From Microbotryum violaceum (lineage: Eukaryota), in NCBI GenBank assembly GCA_001244265.2, contig CDLV01000004.1:930001-994000 (forward strand): 64,000 nucleotides of DNA. Reading direction: 5' to 3'. Each line of letters begins with the position of its first letter. Within the stretch, counting starts at the first letter, position 1. The translations under genes were made by a program, and so were the position numbers. The notes below the pieces were generated by a model. The model searched no databases, had not been told where the DNA came from, and saw only the letters and a list, made by a program, of their open reading frames with translations. Positions 1 through 64,000 of this stretch are shown in pieces.

Positions 1-485
1 AGGCGAGACCGTCGATAATCTTCTCCAAGGCGTCGTCATCGATAGCGCGATCCTCGTAGACCCCTTCGAAGTACTTGCTAGCGGCTCCAAGCATCGAGTC
101 GGGGTCGGAGTGGACGACATTGTCGACCGAGAGGGAAGGGATGAGGTCGGATGCGCGCACTTTGCGTAGGCGGATGAAGATGGAAGATGGGCCCGCGAGG
201 GAAGGATCAATGCGGGACCGCAGCGCCGCGCCGTAGCGCGAGTGATCTGCCTTCGCCTCCTCCGATCCTCCACGTCGGAAGCGGGCAAGTGTGCGAGCCA
301 GAGCCTGAAGCTCGGGCAGCAAGTGTTGTTTGGTGGACGTCCAAGCTGCTGATGGGTCGTCGGGCGTCTGGAGGAGGGCTTCATTGTAGAGGGCCTGGAC
401 AGTGGAAGTGAGGTATTCGCAGGTCGCGTCGCCCTCGATCACGTGCAAACCCAACTTGAATTTACCCGGACCGATGTCGATTGCG
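1..485 (-). mobile_element. Non-LTR retrotransposon (L1/Tx1-like LINE) ORF2 fragment, endonuclease-to-RT linker; runs off the window start
   Basis: Manual minus-strand translation is open: GAIDIGPGKFKL...AAWTSTKQHL...PSSIFIRLRKVRASDLIPSLSVDNVVHSDPDSMLGAASKYFEGVY. This matches the GPGxWKL and FF..K.R....I..L......D...I......YY..LY patterns of LINE ORF2. Truncated at 486 by another element. Confidence 0.7.
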
Positions 486-872
486 CCCTATATGGACCAT
501 AGGGCTATTCGCCTAAATGATTAGGAAGGCCGTATGCCAAGGCCATATGGAGCCATAGGGATGCCTTAAGGGGACTATAAATAGGCACCTTGTCGTCGGT
601 CCGCTCTTCTCCTTTGGCCAATCACTCGCCGCTCGCTCGAGCTGGACCTCTCACTCGGACTTGCGCGCGACACACGTTCGTTGATCACCAGGTCACCGAA
701 GTCTGCATGTAGCACACAAGTCCCACTTTGAAGAACGTCGCGTCGTCGTCACCACCGCCATCTCGCTGCCTACTCCGTCGCACCAACTTGTTCCAGCTCG
801 GCTGTGCGCACGAGGTCATACCTACCGGAAGCCGCGTGACATACCATTCGCAAGGCTAAAGGCTCTAAGATT

Positions 873-903
<31 letters not shown>

Positions 904-2927
904 ATCATCATCGTTGTCATTGTCGTCATTGTCATCTCGCCGACGATTACGTCGCACCACCTTGCTCTCTACGTCGGCATTTGGATCCACGTTTTGCGTA
1001 CATTCGCTTCAAGCCTACAGTAAGGCCTTTGATCACTCGTTGCAAATCAGTCGTCGTCTTCTTCCGATTCTCACCCGCCATTCGAACACCTGTGGACGCT
1101 CGTTCAAGCCTGCTCGCGGCTATGACTCGATTTGCTCCCACCCATGTGCTGCGGTGCCAACGCCAACGTTCCCATGCCCACAAACATATTTTCGCACGAA
1201 CCATCACCTCCTTGTAAGCGCTTCACCGCTCTGGCTACTCCTCGTATGATCGTGGCGATACCAGCTTGTGCGACCACGTCGAGACTCGCTGTGGTGATGG
1301 CTCTGGGGGACTGCACTTGCGCTGACGCTTTCGCTCGTGCCTTAGTTCCTCAACAGCGATGTTACAGGTGAAGAACTTTCTGTTTCGAGCCCATCTACGA
1401 CAGTCCCGGCCTTTATTCGTGCAGGGTGGAGGGCCGAGCGATCAAGCTCCTAGCCAGAAGCATGACGTCATCGCCTGGCTAAGCTTGATCAACAATCACC
1501 TTGATCTCATGTAGTCATAAGCCTTCTCGCCCATGCCATCGCCAACAAAGGTGAGTACATCCCATCAAAATACCGGTGCGCTTTTACGTTCCTTCCGAGC
1601 CCTGGGATCGTGCTTGATTGCGTCGCACCGTCACCTGCTTACCGTGACGGTCTTCTCCAATCGATGACACCGTGTGAGTGAGCTTGTGGTGGCATACTGC
1701 CCTGCTGATTTGGCTTGCTTCACAGCACTGAATTGGCTTGGGATGGTGGAACGTTCAAGTCCGATTCGTAGAACCGACCTCGCTGTCGGAGCTTCGCACC
1801 CCCTCTCGTCACGCTCGAGCTCCTTGCTTCGAAACACCCGAAGGACTGACCCTCCTCGATCTCTGTCCTTTGTTCACGATAATATACTGATACGCTATCA
1901 TGATCCAACCCATTCCTGTCCCAAACCCAGTCCAGACCTAGTCAAAGATTTGACCTTGCACAGCTGTTTCTGATGATGATCAAAGTCGGTGAGTCCACTC
2001 AAGTTCATGGCACTATCGCTCGGGGTATAACTGTGGGCTGGGTTTGCTAGTTCCTGTGCAAGGCGATTGATACCTCTCTCGATTTGAAGAAGACCGTGCG
2101 AGGCCCACTGCTGCAGTTTGAGAACCTGAGCCGAAGCGAAAATTTTCGCCGCAAAGTCGTGAACTAGTAACTTAAGTTTAGCACTACGAGCTCAAGTTCT
2201 AGACCTTCGCTCCAAGTCCCTCGCCCAAGCCCCAAGTCCCAGACTTTATCTTTCAAGTCCTAAAACCTCGCCCCAAGTGCCAAACCTCGAGTCAAAGTTC
2301 CGAACCTCGAGGCAAAGTTCTCAATCTCATGTCAGAACCCAACCATATCTCTGATTCTCTTCCAATCCTATTTACTTCTCATGCCACTATTTAACTTCTA
2401 CTTTGCACTCCCTCTTTAGCCTATTCCCACTACACCGGATCCCAGCACCTGATTGAGACTCGGTTGACACGTTGGCTTGGGTTGAAGTCGCGCGCCTCGC
2501 GGGCACTCGTCTCTCTTCCTTCTTCATCCATCTTCCATCCTCAATCTTGTGCTCGTACTCAACCACTTGAGTTGGGATCCAGACTTCTAATATCTCAGAC
2601 CCAAGTTGAGAACCTCGCGCCCCAAGTTTGAAACTTCGCCTCCAAGTTCAGGACTACGGACACGGTTCCGGAACCTTGGGCTCAAATTATACCCGGTTCC
2701 CAACTTTGGCACCTGGTGCCACATGGTGTAGGGGTTGCCAACTTTGGCGGTGGTGCGGAACCGTACGGCACTGGTCTAAATGGTCACCTCGTTTTGGCCT
2801 TTCTTGCTATGCGCTTAAGCTTAGTTAGTTAACTAGCTATCCCAACTATTGAGGCATAGTTGATAGCTAGTTTGCTCTGGCTTGGAGGATATCATAGTTA
2901 ACTTTTGCAACTATGGCAAGTATAGGG
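486..2927. mobile_element. CACTA-like (CCCTA-ended) DNA transposon remnant(s), no intact ORF
   Basis: Ends CCCTATATGGACCATAG (486) and CTATGGCAAGTATAGGG (2927) are inverted, 13/17 identical. Short subterminal repeats at both ends and at ~2190-2340. No TSD and the two ends have different subterminal motifs, so this may be a mosaic of two copies. Confidence 0.4.
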
Positions 2928-3315
2928 GTCACCACGGACTGCCGGGGCAAGGAGCATTGGCCGAGATGGCCGGCGATTGATTTCTTGACGACACCTTCAA
3001 CCGCCTACTACTGCCTACGATGCAAACGCGCCTTTTCTGCTGGGCACCGTACCATTAATCAACTGCAACACGCCACTTCCGGATCCCTCTTGAATGCCAA
3101 GATGTGCGTTGGCAGCTGGGCAGTTGCTGTTGCTGATGATGACGCTGCTCGTAAGAACTTGATTCATCGAGTTACGGTGATACTTACTCGTGAGCTTATT
3201 TTGTTGTCCTGCCGCCTTCCGGTCTCATCACTGACTCCAACTCTGCATACACAATTTGGCATGTCTACAGCTATCGTCAGATTGTCATACAGCGCGCAGC
3301 CCTCAAAGGTTGTGC
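2928..3315 (+). pseudogene. Degenerate hAT transposase C-terminal dimerisation-domain fragment (target of the Gypsy insertion)
   Basis: WPAIDFLTTPST...KRAFSAGHRTINQLQHATS...AKMCVGSW resembles the hAT dimer motif (A.D.L..P.S...ER.FS.G.......R..L......C..W). Confidence 0.6.
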
Positions 3316-3448
3316 TGTAAGGCCCGTGCGCCTGGGCCTTATGAGAAGAGAGCGCGCGCCTGGACACTCTTAGTCTCCCCTCAGCGACTAACACGAGTGT
3401 CCAGGTGAGCGTATGGTGGATCAAAAGTCATAGTCATTGTAGCGACTA

Positions 3449-8028
<4,580 letters not shown>

Positions 8029-8106
8029 TAGTCTCCCCTCAGCGACTAACACGAGTGTCCAGGTGAGCCTATGGTGGATCAGAAGTCATAGTCATTGTAG
8101 CGACTA

Positions 8107-8292
<186 letters not shown>

Positions 8293-9097
8293 TCAAATGG
8301 CAGATTACTATTGTCAACAATTGTTGTATTAACGCACCGCGGGGCGGCGACGAGTCCCTGAACCTCCAGTGCCCTCTATAAAGTCACTCTCACACAACTG
8401 TGGCCCGAGGATAGGCACTACCTCCTACTTAGCCGCAAGCAAATAACCACCGCAAGACAAGGCTAGAGACTATAAATTATTAAACCCACATTCATTTTGA
8501 AATTCCCTTCTCTGTCTATCCTCATTCAGACAGTTTTCATTTCCGTTGTCTAAACAAGGTCCAGGAACCCTTTCTTTCCTCCACCATCCGCTTGAGACCA
8601 ATCAAGCATGAGCCTTCCCGGTCCTGCGGTAGGCGCCAGCCGCGCGTTCCGAAGAGACTCCATGATCCTTGTTGGCGGCCTCTTTCGCCTGCGCGTGAGC
8701 CGGATTCTTGTTGTTGTTGGTGGCTGTTGAACGCCAAGTAAACAAACCCGTCAGCCGGTATAAAAGGTTTAGTGGGGAATTGCGGGCTTGAACTCATTCT
8801 CAAGACCATTGGTGCTTGACAAGTTAATATTTAGCTCGGCGTCCGAACGCTCGACAGGGATGCGACGATCCGCCTGGGACTGAGTCGAACTGTCGGCGGG
8901 TTGGCGGGGGCGTGGTCTGGCGTGTCATCTGCCGCACATCAGGCCTATGATATGCACCAAAGGTTTGCCGGAGGACCTGTCCCTCCAAGCGCGAGCCTTG
9001 TCGGTGCAGACAACCGCACACCGACGGATCACCTTCACCTCGCAGGCAAAGGATATCCCTGTGCAAGTTGCGCAGGGTGCTCATTGACAGTCACGGG

Positions 9098-9372
9098 TAT
9101 TGAAATAAACAGCGATGTGCTGAACAAGTTGGCGGCAGGGACGATCCAATGAGTTCGTAATCAAGTGAAGAAGAGGAGACAAAGACGCGACTAATACAAA
9201 TGTAAGGCTCGGTTGCCTTACGCTATTTAACTACCCTTCTGATTTCAATATGCATCTATTGAAATCGTCAGTCTTTTGGACCGTGTAACCTAGTCGTGAA
9301 GGGCCTGGGGTATTACAACAAAGTGGAGACGCGCGTAGTGCGGATTTAAGGCAAGAGTAATTTACTGCAACA
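9098..9372 (-). mobile_element. Copia solo LTR (Copia-2 family, intron-less form) interrupted by a second solo LTR
   Basis: Near-identical to LTRs at 32750-32916 and 37048-37214; TSD ACGGG (9093-9097 / 9373-9377); TG...TA termini on the minus strand. Confidence 0.92.
9201..9317 (+). mobile_element. 117-bp Gypsy-type solo LTR nested in the Copia solo LTR
   Basis: TGTAAGG...GGGGTATTACA termini resemble Gypsy-1 LTR ends; TSD ACAAA (9196-9200 / 9318-9322). Confidence 0.88.
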
Positions 9373-10180
9373 ACGGGGAGTTGCGTGGGATATCCTTTGG
9401 CGTACTTGTGACCGGTAAAAAGCCCCTGTCGGACCTCCCCCTAAAATCGACTGTAATGGGGCAGGTCGAGAATGTTCTCAGGCCGGGTCCAAGTTGGAAC
9501 AGGCGGAATCACCCCGGCCTCCAGCACCCGCTCGCCCCCTGTGACTCCATCTTTCCAATGACTGCACACACACACACCCGTGTCCGCCCAATCATCAGAC
9601 GTTGGAGCACACAAAGCCAAACATATACATCACTACCTACATCCTGGGTGTGATCAACTGGTGGTGGATGAAGACCACCTGCGGCTTCGCCGCCGTTAGT
9701 AGGTTTGGCGTCTTGAATGCGATCGCTGCAGTGGCCGGGCCGGTGACTCGGAGGGTGAGAAAAGGGGAAGGAGTCAGGTCTCTGTCTTTCTTTGCACGGA
9801 TTCGACTTACATTCACTGCTTCCCAATTTCCATGCCGTTGCCCCATGTTCAGAAAAAGAAGGATCGCAACTTGGGCATGCCCTGAGTCGCAACTTTGCCT
9901 CGGACTCGGACGTCACGAGCAAGTGCTCCGGCCGCTGCCTTTCCGAAGGCAAGCTTGTGCTCGAGACTGAACACACAAAGTGTACCCCAAGTCAGCCTCT
10001 ATAATTGTACCCCGAGTCAGCGTCTTTAATAACATCTAGTAATAGGTGGGCTGGCCCTCTAGGTCGCTCCGCCGATGGACCACGCGAATCAGTGATTGCA
10101 GCACGCCATTTGGCATTCCTCGAATCAAACGTTGTAAGCCTGGGGACCAGGATGTCATTGGCTGTGCTTCGCTTAAAGAT

Positions 10181-10285
10181 CAGGGTTCCTCATTAGATGT
10201 CTAGATATCTATCTTAGCATATTTCGCTAAGATATAGATGACAACTTATCTAGGCGCCAAATATCTTAGATAGATAGATAAGGCC
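10181..10285 (+). mobile_element. hAT-like terminal inverted repeat stub with subterminal ATCT/AGAT repeats
   Basis: CAGGGTTCCTCATTAGATGTCTAGATA, followed by repeated TATCTA/TAGATA motifs; inverted match at 58498-58524. Confidence 0.55.
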
Positions 10286-11244
10286 CCGGGGGTTTCCTTA
10301 TAGATCTTTACTACCTCTATTAAAAAAAATGTGAGTTCGACTCTCCTGACCACTCACGCGAGTCGTAGCGGAATAGTGGTTCGAGTTGCAGCAAGACGAA
10401 GGACAACATTGGTGTAGGAGTTGTTAAACAAATACCTCAAGCGGTGAAAATCCAGCCTTCTGGGGAAAACCGTAAGAGATTGATCTAAACGGAAGAGAGT
10501 CTGAACTTCTTGGTGATACACAGGGATGGTGGGCGGGATGACAATTGGGAGCTTTGCGACCCAAGCTTCTGGATGTCAGTTGGCTGCAACTGATGATGGA
10601 GCAAGTCCACTGATCGTCTCAGCATACTTTTGCGACAAAGGCAAGACACTGTATAAAGACAGTTGTGGCGCGGTTGGTGCAAAGGACGGCAAAGGGTCTC
10701 AGGCTGCTGAGAAATATGCGATTTAGCTCGTTGCCCAACAAGGGCTCGGAACAAAATGCCCTCACAAAGAATTTGCAGGGATCCAAGTGCAAAGTACACC
10801 GTGCAACAAGCTTGGGTGTATCGAAGCACTTACCCCGAGATACTCTAAGCGAGCCACGTTGAGGGTTTCATACCGAGCTGCTAGCAGCTGTGAACGTCCG
10901 GCAAGATGGAACTCTCGATCAGCGATCTCGTCAGCTGGGAGGTAGTCTTGGGAGTGAGGAACGCACCTGTCCCTACAGGTGGTGAACGCAGCCACAGAAG
11001 CTGGTAAGGAAACGTCGACAACGCAGTGAAGGCCCAAAAGGGAACGTGCGTTGCGAGTACCGCCCGTGAGCCCGCGTGTGTGGGAAGCACAGCTACAGCA
11101 TCCACGGGGAAGAGAGGGTCCGTGCGCGCGAGCCTGAATCGGCGCGTCAAATCCTTGCAGCAAAACCCGAAAAGACCATAAGGAATGTCTTTACTACCTC
11201 CTAAACAAAACGGAAGTAGGTTAATCGCGCGAATAGCAGGGCAC

Positions 11245-14200
11245 TTTGGTCCCGAGGATGGCAACTCTGGTCCCACATCGGAGGCGACTCTGGTCCCACA
11301 TCGGAGGCGACTTTGGGATCACATCGGTGCGGACTTTGGGATCACATCCGAGGTCATTCTTGTACCACGTTCATGGGGACTTTGGTATCACATAGTGTAG
11401 ACGCCTGTATCTCTTGCAATGTGTGATGTATCACTCTGGGAACAGTAGTTTGATGCATGTACAGGTCTATAGTACTTCTGGCCGGTGAGACGAGGCGGAC
11501 GAAGCAGTATTTGCTACATCGATGTTCTGCCCCGCTTGGCCTCTCCCGCGCCCGTGGTGTCAGCGGTCCGGCGCCCGAACCGCCAAGGCCGACACTCCCG
11601 AACGTGATTGCGCCGACTCGGATTAGACCAGAATTGGCACCGGTCCCTCGCTTCTCTCATCCATGAAGAACAGTTCATAGAGATCGAGCGAAGATACAGA
11701 TTCTAATAAGTCGCGCTTCGACATCGGCGGACTTTTGCTTGTATGATCATTGCAGTTGAACGATGTTCAAACGCCCCGATCTCTTTTGCAGGCCCCCGAG
11801 CAACGACGGCCATCCGCAGAACCTCCACGACAGGTCGACCTTCACGGGTTGACTCCAAGCTTCTAGAAGAGTGATGGGCAGTTCTGAACGTCATCAGATC
11901 CCCACTGCCACATCCGACGGCTGTTGATGATGAGTAGACGAGGGCGTGTTACCGTAAGGTCGCTCGACGACAGCGAGACAGCATTCATATTTGCGTGGAG
12001 CCCAGTCATGCGTCTATTGATATAGGTCACAAATAAGAGTTAGGTCGATCACAGGACGAAATAAACCGCAGCGCAGCACGCAGCTTCGACACACCTCTGT
12101 AGCTATGAACCTTGGGAGCTCCAGGACAGGGAGGTTGCTTACAAATTTCCATTCGGATTTCTGCTTGCGAGGAACGAGCGGCCTGAGACGGAGCTCATTG
12201 TGCTCTGCAGTGGTGAAGATGATGTTTGAGAAAAATGCCTCCGCGCTTCGTGTTCGACAGTTCGTCGGTCTGCGTTCCGCCGAGAGAGCTCGCAGGTATG
12301 CCGGTCCAAATTTCTCGTCTTTCCGAGCCAGGAGTGGTGCGGAGACGACGTTGTCAGGTAATACCTCCTCTGATCTGTCTTCTTCGACTCCGTAGTATGA
12401 ATCGCTTGTCGAATCCTCTTCGGAGTCGCTGGAACAGTCCCTGCGAGAGTTTGAAAGCCCCGAGCCTGAGGAGGTGCGAGACATTGAGGACTTGGGGGAA
12501 AACCGCGACCAAAGCTGCCGAGAGTTTCGAATCATCCTCATCCTCATATGAATCCAATTCATCATCTGATAGGTATGGTCTGGCGAGCTTTTTTTTCGCA
12601 AAGCAATGGGTGAGCGGTCCCCTTTGTATTTGACTTGCAGTTGGTTCATCGCTTAAGTTGTTGACATGAGCGTACTTGGCGTCGTCTAGAAGGTACCCCA
12701 TTCAGGCGTTGTTGTGCTCGAAATGGACGAAGTATCCGCTCAACAAGGAAGGAAAGGAGTGCTTTGTGTGAGGATTGTATGTGTACGAGTGGGCGAGTGG
12801 GGTGTAGAGACGAGGAGCGTATGAAGCTTCAATGAGGGTTTTTTTTTTTTCTTTTTTTTTTGGCTCGTTTTTATGAGGGAGGCGCCGGGAGGGACACGAG
12901 ATTCGCGCGCGAAAAAAAAAAGCAAAAAGAGACAAGAGACAGAAAAAAAAAATGAAAAAAAAGAGGCCGCTTGCGCAAGGTCTTGGTCCTGACTCATGAC
13001 TCATAGCGTGGCATGACTTGCCTCCAACCCAGTGGACAGAGAGAGGTCTCTTGAATCTCATTGGTAGCTATCAGCTCTTCTGCACCCACCTAGCTGAGCC
13101 TGCTGCTGTTACTGCTGTGTGCTGAACCCTGAGCCTGGGCCGCCGGCGGCCCGACACAGGCAACCGCCTCGAGTTCCGCCTGGATTTGCCACTTTCCCTC
13201 CTGCCACTGTCTTCCCCTCGCCTCTCCTAATGAACATGAACGGATTAACATCTGGCTTGACCAACGATTTGTTCAGCTTGGCCTTGAATTCGATACGCCT
13301 TCTTCTTTTGGCGCTGCAACCGCTGGCGATTCACCTCCTTCGGTACAACAACATATCGACCGCGTGTCGGGGCTCGTGCCTGACTCTTCCCAGGCCCACT
13401 CGCGCCCTCCTTTTCTCGTTGCTCAACCGCCCGCTCAGCCTCAACCTCAACCTCAAGCTCCACTCACTCCAGCTCAACAGCTCGAAATGATGAACATGAT
13501 GGTAACGCTCCACAAGATGAACAACAACTCGCTGCCATGGCTGCCAAAATCGAAGCGAGCTGAGCCGATCTACGCTCAATTGAACAACGCGCGACGGCTT
13601 TCGGGCAGACGGATGCTAGGGTCGTGGCTGACAAACGAGGTCCAGCAGCAAATCTGGAGCTGATCAACTCTCACCACCTGGGTCTAGAGGAAACAGGTCA
13701 GTCTCGTCGATTCACGTTGGCCGTTTGCCGTCCCTTGTTCCGTGTCCCATTGCTGATCTCTCGGCTCTCGCTTTCGTAGACTAGATCCGGGACAATGTGC
13801 CTTAGGCTTACCTTAACGACTGGTCATCCCTTCAAATCCGGCTCGACTCTTTCCACATCCTCAAGTCGTCCCTCGTCTACCCCTCGGGTTCGAGCTCAAC
13901 TCTTTTGCAGTCTTCGAGTCGCGCCTCGACCACCCGTCATCCAGCTCCCGCCGCGCCATTGCCCGGCCCGGCTTTTAGCCGATCAACCTCGAGCGACGCA
14001 AGGACGTTGCGATCATATCCGGTACATGCGGATGATCCCAATGGGGGTAGGCTCTTTACACCAGCGGCACGCTCGGCGCGTGGCCGGCCGAGTGGCGCTC
14101 AGCTGGGGCTCAAGAAATCCGCTTCGCGCGCCCCTTCCCCCTCCCTCGCCGAAGCGATGCAAGTGATGCCCATTAGCAAAGAGGAGAGCAGGAAGGGCAA

Positions 14201-15853
14201 GGGCGTGCAAAGATTCGTAAGTGGGAAGCAAGCAGAAGAAGAGGAAGACTGGGGAAAGAGCGCAAGTGTTGATCTGCCGGGACGACGACGACAACAAAGC
14301 GAGCGAGGATGATTCACCATCGTCGGGACTTTCGGAATCAAGTGTGGAGAGGCGTCAAGTTCAGGACATCCTTGCGGGGAAGCAAATAATTCAGGAGATT
14401 CGGATCCGAAGAGGGATCAGGAGAAAACGTTACCTCCGCCACCGAACTTTGGTCCGAAGCGACAGCCAATGATTGAGCAACAGATGCAATCACTTGCCGA
14501 CTCAAGAGAACCTGCTACCGCTAGCTCTTCGACCGAAACTCCAGAAGATCTCACTCGCCTTGCTACCCCGCCTTATCGAACGGGCCTTCGGAGATTTTTT
14601 CCCCTCGACGCTCGGAACGAACCTCTCGTCCCCCGCGGCCACGAGACTAACCATGCGTTGTAGACTAGCGAGTTCGGATTGAAACTATAGACATCGATTC
14701 GTAACATGTACCAAATTTTGACTCTTGTGCGAGACAGACGATCGGCGCATCGGCGACACTGCGCGGCTGTCACTTTGTCACTCGGACGAGGCCCAGCTTG
14801 GACCATCAATTCCAGCTAGCGAGCGATAGGGTATAATTTGAAAAGCTGTCACATTGCAAGGTTCTCTTCCGACCATCGAACAGCCACCAAATACTTCCGC
14901 CGCACCTCCTCAACCTCAAGAGCATTAGATTGGAAACCTTGAACTCGAATCTCTTCGAATAGCGCTGTCTTGGCTTCTTCGTCCACCCGTCCAGCAGTTC
15001 GTCGCCGATTTTCGTTCCTAGGGCATGCTGATCGCCGTCTTGAAGGTGGGTGAGAACAGGCAGCAGCGTAGCCATCTCGGGCGATGGGAACTGTAGGGGG
15101 ACCGAAGCAGACGTAAAGCGCCGTCGTCAACTCTTAGCCACTCGACGACTCCCGAGGGTTGAACCACCCCAGAGTTGGAGGATTTTTTTTTTCTCGCGGG
15201 CATTCTTGTGTGATTTTTTGATTTTTTTCCTGCGCGCGCGCGATTCTGGTGTCCCCAAAGGATACGTTTTAGCGGCATTCGTGAGTTTGCCGGTTTCTAA
15301 TAAGGGTTCTAACGGTTGCAGGCCTTATGGAGCTAGAGCTCACCCGTGTGGTTTATGTGATGGCGTCACTGAAATGGTTAGTGATAAGGACGTTACAGTG
15401 ACAAGGCATAGGGAAAAAAGGGTTTACTCCACCCTGCGATGTGTGTTGCATGCAACGCTTGCTGCCTCGTCACTGCCAGACGTTGGCAGTCCGACAGTCG
15501 TCCGGATTGCAGTGAGGTCCCGGAATCGCTGACACCACCGATACCACCGCCGGGCGCCGGAGCGGCCAAGCAGGCCAGGGAAGAGTAGAGCCCCGATGTA
15601 GCAACTACTGCATTGTCCGCCTTGTCTCACCGGCCAGAAGTACTATAGACCTGTACATGCACCAAACTACTGTTCCCGAAGTGATACATCACACATTGCA
15701 AGAGATACAGGCGTCCACACTATATGTGGTACCAAAGTCCCCTCTGAACGTGGTACAAGAATGACCTCGGATGTGATCCCAAAGTCCGCACCGATGTGAT
15801 CCCAAAGTCGCCTCCGATGTGGGACCAGAGTTGCCTCCGACGTGGGCCCAAAA
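11245..15853. mobile_element. Long-TIR (Mutator/foldback-like) non-autonomous element; right TIR clipped by the CACTA element
   Basis: ~11245-11580 is an inverted copy of ~15500-15853, with tandem ~21-bp units (GACTCTGGTCCCACATCGGAG / GACTTTGGGATCACATC). The interior has only decayed ORFs. Confidence 0.7.
12891..15256. mobile_element. Possible nested short-TIR element with A/T-rich subterminal tracts
   Basis: GGGACACGAGATTCGCGCGCG + A-tracts at left; T-tracts + CGCGCGCGATTCTGGTGTCCCC at right; low-complexity P/Q-rich ORF remnants inside. No TSD found. Confidence 0.4.
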
Positions 15854-16607
15854 CCCTACGGGAAATCCGCGCAACCGCAGTTGACCGCGGTTGGACCGCA
15901 GTCGACTGCAGTTGACCGCGGTCGGTGGAACAGACCTCGCCCGTCCAGCCATTCAAAAGTAACCGCAGTTCAACTTCGGGCCTAGAAAGTGGATTGCAGA
16001 GGCGCACTTTTACCGCAGTTGCCAACCGCAGTCGTATCGGCAACCGCAGTTGTAGTAGATCAAGTGATTGCGGTTACGAACTTTTGTGACCGCGGTTGTA
16101 ATAATGTAGTAGCCTATACTATCCCTTTCTTCACTCTCCTTTGCATGTACAGTAAAGATATAGTAAAGTGGCACTGCCAATGCCATTGCATTATATCAAG
16201 CATACGACTCGAACCAAGAGACGAACCTTGAGCCTGAGGCCTGATGAGGCACTCGGCCTCAACTCGTGAAATCGCTAAGTCGGATCGGCTCGAAGACTCG
16301 GGCCCAGCAAGGCCGACTCACCTTCCACCCTCGAATCTTGCCACTAAACCTGTCAGTGACACACAAGGCTGATGATGAGTGTCGGGCTATATTCAGTGGA
16401 TCACCTCAGACTCAGTCTGGTGACTAACTCACTCGACTGATCAAACTCGAAGCGTCGATCGGACGCACGCCTGCTGTTGCGCGACGGATCAGAATCAGCC
16501 CGCTCATAGTGTAGGAGCGAACTGGAGACTTACCCTATAGTTCAACATCAGGTCCTGAAATATGCCTGTACACATCTTAAACATTTTCTCGTCGAGCCTG
16601 GATAACC

Positions 16608-16680
16608 GACTGACGTTGACTGACGTCGACTGACGTCGACTGACGTCGACTGACGTCGACTGACGACTGACGACTGACTG
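16608..16680. repeat. (GACTGACGTC)n minisatellite grading into (GACT)n
   Basis: About five tandem 10-mers followed by shorter units, read directly. Confidence 0.85.
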
Positions 16681-17352
16681 CTCACCTCGAAGCTTCCGTC
16701 CATAGCATCGACTCGAAGGCGAAGCAGTGTTCCCTGTGGCACTGTTCTCGATGTTAATGCAAGCACATTGGCATCAGCGAGCGGACGACAGAGCAAAGCT
16801 TGCTCACACTTCTCTCGAAGTCAAAGAATGGCCACCTGTGGGCTTCCTGAACAGAGACAAGTGCAGTTGACTCGGAAGCCGAACAAGGCTAGGTCCTAGT
16901 GCAGAACAACTGATTGATGTGCCTAGTACACGAGCTAAGGATACCAGATGGCGAGATAACCTGGGGAGCATTACAGAGTCGGTGGAACAAGCTGCTGATC
17001 AGTGCGTCAGCGTGATCGGTGCGACGTACTATCGAGCGAGGCCGGGTCGGACACGTGACACCAAAAGCACGGGCCATGTTGAGTGACCGGGTAGCATCGA
17101 GATTGTAAGTCATCTAAACTCAGTCACTGATTTGGTGCCGATCAAGTCAGTGAGTCGAATGCTGCAAGTTGGCGATGCCAAGGCCGCTTCAGTTAAGTTG
17201 GCGGTGACCATGATGTCGGCATGTGTGGAGCAGGCGGGAGAGAGGCGGCGCGCGCTTCGTGCGCGCTTCAAGCAGTGAATGTCGATTTGAAATTAGAAAT
17301 CTAATCGGCCAAAATATGGTTAGTTTGCCTGACTTTTGCAAGCAGGTGGACG

Positions 17353-17620
17353 TATGAGGAGCAGCGCAGTCAACGAACAAAGATGCCGAGTAGTAGGATT
17401 GGGAACTTTCATGATGTATTACACTAACCTACGAGGAGAAGCGAAGTGAGCAAACAAAGATGCCGAATAGAAAAGGATTGGGAACGTTAAGGAAAGAGAG
17501 AGAGAGAAAGCTGCGCCAGTCGCAGCTCGGGTATTCTAAGTCCAAGTTCAAAGAGGTCCGAGCGCGGCGCCAGGCGCAGGTGCAAAAGAACTAGCCAAGT
17601 GCTGGAAGCGAAAGGGGGCT
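17353..17620 (-). mobile_element. Diverged LTR of the Copia-3 family, intron-containing form (right boundary approximate)
   Basis: Reverse complement aligns to 51560-51778, including both copies of the duplicated block and the AG|GTTAGTGTAATACAT donor. No TSD found. Confidence 0.8.
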
Positions 17621-19108
17621 ACACCAGGTCCGTCAACGACTTCACTCATCTTGGCCAATCTCCATTCTGACCTTCGGGGACGTCTTTTGCCGGCAGCAGT
17701 CGGTCACGCGATCCCAATGGCGGTCGATGACGATAACGCCGATGATATGAATCGAGAATTTGTCGGAGAGGCGGACGAAAACGGCGACGAAGACGATCTC
17801 CAAGGAAACCTCAATGAAACCGCAGATGAAGAGGGAGAAAAGATGGTCGTAGACGAAGAGGAGATGCGCGGTCCGAAAGAGCTCGACGATCTGGAACTCG
17901 AATTGGGCTCGGAAGCGCAGGAGGAACATGATAGTGACAGAGATACCAGCGATACGGACTCCCATGCGGGTGGAGCGCGAAGAGATGAGAGATGAGAACG
18001 TTCTGAGAGGCGCGAGAGAGGAAGAGGATGTCCAAGGGGAGGCAGAAGAGCCCGAGCCCACTGAAGGTGAGACTGCCGCGCTTGAGGCTCATCTCGCCGA
18101 GCTTGGTGCCGAAGGTGACTCAAAGTCTTGCTGTGCTTCAAGTGGTCATATTTGACACGAACACGAGGGCTGATGCAGTAACTACCTCATACGGGACTTC
18201 AAAGTCGAACGCTTCCACCCCATGACCTTGCAAAGCTACAACTCTACATGTTCAAGCGGGACCATTCGCTTTCGAGGGACGCTTGGACTGACCTCCTCAC
18301 ATTGCTGCGCATCTACACCTTCCACAACGCCGACCTCAGCGACATTTCCGAGTAGAGAATGGTCCGAGCGATACGACATCTCACCGGCTTCAGAACTGTG
18401 GAGGTCGGGAAGTGCCCCAAAGGTTGCGTGTCCTATGGCGCCAAACGGCTCGAAGATCTTGAGGAGTGTCCAACGCCCGGGTGCCGCGAGAACCGGTTCA
18501 CGCTGGGGAAGAATGGCGAGAAGATTGAACGGTCAACGCAGCGTTTTATGACCCCGCCCCTTTTGTTGAAGTGCTTCGTGCACACCAGTAATCGGCCTTA
18601 CCCTCGCCAATGCCCAGCCGAGCGACGAGGTCGTCGACTTGCACAAGGCGTCAGGTGGCTCGGGCTCTTACCCGGTCGTGAGGCGATGGGTTGACGGCTT
18701 ACACGCACGGACGCTTTACGCAAACGGCGATCTCAAGCCGGATGATATCCCTCTTGCAACCTTCTCCGATGGAACCGAAGTGCTCGCGCACTCCAACGCC
18801 AATCGCAAGGTCAACGCCCACATCTCTGGGGTGATACCCATGACCCTGCCGCTCGAACTTCGTTGGAAGCTATCATCGCACTTTGTCATCTCCGTGAACG
18901 GCCCTCAGAAACCCAAAGACGAGCAGTCATTCCTCGAAACATTCTGTCAACAGCTTCACATCTTCGAAGGGGAGCGTACATCCTTTTCAGCCGCTCGGGA
19001 CAGGCACGTGCTTTGCAGAGACAGGATCGTGGTTTGCATAGCCGACACGCTGGAGCAAGCAGCCCTTGGAACCTTGTGGGAGCAAGAGGCCTCGCTTCGT
19101 GCTTGATC

Positions 19109-22100
19109 TGTTGAGGTAGATTACTCTTGCCTTAAATCTGCCTAGCGCGCGTCTCTATTTGTATTAGCCGCGCGGTCCAATCGCGTCTTTCCTTCTTCTT
19201 CTCCACTTGATTACGAACTCATTGGCTTGCCACTGCCGCCAACTCGTTCAGGTGTGTGAAGAACTCCTTTATTGCAATCTCACTTGATTACGAACTCATT
19301 GGCTTGCCACTGCCGCCAACTCGTTCAGCACATCGCTGTTCGATTTCTACAGGTTACGAGCCCAACGTAGCGGCCCAGCCAACTCGAGTCATCAAGTCAT
19401 CATGCCCGGTGATACGGACACTGTGGTATCAGGGGGAACAACCTCTATCGTCTATGTCAAACCCCGCGATATCGACCCGTCATGCCACCTGCGCAACGCG
19501 GGAGGCTGGTCGCAATGGATCAACGACGTCCGTGGAGCTCTCGGGGGCGACTATTGGAACTGCACGCTTGCGACGCCCATTCAGAAACCCAACGCGCGCA
19601 CCGACCTGGAGCACGCCAACTTCCAAGCGATCGCGCTCTTGAGGCGCTCGGTCTCCCTCAACATCAAGAAGCAGATCAAAGATGGATTCGATCACACTCC
19701 CACCGACGTCTTGAAGATGATCAAGAAAGCGGTCGCAGCAGGCACAGTCACCGACATCTTCATCAAGCTCCAAGCCCTGCTCGATGCGGGTCCGCCTCCC
19801 TCCGGTGTCGACGCGTTCGAGAAGTACCAAGCCAACACCATTGAGCTGTTTAACACTCTTTCGGGATACAACCTTACCTTTGACCAGGTCATCTCGATAC
19901 GCTTGATCCACTTTGGCAAGGACCTCTACAAGGAGTACTATACTCAAGCGCTCCGTCAAGACCTCGACAAGCTCCCTGATCCGATTGAAGCGCTTCAAAC
20001 GCTTCAGACTCAAGCTGAATCCACGCCGGCACACAAGCCCGTGGCGATGGTAGCTAGCTTGACCGCGACGGACAGATCTTCATCGACTCCGTCAGCTCCG
20101 TGCCGACACTGTGGAGGTCCTCACTGGAATCGAAAATGCCCCGTCAAGGACAAGAAGTCCAAGGCCTCCTCCGCGCCGTCCGCATCACTCGCCGCTGCTC
20201 CCGACATCTCGACGTTGGTAGACGGCCCGGTCCGCGGATACCTCACCGCAGCGATGTCCACATTGGCCAAACCTTCCCTCATCCTCGACAGCGGCGCGAC
20301 GCATCACATCGTCAACGATCGCGCTTGTTTCACCAACTTCCGCAAGTGCAAGCCTGCTCCGCTCGAGGGCATCACGGGCGAGGTGGTCAATTCGATCGAA
20401 GGCGTCGGTTCCGCTGTCGTTCGCTCCTTCGACGGCAGCATCGGTCAACTCCACCACGCGTTGTTCGTCCCCAGCGCGCCGGTCAGCCTCTTCTCCGCCA
20501 GCCGCGCCAACGCCGCGGGCTACGACATCCACCTTTCCCGAGGCAAAGCAACGGTCTCAGTCGACGGGTCGCTTTGCCACACCGGGGAGATCACGAACGG
20601 CTTGTACCACATGCATGCTTCCCTAGTCGACGTCACTACTCTCATCGAGCAACCGGGTGCGTCCCCACGTGCGTTCGCGGCCGTCCCCGTCTCCATCATG
20701 CACGGACGTTTCGCTCACCTTCACCCACGCGCTCTATGACAGCTGATCTCAACTGAGGCTGTGCTGGGAGTCAACATGGAGGTAGCATTGAACGCAGACT
20801 TGAAATGTGATACATGCCAGGCTGGGAAGATCACACATCACCCTTTCCCCACCGTCGCGTCGAATCGTTCAGCCCAGCCTCTTGATCGAGTCCACATGGA
20901 CCTTCTTGCGTTCGACGGCGCCGTGTCGTTAGGCGGCGCAAAATACGCCCTCGTCATTGTCGATGATTACACCCGATATCTCTGAGCAATTCCGATGTCG
21001 CACAAGTCCGATACCTTTGCGGCCTTCAAGTCGTGGCTTGCAAAGGTCGAGCGCTCCTCGTCAAGAAAACTCCTGGCAGTCCGCTCCGACAACGGTGGTG
21101 AATTCTTGTCGAACGAGTTCTCGAGCTTCCTGGAAGAACAAGGCATCACTCGTCAGCTTTCGATTCCCGATGCCCCTCAGCAAAACGGGGTTGCCGAACG
21201 CGCAAATCGCTCGATCACCGAGGGTGTCCGATCAATGCTCCACCAGTCGGGTCTATCTCACGCTTTGTGGGCCGAGGCATTGGCGACATATGTCTACGTC
21301 AAAAATCGCTCACCACACTCGGCAAATTCAGGCGTCACACCACACACGCGTTGGCACGGATCAAAGCCGTCAGCCGGCCATCTCCGCGTATTCGGCTGCA
21401 GAGCGTGGAAGGCAGCTACCACCAAAGCGCGCAGCAAACTCGATCCGCGGGGCATTCCACTCGTATTCGTCGGCTACGATCTCGAATCCAAGGGATACCG
21501 ACTGTTTGACCCCGCTACCAGACAAGTTTTCAAATCGCGCAGCGTCACATTCTTCGAGGACGAGTTCCCAGCCAGGCGGGAGGGCATCACAGCAGCTCAC
21601 GCGCCCGTCGCAGGCAACGACGACGACGACAACGACGACGATGACGAAGTCGTTGTACTCCCTGACCAGCATGCCAATCAGGCACCCCCGACCAAGCGGA
21701 GCTTCCGGCTGCTTTACGTTTCGACGCACCGGGGCCCGCGTGGCAGCCACCCGTGGGTTCGCGCCCGCGCAACCCCCCAGCTCGTTACGGCGCCCTAGCA
21801 TCTTTGCGCTCGACCCCTTCTGCCTTCGCATTCTCTCTAGGCAAGGAGGTAACCGAACTTGTTGCTGATCTCGAAGCGGCGGGCATTGACACCTCGACAG
21901 CGAATCGACCGCTCTCGGAACCAGAGGACCCGTTCTCGCTCCCGAGCAGTGATCCCACCACGTGGAATGAGGCCATGCGCCATCCTCACGCCGCGGCATA
22001 GAAAGCGGGAGCCATTGAGGAATTCCGCTCGATGAAAGACGATCTCAAGGTGTTCAGCGTCGTCGGACTATCCTCCGTGCCCAAAGGAGCTACGATCTTA

Positions 22101-23685
22101 CCAAGTCGTCACGTCTTTCGAACCAAACGCGACAAAGCCAGGATGATGGTTTCACTGAAGAACCGCATTGTTGCACAGGGCTGCGCACAAGGCCCAAACA
22201 GCTTCAACAACACCTTCTCACCCACGGCTAAGTACACCTCCATCCGCACGCTCATCGCGCACTCGGCCTCGAAGGGCCACCACATCATTCAAGCCGACGT
22301 TGACAAGGCCTATCTTCACGGTGTGCTGGAGGAGGAGATCTACATGCGGGTTCCAACTGGCATCGAAGGCTACAAAGGCAAATGCCTCCGCCTTCATCGA
22401 TCGATCTACGGTCTCAAGCAGGCAGGTCGAGTGTGGAACGACACGATCAACGCCACGCTCGCGAGTCTCGGCTATCGTCGCCTCGCCTGCAACGAATGCA
22501 TCTATCGTCATGAGGACGCTGGGGGTGATCACTACATTGCACTCTACGTCGACGATCTACTCTTCTTTGGGCCGGATCTCGGGGAAATCGATCGAGTCCT
22601 TGACCAACTCGACACCCTCTACGGAGTCAAACGCCTCGGCCCGGCCGAATGGGTACTCGGGGTTCAGGTCGTACGACACGACGATGGCGGGATCTCCCTT
22701 CTCCAGCGTCAATACCTCCTTGACGTCTTGGATCGCTTCAACATGTCCGACTGCAACCCCTGCAAGTCACCCATGGAAGCCAACCTACAGCTTTCGCCGG
22801 AACCCGATACAGACTCCGCCGACAATGCCATCTACCGTTCCATGATCGGCTCACTCATGTACGCTGTTGTTGCCACTCGCCCTGATCTAGCCCACTCCGT
22901 CGGATATCTGTCACGTTTCGTCGGCAAGGCTGGCGACACTCACCTCGAGGCGGCCAAGCGCGTCCTTCGTTACATCAAAGGATCGCTCGATCTTGGCATA
23001 CACTACACGCGCACCAGTGCGCCTCTGCTGGGGTACGAGGGGTACTCTGACTCGGACTGGGGATCGGACATACAGACGTCGAGGTCCACTATGGGTTACT
23101 TGTTCAAACTGGCGGGTGGGGCCATCTCATGGTCATCTCGTCTCCAACCTCGCGTAGCTTGTTCATCCACGGAAGCGGAGTACCTGGGCCTCTCGCATGC
23201 AGCCAAGGAGGCTGTCTTCCTTCGCTCGCTCCTCACCGAACTCGGTCTCGATACATCGTCCCCTTTACGTCTTCTCGGGGATAACCAGGGAGCTATAGCG
23301 CTCACCCAGAATCCGGTCTTCCACGCTCGCACCAAACATTTGCGCATGTTGGAGCATTTCGTTCGGGAGCATGTTCGGAATGGAGAGATCTCGGTCACCT
23401 ACATCCCAACCCACAATATGGTTGCCGACATTTTCACCAAGCCGCTGCCGCGAGTAGTCTTCCAGCGTCATTGTGACGCCATCGGTCTGCGCCGCATTTC
23501 AGGCCAAGAGCAAGGGGGGTGTTGAGGTAGATTACTCTTGCCTTAAATCTGCCTAGCGCGCGTCTCTATTTGTATTAGCCGCGCGGTCCAATCGCGTCTT
23601 TCCTTCTTCTTCTCCACTTGATTACGAACTCATTGGCTTGCCACTGCCGCCAACTCGTTCAGCACATCGCTGTTCGATTTCTACA
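19109..23685 (+). mobile_element. Ty1/Copia LTR retrotransposon (Copia-1)
   Basis: 5' LTR 19109-19351 (243 bp), 3' LTR 23520-23685 (166 bp); TSD TGATC; PBS GGTTACGAGCCC; G-rich PPT. Confidence 0.97.
19402..23525 (+). pseudogene. Copia-1 gag-PR-IN-RT-RNase H polyprotein with nonsense codons and a frameshift
   Basis: CRHCGGPHWNRKC knuckle, ILDSGATHH protease, RSDNGGEF/PQQNGVAER integrase, YGLKQAGR and YVDD RT, YSDSDW RNase H. In-frame stops at ~20737, 20983, 21999; frameshift ~21690. Confidence 0.92.
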
Positions 23686-26600
23686 TGATCTGCTCGATCA
23701 TCAGCTTACCTCATTACGCACCTGGATACACCAAAGGCTATCTGCCTTTCTGTGTTCCTCATGCGAAAGCGTTCGAAAACGACGAGGGAGTGATCGTATC
23801 GGTGCTCGACCATCCCGAGTGGGCTGGGCTTGTCGACACCGCCACGACATTCCAAATCCCTGGTGGACGGGACGTTCGACTGGATAACGAGCGCAACTAC
23901 AAGCACTACCGTCGGGTGGTTGAAGCAATGAAACGACACCCGACCAAGCTCGAATCACTGCGGCGTCGTACGGGGATATCAGGCGAAGCTCCGATCGAGG
24001 CGCTTGACCTGTTCAAGGATGCTTACTCCATGTTCCTACCATTGGATTATATGCATCTGATTGGTATCAACAGTGGCAGCACTTTCATCAATATCCTCGT
24101 CGGTGACTTGGACTCGAAGGCACGCAAGCACTCCATGACGTTGTCCTCCGACGCGATCGTTCGCATGACTTGTGCGCAGCTGTTGTCTCGGCCGTACCTC
24201 GCGAGAGTGGAGGGTGTGATTGTCAGGCCCTTAGCCGAGAAAGGAAGAAATGGAAAGGAATCGAACGGGAACTTTTCATCTTGCGTGACCTGGGACCGCT
24301 TTCGTACCAGCAATTCAAGGAACCTGAGTTCGAGCGACTGACGGCGCTCACCATCCGAATGTTTGCGGCGATGAAGACCGATGTCTTCATCGACGACTCC
24401 GTTGACTTTTTCGATCGCCTACCGGACGTCGACCGGCCCGAACAACTTCGTCTGTACGAGTTCGATGAAAAGGGCGAGGAGGTTCCCATCCCGTACACCT
24501 ACCTCTATGTTCTCATCGAACAGACGCTGCTACTGCACGAGAAGCTTCTCTATGATCGAGATCCCGAGTTCCTTCATCTGTTCCCCGCCACGAATCATCG
24601 TCTTATGCACGTTCCCGATGTTATGAAGAGAATGGGGCCGCTTCGCGAGTACTCGGCTTGCGGAACGGAGACGATGATGGGTTACATCAAGGGGGGATGA
24701 GAAGCAAGTCAAAATCCGTCGAGTCTGGCATGAATTCGGCGGAGATGCGGAACATGATGATGATCCTCCGACTCAAGTACGACATACCTACACTGGACGA
24801 TCTCCGGGACACTTTGCCGAGGAATCATGCCTTGCATGCCCAGCTGCCGGGCTACAAGCTGCACACGCTCAAGAGAACGGCGCAACGCCCTTCGCAAAAT
24901 TTCTCGACTTGACCGAAGAGGTCGCAGTCTTCCACGGAGGCAGTGTCACGTCGATAACTCTCTGGGGTCGAATGCAAACGACTACACCAAGAACCATCTA
25001 TGCGATGGACTTTGGCGGCTCGTTTGACGAAGGATGGCGGCGCCTTGAGAGTGCAGGTGCATCGGTAGTCACGTTGCTCGGATCCGGTCACGAGATGCGA
25101 AACAAGCAAGGCACCGTCAACTGCAAGACGGCTAGATTTGTGCGAATGAGTACCATCAAATCAACTCATCACATCTGATGTCAGCGGAGAGATTCTTGAC
25201 AGCAAATCTGGGATCCACAGATGTCAATGGAGGCCGACAATTCACAGCGCGCCGGCGAAGTTGTGTGCTTTGTTGAGCTAGGTATAACGACGCTGAAGGA
25301 GAGGCGATTGCTTTCGTTGGTCGATGTCTTCCCAGTTGCCATGGACATCCGGGGCTGTACGAGAGAGTCGATGTAGATGGTCCTCGCACCCTCAGCCTGA
25401 TCGGCGTGGAGCGTCTCCGCCAACTCGTGTCCATCATCCCGAATACGATGCGGTCGCCTCCCACCACGGCCCAGCTTGCGCAAGGCGCAGGGCCAGCTGT
25501 AACAGCTCCCGACACATATGCGATATCTGTGTTTCCACATTCAACTGCGACCCCTCTGCGCCGAGTCGACGCCTGGCACTGACACGAGGCAGAGCGCTCT
25601 CCATTCGGTCGTCCGGTTGAAGATACAGGGGCGCAGTTTTTCCAATTGCTCATTAACTTCAATCCTTTAGAAACCTTGTCCAATTCCAAGACCACCACAT
25701 CTGAATCTGGAGATGTTACACATTCTTAGGTTGATGTATTTAATTAGAGCACCACTCGAGACTATATCACGAGTTGTCTACTGCACTAGATAAGGTCTCA
25801 AAGTCAGGCTGTTCTCCTTAGTCTACGAGCCAACTGAGAATTGCAGGGCGTAATGGAGCATTCCCAAGTTGGCGACCTCGTGCAGTTGCAACCGCAGTTG
25901 GTAATCCGCGCAACCGCGGGCACTGCGGTCCGACCGCGATGCCCGCGGTTGAACTGCGGTTAACTTCGGCGCAATCGTCCAACCGCGGTCAACCGCGGTT
26001 GCGCGGATTTCCCGTAGGGCGCCTGGCGCCTGGCGGCTGACGCGCGGGCGAGGGCTAAAATTTGTCACGTGATGCGGCGCGCCCGCCGTGTCATTGCCCG
26101 TCCGGCAGTCGACCACCGGCATTAGGGACTAAACAACAAAACAAACCACGTAAATAATCCTGTGCCACTCCCTCGTACCTTTCCTTTCTCCCTCCCACTC
26201 TCAATTTTACTGACACTCATTCAAGAACAAACCTTCGCTACTGTGTAATGCCCCGGTCCCAAGGTCGCCAGGGAGGGCCATCGCAACCTCGCCAAGTCTT
26301 GGGCGCGAGGGTAGCGCCGTACCATGGGAGGGCCCCCGAAAGCCCAGCCGGAAGCGCAGTTTTTTTTTTTTTTGACATTTTGAGGACCCAAAATTCTGAA
26401 AATCGTCGAGGCGCATTGCAAAAACTTGACATTTTGGGACGAAACACACGTTTCGCCCCCGAGGCGCATGCCCAGATTTTGACATTTTACCGTGAGTCGG
26501 CCCAATTTTGGCCTACCCTAAGCAGCCTACGGCATCGCTTTGGGCCCGTTTGCCTTCGCTTCGAAACGCGCTTCGCGATGCTCGCGCTTGAACAAGTCAC

Positions 26601-26717
26601 TAGCCATTTTCGCTAATCACTTTAGTTCAGTGGCTATCAAGTAAGATAAAAATGACGGGGCCCCTGAGGTTCCGTTCCGCTTCACTTCGTTCTGACACTG
26701 GAGCATAGCACGACGAA

Positions 26718-29700
26718 ATGATTCCATGCTTGTTTCTTGATGAAGATCAGGACTACTATTTGCACGACGATGACTTGGATCGATTATCGCCGCTCACCAA
26801 CATGACGGTTGCCGAGCTCCTCGCCTTCGATGTCGCTCCCGCCGACGCGTCTCTTCACATCGAGTTGTCCAAAGACGAGCCCACCCAGTATTCGACCTTA
26901 CCCTACCCGACTCTTCAGACCAGAGACGCGCTTCTCGCTACCGATCCTCTGATCAATGCACGCAAGAAAGGATATCGATCTTTGGCCGTCGGGTCGACGT
27001 GTTTGCCGCTCGGCGCCGATCGGCTATGGTCAGAGTACGACCGAGCAAAAGACGTTCAAAGCTGGGCGCTGCGAGCTCAACGATGGATGGACAAAATTAT
27101 CGTTATCAACGAAATTGACCGCAACTGTATCGCTGTCGCACGTCGCATACTGAACGGATTGCAATGGCAAGAGCAAGACGGGCTTCTACCATTGCCTCTT
27201 CTTGCAAGTGGAACGAGTCTGGTTTATCTCCTGAGATTCTTAAGTCAGTACACCAATCCTTCAGCTGGCCACTCGTATTCATCTCGTATCTGAGGCAACT
27301 TGCTTATTCGCGTCTCTACCCAGGTCATGATTGGCTCGGTGAAGCCGCGGTGAACTTGTCAATTGAAAGCGTCCTTCGAGCTGGACGAGTGCAGAATCCC
27401 GATTCCGAAACATCGTATGGACTTATACCCTCCACCGTCATCTCCTTGGTAATGGCTCGCCCTCCCGACTCGGATCCTCATTCGATCTTCAAAGCCTGCT
27501 TTTTCGGCCCGCCAAACCAGTATCGGAATCTCATCGAGCTAGGCGATTGCATGCGCAACACGCCGCTCTCAAAGTCAATCTGGTTTCTACCCCTCTGCTC
27601 CGACAGCCATTGGGTCCTGGCCCGCATCAACATGCACAAGCGGACATGGTCTGTGATCAACTCACTCTCCGCCACTCCGATCACCGCGGCTACTCGGACG
27701 GCCGTCCTTACGCTATTCAAATTTCTGAAGCTGGACATCAAAAACGAGTTCCCTCATACTCCTAAGGCGGAACAACAGGAAGACAGCTACTCGTGCGGGC
27801 CGGCTACGATCAATGCAGTGGAGACGGAGGTGCTCGGGATTGGGTCATTCAACGCAGCGCGCGCTCACATGTCACGGCTCCGTCAGTTCTGTCGTTTATC
27901 CTCTCTGGTTGGTGCTGTCGAGGATCCCAAAGAGATCGAATCCATCGTTGCCACGGGCGCAAAATCAAAGGCAAAGTCTGGGAGGGGATCCGCTGCCGGA
28001 ACACTGAGCAGCAAGAGCACGTCGGCAGAGTCCGGCAAGGCAGCGACATTCAAGCCAACAAATCAACGAGTCGCATCATCCTCAAAAAACCCGCCAACTT
28101 CTCGACTTCAAACGACCTTCACCAAGGCATCGAAGCCGACGAAAGCTCGAGAGCTCACCCCCGAGGAGCATACGACGTGGGCTCGCGACCATCCGCCTCT
28201 TTTCAGGAGGTTTGATGAAAAAGTCGAAGATCTTTGCCCGGGATCGAATGTCGACGTCAACAATCCAAAGTACGTGCGGTGTGGACGTTGTTATGTCTTG
28301 GTTCCAATGGCGGCCTTGCTGTGCAAGGCACGATTTCAGTTACATCTCGGCAATAAGAAGTGTGTCAACCTCCAACCCATCAGCAATTTCTTCAGACCTA
28401 TCGCCTCTGGCTCAACTGCTACCAGCTCCTCGCTAGGACCGTGCCCCGGCCTTACGTCTGAAACGGCGATACAGTATCTTTCATCAACTGCGGCGCCGGG
28501 TGGCGGGGCCCCTCCTCGACGGACGCTTTGTTTGCGCCTCTATCCCAAAATTGGTAAACGACCAATGACGGAGCTCGAGAGGAAGGAGGTGGACAAATTG
28601 GAAGCGAATGAATGGAAGTGGCGCAACGATCATCGAGCACTGCGCATAATCAGTGTGAATTGTCGCAAGTATAGCGCTCGAGATTCGATCAACAAGGACG
28701 GACCAAGCTTACCGTGTGAAGAATGCGCGAGGCTTCCTAAGGATGCATCCTGTCGAGCAGCTCTTCGACGTCAATATGCTGCTGGCGCAACTCGCAAATA
28801 CACCAACAAGAAATATGTTGCGGGCGATACACTTCTCTCGGCCATCTACCGGCGACATCATGGACTAGGAGAGATCCTGGATGACAACGGTCAAGGGACC
28901 GTGTATCTACGATTCGCGCAAGGTGTGGCCTCAGGAGAATTTGACGGAGCGAACATCTTGGAGGGATTGGTGAAAGCGGCTACGGTCAAGCACGATCGGA
29001 TGGTCAAGGGCAAATCAATGCGAGGCTTTGTGCGGTCCGAAGCGCTGCGTGACTTCGAGCAAGCCATGGCGCTGGCGTCTCCGATGGCTCTGAGAGTGCT
29101 GCAGGCTACAATCGGCGCATCCACAAGCCGAAAACTGCAGTGAGTACCGTCATTCTTTCGTTCCTTCAATTCAACCTCATACTGAATGATCGAGGTGCTT
29201 GCAGAATGGACCGAGCGACATCAGGCAGGATGCGCCTCGGCCTCGACAAGTCCAACATGGATCGTGTCTGCGCGAAACTCGAAGCAGACGGCCTAACGTT
29301 CAATTTACACGTAGACGACAAGAAGTGTCGATCCAGGATGCGAACCACTCCATACTACTCAGAAGACCTCAGTTTAGAGCGCGAACTACGTACGAAGGGC
29401 ATATTCCGCCACGAGCTGATCGGATCAATTGGTCCGCCACGCATCTACGAAACTCCGGGTGAACTCCCTGATATGTTCAGAGCGGACCTGACCCCCGGTT
29501 GCTGGAACCAAAGTGAGTGGCAATGATTCTTTTAAGTTTGTACTTCATTTCCATGAGGCTTTAACATGTGTCGCCTCTTCATTCAGATCCGAGCTTACAT
29601 GATAGCACCGAACGATGTTGGCTCCCCAGCACAGGTGTTTGCCGCTTTTGTGATCGGCGAAACTACGAACGCGGAGGACGCGACCGAACAATTACATTCA

Positions 29701-32602
29701 GTGATACAAGAATTAATAAAACGTTGCGTCGCACACCTTCTGGTATCCATCTCCGCAGATGGTGCGGCAAGCGAGGGTGTGCTGCAACGAAATGTTGCCG
29801 TCCTTTTGCGCGATCAGGGTGGCGCTGTTGCTCAAACCGGATCAAGGAACGCGTCATCATACACCCTCCCCTCCCCAGATCCGGACGGAGTGTTTCCTGA
29901 GATCACTATATCGACCGTCAACGTCGCGGGAACGCCGATAGTCTTCTGTCGGGACGAAAAACACCTGGCCAAATATCTGAGGAACGCTATCGACTCTGGA
30001 GCAAGATTGCTGTTCGGTGGTCTCGGATGCATTGCCTACCAGGATATGCTCACCATCCTGGGCGGACTGGAGTCGCGTCGTTCTCTGTCTCGTCGTGATG
30101 TGGTCGGGCGTGATCGTCAAGACGACAATGCAACACATCGGGCATTCTCCAAGGCGACGCTCGAACTCGTAACCGAACTCGCTGAAGACAAAAAACTCGA
30201 CCCCGATGCGGTCGTATATCTCTTCTTATGTGGCGAGTTACACGATGCCATCCAGAACCGGTCGCTTCAGCCCCTTGAACGTATCAGGATGTTGCTCGTT
30301 GTCAGATATACGTTCGAGGCGTGGAAGACTTTGTCCGAAGTCGCCCCGGATCTAGCTCTCACTCGTTCCTCGCCAAAGAAACGCTTGATGGGGTCAGGAA
30401 GATGGTTGACTCAACGATTGCTCTCGTCCGCAACTACCGAGATTTTTGGCCGAAGGAATCGTTCATTCCCTGGCGGCATGGCACAGAATTGGTGGAGCAC
30501 TTCTTCGGGGTATACGCCAGATTGTAAAGGAGTTCGATGCTCTAGAGTTCTTGCAGGTGCGTTCTTCATAAATCAATCTAATCTATACAGTAGTTAACCC
30601 GACTAGAATTCGACAGGCAACTGGCAAAGTCACTGCACTCTTGGAGCTCATGAGGAAGTTTAAGACCGAGGCGGCGGGATCACGTCAAGGCTACCATCAT
30701 ACCTACAACGACCTCAACGATCTTGACCTTGTTGCGATGCGAACGTACCCCAGTGATGGCGACATCTCTCTCACCAGTTTTGCAGCGGCAAATACTGCGC
30801 GTGAACTGCTTTCAGGTTTACGCATGTGGGAGCCTGTGCAACGCATCGCGTCCAACAGACGCAACCAAGGTCCGCAACCTGACATACTCGTCGAGGACGT
30901 ACTCGCCCATGGCACAACAGTTCAAGGTATGGAGCTCCGAACGACTTGGTCTACAAGTGATGCGTATCTGACACGGGATACCATGCCCACTTGAAGTAGA
31001 TCTTGAAGACCATCATCCTACCAAGGAAGATCAAGGTCTGCTCCGCACCGAATTGCTGGATTTTGCTCTTGATGGCATGCGGCGTAGCACGTGCCAAGGT
31101 GTTGTGAAACTGGACCCAAACGAGCGGGAAGTTGTCGACCGTGCAATTCGATCGCTTGCAGCTCTGGACTTTGACGTTGAGGCAGCCTTGTGAGTGGACA
31201 CTTCACTGTGCCACGTGCGCTGAAGCGTTCTTCTACCTTTTAATCCGGACCTCATATTGTTCTCCTTTCTCATTGGCCAGACTTGACGTGCAAATCGCTT
31301 ACGACGAAGCTGACAGACAAGCTGAGGAACGCTACGTGCTCGAGACCATTGAGAAGGCAAACAGCTCATTACGTCCAATCGTGCGTCTACCAAGCTTAAC
31401 TAGCGTAATTTCGATCTGAACTCATGCATCTTCGGTACTATACAGCCTACACACTTGAAGCTTCCGCCTCTTGTTGATGCTGGCGATACCATTTTCTCGC
31501 TGAACTGGGCCAGCTTGATTGCCCATCGAGCTGCTCATGAGTGTAGCCACCTCAGAGCTGTTCTACTCAAAGGGAGGCCAATAGAATTGAGCGACACAAG
31601 TCGCGGAGAGGCAGGCTTAGAGATTAGCAATACAGAGCAAGGACGCAGTGCAGTACATTCACGCGTCTTGAAAGGGTTGGTGCAGTCCATGGGACCATCT
31701 CGCTTCGAAGACATTGCGGGCACCGCAAGGAGCTTTCGCTGGACTGGAGGTGGCCAGGTGGCCCGAGCGCTCACAACAAACGAGATTCAGAAGAACGCCT
31801 ATATTGAGGACGGCCGCATTCAAGTGAGTTGTTGCTGAATTTAGGAACGAAGGCAGCTGGATCTAATGTTTTGCCGGTCCTATACTTTTAGGAAAAGCTC
31901 CCTGAGAGAGACAAGCAGTATGGAGCGCTAGCACAACGCTATCCTCATTTTGGATCGCTTGACGGAGCTGTAACCGCTGCCACACCATTGGAGATTGGAT
32001 CTCTGATCTGATTTGGCCTCAAGCGTGGCATGCATTCACTCAGCTGCAATCAAACTGCTTATGGAGAAGAAGCGCTGTCTATCGGAATTGGTGCATTGTT
32101 TTGAGTGGCAGTTGAGCTGTGAAGTTCTTGTTTGACACAAGTCTTGTGTCCTACAGTGCGATACATCTACAGCAAAGTGACAACAAACCACTGCAACCAA
32201 GACACACTTGCCTCGTTGGTTCTACTCTCAAATGTCGTCGTACAGGAGCTTTGCCTCATCAAGAAAACATGCTATTCCACACACCTCATTGATGGCACTA
32301 TGCCGTTCCGCATGATTGATGGTCGACAGGTCATCGAGTCATTAGGCCCGTCAACGACTACATATCGTTCAACCATGGACCTTGCCTCATGTTACCCGGA
32401 CGAGCACCTAATCAGCACGAGCGCACATGCCGAGCAAAGGTTTGCCGCCCTTCGGAGCGTGCCCGGCCTGCAAGATGCCGCCGGCAGAACCTCTACAAGT
32501 CGCACAAATCCCACCGCAGAAACAACGAGCTCAACTTCAGCAAAAAGGAAGTCTGACAACGAAGCAGCGAGCCAGCCAGCAAAGCAAGGAAGGCTTGTTT
32601 GA
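26718..32602 (+). pseudogene. Multi-exon Ulp1(C48)-like protease + zinc finger + P-element-type DDE transposase, with some lesions
   Basis: WL..., HWVL..INSL...QQEDSYSCG (C48-like); CGRC...HLGNKKC; LHVDDKK, SISADGAAS, DEKHLAKYLRNAI, DRQDD.A.HRAFS and EHFFG match P-transposase motif order; GT-AG introns (e.g. donors at 29140, 29513). Confidence 0.75.
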
Positions 32603-32749
32603 AGCCTGGAGCCACGCGCAACACCAGCCGAAGCGACGCGCGCCGCAAGCCACTTTCGATAGGCCGCAGCGCGCCCGCAAACGCTCGGAACGCGTTTTCG
32701 AGGACTTTTGAGCGATTTTTGGAGCATGTAGAACACATTTTGATAATAT

Positions 32750-35700
32750 TATTGAAACTGAACAGCAATGTGCTGAACGAGTTGGCGGCAGGGACGAGCC
32801 AATGAGTTTGTAATCAAGTGAAGAAGAGGAGACAAAGACGCGAATCGCGCGCGCAACTAATATAAAGTGCAGACGCACGTAGTGCGGATTTAAGGCAAGA
32901 GTAATTTACTTCAACACCCCCCCTTGCTCTTGGCCTGAAACTTGCTGAAGGCCAATAGCGTCGCAATGACGCTGGAAAATTGCTCGAGGCAGCGGCTTGG
33001 TGAAGATATCGGCCACCATGTCATGGGTAGGGATGTAGGTGACCGAGATCTCTCCATTTCGAACGTGCTCCCAAACAAAGTGCTCGAAAAATGCGAAGGT
33101 GTTTGGTGCGAGCATGGAAGACCGGGTTCTGGGTGAGCGCGATAGCGCCTTGATTGTCTCCAAGCAGACAAAGGGGCGACAATGTGTCAAGGCCGAGCTC
33201 GGTGAGGAGCAAGCGAAGGAAGACTGCCTCCTTGGCAGCGTGCAAAAGAACCAGATACCTGGCTTCCGTAGACAAACACGCCACTCAGGGTTGGAGACGG
33301 GATGACCACAATATTGCGCCACCAGCCAGTTTGAACAAGTAGCCCATCGTTGACCTTGACGTGTTCACGTCGGATCCCCAGTCCGAGTCAGAATACCCCT
33401 TGTATCCCAGCAAGGGTTTGTTGTTAGCCATGTAATGGATGCCCAGATTGAGCGAGCCTTTGATGTACCGAAGGACGCGTTTGACGGCCTCAAGATGCGC
33501 TGCCCCCGCTTTTCCAACAAACCAAGAGAGATACCCCACAGCGTGTGCAAGATCGGGTCGGGTGGCAACAACGGCGTACATGAGGGAGCCAATCATAGAA
33601 TGATACATCGAGTTGTTGGCTTCATCGGGGTCGATCTTGGGCAACAACTGGAGGTTGGCCTCCATTGGCGATTTGCAGGGATTGCAATCGGACATGCCGA
33701 AACGAGCCAACACGTCAACAAGGTATTGGCACTGCAGGAGGGTGATCCCGCCATCATCATGCCGGATGACCTGAACTCCTAGAATCCAGTCAGCCGGGCC
33801 GAGACGTTTTATGCCATAAAGGGTGTCGAGTTGATCCAGGACTTGATCAATCTCCCCAAGGTCGGGACCAAAGAAGAGGAGGTCATCTACGTAGAGCGCG
33901 ATGTAGTGATCACCCAAAACGTCGGCGCACCTATAAATGCATTCATTGCAGGCGAGACGGCGGTAGCCGAGATTTGCTAGAGTGGCGTTGATCGTGTCGT
34001 TCCAGACTTGACCGGCTTGCTTGAGCCCGTAGATGGAACAGTGAAGACGGAGGCACTTGCCGTCATAGCCTTCAATGCCAGTGGGGATGCGCATGTAGAT
34101 CTTTTCCTCCAGGAGGCCGTTGAGGTAGGCCTTGTCCACGTCGGCTTGTATGATGTGGTGGCCCCTGGAGGCTGCGTGCGCAACGAGAGCGCAAATGGAG
34201 GTGAACTTCGCCGTTGGTGCAAACATCTTGTCAAAATCACCTGCCTGCTGTGCGCATCCCTGAGCTACAATGCGGCTCTTTAACAACACCATTTTGCCCA
34301 CCTTATCGCGTTTGGTTCAAAACACGTGGCAACTTGGCAAGATAGTGGCTGCCCTGGGAACGGAGGCAAGGTCGACCACACTGAACACCTTGAAGTCATC
34401 CTTCATCAAGCGGAACTCCTCAATGGCACCAGCTTTCCAACCTTCCGCATGAGGGTGGCACATGGCTTCCTTCCAAGTACTGGGATCACTGGTGGGAAGC
34501 ATGAAAGGATCTTTGGGCTCAGAGAGAGGACGGTCCGCCTTAGAGACATCAATGTCGGCCTCCACAAGATTGGCAACCAGCGCAACAACCTCGTTGCCGA
34601 GTGAGAATGCAAAGGCAGAAGGCGTCGAGCGCAAGGATGCGAGGGCTCCGTACCGAGCCGGCGGATTGCGTGCACGTGGGCCTGCGGGTGGCTGCCAGGC
34701 CGGGCCAGGGGTGTCGAAATGCAAGGCAGCCGGTGGGTCAACGTGCTCGGGGGAATAATGATGACCCCGCTGTCGTTGTCCCCCGCGGCCGGAAGCGGGG
34801 GTGCTCGGATACCCGTTGCTCGAGCAGGGAAGTTGTCCTCAAAGAATGTGACGCTGCGGGACTTGAAGACCTGTCTCGTGTTGGGGTCCAGCAGTCTGTA
34901 CCCCTTGGACTCGAGGTTGTAGCCAACGAAGACGAGTGGGATGCCTCGCGGATCAAGCTTGCTGCGCAGCTTGGTGGTAGCGGCCTTCCACGCTCAACAG
35001 CCGAACACGCGTAGATGGCCAGCTGAAGGTTTGGAACCATACCAATGTGTGTGAGGTGTGGTGCCCGAGTTTGCAGAGTGCAGCAAGCGATTTTTGACGT
35101 AGACGTACATTGCCAATGCCTTGGCCCACAAAGCGTGAGGTAGGCCCGACTGGTGGAGCATTGAGCGGACACCCTTGGTGATCAAACGATTCACACGTTC
35201 GGCAACTCCATTCTGTTGAGGCATGTCAGGAATAGAGAGCTGACGAGTAATGCCTTGCTCCTCCAGGAATCTGGAGAACTCATTCGACATGAATTTGCCC
35301 CCATTATCCGAGCGGACAGCAAGGACTTTGCGTGACGTGGAGTGCTCCACCTTCGCAAGCCAGGATTTGAAGGCCGCAAAGGTGTCGGACTTGTGACATT
35401 GGAATCACCCACAAATACCGAGAATGGTTGTCCACGATGACAAGAGCGTATCTCACACCCCCTAATGACACGGCACCGTCGAACGCAAGGAGGTCCATGT
35501 GTACTCGTTCGAGCAGCTGAGCAGAGCGATTCAATGCGACGGCAGGGAACGGGTGATGCGTAATTTTGCCAGCTTGGCAAGTGTCACATTTCAAATCCTC
35601 GTTTGAATCTACCTCCATGCTGACTCCCAACACGGCTTCAGTCGAAATCAACTGTCGGAGGGCGCGTGGGTGGAGGTGAGTGAAGCATCCGTGCAAGACC

Positions 35701-37214
35701 AACATGGGAACGGCCACGAGCACACGCGGGAACGCACCCGCTTGATGAACGAGAGCAGCGACGTCGACGAGCAAGGCCTGCATGTGGTAAAGTCTGTTCT
35801 TGAGCTCGCCAGTGTGACACACCGTGTCGGCGATGAAGACCGTTGCCTTGGCCCGAGTCAGACGGATGTCGTAACCCCAATGTTGGCACGACTGGCGGAG
35901 AACAGGTTGACCGGAGCGGTGGGCACGAACAAGGCGTCGTTGAGTTGGCCAATGCTGCCGTCGAAGGAACGAACGAGGGCGGAGCCGACGCCTTCGATGG
36001 AGTTGACAACTTCACCAGTGATGCCTTCGAGCGGAGCTGGCTTGCACTTGCGGAAGGACGTGAAACATGCGCAATTGTTGACAATGTGGTGCGTCGCCCC
36101 GCTGTCCAGGATGATGGAGGGCCTGGCCAAGCTGGACATCGTGGCTGTGAGGTAGCCAAGCACAGGACTGTCAACCAGCGTCGAGATATCAGGTGCAGTG
36201 ACGAGCGAGGCGGAAGGCGCTGAAGGAGCCTTCGTCTTCTTCCCCTTGGACCCAGCCTTGTTGTCCGGGCATTTGCGATTCCAGTGCGGACCTCCGCAGT
36301 GGTGGCACGGGGAGAAAGGAGTCGCGGTAGACTTGTCCGCTGTCGCAATCGGGCTTGCCACCATAGCGACGGGTTTGGGAGCTGGCGTCTGATCCGCCTG
36401 CGTGTGGAGCGACTGGAGGACCTCCGTCGGGCTCGGTAGCCTATCCAATCCTTGCCGAAGTGTTTGTGTAGTATTCACGGTACAGATCCTTGCCGAAGTG
36501 GACAAGGCGGAACGACACAATCTGCTCGAAAGTAAGCTCGTGTCCCGAGAGCGTGTTAAAAAGCTCAATGATCGTCGCTTGGTACTTTGCGAAGGCGTCC
36601 ATGCCGGTGGGAGGGGGTCCCACGTCGAGCAACGCTTGGAGACGGATGAGAATGTCAGCCACCGTGCCGGTACCGACCGCCTTCTTGATCATCTGTAAGA
36701 CTTCCGCAGGAGTGTGGTCATAACCATCCTTTATGTGTTTTCGGATGTCCGGTGAGACAGAACGCATCAGCAGCGCGACCGCTTGGAAATTGGCGTGATC
36801 GAGATCCGTGCGCGTGTTGGGTGATTGGACGGGCGTCGCGAGGGTGCAGTTCCAATAGTCGCCGCCAAGGGCGCCTCGCACGTCGTCGATCCATTGCGAC
36901 CAGCCCTCAGCGTTTCGCAGATGGCATGATGGGTCAACATCGCGTGGTTTGACGAGGACGATAGGGGTTGTTCCCCCTGTGACCATGAGAGGAGTGCTCA
37001 TGTCTTGATGACTCGAATTGGCTGGCCGCTCGGTTGGGCTCGTAACCTATTGAAACTGAACAGCGATGTGCTGAACGAGTTGGCGGCAGGGACGAGCCAA
37101 TGAGTTCGTAATCAAGTGAAGAAGAGGAGACAAAGACGCGAATCGCGCGCGCGACTAATATAAAGTGGAGACGCGCGTAGTGCGGATTTAAGGCAAGGGT
37201 AATTTACTTCAACA
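32750..37214 (-). mobile_element. Ty1/Copia LTR retrotransposon (Copia-2), related to Copia-1 and heavily mutated
   Basis: 167-bp LTRs at 32750-32916 and 37048-37214 (6 mismatches, TG...TA); TSD AATAT; PBS GGTTACGAGCCC; fragmented gag-pol closely similar to Copia-1. Confidence 0.96.
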
Positions 37215-39914
37215 AATATTTCCGAGGCGCATGCGAAATTTTGACATTTTGGGGCCAGAATAGGGTAAAAAACTTTGAAAAAAAGGCCAAAAAAGGGCGT
37301 TTATCCGCATGCGCCTCTGACTGGGCTTTCGGGGGTCCTACCATGGGCCTGCTCGAGCGCCCGCTGCTGGGCGCCCCGCGGCTCGACCCTCCTCTTCGTC
37401 CCGCTCCGATCAACAGAATCAGCCCCCCGGCGCGTCATGACAACAATGCAACCGATCTTGGCATTGCGAGCCGGCCGTGCAGCTGTGCAGAACGGACAGC
37501 GTGGTCAGCGCGATGGCCAACTCGACGCTGGGCTCGCCCCACCACCACCTCCGCAAAGGCGAGTGCGCCGGGCTCGAATCGCGTTCAAACCCCTCAAGCC
37601 CCACGTTTCGATCCGCGACGACCTCGGCCCGCAGACGGCCGTGTGCACCCACTGCAAGGCTCGGCACTGGGAGTGCAAAAGGTCCAAGTCGACCAGACAC
37701 TTCAGCGCGTGCTGCTCGCAGGGCAAGGTGCGGCTATCTCCCCCTCCCCAGCCCAATTTCGAGTATCGGCAGCTTCTTGAAGGCTCGGATAGCGGTCAGT
37801 TGCTCCGTCCAATAACATCTCTCTGCAGTATGGCCCACATGCTGAACTGTGTGATGCACCTACACAGACGCTAAAGCATTCCGCGAGAATGCCCGGTCTT
37901 ACAACAACGCACTATCCTTTACTTCGCTCGCTACCCACTGGGACCAAACCCAAGTGGGCACTCTAGGACCTCCCGTGTTTCGCGTGTTCGGCCGCCTCTA
38001 TCATTGACTCGGTGCCCTGATCCCTGCCGTGAATCAACGCCCAGCCTTTGCCCAGACATGGCTGATCGACCCGGCCGAGGCCACCAACACACGACTTCAA
38101 GGACCCGACAGCACAGAGACTCGCATACAAAGTTCAACGCTGACCAAGCTAGAGTCCATGTTGCGCACTGGCAATCGCTTTGTGAGGGAGTTCGCATCGG
38201 CCAAAGCCGCGCGGGTTGGGATACAGCCAATGAGTGGGTCCTGCGCCTCTGTCTACCACCTGGCCGAGACCGACGCACCCACAACCTTCCTACGTCAAGC
38301 ACGGAAATGGCGATGCTTATCTGCGATTCCGGCACCAACACGGGAGATCGTGGACCGCAAGACCTTATTCTCCAGGTGCACGGTGATCGATGTCCCGATG
38401 CTCGGCCCAAGTACCAAATCGTTAGCTCGCTCCATCCGTCCGCGATGCCTCTCCGTTACCCACTACTCTTTCCTGCAGGGGAAGATGGCTTCCACCCCAA
38501 CATTCCTCTTTGCGGTTTCAACCAAGCTGGGCCGCCCATCGCCAGAAACCGAGAGCAGATCGACAATGGTGTCCAATTGCGCGAGCTACTTGCCGGCCTT
38601 GGTCCAGATGAAGAAGACGAAGAGGAGGACGAAGACCGCGACAATGAGGATGAAGACGGCGAGGAAGGGGACGAAGAGGATGGTGATGGCGAACGTACGC
38701 GTCTTCGGCTCTTTCTCTGATGTTCCATTCTGCCGAAGGCGCAAGCACAGACTGACATTGAACTTTTGAACACCTAGGACGAAGGTCAAGTAAAGGGGTC
38801 GAGGTGGCGAGTCTCGCGTTCACAATTCTTTGCGCACTACTTGCCAAACGCGCGCGACGAGCACTTCTCAATCCCGCATTGCACCCAACGTCCCTTCCTG
38901 GAGTTCGTGAATTACGGATGTACTCCCAAGTCAAGACCGATTGACTCAACACATCCGGTTACATCAAGAGAACCTACGCTTCACCACGACCCAAGGCATC
39001 AACGGCTTGACCCCGAACCAAATCGCGACATCACGCAGCGATACCAGGATGCGATGGCGTGCGTTGTCAAACATGGAAAGCCTCCGCTGCTCATCACGAT
39101 GACGTACGACCCCGACTCACCGGAAATCAAGGCTGCACTAGGGCCGATAAAGCATGCAACCGTCCGGATCTCATTGCACGAGTGTTTGAAGCAAAGTCCG
39201 GCAACAAGCGACATGTAGGCTGTTTCGGCAATGAATGTAAGATGAATGGATTTTGTTTCTTTGCTGTATTTCGTATTGTGTTTTCTTAACCTCTGCGCTG
39301 ATATCATGTAGACTGTTCGATTATCCTACTATTTTTTGAATTTCATCCTCCCGTTAATTTCCCACTGGTCCATCCTAAAACAAACGCCACAAACAGCGCG
39401 CACTATGGAGGAGTCGACGCGGTAGGACGCGGTTGGCGGGCGGGCCCTGACCGAGCTATTACTACTTACCCGAGCTGAATTCGCATTACACCGGCCGAGC
39501 TTGTTGAAATGGTGAAAGCCTGTGAAAAGCGCACAGCGGGCGAGAGGGAGATGCGCGTCATAGGCTCAGGGCGCTCTTCGGGACCTGACCTCCATCAGCA
39601 CCGAGTCACACCACGACGCTCACCTCTTTGAGCCCTCAGAGATCCACAACGTATGTCAATCCTAATGCAAGGACCACCTACTCGAGCTGACACCTTTCCC
39701 ACCCTCCCACCCTCCCACCCTCCCACCCTGCCACACTACTGCGCCCGCGTACCACTACCTGCCGTCGCTCCGGCTCCGGCTCCATATCGTCATCGCCCCC
39801 CCCCCCCCCCCCCCCCCGCGGCGGTCATCGATCCCCCATCTCGCCGCTTTCCGCTCTTGCGGCTATGTCCATGCGCAGCATCCTCAACCACCCTACAGAA
39901 ACCACCCTGAAGCC

Positions 39915-40767
39915 ATGGCCATCCCCAACCAAATCGTCTTTGGCCTACTCCTGTTCGAGAGTCAGTCCCGGTGACCCGTCCTTTTCCTTTTCCTGCTCCT
40001 GCTCCCCACACGTCATCACCCCTTTGCCCTGGGTGCTCGAGCTGGGTTCCCGACTACGCCTCCCTCCTCCCGTCAGCCGCTCACCACGACTCCCATTATT
40101 CTTTCCACAGTTGCGACCTTTATCGTACTCATCGTGCCTCTTCCCTTCACGTCCGTCACTATCCTCCTTGCACCCTACTCCAAAATCTGACTCGATTCTT
40201 CTCGCTCCCAGTTGGCGCCGAGCGCTCTTCAAGGCCATTGCCGAGTCGCAGCTGGTCGCAAAGGCCCAGTACGCGCTCAAGATCACCTTCATCTTTGTCT
40301 TCCTCTTGTTCGCCGATGCGGTCAACCATATGCTCGTACGTGCCCGCGCTCTAGGTCGAAAGCTCCGCGACCGCAAGTGATTCCCACCATCTAATCGCGT
40401 TCCCCATCGGTCAACTTTTGTCCAGAAAACCCAACGCGAAGGTGTGCTGAACAAGCAACTCGGCCAACGTTCGGATCTACGCGGCGAATCCGATTACCGC
40501 TCGCGCAAATTCCTCTCCGAACGCAATTTCTATCTCCACGGGTTCACCCTCTTCCTTTCTCTGATCCTGTCGAGAACCTATTCGCTCGTTCTGGACCTCA
40601 TCAAAGCTCAGGAGGATTTGGCTCTGTTGAAGAAGGCGAACGCGGGTGGGGGGTTGATGGGCAGTGTCGGCGCCGGGGATGAGCAGTTGAGGAAGGAGTG
40701 CGAGGACTTGTCAAAGAGGTACGACGAGTTGGTCAAGAAGAGCCCGGTGGAGAAGAAGCAGGACTGA
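39915..40767 (+). CDS. BAP31: BAP31/Yet-family ER membrane protein, 4 exons (39915-39960, 40111-40150, 40212-40335, 40426-40767)
   Basis: Spliced product MAIPNQIVFGLLLFEIATFIVLIVPLPFTWRRALF...RKFLSERNFYLHGFTLFLSLIL...KKQD, with a KKxx ER-retrieval end; canonical GT-AG introns. Confidence 0.88.
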
Positions 40768-41172
40768 GAGGGCATAGATCGAGTTGAGTACGAGGAATGA
40801 GATGGGACGTGTGGAAGGATGGAGGCCAAAAGAAAGAAAAGATGTGACGAACAAACAGGCAAAGCATCCTGCCCCCCCCCGATACTTTGTAGTGTTCACA
40901 TTTGTGTGTCGCTTGCAAATTCGTGATCCTGTCACCTCTTGGTCTGGCCTCTTGAAACGCTGCGCAGGCCTATGCGCCGATAGTGGATGTTGCTCTCGCG
41001 GGCCTACCATTCAGCTCGATCGCGCTCGTCGTTCCGACCTAACCCCAAGTGAGGAGAAACCCATGCCGAGAAGCACACTTATCGATTACAGATCTAGGAT
41101 CCACTACGCTTCTCTGTTCCTCACGCCTTCGAACGCTCCCTCTCCTGAGCTCAACCCCAAAACTCGGGCATC

Positions 41173-42048
41173 TTATGAAGTCGGTTGCACGACCTTGCCA
41201 TCGTCCCTGGAGAGATAGAACGCGTCGAGAAAGTTGTCCGGTCGGGCGGGTAACTGAGAATGGGGGCAACGAAGTGGGAGTGGGATGAGGGATAGGCCGG
41301 GGGAGGTCAGGGAATCGTTTATCGCGGTAGGGACTTACTTCTTCGGCTTGGAACCAGCGCAAGAGTTGGCTGGGGGGGAGCGGAAAAAGAGGGGACAGGA
41401 TGATTAGGATTATGGCTTCCAGAGGCAAGTGTATACAAACGTACGACTCCATCTTCCACCCATTCATGGTCTGCAATCGATCAAACCGGAAAGAATCAGC
41501 TCCCTGCGCCGCCCCCAACGCCAACGCCAACGCCATCGATTGGAGCCTAAACCCAACCCACCTCCTGATACTCCTGCTGACCCTTCAACAACAGGACATC
41601 GTACGTCTGCAAGTCGTCGACGAGTTGGTTGCGTTCAAACTGTTGGCGCACTTTGGCGCGTACGGCCGAGGCGGGAAAGTTGACCGCGTACAGTTGGACG
41701 CTGGGAGGGGTGGGAGGGGCGGGTGGCGAGTGAGTTGAACGAGGGTCTTTGGAGCGTTTCGGGTAAAGGTGGGTGCTTACATCTCGGGAGCTAGAAGAGG
41801 AGGAGGAGGGGAATCGTCGAAGCGAGCAGGCGGAGGAAGGAGAGAACACACGTAGCGAACACGAACACAGCAGCCGAAAAAGCGATGACCCTCATCGATC
41901 AGCACGACCAGCCACCATCACCGAGCTCGCACGATGACTTACCGGACCTATGCCAAGCCCGGTACAGACTCCTGGCCCTGAACCGAGCGTCGTTCCAGGA
42001 AGTGGACGAGGTCGTCAAGCGCGCCAAGCGGGCTGGGATCGTCGTCAT
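41173..42048 (-). CDS. NDUFA6: Complex I LYR-family subunit B14/NB4M, multi-exon
   Basis: MTTIPARLAR...RARSLYRAWHRS, VRAKVRQQFERN, DVLLLKGQQEYQE, TMNGWKMES, LLRWF, FLDAFY; GT-AG introns. Confidence 0.88.
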
Positions 42049-42391
42049 CGTTCAGGCGGCCAGGGGTGGCAGGTGGCAAGTGGCAGAACGGGGTCAAGAC
42101 AGCCGCTGCTGCAGCTGCCCGGCGCCGGGTCGCGAAGGCTGGGTCGCTCGAATTGCGCATTACCCATTACAAACGTGGGTCTTTCCTTAAGCGGCGAAAA
42201 ACACTCGGCGCTGATTAGTATACTATTATTAGGGCTGACCGCTGACCAGAAAAAGCTAAATTGCAGAATACCACTAAATACTAAAGAAATGAGATTTTAG
42301 CGCACTATTAGCCGACCCGTCGCTTGTGCTTGCACCCCTGCCCCACTCCTCCCACTCTCTCGCTCACCATCCACTCCTACATTCCTACATC

Positions 42392-44955
42392 ATGGCAGCT
42401 CAAGAAGGTACGTTTGGGCACCCTGTGCAATCATCTCTCAACGCGGCGCAGTGGCTCTAGTGGCAGACGAGACGCTCGCTCGTGGGCGACCGACGCTGAT
42501 GCACACACGCCCGCTTCCCACAGGCTACGACGACCTCTACGACGACCTCTACGGTGACAACGAGCAACCAGATTCCAAGCCCGTCGTCCTTGTCGGTTCA
42601 ACCACCGCAACCACCTCGCCTGGCCCCGCCCCCAACACCGCCCCTACCGGTGGTGTAACTGCATCTACACCCTCCGCGTCGGCGGATATGAAACCTACTT
42701 TATCGGCTTCTTCAGGAGGCCCGATCCAAGCGCTTCAACAACATGGCCAAGCGATCGGCATCGGCATGGCTATGCAAGCACAGAACCGAGCACCGGCGGG
42801 CGTGTCCAACCCCATGATGGGACAGCCTCAGCAGGCGCAGCACAACAACCACCGACCTGATCCGACTGAAGAAGGGTAAGTGATCACTCTATTGCTACTT
42901 GATGTTAACACAACTTACCGAGACGGGCGAAGGACAACGACGAGCGGTCCTTGACGCGTTCGTCAGACGCCCCCATACGGATCCTACCCTTGCACCGTCT
43001 TGTCCTCTGTCGCTCCCGAGATATCCTATACGAGCTGCGAGCGGCCCTAGGCCTTGTTGGCGTATCGTCTACCTCTCGATCTACGCTGCCCTACCCTACC
43101 CTACCCTATCCATCGTCGTCTTAGGGAGCTGTCTGCCTTACCAGCACTTGTTCCGCTACTACGTCTACTCTACTCTATAGCCGGAACTCGCTAGGTCCTC
43201 GCTTCCCTTGTCTTCGATACATAAACAATATCTATCGGGTAGGGCCCTCTGTCTTTCTTTGTTGTTGCTGATCAATTTTCACGCGTTCTTCTTCCCTCTT
43301 TTGTCCCACGCAAACGCATTGAATCACTCTGCTGTATTCATCTGATCTCCGGCGGTATGTATTCGTCGTCTTTGTCCCATGTCTCTTCTTCGAGCAATAC
43401 AGCAAGATGTTCATTGGTGGTTTGAACTGGGATACCAACGAGGGTGAGCCCCTTGCACCCACCCACAACCTCAACTCATCCATGACCCCCTCAACTCACC
43501 CCGACCCGACGATGTGCTCAGAATCCCTCCGCACGTATTTTTCCCAATTCGGCCCCATCATCCAATCCAACATCATGCGTGATCAAGAGACCGGTCGTTC
43601 GCGTGGGTTCGCCTTTTTGACGTACGAGACCACGGCCGCGGTGGACAAAGTCTTGGCGCACGGGGAACATTATTTGGACGGAAAGACGGTGCGCGCTCGC
43701 TCCCCTTTCCACGCTCGATCCGGGTCAACTCGCACTGAACGCCTCGCTCTTCTTCTTTTCTTAAACGTATCGTAGATCGATCCCAAACGCGCCGTCCCGC
43801 GTTCGTCGAACCCCAAATCCGACAAACTCTTCATCCGTCTGCTCCCGCAAACCTGCACCCCCGAGTCCTTCCGTACGTACTGGCAACCCTTCGGCGTCGT
43901 CACCGACGCGACCTTGATGATGGATAAAGAAACCGGTCGTCATCGTGGGTTCGGTTTCGTGAACTTTGAATCGGGCGAAAGTACGGAGAAGGTCTTGAAC
44001 AGTCAACCGCATTACATGGATGGCAATTTGGTCAGTTAGTTCTGCTTCGGGCGAGAATTCAAGGAAGGATCTTGATCTTGGTGCGCTGTTCTTTTCTTAG
44101 TTGGAGGTCAAACGAGCTCAAACCAAAGGCGAACAACGACGACCCGACTATGGCATCGACACGCGCCACATGAACGCAGCGCACCACAACCCCGCCGCCC
44201 ACGCAGGAGGGATGAACCTCATGGGAGGTGGTGTCGGTGGCGGCGGAATGGGCGGCCTCGCAGGAGCCGGTGGTGGCTTTGGAGCTAACCCTGCTCTAGG
44301 CGGTGTCACCGGGGCCGTCGGTGGTATGTCCAATATGAACGCCCCTTTCGACCCTAACGCCATGTCCAAATTCTTCGCTCAAATGGGTTGGGGCGCCTGG
44401 AATCCTATGATGATGCCGGGAATGGGCGCAGGATTTGATCCCACGATGGGGATGGGAGGAATGGGTGGCATGGGAGGGATGATGGGCGTGCCTGCGATGG
44501 GCGGGATGCCTGCGATGGGGGGAATGGGTATGGGCATGGGGGGTATGGGGGGTGGGGTAGCGCCCGTTGGACAGGGTGGGGAGGGGAGCTTCGCGGCGCC
44601 TATGCGGGGCGGGGGTGCGATGGGGGGTGGTCATAGGAGTGGGATGAGAGGCGGGGCAAGGGGAGCGTTCTCGGTCTGTTTTCAGAGCCATTTACACCTT
44701 CCTCTAAGAACAACGACTGACTCGGGAGGGTTTACTATCTTTAGGGGGGTCGTGGAGGACATCAAGCAGGTGGCGTTGCAGGTGGACCAGCGGGTGCAGC
44801 GGGCGCTGCAACTGATGGCACCGGTCCTCAAAGGAATGCCGGTCGTGGGGCTGGATTTCACGTGAGCCAAACATCAATTTGTCATGCATGGAGTAACGTA
44901 GTGGTCAGGACACTGATGAACTTGCGATCTTCTCAAACAGCCTTACTCTCGCTGA
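42392..44955 (+). CDS. HRP1: Two-RRM hnRNP A/B - Hrp1/Musashi-like RNA-binding protein, multi-exon
   Basis: KMFIGGLNWDT, RDQETGRSRGFAFL, IDPKRAVPR, GRHRGFGFVNF, EVKRAQ; Gly/Met-rich tail; C-terminal GFHPYSR PY-NLS-like end. Confidence 0.82.
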
Positions 44956-45362
44956 GCGGATCAGGGTTTGTCATAAAAGTCACCGACCCGCCCTTGACTC
45001 TTATCAGCTTCACCTAGGATCTCCTTTTCCTATGTAGTATACATTCATACAACAAAGCCCTGGACTTCTTGTTTTCCAATGAAATGAGCCATCTCCTCGA
45101 ACCCGACCCGTGTTATGACTGAGCAATATCGATGCCCTTCGCTCGATGACCAATTCCCGAAGAAAAGGACACTTTTTTTTGCAACTACCCATCTCTAGTG
45201 TAGAAACAGAAGCCCAATTACAGAGGGAAACAAACGAGAAAGGACAGAAGAAGAGAACGGACGCAAGCAGAGTGAGAGTGGTGGTGTCAAAGCCACCACG
45301 ACTCTCCCAAGCTGAACGAGGCAAAGAATACAGAACAGACGAGCCCATCAAAAGGACCGAAT

Positions 45363-48300
45363 TCAGACCGCCAAAGCGGCATTCTCAGGCACGCTCAGCA
45401 TCGTCACGTCCTCCTTTAAAGGGTGGTGCTCGGCAATTTGACTCCCGCCCGTTCCAGCTTCCGAACCTTGCCTCGAGCACAGCTCCGGGTGACCGATCTT
45501 GCGCAGCTTCCCATCATAATCACTGTGAGAACGGATGTGAACGTTAGGAAAATGTTTCATCATAGAGAGTCCAATTCATAATGACTGACCCTTCTCTGTA
45601 ACCCTCGACGATTCGTTGAAGCAACTCGGAGGTCGAGACACCGTTTGTTCGGCGAGTGGGGAGGAATTGGCCTGTATGCTCGAAATCCACGTAAAAGAGT
45701 GACGAATCAGAAAGCAAAGCAAAAATGAAGTTAAGCGCCTCGTCTTTAAAGATCGATCGGTATCCCGCACGCACCCTTGGACTTGGCCAAAGCGTACACG
45801 TCATCAAAGTGGGCCGAGACGTAGGGCTCCTCGTCGTGAGCGACAAAGTCGATCTCGTGCTTCTTCATGAACGCCTCTTCGATGACCCACGGCGCGTCCT
45901 CAACGACCTCGTCAACCCACTTGCAATGTCGTACCGACTCGTAACGCTCTTGCGACGAAAGGACCGGTGAAGCCTTGTACTTGCGCACCATCTCGTCCGA
46001 GCAGACACCGACGAGCAAATGGACCGAAGGAAAAGCGAGCTTGCACTGCCGCAGTTGGAGCATGTGCCCGTCTATTCATTGAACGCGAGCATGAGCTACT
46101 CGAATCGAGTGTGGCGAAGACTGTGATTTTGACTCACAATGCAGAAGGTCGTATACACCATCGGCGTAGATGCGCACTGGCCTGTCTTGAGGGGGTGGAT
46201 TGATCGAGTAGGCGCGACCGTCCTGCCCGTCGATCGCAGCTTGGATATGTTGCTGTTGCGTTTGAAAGCCAAATCAATCACCTAGAGCTATAATCAGTAT
46301 TGAGACGTTCGTCGGACCAACCTGGATGTCTTGAGCGCTCATGTTACTCAGGAATCCTTGTGGGGCCGCGGCCCACGTCGGTGGCTCGTTCGACCCCGAA
46401 TGCCCAGGGTGACGCGAGGGTTGCACAGGTCGGGGTGAGCCATTCGGTGGTGAAGGAGGAGCTGAGTCGGTCGAGGTCGACGCATGCGAGGTGTGCTGCT
46501 GCAATTTCGAGACGATCGGGGCGCGGTAGAAGTGGTGCTGTCCCGAGCTTCGCACGGGGTTAGCAGTCGGTGCGGACGAAATATCACCAACGTCTGCGCG
46601 ACAAGAAGGCAATTCAAACCGATGACAGTTGGGTTGGTCAACAACGTACAGCACACATCGTCCAGCCGTCAACGAATGGGAAAGGAGACGGCCTTCAAAG
46701 CGTTGGGGACAATCACACCGGACCGCAGAAGCAACGGCTCAAACCCGAGTCGTCCCGTGGAACTTACGTCCTGCCGATCCTTCACTGTCGATGTGATTCT
46801 CAACCATGGTCTTTGAGGTGTTGTTGAGCTGGGGCGATGCGGTGTGGGTGCCGTTGGTCCTTCGCGTGACCCGCGCGCCGGGAACCCCTGGCGCCTCAAA
46901 CGACTCGCGCGTCGAAAGTGGTGTGTGCCGAGGCCGGCAGCGACGACGCGGCCTTGGTAATAGCTCCGAACGCGGATAGACTCGCATTGTCGTCCTCTTC
47001 GAGGCCGGACTGACCCGTCTCGTCGTTCGACTCAGCCGATGCTTCCCTTTGTATGTGCATAGGATCGCGAGGGCCAGCCACAGATCGTCAGCACGCCGAC
47101 TCGGTGATTCCCCCAAGCCGTGACGCTTGACGTGTCATCGTGTACACTACATTGCAGGGGCGCTCTCAACTCCAGCATACGGAGCTTGGGGGATGGGAAC
47201 TCGGGCGCGCTCGGACCTCTTTAGATTCTGACTTAGATTACCCGAGGCAGCGACTAGCGCGGCTCTCCCTCTTTTCCCTTAACGTTCCCTATCCTCTTCT
47301 ACTCGGCATCTTCGTTTGCTCACTGCGCTGCTCCTCATAGGTTATGAGCCCCAACCGACCTACCAGCTCAGAGCACGCAAGCTTCGACGAGCTTCCACCG
47401 CCTTCCACCGCGAGCGTTCACCCACCCGGCCAACCCCCGCTGGCCCGCGCCGTCATGTTGTCGTCTTCTGCTGCACCCACTGCAGAGGAAATCAAGGCTC
47501 TTATCCAACAAGCTCTCGACGTTCATGGTCGTGACACCCGCTCTTCCTCGTCCTCACCCCCTGACACCACCACCGAGACCGCCTCCGTCCCGCGTGTCCC
47601 CGCTGCCACGTCGATCACGTTCGAGGCGGTCAACCGACTGAAGGACGAAGCAACCTACTCGCGGTGGCATCGGCCACTAAAAGCGTTAGTGCCCACACCC
47701 ATCTTCTCGTATCTACAGACGGGAAACTTCCCCGCTGAATGGTCCATCGCAACTCAGGACCAGTGGAAGGACTACGTACGAAGCGTCCTCTTCAACTCGC
47801 TGCACCCATCCATTCAAGACGTCTACCAAGAAGACGACACCCCCTCTCAAGTCTACATCACTCTGAAGGAGCGCTACTCGCCTCGGGACGCCCAGGCGTA
47901 CGCCAAACTCATCCAGCGATTCTGGTCGATGCCCCAGATTCCGCTTTCCTCCAAGGACGATTTTGACAAGCACCTCCACCACGATCTCGATCTCGCCAGA
48001 GATTCGTCAAGGGAACCTCGACATTGAACAAGTGCTTGTCGCCGCTCGCCTCTTCAGTACCGACTTCAACGACGGTCTCGATCCTTGGCGCGAGACATTC
48101 CTTCAACTGCACCAGGGAAAGAACAGGCTTCCTTCCCTCGAGGAGACCATGAAATTGATGCGTGTTGCAGCGCACAACATTATCGACAAACGCCCTTCCG
48201 CGTATGTCTCGAACTCGGACAAGTCGGGGACCCCACCCGGCCCGTGCCCCGCTTGCAAGACTGGCCCCCTGCACTGGCTCCGTGAGTGCACCGATGAGGA

Positions 48301-51300
48301 TGCGAAGAAGCGATTCTTCTCCAGGCCCCGGCCCAATCGCTCCAAGCAAAACGCGAACGCCAAGCCGCCCGCTCAAGCTCGCCTCGCTGTTGCCTCGGAC
48401 GACCCCGGCGAGATCTCGGAGACGGCCCCCAGCGTCTCCTTCGCGGCTACTTCTTTCCTCTCGGTCACGTCGGACTCGCCTAGCCTCCTCCTCGACTCTG
48501 CCGCCAGTCACCACATGGTCAACGACTCAACTGCCTTCGTCGAGCTGCACAACACTCCTCGTGTGCAGATTGGCGGCGTAGGGGGGGGGGGGGGCTTTCT
48601 TCGCACGGCACGGGTGTCATCGAGCTCGTCGCTTCAACAGGCAATCGCATTCGCCTGTCCAACGTCTTCTTCGTTCCGGACTGTCCCGCGAATCTCATCT
48701 CCGTATTTGCGCTCATCAACGACGGCATCACGGCTTCATTCACCGAAGACGGACGAGTCTCGCTGGACAGGGGGGGTAAGCGCGTCTGCACGGGTTCGGC
48801 CAAATCCGACCGACTCTTCCACTTGGATGCCCATCTATGTACGCACACCGCTCTCATCGCCGCTCGTACCCCCAAGGTCTCACTGCTGACCCTTCACCGC
48901 CGCCTTGGTCACTGCTCTCTTCCCACCCTCAGGAAGCTGGCCAAAAGCGATCAGGTGAAGGGTATTGAGTGGACTTCTAGCGACGATGATTGGAATAATT
49001 TCAAATGTGATGCATGCATGGCTTCCAAGGCGCACAAGCTACCTTTCCCTATGTCCGAGTCTCACGCTGCACTTCCCCTCGGGCTGGTTCACTCGGACCT
49101 ACTCATGTTTCCTGAGCCCTCCGTGAGCGGCCGACGCTACCTGATCACCTTCATCGACGACTTCTCGCGCAAAGCTTGGGCCTTCCCACTCCTCCGCAAA
49201 AGCGACGCACTGGCTGCCTTTCAGTGCTGGAAGGCCGAAATCGAGAACGCCTCCGGGGCCAAGTTCAAAACACTGCGTTCCAACAACGGTGGCGAGTACA
49301 CTGCTTTCAACAGGTTTTGCGCCGAGCAAGGGATTCGTCGCGACAAGTCGGTGCCGTACACGCCCGAACAGAACGGGCGCGCCGAGCGACTTAATCGATC
49401 GATCGTAGAGGGCGTCTTGGCTCTGCTCCACGACTCCGGTCTCCCGGCCCACCTGTGGGAAGAAGCGACGCAGTACTATCTCGACTGCAAGAACCTCACG
49501 CCACACGCAGGGATCGACGGCGGTGTACCAGATGCGATCTGGCACGGCATTCCCCAAGACCTCTCACGACTGTGCACGTTCGGCTGCCGCGCCTGGGCCA
49601 CCGTCCCACAGCATGAACGCACCAAACTAGAACCAAAGGGGATCCCACTGATCTTTGTGGGTTATGACCAACATGCCAAAGCGTATCGATTATACGATCC
49701 TGACACCCAGCGTCTTCGCATCAGTCGCAACGTCACGTTCGTGGAGACCGAGTTCCCTGCCGCCGCGCGACAAGTCTGCGAGCCCGAACCGCCCTCACTC
49801 GCCCCTACGACCGTGCTGCACCCCGTCCTGGCGCCAGCTTCGGTACTAGCCGTTCCTGTCACACCTCCAACTTCTACGCCGCCCACAACGCCTCACCCGA
49901 AGCCCCACTCGACATGCTCCCTTCTCGCGACGCCGACCCGGCCCATTGGCACCAAGCGATGCGATCTCCACACGCCGCGGAGTGGCAAACCGAAGCCATC
50001 GACGAGTTTACGTCGCTGCTGAACCAGTACAAGGTCTACGTCATTCTCGACCAAGCCGCCCTGCCCGACGGTGCCAAGCTGCTACGCTCCCACTTCGTCT
50101 TTCGCACCAAGCGTGATCAGTTCGGCAACGTCAAATCGCGGAAGGTTCGTCTCGTCGCTGACGGCAGCACAACGCCCGGGCCTCGATTTTCAGGAGCGTT
50201 ATTCCCCCGTTGTTCGCTTTACATCGATCCGAGCCCTCGTCGCGATCGCCGTCTTGCGCGGCTACAAGATCAAACAAGCTGACGTCAACAAGGCCTATCT
50301 GCACGGCAAGCTCGACCAGCCTCTACATGCAACCACCGCAAGGCATCGACTTGCCGGGTAAGATTCTCAAGCTCGAACGATCCATCTACGGGCTCAAGCA
50401 GGCTGGACGCATCTGGAACGACGAGATCGACTCGACCCTCCGTTCTGTCGGCTACAAGCCCACGGTCTCGGATCTCTGCGTCTACACGAAGCGACACGGC
50501 AACGATTGGCACTACATCGCGCTCTATGTCGACGACTTGCTCCTCATTGGCCCCTCAGACGACGAGATCGAACGAGTTCTGTCCACACTCGAGGACATGT
50601 ACGGAATCAAGCGACTTGGCGACGCGGAATACGTCCTTGGCATTGAACTCAAACGTAGCAATGACGGCTCCATTACCCTCTCTCAGGAGCGCTACCTACA
50701 GGACGTGCTCGAACGTTTTGACCTCGCTCTTGCCAAGCCGGCCAGCACACCGATGCAGAAGAATCTCCTCCTCGAGCTCGATCAATCCACACCTTCTGAC
50801 CAGGAGCGAACTCGCTATCTTCAGGCAATCGGCTCCCTGATGTACGCCGCGCTCGGCACTCTTCCCGATCTTGCCTACGCTGTCAGCTATCTCGCACGAT
50901 TTGCCAAGGAGCCCGGACCGACGCACTGGACTGCGATCAAACACGTTCTGCGCTACATTCAAGGAACAGTCTTGTACAGTCTTCGTTACACGCCTACTTC
51001 CGGTCCGCTGTACGGCTACTCCGACTCAAATTGGGGTGCATGCGTTCGGACATCCAAGTCGACGATGGGCTATGCATATTTTCTGGCTGGTGCAACGATC
51101 TCCTGGTGCTCGAAACGGTCGTCCCGCGTCGCTGATTCTACCACCGACGCTGAGTACATTGCCCTCTCCCAGTCTTCCAAAGAGGCTATTCACCTCCAGC
51201 AGCTCTTGGAGGAACTCGGCATTCCGAACTCGGGACCCACCTTGATCTACGGCGACAATCAAGGCGCGAATTCATTGACACGCAACCCGACATCGTTTTC

Positions 51301-52009
51301 AGGCACTCGTCACGTTCGCATCCGGGAGCACTTTGTGCGGGAGATGGTCAAAAAGGGTGAGATCAAGGTTGAATACATTGCCACAGCCGACATGGTCTCC
51401 GACATCCTCACCAAGGCCCTTGACCCCAAGCTCTTTGTACGGCACCGCGAAAGTCTAGGCCTCCGAATGCCTGGAGCCTGACAGCGAGGGGGGGTGTCAT
51501 CGTGTACACTACATTGCAGGGGCGCTCTCAACTCCAGCATACGGAGATTGGGGGATGGGAACTCGGGCGCGCGGACCTCTTTAGATTCTGACTTAGATTA
51601 CCCGAGGCAGCGACTAGCGCGGCTCTCCCTCTTTTCCCTTAACGTTCCCTATCCTCTTCTACTCGGCATCTTCGTTTGCTCACTGCGCTGCTCCTCATAG
51701 GTTAGTGTAATACATTTCGAACGTTCCCTATCCTCTTCTACTCGGCATCTTCGTTTGCTCACTGCGCTGCTCCTCATATGACGCGTGGCAGTCGTCGCCA
51801 CCGCGCCGCTGCCGGCGTGAAATGACGACGAGCCGCCGCGGAAACGTGCAAGCGAGCAACCGGCCCGACCCACCGGCTCCTCCCCGACCGTTGCCCGTCG
51901 TCGTAGCACTCACACTTGACTCTCCCTCGCCCAAAGGGTGGGAAGCGCGAGAACGTCTTCGCTTGGAGGCACCCGTGCTCGTCGTCGTCGTGTTGGCTGC
52001 CGAACTCAT
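45363..52009 (-). CDS. PCT1: Choline-phosphate cytidylyltransferase; first intron occupied by Copia-3; possibly non-functional
   Basis: [66 protein letters not shown]. Putative exon 1 (MSSAAN...GESS) lies at 52009-51914, beyond the Copia. Confidence 0.82.
47133..51778 (+). mobile_element. Ty1/Copia LTR retrotransposon (Copia-3), frameshifted
   Basis: 5' LTR 47133-47339 (207 bp), 3' LTR 51495-51778 (284 bp); TG...TA termini; [32 protein letters not shown] protease, integrase, YVDD RT, YSDSNW RNase H. Confidence 0.96.
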
Positions 52010-52319
52010 CGTGCTTTCAAGTATGGCTCAAGCGTTGTGGAACGAAGCCGTTCGCCGTGGCAGCCGCGCTTTCGTCAGCTCTTTTGCGCTCTCCTGCGCT
52101 CGGGCTCCCTCCCAACTGGAAAGTCGATTGACGCGATCGGGGTACTTCCCCTCGCACCAAAGCTCGCCGGCTACCTCCGCGCAGGTCCGCATCCTCTAAG
52201 GTGCACAGCGCGGCAAGACTTCTGAGTAAATTCCAACTGAAAGCTATCACATAATAGCCAGTGCGAGTGCACACTCAGAACAAACCTGGTCGCTGCGATT
52301 CAACTCAAGCAGATTTGGT

Positions 52320-53879
52320 CAGAGTGGGCGTTTTGGATCGGCAAACAATTCTCGCGGCCTTACCGACATCAGCTGGATCGGAATTATGGTAGATGGGTTC
52401 TATCAGCACCAAAGCGAATCCTCTGGAACCATATGAATGCTCACTGACCCGTGCGCCAAATGACCAAACTTGTTGGCATAGCAGTGGCGACACCACGGCT
52501 GCGGTGGGTGACAAGTGGTAAAGATTCTTCCCAGGTCAGAAGGGGGATCTCACATCCCTAAACAGGCCGGACAAAATAACATGACTAACCTCTCCATCCT
52601 TTTCATTGAGCTGACCCGAAGCCAACGCAGTCGATCAACCTGCGCACCGCAGGCACCGTCTGAAGACCAAAATTACCACCATGGTCAGTACGCGAGTCCC
52701 AATCGGCCTGATTGCAGAGGTCTTACTTATGCCACCTATGATAACCATCGATCGCAGTAAGCGCGTATCGATCCAAAAGCCAACATTCCATCATAGACTC
52801 ACTTTGAAGCTGCAAGGACGTGCTCTGCAGCGTACACGGTTGTTTGGCACCTCGGACATAGGTCGCTACTGATTCGACCAGGAGGGGTCGAAACGGAGGC
52901 TCGACCGGCCAAAAATGGTTTCGGAGGTACAGTCGGCCGTGGCATGTTGGGCAACGAAGCGCTTGGCCTGTATGAGTCCGTTTCAGCCATCCTACTGGGC
53001 CCTGTGCACGGCATGTCGGGAGCGGGAGCGGCGTGGGATGCAGAGAATGGAGAATTTGGTGTTGACGCCGATAGTGATGCAGCCGCGACGTCTTGCGAGT
53101 GACCAGATGGATTTTTCGATACCGCACGAGGATCATGGTAGTCTGCGACCAAAGCTCCACCTAAGGACGGAATGTAAGAGCTCAGCGACGTTGACTCTTA
53201 GACTATGGCCCGAGGTGAGCCACGTCGCCTTGACGGGACTGACCGACGCCGTATCCTCGAGTCCCGAAGGCCTTGCCATAGCATGCCTTACAATACGGCT
53301 AAAAATAGGGGTGAAATGTTCAACACTCAGCGCCTCTTGAAGTGGTCCGTTTCGGCGGGAATTGCGCTTCTCGGCACGGCCCGGGGCATTCACTCACGTC
53401 AATGGCATGGTCCAGCAAGGCCCCCGGCTCGAGTGTCTTGCCACACGAGGAGCACTTGAGACATGGTTTATGATAGATCTGGTCAAGAGGATAAGACGAC
53501 GAGAGTCAGCCTCAACGGCCAGTGCGGACAGAACCGTCGATGGACACGAGTTGACGCGTGCCAAATGCCGATTCAACGCGGCTTGTCGGATTGCAGCGAT
53601 TTGATGGAACAAGGGACAGCGTGAATCATATTTCCAGCGGGCCCTAGAGTTTGCCTGTTGTACAAAATATTCCGATTGGCGTGTTACTGATCAGCGATCC
53701 ACAACTTCCACTGCAGGCGCGCTCGAACGAGTCAGGCGTTGACTGACTCCGCAAAGTAGACCGATTTGCCACAATATGTGCATCTGCAGTACCCCAACGA
53801 ATACGGTCAGTAAGTACCATCAACCATAGCTCGGCCTGCTTGCGATTGACTTGGGTGCGGCAGCGAATGTTGGGGGCAT
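52320..53879 (-). pseudogene. Two-LIM-domain (CRP-like) protein gene with a nonsense codon and damaged splice donors; 3' end approximate
   Basis: Spliced MPPTFAAAPKCTYCGKSVYFAEQTLGP..IYHKPCLKCSSCGKTL and DLCPRCQTTVYAAE...WHKRCLRCAG*S...PWCRHCY. TGA at 52635-52637 replaces a zinc-ligand Cys. Confidence 0.78.
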
Positions 53880-54380
53880 GCCGAACGGATGCGAGCGGAT
53901 GGGAGGTCAATGTAGGCGCTTTTGGTCTTGGTATGCTGGGGGCATGCGCGCACGGACCTCCCGGTTCGAGACTTGAGAAAGTGCGGGGGGCCGGCGACAA
54001 ATCGTGCGAGTGCCGAGCGTCACCGCGCGTCACCGACGACGAGATTGGCCTCCCCTTCGCCACCATCATGTTGCTCCTGGTTTATTGAGCAATACCCGTC
54101 TAATGTGCTGACGTGTCATCATAGACAACTTGCGCGTGAAAGGCGCGGCTCGGTCAAGATAATGTGATGCTAGGGTCGCGTCTCGCCATAAATTCAAGAG
54201 TGCCAAAAAACCTCGTCGGCGATCAAAATCGAATCGCGCCCCAGAGTGACGTAACCGCGTGAGCTCTCGGAAGCGAATATTCGCGACTCTCCCAATTCCA
54301 CACCTCGCCATCGTTCTCCGTCTCGCTCTCTTTCTCACACCCCACCACATCTTCCCGATTTTCACCCATCAAAAACAAAC

Positions 54381-57300
54381 ATGGTGTATATTTCGAAACA
54401 CCAACTGACCGTGGCGCTCCTAGCGTCCGCGGCCACCGCATCTGCTTACCGTAAGTTCCTCAAGTCTGCACTTCGGCCCCACCATCGAGAGGTGGTGCTG
54501 GTGCGACGTCCATGACGACGAATCGACGATCGCAGCGACGAGCGATTCCGAGTTGATGCTGCGGTATTTGGCTGCAATACTGGTGGTCGTTCGACCATTC
54601 TATCAGCTTGTAGCTTTCACGGGCTTCGGGCTTGTCACTCTTTGCGGCTGCACCATTGCTGCGATGGGCGATTCCGTCGGAGCAGCCGATTCGAGCTCCC
54701 GCTCGCACTCCGCGCTCAGAATGTCGTCACACCCCAGAAAACCCTGGCGGCCATGATCGCTCCCCCTCGGACTTTCGTCAACTCATGCTTCTTTTTGTTT
54801 TTGTTTTTCTTACCATTTCCGGATTGCAGAACGGGACATTCCCGATTGGGGACAATCCGACATCAAGAAGTACCTGCAAGACCACAATGTGCCTAACGTC
54901 GCCAACTTGAACGTCGAGCAATTGCGCGAGCTCGCTCAGACCCACTACAAGGCTTTGGCCAAGGGCTCCCAACACCACTTCAACAATGCGGCTGGAGCCG
55001 TGTACTTGACCTGGTCCGACTCGGACCTGCGTGCTTTTCTGCTTAAGAAGGGCATCGTCTCACCGCAGTCCAAGCGTGAAGAGTTGCTCGTCCTCGCTAA
55101 GCAGTACGGCGCCGATGCGCAGCAGGGCGCCGACAACGTCCCCAGTTCCATCTCGAGTGCCGCTGGCTCGACCTACACCGCTGCTTCCAAAGCTGGCCAA
55201 GCGGCCTTCGAGGCCGCGGCCAACGCTCCTTCGGTGGCCTACGACACCGCTGCGTCCGCTCTTCAAGGTAAGTTTTGCTCTCCCATCGGCTTCGGATTTG
55301 AACTCGTCTTCAGAACAAAATCCGTAGCTCACCCCTGAATTTCACTGCCCAACCATAGATTCGTCTGACTACATCTACAGCACCTGGTCGGACTTTGACC
55401 TCAAGGCGTGGTTGGTCGAACACAACTTAATTAAGTCCGATGCCAAGACGAGGCGTGACGAGATGCTCGACATAATTCGCAAACCGTACCATGACGCTGC
55501 CACCAACGTTTACGACACGTGGAGCGATAGCTACCTGGTGAGTTGCTTCCTTTTTCTAAAGCCGTGAATTGCAATTAACACAAGCTTATGTTGCCGCGTC
55601 ACAGCAAAAATGGCTCCAAAACCACAACGTCATTGACTCGCCTGCCAAGAAGACTCGCAAAGACTTACTTGACTCGGTCGGCAAGTACTACTACGATGCT
55701 CGCGACACAACCTACACTTCATGGTCGGACAACGCCGTGCGACGCTGGCTCGAATCGCGTGGCGTAATCAAGCCGCAGGAGCAGAAGAAGGCTGAGGAAT
55801 TGCGCGACCTGATCTCGGACAACTATTATTCGCTTCGGGACCGCGCCTACCAGTCTTGGGACGACTCGGCCCTGCAGCAATGGCTCGTTGACCATGGTGT
55901 TGTCGAGCCCCCTACCCAACGCGCTGCATTGCTCAAGCAGGTCAAGGACATGTACTACTCGACCGAGGAGGCGGCTTGGTCCCTCTGGTCCGACGCTCAA
56001 CAACGTGCTTGGCTCGTCAAGGAGAACGTCGTCAAGGCCCCTGAAGCGGCGAACCTCAAGCGACACGAGCTCGAGGACCTCATCGCCAAGAACTGGCACA
56101 AGGCCGGCGACGTCCTCACCTCTGCGTGGAGTGAAAGCGACATGAAGCACTGGTTGGTCGAGCACGGTGCCATCAAGAGTGATGCTCAAGTTCAGAAAGA
56201 TGAGGTATGTCGCAGCACATCATCTTTCCCCATCCCATTGTGTATGAACGCGCTGACAAGACGGTTTCGTTCTGACCATCAGGTCACGAGCCTTTTTATC
56301 AAACACTACTCCAAGGTCGCAGACAAGTCGGCGGCCTGTATCTCGTGGAGTGACAACCGCCTCCGCGGATGGCTCCGACAGCATGGCGTCCCGGTCAAGC
56401 TGGGCAGCTCGCGCGAAGAGCTTTTGCAGCAAATCGGTGAACATTGTGAGTAGCACTTCTCGCGGGATGGTCAGTCGGACAAATATCGTACTGACCTGTA
56501 TCGACACACCTCAGATATCTCATCGCAAGGTGGCATCGGTTCATGGGTCAGTGGAGCGGCTGGTGCCGTCGAGGGTGCGCTCGGCAACGTCGTTGACATG
56601 CTCAAGGGCGTAGTCGGTGTCGCTCCTTCGTACGGCGAGGAGGCCCGTCTCAAGGCCAAGTACGCCGACTCGCAAGCACAACAAATCTACGGCACTGCTA
56701 GCAATTCCGGTACTTCCATCCTCGCACAAGTCACCGACAGCATCTCGTCTGCGGCGTCGCGAGCCACCGCAATTGCCTCTAACGCTTACGTCGATACCTT
56801 GATCTCTTTGGCAAGTGGATGGAGCGTTGCGGGTGCATCACTTTCCTCGGCTGCCTCGGTGGCTTCGGCTTCGGCCCTGTCTGTATCGTCCGTCGCGAGC
56901 AAGTCGGCGTCCGCGAGCGCCCACGCTGCCGGTCTGGCCCCCTCTCAAGCTTACGCCGCCGCCACCTCGGCCGGCAACCAGGTCGCGTCGTCCGCCTCGT
57001 CTTTGGCGTCGGGTGCTTCCGCCAGTATTTCGTCGTACCTCGCCGACACATCCGCCTCAGCGTCTTCGCTCGCTGCCCAAGCCAGTTCGAGTCTCAACTC
57101 CGCCTACTCTCATGCCAGCAGGAGCGCTGCCTCGGCCGCCGATGCCGCTAGCAAGAGTGTGTCCAAGAGCGCTTCGTCCGCTGGCTTGAAGCCTACCCAG
57201 ATCTACGAGGCGGCCTCCAAGACCGCCGCTTCCGCCGCTTCTTCGGCCAGCTCGGCCGCCAGCGTCGCGTCCGCTTCCATGAGCTCCTACGTTTCGGAGC

Positions 57301-58061
57301 AATCCGCTTCTGTTAGTAGCGCCGCCGTCCGAGCGTCTTCGTCGTTCGCCTCTGTTCTCTCAAGTGCCAGCGCGAGTGCCGAATCGGCTTCGTCCGTCGC
57401 GTCTGCCTCGATCTCTTCGGAACTGTCCCGACAAGGAGTTGACCCGTCCTCGATCTCGAAGAGCGCGAGCTCCGCGGGCAGCGTAGCGCAGAAGAGCGCT
57501 TCGGGTGCTCTCGCCAGTGCCACCTCAAGTTACTTGTCGTGGTCGTCCTCGGCTGCGACTGCGGCTTCCTCCGCGGCAAGCGCCGCTTCGGCTTCGTACG
57601 CTTCGCAGGCATCTGATCTCTTCAAGTCGGCCAACACAGCGTCTTCGTCGGCTAGCAAGAGTGTCAGCTCGGCCATGCACGCCGCTGGCTACGATCCGTC
57701 CACCATCTCCAAGTCCGCTTCTTCGGCCGGTTCGGTTGCCGAGAAGTCCGTTTCAAGTCTCGCTTCTTCGGCTTCATCGGCGCTGAGCTCGTACCATAGC
57801 CAGGCAAGCAAGTCGGCCATCGCCGCGTCCAAGACGATGTCGTCTGTTTACTCGGTCGCTTCGGCCTCGGCCAAGAGCGCTGCATCGGTGGCAAGCTCGT
57901 CTGCCTACAAGGTCGCTACCAAGGCCGGTGTTGACACTAAGGCCGCTGCGTCTACCGCCAGTGCGGTCAGCAAGTCGATCTCTTCGGCCGCATCAATCGC
58001 CAGCAAGAGCGCCAGCTCGGCACTCTCCCAGGCGAACAAGGTCGCTCACCAAGAACTTTGA
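54381..58061 (+). CDS. Ish1/Msc1-like nuclear-envelope/ER stress protein with a long Ser/Ala-rich tail, multi-exon
   Basis: Signal peptide MVYISKHQLTVALLASAATASA; many W(S/D)xxxLxxWLxxHG Ish1-type repeats; ~480-aa S/A-rich last exon ending HQEL. Confidence 0.8.
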
Positions 58062-58589
58062 AATGGTGCCGCATTGTTTGTGTTATTCCCGTATCGCTTG
58101 CTTCTGCATTGCACCTGATCAGCCAAACCGCGCCATCTACGTGCTCGGTGGCTCGCGTTCTGGCGCTCTGGCTGGCGCTCCTAACCAGCCACTTCTCTCG
58201 CTAAATCCTCCTGTCTGGAACCGTCCACAAATTCATCATTGTGATATGCCTTCAAATGTGATTGAACCAAAAGTTATCATTTCTGTGTCTTTGTAGCGAC
58301 TTTTGAAATGAAATCTTTCGTACTAATTCTCCCGCGCCAAGCAGCGTTCGGAAAAGCTTGCCCGGTACCGCCCTTCGTGGCTGGTGAGCCGCTAGATCGC
58401 TAGAGGCGGAATAGCGTGCGGTGGCTACGATTTTCCTTTGCTGCGCAGCTGAAGCTTTGCTTTTCGCCTGCCCACCATGGAGAACTTCAGGTCTATTTAT
58501 CTAGACATCTAATGGGGAACCCTGCGCGTGAGGGTGCAGTCTCGACTCATGGCACTGACTCACTATTGATTACACTGAGCGACGTTTTT

Positions 58590-58775
58590 GGCGGGGAATA
58601 CCCATTCAGATGGGTATTCCCCGGGCTGCGGTATTACCCATTCAGCTGGTATTACCCACCAAAATGGGTAATACCCGCTGGTTGGGTATTACCCACGTGA
58701 CGATGGTATATCCAAGCAGACGGTATTCCCTTCGGTTCGGGTATTCCCAATTTTAATGGGTAATACCATCCAAAA
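58590..58775. repeat. Cluster of GGGTA(A/T)TACCC palindromic motifs, typical of a DNA-transposon (hAT-like) subterminal region
   Basis: About nine GGTATT/AATACC/TTACCC units in both orientations within 190 bp. Confidence 0.55.
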
Positions 58776-60273
58776 AGTCTCAATAGGGGCTCTCTTCGGG
58801 AGCGTGATCGAGCTTAATTCACATCAGCTTGCTCATTAGCTTCTATATCATTAATTGCTAGTGCGAGCTCAATTAGCATCAGCTTACCCATTAGGATCTG
58901 TATCACAAATTACTAATGCTCGCGTTCATATTACTAGTGTTAATGCAGCCATTTTATATTGCATGCCAGATGTTGTAGTACATATTGTGGTTTGTATTAG
59001 TGCTAGCAAGTGTCTACCTCCGTTACCATATCTGACCCGTAGCCGGATGGTTTGGATTGTTGGCGTCCAAATCATCCGCAGCTGCCGCGCGTGCTCCGCT
59101 TCCTCAAGTCCTTCAAGAGCGTTCCAACTCCTTGACGCCTTCTTTGTCCTGTCCCTGATCCTTGTCTTGTTCCTCTTCGTTTCGACGGTTGCCAAGGTTC
59201 CTCTTGTAGATGATCTGTAGGCTTCTGTTGAGGTTCTGATTGGTCTTCTTGGTTCTTGACGGGCCCGGGCCTCTAGAGCCGGTCATCCGATGTGACCGCA
59301 AGTAAACATGTCGATTCTGCAAGGGCCGAGGGAGAAGTGATTGGTCAGCGCGCAAGCGAGCGCACAGTCAAGGTAAGGACTGGCGCGTGTTACTTACATA
59401 CTTGACGATTCCTATTGCTTCGAAGCAGCATGTTCCTCCACAATAGTGTAGGTGCTTGTTCTGGCACAGACGAGTCTGCGCGCGTTCTTGGGATGATGTT
59501 CTTCGGGCAGTTGCTAGCTGTGAGACCATTCCAAGCTGATCTCCGCAAGCGGCCCATACACTTGGACCGGAACAGGTGTTCTAATCTCTGCCGCTACTGC
59601 ATCACCTACTGGGTCGAGGAATGTTACGAGTGGTGCAAGAAAGTCAGAGCTAGTCGGTGGTCGGGTTCTGCTCGTTGAAATTGCCGGGACCTACGCGAAG
59701 CCGATCTTAAGGGACGTTGTCAGTTTGCTCGTGCTTGCAAGTAAACTCACACAAGCTCATATCGCCTTTGTCGTTTCGTACGTACATGCCATCCGCATCG
59801 AGGTACTTTCTGGCTGCAGGGCGTGGACCGAGGCGACACGTCAGCGAAAAGTTGGCCGACTTAGCCCGAACGTGAGTCAGCCCGAATCAGCCCGCCGTAC
59901 CCGCTGCTTTGCAAGGTCGTATCGCACCCACTGCTTAGAGCAAGGGCGAACTTTTCGAGACTCGCACTATCGCGGCTCGCTGTTTCTAGCTAAGGTTCGC
60001 ATTCCGGATCACGACTGTCCTTGTTGGGCAAGTTGACTCATGGGGCTACCTTGTATACAGACCTCGTTTGGCCGCGTCTACCTACCGCGTCGCCTTCCTC
60101 CCCTGCCATCGCCCTGCGCTTTTCGAGCAAAGGTATGCCCTATCCCCCAATTCAGTTGCAGTGTTTAGTTACTAATCGGACCTGCGCTCTTTGAGCAAAG
60201 CCAATCGACCATTTTTTTGAGCTATTCAGGGACGACTCTCACTTCGCACGACTCGTCCCCCATCAAAGTCTTC

Positions 60274-62175
60274 ATGGCGATCGACCTCTTCTCCGACGAC
60301 AACTACGCCCCTCCCGATTGGGACCCTTCGAGCCCAATCCCTACGTCGGGGCCTCAGACGGAGGCGGCGTTGCTGCAGATTCTGAGCGCGTGGGACGGTT
60401 CCGACAATAGCGTGCTCTCCGTCGCCTCCCTCGCCAACCTCAAGGACGGATTCAAGGCCGCCGCGCGGGACTCTGACCCGTCCACACTCCTCTTCTGGGA
60501 ACTTCAGTTAGCTAAGCTGCCCTTGGGTAAGAGCCTATCCATGGAAGCGCTCCTGGAGGCCGATGTCCACCCCGTGATCGCCCACGCTCTGGGATGCGGG
60601 CGCCCCAGCGAGTATCTCAGCCGATACGGTGCGGACTTTTGGACAAAGAATATGGCTTCGTATCGTCTTCGCCGACAATCGTCCGCCGGGCCACCCCCGC
60701 CGTTGAAACGCATCACCGCTATCAAACATGTGGGCGACCTGCCTACCTACACCTTCAACGAGCTGGAAAAAGACGGCGCAGGCCAGATTGTGGTCCATAC
60801 CGCCCTCTTCATCGAAGGCGATGTCGACCCTGCTACTTTCCCACCCGAGGTCGACTATAAATTCAACCATCTACCACGTGGATGGGTCTTGAGACCTCCT
60901 TCAGCGGCAACTCCTTCGGGTAGACCACTGCATTGATCCGAGCAAGTGTTGCGCACATCCAAATGCCCCGTCGCAATGGACTTCGGCTGGGAGGATATCA
61001 CCGATGAAGGGGAAAACAATGATGCAGTCGCCGCGGCTCAGAGGGGAGCTCTAATGGCCCAAGTACGTCAACTAGACCCTCGAGCCAAGAAGTCAAAGGC
61101 GATTCCAGCACTGCGACCGACCGCGCTTGCTCCCCATCCGCCCTTGGCATTCCGTCCTTCCTCACAACAACTGAATTCCTAAAACGACTTGCCCCCGGCT
61201 ACCCTGTCGACATATCAGCCCCTTGATCCAGATGATCCGGGCCCTCCACGAGATCCGCTGAAGGACTTCCTCGACGGTGTCCTGAATGCTCCTACAAACA
61301 GGCAGAAACCGCTGCCGGACTATGTGCTGGGACTGCGCCAAAAGCAAGAGTTCTACAAAAGAGCAAGGTTCATGAAGAACGGCAACAAATACAGGCTAGA
61401 TTTCGTTACGGCAAAAATCCTCAGTACCCATGGCATCAAGCTCGACGTGCTCAAGGCAATGAAAGTCCTTTGCGGAAATTTCGTGTTGGCTGCAGAGGCT
61501 TCCCACGTAGCCAAAGATTCCCTCTTCTACACGTTTTCTACGGAGGGAAGCCAGCATCAAGGCATCAATGCGTTGATCCACTCCAAAAAGTCTAAGGCGA
61601 ATTTGGACATTCTCGGAGGACCCATTGGACATCTCCGAGCCCTCCAGAATCTTGAGGCACTTGAGAATGCCGCCTTCTTCACGCACCAAGGACGCGATTG
61701 GGTCGACTACCTCGATTTTCTGGAAGAAGTGGCGGCCCAGCCTGCATGGGGTTACGAGTTCATGGCGCTATACAACGATCAGTTCCGCCGTACGCTCGCC
61801 AACCACTCCTCGTCGATTCACTCACTGCTTCAAGCTTCTTGAGGTGATGTTGTGATGCATGAATGTCAGGCTGAGTGGACCAAGAAATCCTCTCGAGCCC
61901 TTATTCAAGCCTCATTTGATCAACCAGGCCCTCACACTGGCCCAGTTTTACACCATCACGATGGTGCCAACAGATCCAGACGCGGACGGCCTACATGTTC
62001 CCTGTGGAATCAGGGATTCAACCATAATATCCAGCTATGCAAATTCCGCCACATCTGCGACATCTGCCGCGAGCAGATCCATGGCCGGAAAGTGTGTCCG
62101 AAAACCCGCTCCGACCCCGGCGCTAAAGCAGTGGTACTGGCGTCCAACGCTGCGGCGCGCTCCACACACCACTGA
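60274..62175 (+). pseudogene. DIRS/Ngaro gag-like ORF broken by three in-frame stops
   Basis: ORFs 60217, 60946, 61189 and 61852 are all in one frame, separated by single TGA/TAA/TGA stops. LYNDQFRR and C-terminal CSLWNQG...CKFRHICDICREQIHGRKVC resemble tyrosine-recombinase retroelement gag. Confidence 0.6.
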
Positions 62176-62556
62176 GCGCAAGCTCTTCATCTACTTGATC
62201 TCAATCTGTACATCAGCCAGTAGGATCTTCATTTGCCTGTACAATGCGCGACAAAATTTCACCCACCCTCCCGCTCCAAGGTTCCTGAAAAACCCTCATC
62301 TTACATCTGCCAAATCATCAACAAAAACAATACCAAAATACGGAGTACGGGTTTTTCTCTTACCACTGCAACTCAACTCTTCCATCCTAAAACAAACGCC
62401 ACAAACAGCGCGAACTATGGAGGAGTCAAATTAACCGACCCTCAGTGCTACGGACCTGATAACCCAATGTCCATACGGATACTAGAACGACCGGCTAAGG
62501 CAGCCATAAAGTAGCTTTGCTCTTACAGAAGCTCTATAAAACTGCCTTACATAAAT

Positions 62557-64000
<1,444 letters not shown>

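What the first reader, a model, noticed from the sequence alone, without database searches (positions are those of the whole stretch)
51641..51783. Copia-3 LTR intron can only be spliced in a 5' LTR, because its acceptor G comes from the PBS
The long LTR ends ...GCTCAC...CTCCTCATA. In a 5' LTR the next base is the G of the PBS (GGTTATGAGCCC), completing a TAG acceptor. In the 3' LTR the next base is host DNA (T here), so no acceptor exists. Splicing would yield exactly the short 5' LTR-PBS junction seen at 47281-47352. This is a built-in positional switch that spares the 3' intron copy (inference), and it is compatible with the non-canonical TG...TA termini.
Basis: partly seen in the sequence, partly recalled or inferred. 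Interest (0 to 1): 0.85.

Follow-up and report, generated by a model that had tools for sequence, protein, structure and literature searches.

The report
Repeat-bounded, intron-like unit in copia LTRs
A fungal-type copia retrotransposon has 79 extra bases in one of its two terminal repeats that look like a small intron, but the difference between its two ends is better explained by loss of one copy of a direct repeat than by splicing.

Summary
Copia-3 (47133-51778, 5-bp target duplication) has a 207-nt 5' LTR and a 284-nt 3' LTR. The extra 79 nt are a 20-nt spacer plus a second exact copy of the last 59 LTR bases.

Splicing cannot produce a short 5' LTR beside a long 3' LTR, because both U5 regions of a new copy are copied from the RNA 5' end (textbook knowledge). 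Loss of one repeat unit between 64-nt direct repeats fits better. It could have happened in plus-strand cDNA synthesis or after integration. This copy also carries private point and indel mutations.

The long form is inherited: a diverged solo LTR at 17353-17643 and contigs of two other runs carry it.

A second copia family in the window has the same design, a 77-nt unit (GTGTGT..CAG) in its 5' LTR only. The chance of such a splice-like register is under 1%. Splice competence therefore stays open, at about one in three. No RNA data or further family copies could be obtained.

The parts
47128..47132 (.). Left copy of the 5-bp target-site duplication TGACG
   Evidence: Sequence reading. One X17 contig joins 47120 to 51779, skipping 4658 nt with TG..TA ends, as an empty site would.
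47133..47339 (+). Copia-3 5' LTR, short form (207 nt, TG...TA), with a single 59-nt unit at 47281-47339
47340..47351 (+). Primer-binding site GGTTATGAGCCC. Its first G would complete a TAG after the LTR end.
   Evidence: The same 12-mer ends an oligo in a yeast initiator-tRNA paper. That it complements the initiator tRNA anticodon arm, as in copia/Ty5, is recalled.
47352..51485 (+). Internal region with gag, protease barrel, integrase, RT (RVT_2) and RNase H, broken into at least 4 reading frames
   Evidence: Indels relative to contigs of other runs at 47997, 48581, 50169 and 50320.
51486..51494 (+). Polypurine tract GAGGGGGGG directly before the 3' LTR
51495..51778 (+). Copia-3 3' LTR, long form (284 nt)
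51641..51699 (+). Repeat copy A1 (59 nt)
   Evidence: 100% identical to 47281-47339 and 51720-51778.
51700..51719 (+). 20-nt spacer GGTTAGTGTAATACATTTCG. Its first 5 nt equal the PBS start. A GTTAGT 5'-splice-site-like hexamer lies at 51701-51706.
   Evidence: no other source in the window. Covered by contigs in X17 and X18.
51720..51778 (+). Repeat copy A2 (59 nt), the LTR end. It contains CTCAC and ends ...CATA.
51779..51783 (.). Right copy of the target-site duplication TGACG. Its T stands where a 5' LTR has the PBS G.
17353..17643 (-). Diverged (about 83%) solo LTR of the same family, long form: A1 17430-17488, spacer 17410-17429, A2 17353-17409. It is followed by C, not by a PBS. Its left boundary is approximate.
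   Evidence: No Copia-3-like coding sequence beside it.
19109..19351 (+). Copia-1 5' LTR, long form (243 nt): 48-nt repeat 19204-19251, 29-nt spacer 19252-19280, repeat 19281-19328. The intron-like 77-nt unit is 19252-19328 (GTGTGT..CAG).
23520..23685 (+). Copia-1 3' LTR, short form (166 nt), otherwise 100% identical to the 5' LTR. Target duplication TGATC.

Best explanation
The 79 bases are one unit of a heritable repeat-spacer-repeat module (A1, 20-nt spacer, A2) at the U5 end of this copia family's LTR. The long LTR is the inherited form. This copy's 5' LTR lost one unit by homology-driven deletion between the two 64-nt direct repeats (59 nt plus GGTTA) that a long 5' LTR has next to its PBS. 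The deletion happened in one of two ways. Either reverse transcriptase switched template during plus-strand strong-stop synthesis, which shortens only the 5' LTR, or replication slippage or recombination removed the unit after integration. Splicing is not needed for this and cannot by itself make the two LTRs differ. Shown: the anatomy, the inheritance of the long form, and the register ambiguity. Inferred: the deletion mechanism and its timing. Whether the unit is also removed as an intron from transcripts of long 5' LTRs is a separate, open question (my estimate is about 0.35).
For: (1) Exact 59-nt repeats flank the spacer, and all 65 of 65 registers of a 79-nt loss reproduce the observed junction. 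(2) The long form is old and inherited. The solo LTR at 17353-17643, about 83% identical, has the same A1-spacer-A2 layout with a 20-nt spacer 17 of 20 identical. Contigs covering the spacer exist in runs X17 and X18. (3) The copy has had time and opportunity to decay. The 5' LTR has a private C at 47185 where 3 of 3 covering runs and its own 3' LTR have A. The 3' LTR has a 2-nt indel. The coding region has 4 small indels relative to contigs of other runs, at the places where the reading frame breaks. (4) Reverse transcriptases delete direct repeats and the sequence between them precisely and often. A 110-bp repeat is deleted at 41% per cycle, rates are similar in RNA- and DNA-templated synthesis, and 50-75-bp LTR repeats vary in copy number (review PMC3187697, passages read). 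(5) Textbook replication logic says both U5 regions come from the RNA 5' end, so RNA-level events cannot give unequal LTRs. (6) The same kind of module in Copia-1 is also present in only one LTR, there the 5' one. This shows the modules are unstable in either direction.
Against: Both modules have a single GT..AG register with a GTNNGT donor, which pure repeat deletion does not predict (chance 0.66-0.85% each). A module that is deleted easily should not survive long, yet it persisted through the divergence of the 17k and 51k copies. In the solo LTR, A1 and A2 share 2 identical substitutions relative to the 51k copies (chance 0.026). This points to some process that keeps or rebuilds the module. 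Only 3 LTRs of this family and 5 of the other could be examined. The deletion step itself is inferred, not observed.
Confidence: 0.6

Rival explanations
1. First reader's model. The 79 nt are a true spliceosomal intron of the LTR that can be removed only at the 5' end, where the PBS G completes the TAG acceptor. The short 5' LTR is the imprint of that splicing, and the 3' copy is spared.
For: The donor is AG|GTTAGT, a CTCAC lies 18 nt before the end, the acceptor is TAG|G, and the length of 79 nt is typical of small fungal introns. Host introns at 39961-40110 and 40151-40211 use GTCAGT and GTCCGT, and one has GCTCAC. Copia-1 independently has a 77-nt unit GTGTGT..CAG. The donor hexamer is intact in the diverged solo LTR.
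Against: A cDNA made from a spliced RNA has the short U5 in both LTRs (textbook knowledge, and the basis of intron-marked retrotransposition assays, recalled). The short/long pair therefore still needs a DNA-level event. An intron does not need 59-nt exon/intron repeats. The spacer is no better conserved than the rest of the LTR (17 of 20 versus about 83%). The PBS-G rule does not hold for Copia-1, whose acceptor is internal. No long 5' LTR of this family was seen (0 of 1). There is no RNA evidence.
Confidence: 0.2
2. The long LTR is the new state. The extra 79 nt would be a scar of aberrant strand transfer during this element's own reverse transcription, made of a duplicated U5 end, a few PBS bases and filler. 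The 3' LTR gained them rather than the 5' LTR losing them.
For: The spacer begins with five PBS bases directly after a complete U5 end, as expected for a plus-strand strong-stop end. Twelve spacer bases align to bases 8-21 of the same LTR with two 1-nt gaps (49 of 5000 shuffles score as well against the first 40 nt, 229 of 5000 against the whole LTR). For Copia-1, 4 of 5 family LTRs are short and its own LTRs are otherwise identical, so a de novo gain is plausible there.
Against: For Copia-3 the same module, with the same spacer length and 17 of 20 identity, sits in a solo LTR that has diverged by about 17%, and in contigs of two other runs. The module therefore predates this insertion. A de novo scar does not predict GT..AG with GTNNGT.
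Confidence: 0.07
3. Assembly artefact. One repeat unit was collapsed in the 5' LTR or duplicated in the 3' LTR by the assembler.
For: The copy contains a long G run at about 48578-48593 and several small indels relative to other runs, which could partly be sequencing error.
Against: The spacer is unique sequence, not a slip product. It is found independently in X17 and X18 contigs and in the diverged solo LTR. The target duplication and LTR ends are exact.
Confidence: 0.03

Closest known systems
Ty1/copia (Pseudoviridae) LTR retrotransposons primed by the anticodon arm of initiator tRNA-Met (Drosophila copia, yeast Ty5; recalled)
   Same: LTRs, 5-bp target duplication, PBS GGTTATGAGCCC directly after the LTR, polypurine tract, integrase before RVT_2 reverse transcriptase.
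   Different: The LTR carries a repeat-spacer-repeat module at its U5 end. The termini are TG...TA. The two LTRs of one copy differ by exactly one module unit.
Direct-repeat deletion by reverse-transcriptase template switching in retroviruses and vectors (review PMC3187697, passages read)
   Same: Precise loss of one repeat plus the intervening sequence. It occurs in both RNA- and DNA-templated synthesis. Copy number of 50-75-bp LTR repeats is known to vary.
   Different: Here the repeats are 59-64 nt and lie at the U5/PBS border of a fungal-type copia element. The module has nevertheless been inherited over considerable divergence.
Intron loss on retrotransposition (intron-marked Ty1 experiments; recalled, not read here)
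   Same: If the unit is spliced, progeny lose it precisely.
   Different: Those experiments predict loss from both LTRs when the intron lies in R or U5. Here only one LTR lacks it.
Splice donors inside the R region of retroviral LTRs (HTLV-1/BLV, foamy viruses; recalled)
   Same: A donor is present in both LTR copies but usable only in the 5' leader, because the 3' copy has no acceptor before the RNA end.
   Different: In those viruses the acceptor lies far downstream, in the body of the genome. Here donor and acceptor would both lie within or at the edge of the LTR, and the intron end repeats the exon end.
LTR-contained introns in maize LTR retrotransposons (bioRxiv 10.64898/2026.05.08.723830, passages read)
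   Same: Introns lying within LTRs. The authors call it, to their knowledge, the first such evidence.
   Different: The maize introns average 1303 bp in very long LTRs and give non-coding LTR transcripts. They are shown by long-read RNA. Here the unit is 77-79 nt, bounded by repeats, next to the PBS, and has no RNA evidence.
Intron creation by tandem duplication of an AGGT-containing segment (recalled)
   Same: The duplicated sequence supplies donor and acceptor, so splicing restores the original RNA.
   Different: Here the duplicates are separated by unrelated spacer DNA, and the AGGT is made by the LTR end plus the PBS start.

Membership tests
Ty1/copia LTR retrotransposon | Two direct long terminal repeats flanked by a 5-bp target-site duplication | tested here: met
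   LTRs at 47133-47339 and 51495-51778. TGACG on both sides. One contig in X17 joins the flanks.
Ty1/copia LTR retrotransposon | PBS directly after the 5' LTR and polypurine tract directly before the 3' LTR | tested here: met
   GGTTATGAGCCC at 47340 and GAGGGGGGG at 51486-51494. The tRNA match rests on an oligo in a yeast initiator-tRNA paper and on recall. No tRNA gene lies in the window.
Ty1/copia LTR retrotransposon | Pol domain order with integrase before reverse transcriptase, and an RVT_2-type RT | tested here: met
   gag_pre-integrs, rve and SH3_retrovirus in 48484-50019. RVT_2 in 50162-51478.
Spliceosomal intron | GT..AG boundaries with a fungal-type donor (GTNNGT) and a YAG acceptor | tested here: met
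   1 of 65 registers is GTTAGT..TAG, and only with the PBS G. In Copia-1, 1 of 49 registers is GTGTGT..CAG. Chance is 0.85% and 0.66%.
Spliceosomal intron | Branch-site motif at a suitable distance from the acceptor | tested here: inconclusive
   CTCAC lies 18 nt before the end. It fits only the minor CTHAH class reported in Fusarium. The same GCTCAC occurs in one inferred host intron. The solo LTR has TTGAC there.
Spliceosomal intron | Located in a transcribed context with both splice sites (a long 5' LTR next to a PBS) | tested here: not met
   For Copia-3, 0 of 1 5' LTRs in the window is long. Contigs built from 31-letter words cannot link spacer, repeat and PBS. Copia-1 does have a long 5' LTR.
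Spliceosomal intron | Removal seen in RNA | not testable with these tools
   No RNA holder was listed and only contigs could be laid. The spliced junction is identical to the genomic short junction, so ordinary RNA reads could not tell them apart.
Product of direct-repeat deletion | Long and short forms differ by exactly one repeat plus the intervening sequence, with the breakpoint anywhere inside the repeat | tested here: met
   65 of 65 registers reproduce the short junction. The repeats are 100% identical.
Product of direct-repeat deletion | Timing of the event (during plus-strand cDNA synthesis or after integration) | not testable with these tools
   It needs copies of the same insertion in other strains read with long reads, or a single-cycle transposition assay.

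The most novel reading that the evidence does not exclude
The modules are self-renewing LTR introns. The transcript would start at the first repeat copy, which in both families follows a CT-rich tract, and the spacer plus the second copy would be spliced out of the 5' leader. The 3' LTR copy escapes splicing because the RNA ends, or lacks the acceptor G, before a 3' splice site is complete. The minus-strand strong-stop cDNA of the spliced leader is the complement of the repeat. It can land on either repeat copy at the RNA 3' end. Landing on the distal copy rebuilds the intron in both new LTRs, and landing on the proximal copy gives short LTRs. This would explain four things: why an intron end repeats the exon end, why long and short LTRs coexist, why the two repeat copies evolve in concert, and why two copia families that share no detectable spacer homology have the same design.
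Probability: 0.13. Interest if true: 0.85.

Novelty: new variant of a known kind. Interest (0 to 1): 0.45.

Why it matters
Retrotransposons normally cannot keep introns, because they copy themselves from processed RNA. A short intron placed in the LTR and rebuilt from the unspliceable 3' copy would be a new solution to that problem. It would be relevant in fungi, where introns promote expression and stalled splicing can trigger silencing (recalled). Even in the ordinary reading the case is useful. It shows that repeat-bounded U5 modules make the two LTRs of one copy unequal. That misleads LTR-identity dating and LTR boundary calling, and splice-like boundaries can be read into any repeat-mediated deletion.

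Tried and rejected
- **More family copies.** A 16-nt spacer motif gave 82 metagenome and 28 prokaryote-genome loci. None of the 110 loci held had any blastn match to the element, so all are chance hits. A scan of viral contigs with the RT protein found no relative.
- **Sequencing runs.** Twenty holders were listed and none is on record as RNA. Four runs were laid, all as contigs.
- **Limits of the contigs.** They break at the 59-nt repeat and cannot link spacer, second repeat and PBS. Whether long 5' LTRs exist in those genomes stays open.
- **Gaps in cover.** X1 and X15 had no cover at the spacer. Depth figures were not used as copy numbers.
- **Origin of the spacers.** No other source lies in the window.
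- **Copia-3 spacer against its own LTR start.** It aligns weakly (49 of 5000 and 229 of 5000 shuffles). I did not adopt an LTR-LTR junction origin.
- **Copia-1 spacer and cross-family comparison.** The Copia-1 spacer against its LTR is not significant (1377 of 5000). The spacers and the repeats of the two families are not detectably homologous (1243 and 963 of 5000).
- **Spacer conservation.** I first misread the solo-LTR spacer as having a non-homologous end. Re-alignment shows equal length and 17 of 20 identity, the same as the LTR average, so spacer conservation is no argument for function.
- **Other blanks.** The protein Atlas gave no usable taxon. No tRNA gene lies in the window.
- **Literature.** Two searches found no report of an intron in a fungal LTR. 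Supplementary files were not consulted.

Full report
**Anatomy**

The finding lies at the 3' end of a Ty1/copia element on the + strand.
- The 5' LTR is 47133-47339.
- The PBS GGTTATGAGCCC starts at 47340.
- The polypurine tract GAGGGGGGG is at 51486-51494.
- The 3' LTR is 51495-51778.
- TGACG is duplicated at 47128-47132 and 51779-51783.

Pfam finds gag-pre-integrase, integrase core and the retroviral SH3-like domain in 48484-50019, and RVT_2 in 50162-51478. The coding region is split over at least four frames. One contig of run X17 (depth 3) joins 47120 to 51779, skipping 4658 nt with TG..TA ends. This is what an unoccupied site would look like.

**Observation**

A 59-nt unit is present three times at 100% identity: once at the end of the 5' LTR and twice in the 3' LTR. 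In the 3' LTR the two copies (A1 51641-51699, A2 51720-51778) are separated by 20 nt. The first five of those are the first five bases of the PBS.

The LTRs otherwise differ by one substitution and one 2-nt indel.

**The splice reading is not unique**

I built the hypothetical long 5' LTR plus PBS from window coordinates. A 79-nt loss reproduces the observed short junction in all 65 of 65 registers within the 64-nt repeat. Exactly one register is GT..AG, with GTTAGT at the start and TAG at the end. So 'splicing would yield exactly the short junction' is true, but it is equally true of any homology-driven deletion.

The junction CATAG|GTTATG already exists as DNA at 47336-47345. RNA reads showing it would therefore not demonstrate splicing.

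**Splicing cannot explain this copy**

In LTR-element replication, minus-strand strong-stop DNA copies R-U5 from the RNA 5' end and becomes the U5 of the 3' LTR. Plus-strand strong-stop DNA copies that and becomes the 5' LTR (textbook knowledge). Any RNA-level change in the leader therefore ends up in both LTRs or in neither. A spliced template gives short/short. I went through variants with the unit in U3, R or U5, with premature strand transfer and with co-packaged spliced and unspliced RNAs. All of them give equal LTRs (inference).

Unequal LTRs need an event in plus-strand DNA synthesis or after integration.
- A template switch between the repeats during plus-strand strong-stop synthesis shortens only the 5' LTR, as seen here.
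- A switch during final plus-strand synthesis across the 3' LTR, or a later genomic deletion, can shorten the 3' LTR.

Reverse transcriptases are known to delete direct repeats precisely and often (review PMC3187697, passages read):
- A 110-bp repeat is deleted at 41% per cycle.
- Rates are similar on RNA and DNA templates.
- 50-75-bp LTR repeats vary in copy number.

**The long form is inherited**

A second LTR of the family lies at 17353-17643 on the minus strand. It is about 83% identical and has no Copia-3 coding sequence beside it. It has the same A1, 20-nt spacer, A2 layout. The spacer is 17 of 20 identical, and the LTR is followed by C.

Contigs covering the spacer are present in runs X17 and X18. 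The short 5' LTR is therefore the derived state.

**This copy has decayed**
- The 5' LTR has a private C at 47185, where 3 of 3 covering runs and its own 3' LTR have A.
- The 3' LTR has a 2-nt indel.
- Four small indels relative to contigs of other runs sit where the frames break.

A slippage-type loss of one repeat unit fits this record.

**A second family has the same design**

While mapping repeats I found that Copia-1 (19109-23685, target duplication TGATC, PBS GGTTACGAGCCC) has a 243-nt 5' LTR and a 166-nt 3' LTR. They are 100% identical except for 77 nt present only in the 5' LTR. Those 77 nt are a 29-nt spacer plus a second exact copy of the preceding 48 nt.

Of 49 possible registers, one is GT..AG, with GTGTGT at the start and CAG at the end. 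Its acceptor lies 23 nt inside the LTR. Its relatives are short at this place: both LTRs of Copia-2 (32750-37214, minus strand) and a solo LTR at about 9103-9373. So 4 of 5 LTRs of that family are short.

This has two consequences.
- The acceptor-from-PBS idea is not general, and the long LTR can be at either end.
- Two families whose spacers and repeats show no detectable homology (1243 and 963 of 5000 shuffles score as well) share a repeat-spacer-repeat unit of intron size with a GTNNGT donor.

**How intron-like are the units**

In random repeat-spacer-repeat constructs drawn from window DNA, a GTNNGT..YAG register appears in 0.85% (64+15 nt) and 0.66% (48+29 nt) of trials.

For Copia-3 this overstates the surprise. 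AGGT is given by the LTR end plus the PBS start, and the case was picked for looking like an intron. For Copia-1 it is an independent test.

Host introns inferred in the Bap31-like gene are frame-consistent: 39961-40110 (GTCAGT..CAG) and 40151-40211 (GTCCGT..CAG). They use the same donor class, and one contains GCTCAC. The candidate branch CTCAC belongs only to a minor class in Fusarium (PMC5677156, passages read).

**Concerted change of the two repeat copies**

In the solo LTR, A1 and A2 each differ from the 51k repeat at 7 positions. Two of these are the same substitution at the same site. The chance of two or more such coincidences is 0.026.

A module that is easily deleted, yet persists with its two halves changing together, suggests repeated template switching between the copies during replication. 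It may also suggest a way of rebuilding the module. That is the basis of the novel reading: a strong-stop cDNA of a spliced or repeat-deleted leader landing on the distal repeat at the RNA 3' end. It rests on small numbers and on untested positions of the RNA start and end.

**What could not be done**

No genome is held. The pattern scans gave only chance hits: 0 of 110 loci matched. There was no relative in viral contigs. No RNA holder was listed and only contigs were available, which cannot bridge the 59-nt repeat.

Two literature searches found no fungal LTR intron. A 2026 maize preprint reports much larger LTR-contained introns and calls them the first such evidence. Supplements were not consulted.

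**Verdict**

The mechanism proposed for this copy is not supported. The best explanation is loss of one unit of an inherited, repeat-bounded U5 module (confidence 0.6). That the module is also a working intron remains possible, at about one in three. The recurrence in a second family is the part worth following up.

Noticed in passing
window 19109-23685 (5' LTR 19109-19351, 3' LTR 23520-23685): Copia-1 has otherwise 100% identical LTRs that differ by a 77-nt repeat-bounded, GT..AG-bounded unit present only in the 5' LTR. This mirrors the finding in a different family.
   Followed up: yes
window 9103-9373 (-): A solo LTR related to Copia-1/Copia-2 carries a separate insert of about 109 nt in its U3 part and lacks the 77-nt unit.
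   Followed up: partly
window 19352-19363 and 37036-37047 (-): Copia-1 and Copia-2 have the PBS GGTTACGAGCCC, one base different from Copia-3's GGTTATGAGCCC. The change lies at the position that would pair with the middle anticodon base of initiator tRNA (pairing recalled, not tested).
   Followed up: no
window 3316-8197: A Ty3/gypsy chromovirus (RVP_2, RVT_1, RNase H, integrase, chromodomain) with 224-nt LTRs 98% identical. With three copia elements and two solo LTRs it makes the 64-kb window a retrotransposon cluster.
   Followed up: partly
window 47997, 48581, 50169, 50320, and the LTR sites 47268 / 51628: The window's Copia-3 copy differs from contigs of 2-4 other runs by small indels, mostly 2 nt, some in short dinucleotide runs. 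It also has a long G run near 48578-48593. This is either a slippage-prone decay pattern or partly sequencing error.
   Followed up: partly
window 47120 / 51779 (run X17): One low-depth contig joins the two flanks with 2 other letters between them. The insertion site therefore seems to exist unoccupied, with slightly different flank sequence, in a run that also holds the element.
   Followed up: no
window 47262-47280 and 19188-19203: In both copia families the repeated unit begins directly after a CT-rich tract. This would fit a transcription start at the first base of the repeat (inference only).
   Followed up: no
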